Under the pieces are notes generated by a model. The model did not search any database, was not told the origin of the DNA, and saw only the letters and a list, made by a program, of their open reading frames with translations. Shown here one piece after another: positions 1 through 64,000 of a stretch of DNA of 64,000 nucleotides. Source of the stretch: Ostrea edulis (taxonomy: Eukaryota); assembly GCF_947568905.1 (NCBI RefSeq), contig NC_079169.1, positions 82,460,001 to 82,524,000 of the forward strand, in the 5' to 3' direction. Position 1 is the stretch's first letter. The number at the start of each line of letters is the position of its first letter. A program made the translations under genes and the position numbers.

Positions 1-11915: not shown

Positions 11916-13170
11916 TTATCTGGAGTATGTACTATTCGCAAATGACATTAAAGTACTCTCTCTGGACCATTCTCCAGGCAAGATGTCCTCAGACTCATTA
12001 GCGAAACTAAGAAATGAGCTGGATGAGGAAATGTTGGTATTGCTTCTCGGGTTTTCATACTCTGTAATTCGATGAGTAGATTTTTCAGAGTTATTCATTC
12101 TTGACTGACCCATTTTGGAACTTTTGCCAGATAATATGCTGGATGTGGAGATATTTGAGTTGCCGCGAGCAGAGCTTACTAAACCCATTCTGGAAGGAAG
12201 AGGTGTGGGAGAGCTTACTGGATGTTGTGATGTGTTGTGAATTTCACTGTCACTCTTGATAGGTTTTCTTTGTCCGTGGTGTTTGCCAGAAGATTCTGCG
12301 GATCGACATCTGTTGAGAGATTTCAGATGAGATGATTTTTTATGATGATTGGATTTTTCTTCATATTCACGATGACTTGCTGAGTTTGTACCCAAAATAT
12401 GATTCTGTATTTCCATTCTGCATTCCTGGCAGATGGCTTTGGGAAGTTTAGCTCTATGATCCAAATGTACTTGAAGTTCATTTACTCTCTTGAACATGTC
12501 TTTCTTCTCGGTCGTAAGCTTCTCAATGTTTTCGCGCAGTCTTTGATTCTCAATTTCTTTTGTATCAATTTGATTTTTAAATCGAACTTGTTCTTTCTGA
12601 TAGAAGTCAGAATTTTCTACTATTCGCTTATTTAGGTCCGTAATTGTTTCTGAAAGGTCTGCATTTTTGCTAAGTAGTTCCCCCATCTTTGATTTGTTGT
12701 CATCGTAGCTATGTAGGAGTTTTCTGAAATTTTCTACAAAACTGAGCTTTTCACCTGTTGCACAGCCTAACTTCTGTTCAGTTTCACTAAGTAAATCTTC
12801 TAGCTTTTTCAAACCCAGTTCTGTATCCTTGATCTTATTTTCAGTCATGCTTAACTTTCCGAGCAGTAACTGATTCAATTTTTGACTTGGGGACGTTTGG
12901 ATCTGTTTTTTGTTGGGTCGCCGTCTGACCATGGAGAAACTTGTACTTTGCCTATCAAATTTCTCTAACTGTCCATGTGAAGTAGCAGTATGGTTCACAT
13001 GGTCATTGTCTGTCAGCTTTGATTTTATGTATTGATCCCTCTCTGGAAGCTTAGATCTCATTTGAGGTTTGTTTTCACGTCTTGGAGAGAAAGTCAGTGA
13101 TCGTCCTTCTGCCTTTCGTTTGCCTGTTTTATTGTCATTCATTTCTGAAATCGCTTCTCCACTTGACAAT
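11916..13170 (-). CDS. G2 main exon: coiled-coil protein paralogous to G1, no CARD found
   Basis: ORF of about 417 codons with acceptor ctatctacag at 13171. It has a coiled-coil core, an S-rich tail with two SFAN motifs and local similarity to G1. The first in-exon ATG is at 13142. Confidence 0.85.
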
Positions 13171-13449
13171 CTGTAGATAGCACGGGAAACTTATTGGTAG
13201 ATATCTTGAAAACTTATGGTATATATCTGATAAGGAAGGAAAAAAACAATCATAAGTGTTGAAAATTAAAAAGAAATACATGTACTAATAAGGAGTTAAG
13301 GATGAAAAGTGGAGGATATGTGTACGATAATATTGAAATGAACATTTTCTAGAATTTATCATATTTAGTTTTTGAAATTGCAGTTTTACTTGAAAGCAAT
13401 CGGGGAAAAGAGTAAACCACAACGAGATTAAAATTAAAATACCTATTAC

Positions 13450-13490
13450 CCTGTAAGTGCCCCTTCTGTACTTTTCAATTTGATGAGCAT
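13450..13490 (-). CDS. G2 putative short first coding exon (MLIKLKSTEGALT + GG)
   Basis: 41 nt with donor GG|GTAATA. A phase-2 join to 13170 (GG+A) keeps the frame and would give 431 aa. Inferred only. Confidence 0.3.
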
Positions 13491-16400
13491 AATCACCTCC
13501 AACCCCTTCCCTTCTGATGGTCTTACTTTGTAAGGCCATGCATGTTTTTAATATTAGTTGTACAGATCATCCAACTACATTTTTTTCTAGTTTGCAAAAA
13601 AAAAAAAAATAGAATATCAACCTATACCCCATTTTTCATTGCCACCATTATCACTGATTGAATCTTTGCTAATATGATAAAGGCCTTTCAAATTACTGCA
13701 TTTTGCCAAATATGATACACACTTTTTTCAAGAATTTTTTGGTGTGAGAAAAGAGTGTATAATATACCACAATAGGTTTTTGACCCATTATTCCTTTTAG
13801 GTGAAACTCATGATACTGTACGTTTTTTCATGTTTACCAAATTGATCTCGGGAAAATTACTACAGAAACGTAAAATTGTAGAAAATAATGATGCTTAAAA
13901 TATGTAGATAATTAAATTATTATGAAACAGCCAATTAGAATTCATTGGATCTTTATGTTCATGATTGTGCAATAGTAAGATGGTGATCAGCACGTTTTAT
14001 GAAGCCATTGTTGTGTACAGGTGCTTTGTCACTTGATTTTGTCAGACACCCCCTCAGGGTAATTTCTGCATGCTGCAAGATTTCCATGGATCTGGGATTA
14101 TGTGACTATACTTAATTTACTTTCAACTTTTCTTTTGCAGTAAACAACTGACATATTTTACCTACGGTACCTAAATGCATAAAATTTTTGGAGGATTATG
14201 TTTAAATTCGCTTTGTATTTACAGACAGAGCACCAATTATTTATGGCACCAATTAAATTATTGGCTCTGCTTATTATCCTTTTTATAATTACTGAGGGGG
14301 GTCAATATATCACACCTTTGTACATCATTATTCTCAGCCTTGGTGGTGTGTTGATTACAGCACATTGAATGCTTGTTCAATATTTTGATTTTATTTTTAT
14401 AATTAATGTCAGCTATTTAATTGATTTGAAGTTTAAACAAAGAAAATATTGAGTCTTTTTAAAAGACTTTGAGGTAATTCCACTCCTCTAGAATTATAGG
14501 TTAAATCTTAATTTGATTGTTGATTCTCCAAATAATACATCTTAGTAACAAATAAAAATGTTAAAATTAGTATGTTGCAGTATTAATAAAAATCTTAACA
14601 ATTAGCACACCTGTTATCAATGTCAAAAAATTGCAATTTTCCATAAACAGCATTATCAAAATTTCACAAAAACTGGTTAAAACGATATGATAGTATTTAT
14701 AACAATTTCATGAGACTGTTTCTTTAAAAAAATATACTAAATGTTTGTGAAAAATAAAGGAAATCTATTGCATAATGAACTTGATAAAAGATTCAATGAA
14801 AATGGGAGTTATTGCCCTTGGATTCAATATTTTCAAACATATAATTGATTATTCATATATAACTTTTGAAATATTTTATGGTTAACAAGATTTTCTACAA
14901 TAACTATTGAAAAAGACCCCAACAAAATTTATGTTCCTGTCTTGCATAAATCTTGATAAATCACTGACTTTGCGAAATCTTATGACGTACATCACAGGAG
15001 AGTGCAGATATAGAACGACATTAATGCTACACAATCTTGTTCTTTGCTGAAATTAACATTATTCAGGGAAGATTACCCCTATGTATAAAGACAAGATTGC
15101 TATTTTCTCAAAACTTTTGCTGGGCTGTATGCAAATTCTTGTGCTTTGTTAAGAAGTTAATATTATTTCCACAACAATTTCTAGTGAAATTATTACTGTG
15201 AAGAATAAAGTCAAGAATACCCCTTTGTCAGAATTTTTGCTGCATATTATACTCAAGAACTGCAATTTTTCTTCAATTTGCAGGCCCAAAAAAGGGGGAT
15301 GTGCATTAAAACCAATGCATATTACATTAGGCACAATGTGATAATAGTACCTTTAACCTATTTGTCAGTAAGTAGGGCCACGCCATATGACAGGTGACCT
15401 ATAATAATCGCACTGTCTGTCCACCCAACAGCACTTTCTGTGGTGAGCGATATCTTGTGTGTTTCCTTGAGAAGATTTTCATATAGCTTATACTTAATAC
15501 TTGGATTAGGCAGGGGAAGACCCATTTTGATTTTCAAATTTATCAATTTTCTTTTTAATAAGATAATCATACTTTCAGTGGCACACAGTAACTTGAGATT
15601 ACTTGAGAAGTTTCCTATAGTAATCACTCTCTTCGTCCATCAACACTTTCTGCCTCCAATTTTTTTATGGCCACTTAGGGTGGTCTCATTTATAAATATA
15701 CATGTAAACGTAAATATTCATCAAATATGATAATCATTGCTTCAGGCATGAAAACTGTCCTTTTGTTTGAATATGTGTACATTGCTGTTTTTGATCACAA
15801 ATTTAAATATTATCAAGAAAAAAATAATTGTCTTTTTTCCCCTAACCAATAATAGTGGTAAGAGTTTTTCAGTACATCAAAATCATTACAAAGTGAATGT
15901 TAGAGAACATTTTAAACTTTTAAGAATTATGTCACAAAAAGTTGTCACTTAATTGACATATCAATCGATATATAAAAGACTTTTAAACAGTTTTAAATCC
16001 TTAACATTTAGTAGTAGCTGTGGTACAAGTAAGGCTTTCATAGCTTTTGTATTGATACTGGTCTGCAGTATTACTGTAAGGTATTCATTGTATAACATAT
16101 TTCATATCTGATAAATAGATGGTGTGATTTTTGTAACCATGCTATTGTTTTGAAGGGTGTATCAAATAACAATAATCTACCATAGGAAACAATAATTTGA
16201 TTACAGCTTGATTTAATATTTCACCTAGAATTTTACATTGAAATCTGCTTAGGAAGAGCATGTTTGAAATATATGTTTAAAAAGAAATTGTATTTTGATA
16301 GAAATTTCTTGGTAAGAAGTTAAATAATCTTTCTCTTTATAAAAGTATGAAATAGAATTATTCATTACTGCAGGTATTAAATTTTTCTTTAAGTTTTATA

Positions 16401-18376
16401 AAGGGTGGATAATATTGTCAACAAGTTTTAAGTGTGAAAAGATAAGCTTCAAATCATTTACCAGTCATGAGAATTTGATGTATTTTTTTTTCATCATTAT
16501 CTAACAATAAACATTTATCTAGATTTAATAATTCAGAATTGTTCAATCTCCTTTCATCATATATTGAATACGTTAAAACTGATAACCAGGTGATGTATAA
16601 GGATCTTACTTACCTATCGACAAATCGAAGAAGAAAATACTCCTGTTACTTTGCTGTGCATGATATATCTACAAACTTTTAACAGCATTTCACGAGCTCT
16701 TATCTCGATCCTTTAAAAATTACTATTATATATTGTCGGCTGGATTTTCCAGAGAGCTTCTTTAACAGCTTCAATATGTTTTGAATTGTAACATTGTATA
16801 GATAAGAAGACCTTTAATTAGCGGTGTTATCTGTATTCATTATACTTTAATTGTTTATGATCAATAAGTTGTCAGTGGTTTAAAGTTTCAGGCTTCTGAA
16901 TGAATATGTAGGTAACTGATGTAGAAAAATATTTAGAGCAGAAACTTTGTATTGTGGTCAAGGACTTGTACTTACATATGTACCTTGAATTATTTTCTCT
17001 GTAATTGGCTTGTACATCAGTCACATACTATCCTCAACCATATCCCAGTGAAACGGTTACAGCCACATGTATAATTTTTTGGTCACAAGAGTGACTGAAT
17101 TAGAATGTTGTGAGCTTTACAGGCTCATCATAATGCTTTACATACATGGGTCATACAATGGTACAATTTGTCCGCTCATATATCTCTGTCAGCACCTTGT
17201 GGGTCAGATAAAAACAATACTTAAAAGGTTAGGATCATTAAACTTGGTACATCAGTCATGTTTTCATTATGATAAAAGGATGGAGGCTATTGTTTTTGAA
17301 GGTCACGGTCAAACTTGCATGGTTATAAGACTAGGATCATCAAACTTGGTTCACATGTTCCCAATCAGAGGAAGAAGCATATTGAAAGGACCCCAAAGAA
17401 ATTTTTTTTAGTATTCTAATGTTATAAATTAATGGAAAAATGAATTTTGTTTTTGAAAATACATAAGGGCATATGAATTGTGATACTTTATGCCAGCTAG
17501 TATATTTATTTTTAGAGAGGATAGTGGTTTCTGGGCCATAAGAGTGGATTCTTCTCATATCTAATGCACATATTCCAGGGATCTTTCCAGCTTTTAAATG
17601 TTACTACCCATTTCATATTTTAAAGGGAAAATTTGAAAATCCAGTCTTGAGCTTTCAGAGGAAGGGGGTGGGGTGGGGTGGGGCATATAATCTTCAGATT
17701 ATAATGTTTTAAAACAGATATATATATATATATAAATTGATTGATTGATTACTATCTATATACATGTAGTAAGACTTTCATAATTATAGAAAATGACTTG
17801 GAATATATAAAAATGATTTTTTGTTAAAATTCTCATACAATTTTGTGTAGTTTCTACAATTGAAGGAAAAATTTTACCTGTGAAAGGGGAAATATTCATT
17901 TGTTGTAAAAGGGGAAAAGGTGCCCTGTACCGATAGTAAATAAAACTTCAATAAATCCCTCTATTAAGATGTGATATTTTGTATGTACCACCTACAAAAT
18001 TTGTATATAAATTTTTTTTAACATCTGAAAGTGGGGGTCATGGTTCTTTTTATCTGTCAAGGTTAGTCCAAGGTCACAATCTATTCAAACTGCGAATTCC
18101 ATCAGTGCAGACATTGTGTTGCAACTGCTAATTGCATCAGTGCAGACATTGTGTTGCAACATCTCACATGAATGATTAAGACTATAGAAGTTTGTCTCAA
18201 TTAGATTTACTAGTATTATACAGGTTTTTTTTTTAATTTAATGATTCTGAATATGATCTGAGATATATAAATGATATGCAGATGTTTTGAAGCATCATAA
18301 ATATATGATTATATATACAATATGTCTCTTCAGATGATATTTCATTCCAAGTGTCATACACATTGCACAATATAGG

Positions 18377-19258
18377 TTAATAATCTAAAGATGTTTGTCG
18401 CAACATCACATAGTTACTGCCCTGATCACTGAATTGCAAATTCTCCACGTTGTTTATCTGCAGTTGGATAGACCGTGCTGTAAAACCCAGTGCTGATGGT
18501 GGTCCATCAGTGGAATTTAAATAATCCAGTCTGGTGCTTAGTGGAACAACTCGGGGATAATTTCTCTCATCAGGAGGGTCGTGATCTGGGCTCCCCAAGG
18601 TCTCCATTGCTTCAGGGTTGAAAGAGGAGTGGGGAGTTTCTTCAGAACTGGGTTCAACAAGATTGAGATGCATTAGTCTCTCCTTGACCTTTTCATCCAC
18701 GAGGTCCCGGATTATTGTATCCTCGTTCTTGTTAATCATTTTAATCTCCTCAGTTAAGAAAGCAATCTTGTCATTCAAGTCATCAACAGTCTTTTGAAAA
18801 TCATTTTCCATTTTTTGAAAGTTTTCTGTTAGGTTGGTCTTTTCTTTCTCAAATCCCATTTTGAAAATAGTGCATGATTTGTGAAGTGGAAGTTTTTTGC
18901 TGTTCACATAATTTCTTGTACATTCAAGTTCTTTCACCATTAATTCCATGTTAAGAGTTTCCTGGTTAAACGAAGAATCTTCACCAAGCACTAAATATGA
19001 AAGCTTTTCACAGGATTGTTGCAGTGCTTCGATTCTGTGGTCTAAATGTTTTATTTTTGCTCGGAGGTCCACCTGGCAGTGTGGGTCAGCTTTCTGTTTT
19101 GAGTTCAATTCCTTCAGGACATTGTTCATCTTTTTCACATAATGTTCATTTACTGTTTTCTCCAGCAGTAAGGTGTCTGTAAAAGCTTGATACCCACCTT
19201 TTTTCTTCTTCAATATTTCAACCAATTTGGGATTTCTGTCGCAACTGTCTTGCAAGCG
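18377..19258 (-). CDS. G3 exon 2: CARD second half + coiled coil + C-terminal RHIM-like motif (full protein 338 aa)
   Basis: Acceptor ttttttcattttacag|CGC. The exon starts RLQDSCDRNPKLVEILKKKKGGYQAFTDTLL, continues as coiled coil and ends RSIQLQINNVENLQFSDQGSNYVMLRQTSLDY*. Confidence 0.85.
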   Translation of the reverse strand, partial: RLQDSCDRNPKLVEILKKKKGGYQAFTDTLLLEKTVNEHYVKKMNNVLKELNSKQKADPHCQVDLRAKIKHLDHRIEALQQSCEKLSYLVLGEDSSFNQETLNMELMVKELECTRNYVNSKKLPLHKSCTIFKMGFEKEKTNLTENFQKMENDFQKTVDDLNDKIAFLTEEIKMINKNEDTIIRDLVDEKVKERLMHLNLVEPSSEETPHSSFNPEAMETLGSPDHDPPDERNYPRVVPLSTRLDYLNSTDGPPSALGFTARSIQLQINNVENLQFSDQGSNYVMLRQTSLDY

Positions 19259-19312
19259 CTGTAAAATGAAAAAAAAAAAATCACTTGTTATGGAAGCAGA
19301 AGTTAAGATAAG

Positions 19313-19930
19313 GATGGGGGTATTGTTTATAGTCTGTCCTTTTGTCTATATTTTTTACTTTAACCTTGGTCATAACTTTTGAGCTAGATCTATACAAGAC
19401 TTCATACATGGGGAAAATTAAAGGTCATGGTTCAAGGTCAAATTTGCCAATTTAAACAGGGGCATCATGTTTCTGTTTTTTTGCATGAAAGTTCAAGTAA
19501 GCTTTTCATATCAGCTTTTGTCGGTTGTCTGTCCATCCATCTGTCTGTAAACTGTTCATGTTTTCATCTTTTTCTCTAAAACCATTAGGTCAATTTCAAT
19601 CCAACTTGCAACAAATCGTTTTTGAATGAAGGGGATTCATGTTTGTTCAAATGAAGGGTCATGCCTTCTTCAGAGGGGATGTAATCATGAAAAGGCAAAA
19701 ATTGGGCAGGGTCATCTCAAGAACCACTGGACCATAAAAGTTAAAATTTACATGGCAGCTTCCAGACACAGTGCAGATTTAAGTTTGTTAAGATCATGGC
19801 TCATGGGGATAGGGTGGGGCCACAATAGCGGATCAAAGTTTTACATTCAGATATATTGGGGAAATTTTTTTTACAATCTTCTCGAGAATCACTGGGCCAG
19901 AAAAGTTGAAATTTACATGAAAGTTTCCTG
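19313..19930 (+). mobile_element. Degraded HINE-like fragments (Cg170-family core) in the G3 intron
   Basis: Motifs gtccatccatctgtctgtaaac, gtcaatttcaatccaacttgc, atagtgcagattcaagtttg-like and gggccacaatag are shared with the element at 22758-23488. Confidence 0.55.
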
Positions 19931-20410
19931 ACATTCACATAGAGTTTTAATTACGTAATATATATATATATATATATATACGAAGTATGAATAATATCCT
20001 TTGTCGGCAATCTTAACTTGCTTAATAGCATTGTGATACACACACCATTTATGTAACATTTGTTTGAGGAAGGGTGCCGATGTTAACACCTATTTACAAA
20101 CAAATCATTATTCAGTGATCTGTGTAAGCTTGGATCATTAAATTTTTTTACGCAAGCCATTATACTGTTTAAAGTGTGTATTTTGTATTCCGTTTGTCAA
20201 TAAAAATTTGTAAAGAAATTAAACGTACTGGTAGAAATCAGTCTCATGTCCTCACCCTGCTTGATGTTCATAGGGCACCTGGAGAAAGGCGGGGATACTG
20301 ACATAGTGTAGGAAATAGGAGATAAATGGGAGGCAGTTTTGGATGTGCAATTCTGGGAACCTCCTGCTAATCTGGAAGATTCACTTGTACATTAAGAATA
20401 GCTTTATTAC

Positions 20411-20900
20411 TTTTTATACACCCGTCGAAGACGGGACGCATTATTGTATGGCTTCGTCCATCTGTCCGAACCGTAAGCTCCAGGATTTTACAACTGGGTA
20501 CATTCAATCATCATGATGAGAGGAAGATGCCTATTGTTTTTCAAGATCAGATGTCAAAGGTCAAGGGCGTAGTATCACTTAGTAGGAAAACTTTGTAGGC
20601 AGGATACAAAATGAACTGTAAGCTCCAGGATATTGCAAGTGGGTACATTTGATCAACATGATGAGAGGAAGATGTCTATCATTTTTCAAGGTCAAAGGTC
20701 AAGGTCACAGTATCACTTCGTAGGAAAACCTTCTAGGCAGTATACAAACTGAACTGTTGGGGCTAGGACCGTCAAACTTTGTACACATACACTTTATGCC
20801 AAGTGGAGGATGCCTATTGTTACTTAAGGTCAAGGTCGTAGTAGCAGAATGCAGACCGATTCGTTGGGGCAAGGACCATCAAACTAGGTACACATACATC
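20411..20900 (+). mobile_element. HINE-like element remnant
   Basis: Starts tttttatacacccgtcgaagacggg (hairpin) followed by gtccatctgtcc and repeated ttttcaaggtcaaaggtcaaggtca cores. Confidence 0.55.
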
Positions 20901-21160
20901 TTATGCCAACTGAAAAAATTACATGGAGAGTACATGATTTGTCTTGTTTTTACGATGCAAAGAAAGTATGTCACACCCAGATGATTGCTTATACTACTTG
21001 AAGCCAAGTTCTGCAAGTTGTGGTGTAAGAAAAACACCCTATATTAGCTTTTCACTGGCCTATTATGTACCGTTGGCAGTACTCTTGTTGAAGTGATAAT
21101 AATGCACAAAAAAACCTATTAAGTTTCTTTTTTAACGTCATGATACAATTATAGATTTAC

Positions 21161-21295
21161 TGTGAGATAATCTCTGTCGTGCCGAGTCAACATCCCTCGA
21201 GATTCAAGTCGCTGTAGAACACTTGATGACACTAACAGAGAGATCTTGATGTCCTTTGCACAGCGATTTAGAGTCCGTATCTCATTAGCTTCCAT
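21161..21295 (-). CDS. G3 exon 1: CARD first half (MEANEIRTLNRCAKDIKISLLVSSSVLQRLESRGMLTRHDRDYLT)
   Basis: Exactly 135 nt from the ATG to a phase-0 donor (ACA|GTAAAT). The acceptor ctctctgcag lies 1 nt before the ATG. Length and phase match the first exons of G4-G7. Confidence 0.75.
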
Positions 21296-22757
21296 TCTGC
21301 AGAGAGATACAAGTAAAACTCTGTAAAAGGACAGTAAAATTTGTCTACTTCAGTTTAATATGTTGCACAGATTTCAATGTTCAATTCAGAGTTTGAATTT
21401 TTTTTTAAAATTTTTTTTTTGGTAAAAGTATTTATCGCTTGTTATCAAATATGAAGATTTTATTGGATAGCAACTAGAAATTCACATTAGACAAGTTTCA
21501 ATATATCTAACTAGAAAACAATAAAGCATTTTGAAGATGAAAAAAACATTAGGTAAAGAAAACGTCAACAACAAATCAACACATATACAGAATACTGATT
21601 GAAATATACTAATTATAGACCATGCTTGTACTGTAGATTCAATTGATAGTTGTCTAGTGTAGGCTAATTCATGTAAAGAATAGAATTTTAAAAAATTCAC
21701 AGAATTCAGAATTTTTTCATTAGCTTTTGTTCATGATGTCTGTAAAACTGTACGTAACATATCTCAGCCCATAACTTGTACAGGGTATTTGGTAAGACAG
21801 TCAGCATAATGATATGATAGTATTGTGTTTTTTATAAATGTATAATACTAAAATTTTATCACCTCAGTTTTGACACATGGAACAGTAGCCTTCAGCTTGT
21901 GCATGATGTGTTAACACTCAAGACTATTTCAGCATATACATGCATGACATGCAAACCCAACACTGTCATATAAATACCCCCATAAGGTTCACTTGCAACA
22001 TGGGTATTTATTCAAAGTATTTTAATCATGGCCATAATGTAGAATTTCATACATTTATTCACACTTACCTGTGCTTGTCTGTGATGAGACACTTTTCCTG
22101 CACACTTGTAATTTCAATGTTATTGTTAGTTGATATATTTATAGCTCAATGTACATTAGATGAGCTGGAAGCTATTCCAAACCGCTACATTGAATGAACG
22201 TACCATAAATCTACTGGTAATCTTTATCTCAATATCAAATATTTCGTTGGCTTTAAATCATTTCAGACAATGATTTTGTAATGCTATTAGTCAATATGTA
22301 TATTTATAAACTTGGCACATTATTTATACTGTCATCTGTAAAAGGAGTAGATGATCCCTATTGATTGGTCAAGGGTCAATCCACCCTGGATTTTCATTAA
22401 ATTTAGTGGAAAAAAAATTTGAAAGTAGATTTCATTGTAGTAAACTTGTGCAATTACAAAGATGTAGATTATTGTTATTTGTTGGGGTTTTATTTCATCA
22501 AGTTTAAATTTATCTTTCCATGTTTATTTTATGGTGATTTTAAAATTGCTGCAAAACTATTCTGCCATTTTCTGTGACATGTGTATTCTAACTAGCGATC
22601 TACTATTCTAACTAATCCCGTCATAGAATGTCTTTCATACACTTTGGGGCCACTTCTTGTATGATTATGTCGTGTTTCTTGGACAATTTGTGGATGGAAC
22701 TATCTTTGCTTTGTGAATTACTACATTATATGGATGGAGCAGTTTGAAAATAGTACA

Positions 22758-22834
22758 TTTTAGCTCTTAAAGCTCAAGTGAGCTTTTTTTAATCGCGTGT
22801 TGTCTGTCCGTCTGTAAACTTTTTACATTTTTGA

Positions 22835-22869
<35 letters not shown>

Positions 22870-23488
22870 GCAAAAAGCATCCTTGGGTGAAGGGCTTTAA
22901 AGTTTATTCAAATGAAGGGCCAAAGGGGAGATAATCACAAAGATAGAGTGGGGTCATTTAAAAATCTTCTTAGGAACCACTGGGCCAGACGAGCTGAAAT
23001 TTACTTGAAAGGTTTCTAACATAGTGCAGATTCAAGTTTGTTAAAATCATGGCTCCCAGGGGTAGGGGGCCACAATAGGGAATCAAAGTTTTACATACAA
23101 ATATATAGGAAAATTCTAAAATCCTCTTCTGAAGAATCACTGGGCCAGAAAAGTTTACATTTACATGAAAGCTTCCTGACGTAGTGCAGATTCAAGTTTG
23201 TTAAAATTGTACTTAGCGGTGGAAGGGTGGGGGCCACAATAAGGGATCAAAGTTTTACATACAAATATATAGGGAAAATCTTCTTCCCAGGAACCATTGG
23301 GCCAAAGAAGTTTACATTCACAAGAAAGCTTCCTGCATAGTGCAGATTCAAGTTTGTAAAAATAATGATCCCCGGGGGTAGGTTGGGACCACAATAGGGA
23401 TCAAAGTTTTATGCAAATATTTCAGGAAAGTTTTTGAATATGGGCCAAGGTGACTCAGGTGAGCGATGTGGCTTATGGGTCTCTTGTT
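22758..23488 (+). mobile_element. HINE (Helentron non-autonomous) with Cg170-like satellite units
   Basis: 5' end ttttagctc...agctcaagtgagctttt, then a gtctgtccgtctg microsatellite and repeated cores. The 3' end is gtgactcaggtgagcgatgtggcttatgggtctcttgtt. Confidence 0.8.
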
Positions 23489-24833
23489 TAAGTATAGTTC
23501 ATTTCAGGTGTGTGACTCACGAAGTCAGGATGTTTTTAATTATTCTTAACCCCTCATTTCAAAAGACTCCAGTTGAATTATTGATTTCAGGTTCTCCATT
23601 TCACTTTGCGTATAACTGCAGTAAAACAAGCCAATAATAGATGTCCGAGTAGTCTAAACTTTTTTTTATGTAGAATTCTATGGGATTTTAATTTTATTGC
23701 ACTTCTTTGTTATGAGAATGCATTTGGATCATATCCATTTTTGCAAGGAGAAAAAAATCATTGGTGATCTTAAATATCCAAAAGAAAAATGTTTCATGTA
23801 GAATGCAGTTAATAGACTAAATTCAACAATCCAAGTTGTTTCTGAAAAGCACATATATATAATATATATATATTAACATTAGTTTCCTTGGGACTACATC
23901 AAATGATCAATTGTTGATATTGATTACTCAATTTTTCAGTTTTTTTATTCTATAAATCAAAATAGTATTCATATACAACGAAACTACTGAGACTGATTCA
24001 CATTCTGTATCCTTTATAATGGTTGAACATTTGATGTAGTCCAGGCCTGGAAACTTTTTTGAGCATGTTTTCATACTCGAGCTCTACTTCGTACTCAAAC
24101 GTCAAGGTTATAAAACATTTATAAAACCATTCTCACACTCAAATGGAGTACATTTTTTGAGTATGTATCGGAGCTTGCTCAGAGTTGTACTCAAAACCAA
24201 AATGGCTGAGTTTGAATAGGAGTACAGTAACAGTTTAACCTCCAGGCCAATTAAATCAAACGGGATTCGTAATAATTTATACTCATTGAATGAAGGCATC
24301 CCATACAGAAATAAGACAGTCCTAAGTGTTTTACATGGGTAATATTCGCTGAACAATATCTGAGAATGAATCAATGCTCTTATCGATACCAAGTAGGCTT
24401 CCATACATTTTCATTGAGGCAGGTGCTTATGATCACGAGACTATCATGTGACATTATAAAATATACAACAAAAATGATTGTAATAATTGCAAAAGTGCAC
24501 CGATATCAGCTATATGCAGGCCAACCCTTACTTTACATTAACTAAAAAGTATTGGGAGCAAGTTCTCCGATAAAAGGAACTTTAAAATGCATCTAATTCA
24601 GCATACTTTTAGTTTTTAAGAGTATGCAAGAAATTATCAGATGCGGAATTGGTTTCTTTTAGTGTTGGAAGTTGCTCCCAACACTGTTCTGTTATAGCGA
24701 TGCTATAGGAACTAAGATTTGTAAACTTCAAACACCACCATTCACTATACTTTTACATATACTTTTACAATAATTATGTAAATTAGATTTTCTTAAAATG
24801 CAATGATAATCGGGATCAGGAGACGATATAGGG

Positions 24834-25210
24834 CGATATCAAGGTAACAATTTAATATAAATATCACCTTCTCACAAACTATATACAGTGTTCCCTCGAT
24901 ATCAAGGTAACAATTTAATATAAATATCACCTTCTCTCAAACTATATACAGTGCTCCCTCGATATCAAGGTAACAATTTAATATTAATATCACCTTCTCA
25001 CAAACTATATACAGTGCTCCCTCGATATCAAGGTAACAATTTAATATTAATATCACCTCACAAACTATATATACAGTGCTCCCTCGATATCAAGGTAACA
25101 ATTTAATATTAATATCACCTCACAAACTATATACAGTGCTCCCTCGATATCAAGGTAACAATTTAATATTAATATCACCTCACAAACTATATACAGTGCT
25201 CCCTCGATAT
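24834..25210 (+). repeat. 60-63-bp tandem repeat (6 units), each unit ending in TA plus the left TIR of the adjacent MITE
   Basis: Units start at 24834, 24897, 24960, 25023, 25085 and 25145. Each contains tatacagtg(c/t)tccctcgatat. Confidence 0.9.
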
Positions 25211-62116: not shown

Positions 62117-62548
62117 GGTAGCTCACTACACTAAAGCTCATACTTTTTATGACACTACGTCACAAGATGGCAATTTAAATGATTTGTATCGATCGATTTG
62201 TTTGTCTATCCTCGTAGCTCAGTGGTTATAGCATTGGGCTTATGAACCGCATATCTCAAGTTCAAATCCGCCAGAGTCTTTTGTTCATATATGTGGAAAT
62301 AATTTATTTGAAAATCATATTTTTATCCAAATTTGCGTATTTTCTGCCTTTTTAGCATACATACTTATTATATATCATCATATTTTTTAGGATTAAATCA
62401 ATTCAAACTGATTTGAGAAACTATTTCAGGGCAATCTGATTAAAATACAGATCTCTCAAATAGCGCACAGTGCAGAGAGCTCTGCGATTATCGCTATTTG
62501 AGAGATCTGTATTTTAATCAGATTGATTTCGGGGTGTAGTGAGCCACC
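62117..62548. mobile_element. Kolobok-like MITE with an internal tRNA-like segment (about 62215-62275, plus strand)
   Basis: TIRs GGTAGCTCACTACAC / GGTGGCTCACTACAC with TTAA flanks. A box TAGCTCAGTGG and B-box-like AGTTCAAATCC. Confidence 0.75.
62432..62525. mobile_element. 94-bp hairpin micro-element with ~34-bp perfect TIRs, nested in the Kolobok-like MITE
   Basis: TIR caatctgattaaaatacagatctctcaaatagcg. The 9-bp flanks are atttcaggg and atttcgggg (8/9). Confidence 0.85.
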
Positions 62549-62832
62549 TTAACATCAGTAGATCAAAAAAAGTAGATTGATATATGCTGACTTGATGTGA
62601 CAGTTGATCATGTGTGCATTATAAGGCTTACTCCTGATTAGTTTGGGAAACTCGTAAGCTACTTATAGCTAGTAAGCTGACTCCATTGCATTGATGCTCA
62701 TTTTGGTCCATTCCTCAGATGAAAATTGATTTCAAGGCTTTTATCAGCCCTGAATCCTCTTTTGAAAGTTATTTTTGTACATGTATAACAAAGCTGACAT
62801 ATATGTGTTTCTGTTACAGAGTATGAGACTTG

Positions 62833-62895
62833 CAATCTGACTAAAGTACAGACCTATATTATTATATAATATAGGTCTGTACTTTAGTCAGATTG
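62833..62895. mobile_element. 63-bp near-perfect palindromic micro-element, 9-bp TSD tgagacttg
   Basis: caatctgactaaagtacagacctatatt...aatataggtctgtactttagtcagattg, with TSD copies at 62824-62832 and 62896-62904. Confidence 0.9.
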
Positions 62896-63625
62896 TGAGA
62901 CTTGTCAAGGATAAATATGGGATATTTGTTCAACATCTATTTATCTTTTTAGGTACTGTTTGTCAAAACTGTTTCCTGAGATATTATATGGGTTGGGTGT
63001 CCTTCCATCTATCTTGAGTAGCATTTGAGTTTTAGCATTGAAATTTCACATGAAGAATCTTTGTGTGGTCAAAGGTCAGGATCACCTATGACAAGAAATT
63101 TTCAAATATCTTGGATACCATTTAACTTGTAGCAACTGAACCAAAAAAAGAATTTCCATGACTTAATGATGAACCCTATTTTTTTTAGGTGCAAAGGTCA
63201 AATAATTTAATTGAAGTAAGAAACAGTTTTTGGATGATTGGGCTTGAAGAGTTTATATCATAAAAGGATGACCCCTCATGTTTTTTAGACATTGAAGGTC
63301 AAGGTCGTATGTAGTAGGAACTGATTGCTGTAGCTAGTGGTTAGGAGGTTTCCTTTGCAACCTAGAGTTCTCAATCCCAATGTAAAACCAAAGACAATAA
63401 GTCGCTGTTCCTTCACCAATTGCCCGGCATTAGAAGTGAAAGTCACAGATCTTTCCGATATGACATTTAAAATGGAGGTCCTGTGTCATAGCAGGCATTT
63501 GCACGGTAAAGAACCCTCACTGCTATGACCTTGAGCACCATGCATAGGTTAACATTTAGGGCACTTCATCTAAGGTTGATGATGTCTCAATATGAATTTT
63601 TAAAAATTCGAATGGGACATAAAAG

Positions 63626-63880
63626 ATTGATTGATTGTATATTGTTTAACGTCCCGCTCGTGAATATTTCACTCATATGGAGAAGTTACCATTGCCGGTG
63701 AAGGGCTGCAAAATTTAAGCCTATGCTCAGTGCTTATAGCCTTTGAGAAGGGAGGAATCTTGATTGTGCCACAGGGCCTCGGTTTTTGTGGTCTCATCCG
63801 AAGGAACGCCCCGTTTAGTCGCCTCTTACAACAAGCAAATGGTACTGAGGACCTATTCTAACCTGGGTCCCCACAGGCTT
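63626..63880 (-). mobile_element. SINE, same family as 60571-60821, opposite orientation, 13-bp TSD
   Basis: TSD tgggacataaaag at 63613-63625 and 63881-63893, with (GATT)n on the plus strand. Confidence 0.85.
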
Positions 63881-64000
63881 TGGGACATAAAAGAACATAC
63901 AATCACATGGTGGGAAATGGTTTTTGGTTGATATATCAACTACTATTTGGGCTTCAGCAATGAAACTTCACAAGGTGAATCTCTATCACAAAAGGATGAC

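What the first reader, a model, noticed from the sequence alone, without database searches (positions are those of the whole stretch)
18401..18472. G3 ends in a RHIM-like amyloid motif, giving a CARD-coiled-coil-RHIM architecture
The G3 tail SIQLQINNVENLQFSDQGSNYVML fits the RHIM register. Human RIPK3 has I-Y-N-C-S-G-V-Q-V-G-D-N-N-Y-L, and G3 has I-N-N-V-E-N-L-Q-F-S-D-Q-G-S-N-Y-V. The I, N, hydrophobic-Q-hydrophobic and downstream NY positions are kept, but the core is LQFS rather than (I/V)Q(I/V)G. It follows a Pro-rich disordered linker, as RHIMs usually do. RHIM and cRHIM motifs build signalling amyloids (RIPK1/RIPK3/TRIF/ZBP1; Drosophila PGRP-LC/Imd). Inference: G3 could bridge CARD filaments and amyloid signalling. 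NLQFS can also be read as a pLxIS-like motif.
Basis: partly seen in the sequence, partly recalled or inferred. Interest (0 to 1): 0.75.

Follow-up and report, generated by a model that had tools for sequence, protein, structure and literature searches.

The report
Oyster CARD adaptor's conserved RHIM-like tail
An expressed oyster gene encodes a small immune or cell-death adaptor (CARD domain, long helix, floppy linker) that ends in a conserved 24-residue strand-like motif; the motif looks like the amyloid-forming RHIM of human RIPK1/RIPK3 but fails every formal RHIM test run here.

Summary
The peptide SIQLQINNVENLQFSDQGSNYVML is encoded at 18401-18472 on the minus strand. It forms residues 308-331 of a 338-residue, two-exon protein. 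A spliced contig confirms the intron.

The architecture holds:
- CARD: AF2 pLDDT 92, best fold matches Apaf-1 and BCL10 CARDs.
- Long helices.
- A 16%-Pro linker that AF2 leaves disordered.
- The C-terminal motif.

The motif is real. It is a conservation island shared by paralogues in rock, cupped and pearl oysters, with the family pattern Φ-x-Φ-x-N-x3-Φ-Q-Φ-x3-G-x-N-Φ.

It is not a demonstrable RHIM:
- Pfam RHIM gives no hit at E≤10, while the hRIPK3 control scores 43 bits.
- No family member has the (I/V)Q(I/V/L/C)G tetrad.
- The fourth-position Gly is S, N or H throughout the family.
- Profile-profile similarity is marginal for G3 plus its orthologue (P=0.024; permutation p≈0.06) and absent for the family (P=0.13).

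An earlier apparent significance came from a segment I had hand-picked, and I withdrew it. The pLxIS reading is not conserved.

My verdict is a lineage-specific interaction motif that resembles RHIM only in layout. Amyloid function remains open at about 25%.

The scan already flagged neighbouring paralogues of this cluster (s1-268691, s1-268680).

The parts
21161..21295 (-). G3 coding exon 1: Met1-Thr45, the N-terminal half of the CARD
   Evidence: ORF and donor ACA|GTAAAT read directly. It is 80% identical to residues 1-45 of the Saccostrea echinata orthologue P0003. A spliced contig covers 21161-21299.
19259..21160 (-). Intron (GT..AG) carrying very high-copy interspersed repeats
   Evidence: X1 record 3 skips exactly this interval. 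Logan contig depth reaches 1e3-1e6 at about 19470-20040 and 20380-21180.
19100..19258 (-). Start of exon 2: residues 46-98, the C-terminal half of the CARD
   Evidence: The N-terminal 100-residue profile hits BCL10 CARD (E 3.8e-4) and Apaf-1 CARD (E 6.6e-4). The AF2 model has pLDDT 92 and six or seven helices. Foldseek top hits are all CARDs, led by Apaf-1 CARD at TM 0.80/0.86 and rmsd 1.8 A.
18659..19099 (-). Residues 99-245: long helical region, a presumed coiled coil
   Evidence: AF2 of the orthologue predicts helices 111-136 and 146-242 with pLDDT up to 94. Pfam gives only weak coiled-coil-type hits. The helix end (V[KR]ERL) is the best-conserved stretch, with pairwise identity about 0.6. 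Coiled-coil pairing itself is inferred.
18473..18658 (-). Residues 246-307: disordered linker (Pro 16%, Ser+Thr 21%, Asp+Glu 18%)
   Evidence: Composition. AF2 pLDDT is 30-43. Family pairwise identity is 0.07-0.27, with many indels.
18401..18472 (-). Residues 308-331: the conserved C-terminal motif SIQLQINNVENLQFSDQGSNYVML, which is the finding
   Evidence: Translation. It is a conservation island with identity 0.29-0.36. It is unchanged in a contig 4.4% diverged at the DNA level, while the linker changes.
18377..18400 (-). Residues 332-338 (RQTSLDY) plus the stop codon; poorly conserved

Best explanation
G3 is an expressed adaptor protein found only in oysters and pearl oysters.

Shown:
- An Apaf-1/BCL10-type CARD (residues 1 to about 98).
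- About 150 residues of long helix.
- A 60-residue disordered Pro/Ser/acid-rich linker.
- A 24-residue C-terminal motif that is the only well-conserved element of the C-terminal third.

Inferred: the motif is a family-specific, strand-forming recognition element. The CARD and the helices would cluster several copies of the protein. The clustered tails would then bind a partner by strand pairing. The partner could be a folded domain, or the equivalent tails of family members in a stoichiometric way.

The motif resembles RHIM in layout (two short hydrophobic-x-hydrophobic strands, a central Q, N-rich turns, a terminal N-aromatic-hydrophobic). It is neither a RHIM by definition nor demonstrably one by descent.
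For: - Gene and expression: the spliced contig joins 19258 to 21161.
- CARD.
- Helix and disordered tail.
- Conservation island at residues 306-330 against the linker.
- The motif is kept with pattern PHI-x-PHI-x-N-x3-PHI-Q-PHI-x3-G-x-N-PHI in clades that are only 30-40% identical overall.
- The motif is 100% kept in a contig that is 4.4% diverged, where the linker takes three substitutions and an insertion.
- A Logan variant changes only the variable position 314, N to I.
- RHIM membership tests were negative while their positive controls worked.
- Canonical, functional RHIM tetrads exist in a bivalve RIPK1 (PMC12119088), so 'the bivalve form of RHIM' is not a reason for the divergence.
Against: - No partner is known.
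- No copy of the motif was found in another protein architecture. The one attempt had almost no candidates and is uninformative.
- At 24 residues with three strand-like segments, the motif is longer than a typical docking motif. Its 33% N+Q content suits cross-beta assembly at least as well.
- The residues that deep mutagenesis finds essential for RIPK3 nucleation have hydrophobic equivalents in G3 (L311, I313, L319, F321, plus Q320). These are the aliphatic tetrad V450/I452/V458/V460 and Q459. In the same study, Gly substitutions mostly raise nucleation (bioRxiv 10.64898/2026.02.19.706818).
Confidence: 0.5

Rival explanations
1. The tail is a genuine, divergent RHIM-type functional amyloid motif. 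CARD and coiled-coil clustering would nucleate a three-strand cross-beta fold: strand 1 LQINN, strand 2 LQFS, strand 3 NYVML, with a turn two residues longer than in RIPK3. The fold would polymerise with family tails or with canonical RHIM proteins, linking CARD filaments to amyloid signalling.
For:
- G3 plus its orthologue give P=0.024. G3 against the mini-RHIM HMM gives p=0.049.
- Only 0.3% of shuffles of the last 45 residues match the upstream pattern, although that pattern was written after seeing the sequences.
- L at tetrad position 1 (LQIG) and F at position 3 (VQFG) are natural RIPK3 variants that remain active (PMC12119088).
- Insertions near the third strand and Gly substitutions mostly increase nucleation (bioRxiv 10.64898/2026.02.19.706818).
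- The motif sits in disordered flanks.
- Bivalves have a canonical RIPK1 RHIM (PMC12119088). A CARD+RHIM protein is annotated in a bivalve iridovirus, and its best bivalve match is a caspase-3/9-like protein (PMC12452177).
Against: - There is no PF12721 hit at E<=10 for any of 12 tails.
- Neither family profile (A3, or A6 even with the hand-picked segment) finds a RHIM chain in the PDB.
- The family-level profile comparison is not significant once the hand-picked P0020 segment is removed (P=0.13; permutation p 0.12-0.28).
- The 9-sequence tail HMM does not score hRIPK3 or hRIPK1 above shuffles.
- Fisher combination of the per-clade p-values gives about 0.2 (my arithmetic).
- The tetrad Gly is absent in all members.
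- No member has the (I/V)Q(I/V/L/C)G tetrad.
Confidence: 0.25
2. NLQFS is a pLxIS-like phospho-motif. A TBK1/IKK-type kinase would phosphorylate the Ser and recruit an IRF, which would make G3 a soluble MAVS-like adaptor (CARD, Pro-rich linker, pLxIS).
For: - A loose pattern (hydrophilic-[LV]-x-[ILFV]-S) fits G3, P0003, P0014 and P0025. P0025 fits the strict pattern as TLQIS.
- The layout resembles MAVS (my own knowledge, not tested here).
Against: - The Ser is N in P0004, P0005, P0006 and P0015, and H in P0029/P0060.
- Conservation spans about 20 residues, including a nearly invariant Q at the position that pLxIS leaves free.
- G3 has F where the pattern has I.
Confidence: 0.1
3. The motif is a leucine-rich nuclear export signal, or another common hydrophobic short motif.
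For: INNVENLQF fits the class 1b export-signal pattern. Five of nine tails have a pattern match that ends on the PHI-Q-PHI core.
Against: - The pattern is loose and common.
- P0004, P0005 and P0060 lack it at that position.
- It explains neither the conserved N, Q and G positions nor the downstream G-x-N-PHI.
Confidence: 0.07
4. The resemblance and the motif are chance, and the tail has no specific function.
For: By my rough arithmetic from typical residue frequencies, a single-sequence match to such a degenerate pattern is expected about ten times per proteome. The RHIM-likeness statistics are marginal.
Against: The motif is conserved across clades, is embedded in a fast-evolving linker, and is kept intact in a diverged allele or close relative.
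Confidence: 0.05

Closest known systems
RHIM of RIPK1/RIPK3/ZBP1/TRIF (Pfam PF12721)
   Same: - A motif of about 20 residues in a disordered region of an innate-immune adaptor.
- A PHI-x-PHI-x-N strand, three residues, a PHI-Q-PHI core, then N-aromatic-hydrophobic.
- The upstream spacing is identical to hRIPK3.
   Different: - No Pfam hit.
- The core is LQFS, not (I/V)Q(I/V/L/C)G, and the fourth-position Gly is missing in the whole family.
- There are two extra residues before NY.
- The similarity is not significant at family level.
Arthropod cryptic RHIMs (PGRP-LC/LE, IMD, shrimp SRB2)
   Same: These are degenerate RHIM-like motifs that fail mammalian consensus yet form amyloid and signal (PMC10268257). 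They are a precedent for functional non-canonical motifs.
   Different: Their only absolutely conserved residue is the fourth-position Gly (PMC10268257), and G3 and its relatives lack it. cRHIM sequences were not compared directly here.
BCL10 and Apaf-1 CARDs; CARD9-type CARD-coiled-coil adaptors
   Same: The CARD fold and the best sequence and structure matches. The CARD is followed directly by a long helix, as in CARD9.
   Different: - CARD9 (6n2m) and CARMA1 CARDs rank only 31st and 33rd (E about 1.1) and are absent from the sequence hits.
- There is no MAGUK region.
- The tail motif has no counterpart in BCL10 or CARD9.
CARD+RHIM protein BiIV1_006R of a bivalve iridovirus
   Same: A CARD combined with a RHIM-type motif in a bivalve setting. 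Its best bivalve match is a caspase-3/9-like protein (PMC12452177, supplement read).
   Different: That protein carries an annotated RHIM domain. No viral relative of the G3 family was found in IMG/VR. No homology to G3 was shown.
MAVS (CARD, Pro-rich region, pLxIS)
   Same: An N-terminal CARD, a Pro-rich linker, and a short L-x-PHI-S element near the C-terminus.
   Different: G3 has no transmembrane anchor, the Ser is not conserved in the family, and a long helix is inserted.
Fungal and bacterial amyloid signalling motifs (HET-s, PP, BASS)
   Same: Short terminal N/Q/G-rich strand motifs on cell-death adaptors. Kajava et al. linked them to RHIM (PMC4262963).
   Different: No Pfam hit to HET-s-type models for the oyster tails at E<=10. 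No receptor carrying a matching motif was found.

Membership tests
RHIM (PF12721; mammalian definition) | Scores at or above the Pfam gathering threshold (20 bits) | tested here: not met
   There is no RHIM hit at E<=10 for the G3 exon 2, its last 87 residues or its last 40 residues, nor for the tails of P0004, P0008, P0014-17, P0019, P0020, P0022, P0025 and P0029. The hRIPK3 25-mer control scores 43 bits, E 2.7e-11. Caveat: E<=10 over 24,736 models corresponds to p of about 4e-4, so weaker likeness is not seen by this test.
RHIM (PF12721; mammalian definition) | Core tetrad (V/I)-Q-(V/I/L/C)-G | tested here: not met
   G3 has L319-Q320-F321-S322. A regex scan finds the tetrad in none of 20 family proteins. 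Single L1 and F3 variants occur naturally and are active, but all tested variants keep the Gly (PMC12119088).
RHIM (PF12721; mammalian definition) | Upstream hydrophobic-x-hydrophobic-x-N strand at fixed spacing from the core | tested here: met
   L311-Q-I313-N-N315-x3-L319-Q-F321 aligns without gaps to hRIPK3 V-N-I-Y-N-C-S-G-V-Q-V. The same pattern occurs in P0003, P0004-6 and P0029/60.
RHIM (PF12721; mammalian definition) | Statistically significant profile similarity to bona fide RHIMs | tested here: inconclusive
   - G3 plus orthologue: hhalign P=0.024, permutation p 0.06-0.07.
- Nine-sequence family: P=0.13, permutation p 0.12-0.28.
- Tail HMM against hRIPK3, hRIPK1 and mRIPK1: p=0.34, 1.0 and 0.03. 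The positive control scores 21.9 bits, p<=0.0003.
- The RHIM side of the comparison was only three RIPK1/3 sequences verified against the PDB.
RHIM (PF12721; mammalian definition) | Lies in an intrinsically disordered region | tested here: met
   AF2 pLDDT is 30-43 over residues 250-330 of the orthologue. The linker is 16% Pro.
RHIM (PF12721; mammalian definition) | Forms amyloid and co-assembles with other RHIMs | not testable with these tools
   This needs ThT, EM, SDD-AGE or nucleation assays.
Arthropod cRHIM | Gly at the fourth core position, stated to be the only absolutely conserved residue (PMC10268257) | tested here: not met
   The fourth position is S in G3, P0003, P0014, P0016 and P0025. 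It is N in P0004-6 and P0015, and H in P0029.
CARD (death-fold superfamily) | Six-helix CARD fold with sequence-profile similarity to known CARDs | tested here: met
   - Profile of residues 1-100 against the PDB: BCL10 E 3.8e-4, Apaf-1 6.6e-4, RAIDD 0.053, and nothing else significant.
- AF2 pLDDT 92.
- The top 30 Foldseek hits are essentially all CARDs, best TM 0.80/0.86.
- Paralogue P0004 has a precomputed PF00619 hit.
- Note: Pfam hmmscan of P0003 alone does not reach E<=10 for PF00619.
CARD-coiled-coil family (CARD9/10/11/14) | A CARD specifically related to CARD9/CARMA CARDs, followed by a coiled coil | tested here: inconclusive
   The layout is similar, but the CARD9 and CARMA1 CARDs rank 31st and 33rd by fold and are missing from the sequence hits at E<=10.
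pLxIS motif (STING/MAVS/TRIF) | Hydrophilic-L-x-I-S with a conserved phospho-acceptor Ser | tested here: not met
   G3 has NLQFS, with F where the pattern has I. The Ser is replaced by N or H in 4 of 9 tails, and only P0025 fits strictly.

The most novel reading that the evidence does not exclude
The oyster and pearl-oyster CARD-helix family carries a Gly-less, RHIM-like cross-beta motif. CARD filaments or coiled-coil clustering would nucleate it into a functional amyloid. That would be a new class of metazoan amyloid signalling motif that physically couples death-fold polymerisation to amyloid polymerisation, possibly with paralogue-specific tail variants acting as separate channels.
Probability: 0.22. 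Interest if true: 0.8.

Novelty: new variant of a known kind. Interest (0 to 1): 0.4.

Why it matters
Functional amyloid signalling is known in three settings: vertebrate necroptosis and NF-kB (RHIM), insect and crustacean IMD signalling (cRHIM), and fungal and bacterial NLR systems. CARD filaments are a separate polymer system.

A protein that carries both a CARD and an amyloid-type motif would show how the two were coupled in a lophotrochozoan. It would also give oyster immunology, including responses to OsHV-1 and Vibrio, a new adaptor family to study.

The evidence here is more modest. It shows a real, uncharacterised, narrowly distributed adaptor family with a conserved C-terminal motif. 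Only 22 representatives were found among 1.84 billion proteins. The named members all come from Saccostrea, Crassostrea/Magallana and Pinctada; many hits carry no taxon. No searchable paper names these genes.

The evidence also shows that the RHIM label should not be applied on sequence grounds.

Tried and rejected
1. I first put the S. echinata P0020 segment TINIHNHGHFQMGGANAMD into the tail alignment A6, because it looked like a gap-free RHIM.
   - That gave hhalign P=0.002, permutation p<=0.004, and HMM p=0.008-0.05.
   - Aligning the C-terminal regions showed the segment is an insertion just after the helix. It is not the homologue of the tail.
   - Without it the signal disappears. I withdraw those numbers as circular.
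2. The ESM Atlas feature search with the tail gave no usable hit.
3. The word-index search restricted to the tail (P0003:289-330) had two candidates and found only itself. It says nothing about other architectures.
4. The IMG/VR scan for viral relatives, meant to reach the iridovirus CARD+RHIM gene, found none.
5. The family tail HMM against a six-frame translation of the window found no second copy of the motif.
6. The runs found were not on record as RNA. Only one contig, in a run whose RNA status is a guess, shows the splice. Expression level and conditions are therefore unknown.
7. The Liu et al. 2024 paper on a C. gigas RHIM-containing protein is cited in bioRxiv 10.64898/2026.02.19.706818 but is not in the library. 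I could not compare that protein.
8. Export-signal and TRAF-type motifs were considered. The export pattern fits only part of the family. A TRAF2-like SSEE in the linker, seen by eye, is not kept in paralogues.

Full report
**What is there.**
- The minus strand of 18377-18472 translates to SIQLQINNVENLQFSDQGSNYVMLRQTSLDY followed by a stop.
- It ends a long open frame at 18377-19258. That frame is preceded by a polypyrimidine tract and an AG acceptor.
- A 45-codon exon at 21161-21295 starts with ATG and ends at ACA|GTAAAT.
- Joined in phase 0, the two exons give a 338-residue protein.
- A 361-nt Logan contig in run X1 lays its bases 1-148 on 19111-19258 and its bases 149-287 on 21161-21299 (record 3). 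It skips exactly the predicted intron. The gene is therefore spliced as modelled and is present in a library that behaves like RNA, although the run's RNA status is a guess.
- A further 74 nt of that contig lie elsewhere, so an upstream untranslated exon exists.

**Architecture.**
- A profile of the first 100 residues of four family members finds BCL10 CARD (E 3.8e-4), Apaf-1 CARD (6.6e-4) and RAIDD CARD in the PDB sequence set. Nothing else is significant.
- AF2 on that alignment gives pLDDT 92. Foldseek returns almost only CARDs, with Apaf-1 CARD best at TM 0.80/0.86 and rmsd 1.8 A.
- AF2 of the full-length Saccostrea echinata orthologue (P0003, 70% identical over exon 2) predicts helices 111-136 and 146-242 with pLDDT up to 94. 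Residues 250-330 come out at pLDDT 30-43.
- The G3 linker (residues 246-307) is 16% Pro, 21% Ser+Thr and 18% Asp+Glu. The motif is 33% Asn+Gln.
- The description 'CARD, long helix, Pro-rich disordered linker, terminal motif' is therefore correct. Coiled-coil pairing of the helix is inferred, not shown.

**The family.**
- Word-index searches and one exhaustive profile search found only 22 representatives at E<=1e-3 among 1.84 billion proteins.
- Named members come from Saccostrea echinata, S. cucullata, Crassostrea virginica, Magallana gigas and Pinctada imbricata. All are annotated 'uncharacterized' or 'CARD domain-containing'.
- No searchable paper mentions their identifiers.
- A second, divergent member lies in this window (exons 28552-28731 and 27420-28286). 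It has a different conserved tail.
- Earlier agents of this scan described neighbouring paralogues of the same cluster (s1-268691, s1-268680). My results agree with theirs.

**The motif is real.**
- In an alignment of the C-terminal regions of ten members from distinct clades, pairwise identity is about 0.6 at the helix end. It falls to 0.07-0.27 through the linker and rises again to 0.29-0.36 over G3 residues 306-330.
- The shared pattern is PHI-x-PHI-x-N-x3-PHI-Q-PHI-[S/N/H]-x2-G-x-N-PHI.
- A contig from run X1 differs from the window at 13 of 297 bases and carries a 3-nt insertion. It changes the linker (three substitutions and one inserted residue) and the residue after the motif, but leaves the 24-mer unchanged.
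- A Logan variant changes only residue 314, N to I, which is the variable position of the pattern.

**Is it a RHIM?** Each test was paired with a control.
1. Pfam.
   - There is no PF12721 hit at E<=10 for G3 or for any relative's tail.
   - A 25-residue hRIPK3 peptide, verified against PDB 7DAC, scores 43 bits.
2. Tail profiles against the PDB.
   - Profiles of five or ten tails found no RIPK1 or RIPK3 chain at E<=10.
   - The RIPK3 peptide finds RIPK1 RHIMs at E 0.011-0.14.
3. Profile-profile comparison against three verified RIPK1/3 RHIMs (A7).
   - My first run gave P=0.002 and beat all 250 column permutations.
   - That alignment contained a P0020 segment I had chosen because it looked like a RHIM. 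One search showed the segment is an insertion next to the helix, not the homologue of the tail.
   - Without it the family gives P=0.13 (permutation p 0.12-0.28). G3 plus its orthologue give P=0.024 (permutation p 0.06-0.07). The rest of the family gives P=0.15.
4. HMM tests against composition-matched shuffles.
   - The nine-sequence tail HMM does not score hRIPK3 or hRIPK1 above their shuffles (p 0.34 and 1.0). Mouse RIPK1 gives p 0.03.
   - A RIPK1-only HMM scores hRIPK3 at 21.9 bits, p<=0.0003.
   - A mini-RHIM HMM scores G3 at p=0.049, and the other clades at 0.17-1.0.
5. Defining residues.
   - No member has the (I/V)Q(I/V/L/C)G tetrad.
   - The fourth position is S, N or H.
   - LQIG and VQFG are active natural RIPK3 variants, but every tested variant keeps the Gly (PMC12119088).
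   - In arthropod cRHIMs the Gly is described as the only absolutely conserved residue (PMC10268257).
   - A bivalve RIPK1 has a canonical, functional tetrad (PMC12119088). Divergence of the oyster tail therefore cannot be put down to a general drift of bivalve RHIMs.

**What keeps the amyloid reading alive.**
- The upstream half is in exact RHIM register.
- Deep mutagenesis finds an aliphatic tetrad (V450, I452, V458, V460) and Q459 essential for hRIPK3 nucleation. All of these positions have hydrophobic or identical equivalents in G3 (L311, I313, L319, F321, Q320).
- In the same study, Gly substitutions, loop deletions and insertions near the third strand mostly raise nucleation (bioRxiv 10.64898/2026.02.19.706818).
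- This mapping is inference from an alignment whose significance is marginal.

**Other readings.**
- pLxIS: the Ser is not conserved, and only one tail fits the strict pattern.
- Export signal: the class 1b pattern fits G3 and ends on the core in five of nine tails. It is loose and does not explain the polar conserved positions.
- Chance: excluded for the motif by its conservation, but not excluded for its likeness to RHIM.

**Verdict.**
- The motif is a genuine, conserved, lineage-specific element of an uncharacterised oyster CARD adaptor family.
- The RHIM label is not supported by any formal test, and a defining residue is missing.
- I rate a strand-type partner-binding element as most likely (0.5), a true amyloid or RHIM-type function at about 0.25, and the other readings lower.
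- The decisive evidence is biochemical.

Noticed in passing
window 27420-28286 and 28552-28731 (minus strand): This is a second, divergent member of the same CARD-helix family. It has an acidic linker and its own conserved tail (..SSIFINNRHPMSSQNVILIQKPRNVNIFS). That tail is kept almost unchanged in Saccostrea cucullata and Magallana gigas K1PME4. Pinctada relatives end ..YIINPTNVNIN[T/N].
   Followed up: partly
window 3869-5344 and 11916-13169 (minus strand): Two neighbouring coiled-coil ORFs end in Ser-rich tails that carry a repeated SFAN[S/E] element (EVSFANSS; FLSFANES and LMSFANST). They have no CARD and only weak coiled-coil Pfam hits.
   Followed up: no
window 33388-34023 (minus strand): A coiled-coil ORF ends in GIDIQISSDFI, a short I-Q-I-S element reminiscent of the family core. 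It could be a coincidence.
   Followed up: no
window 19470-20040 and 20380-21180 (G3 intron): Very high-copy interspersed repeats: Logan contig depth is 1e3 to 1e6 against about 30 for the exons. There are many rearranged joints typical of repeat families.
   Followed up: no
G3 residues 257-264 and 285-292 (window about 18602-18625 and 18518-18541): Two smaller conserved islands sit inside the disordered linker: [F/L]NP[E/D]xME[S/T] and LS-x-R-x-D-[Y/L]-L. They are shared with paralogues and may be further short motifs.
   Followed up: no
P0020 (Saccostrea echinata LOC133191548) residues 428-447: A 482-residue relative has an extra N-terminal coiled coil. Directly after the family helix it carries TINIHNHGHFQMGGANAMD, a gap-free match to the RHIM register that includes a fourth-position Gly. 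It scores p=0.003 against shuffles with the mini-RHIM HMM but has no Pfam RHIM hit. It is an insertion relative to the family, and its true C-terminal tail is degenerate.
   Followed up: partly
L001 (S. echinata JAVQLB010000023.1, 6336008-6357532): The orthologue P0003 lies inside the span of a large gene called on the opposite strand (1050-residue product that runs beyond the locus). It may therefore be nested in an intron.
   Followed up: no
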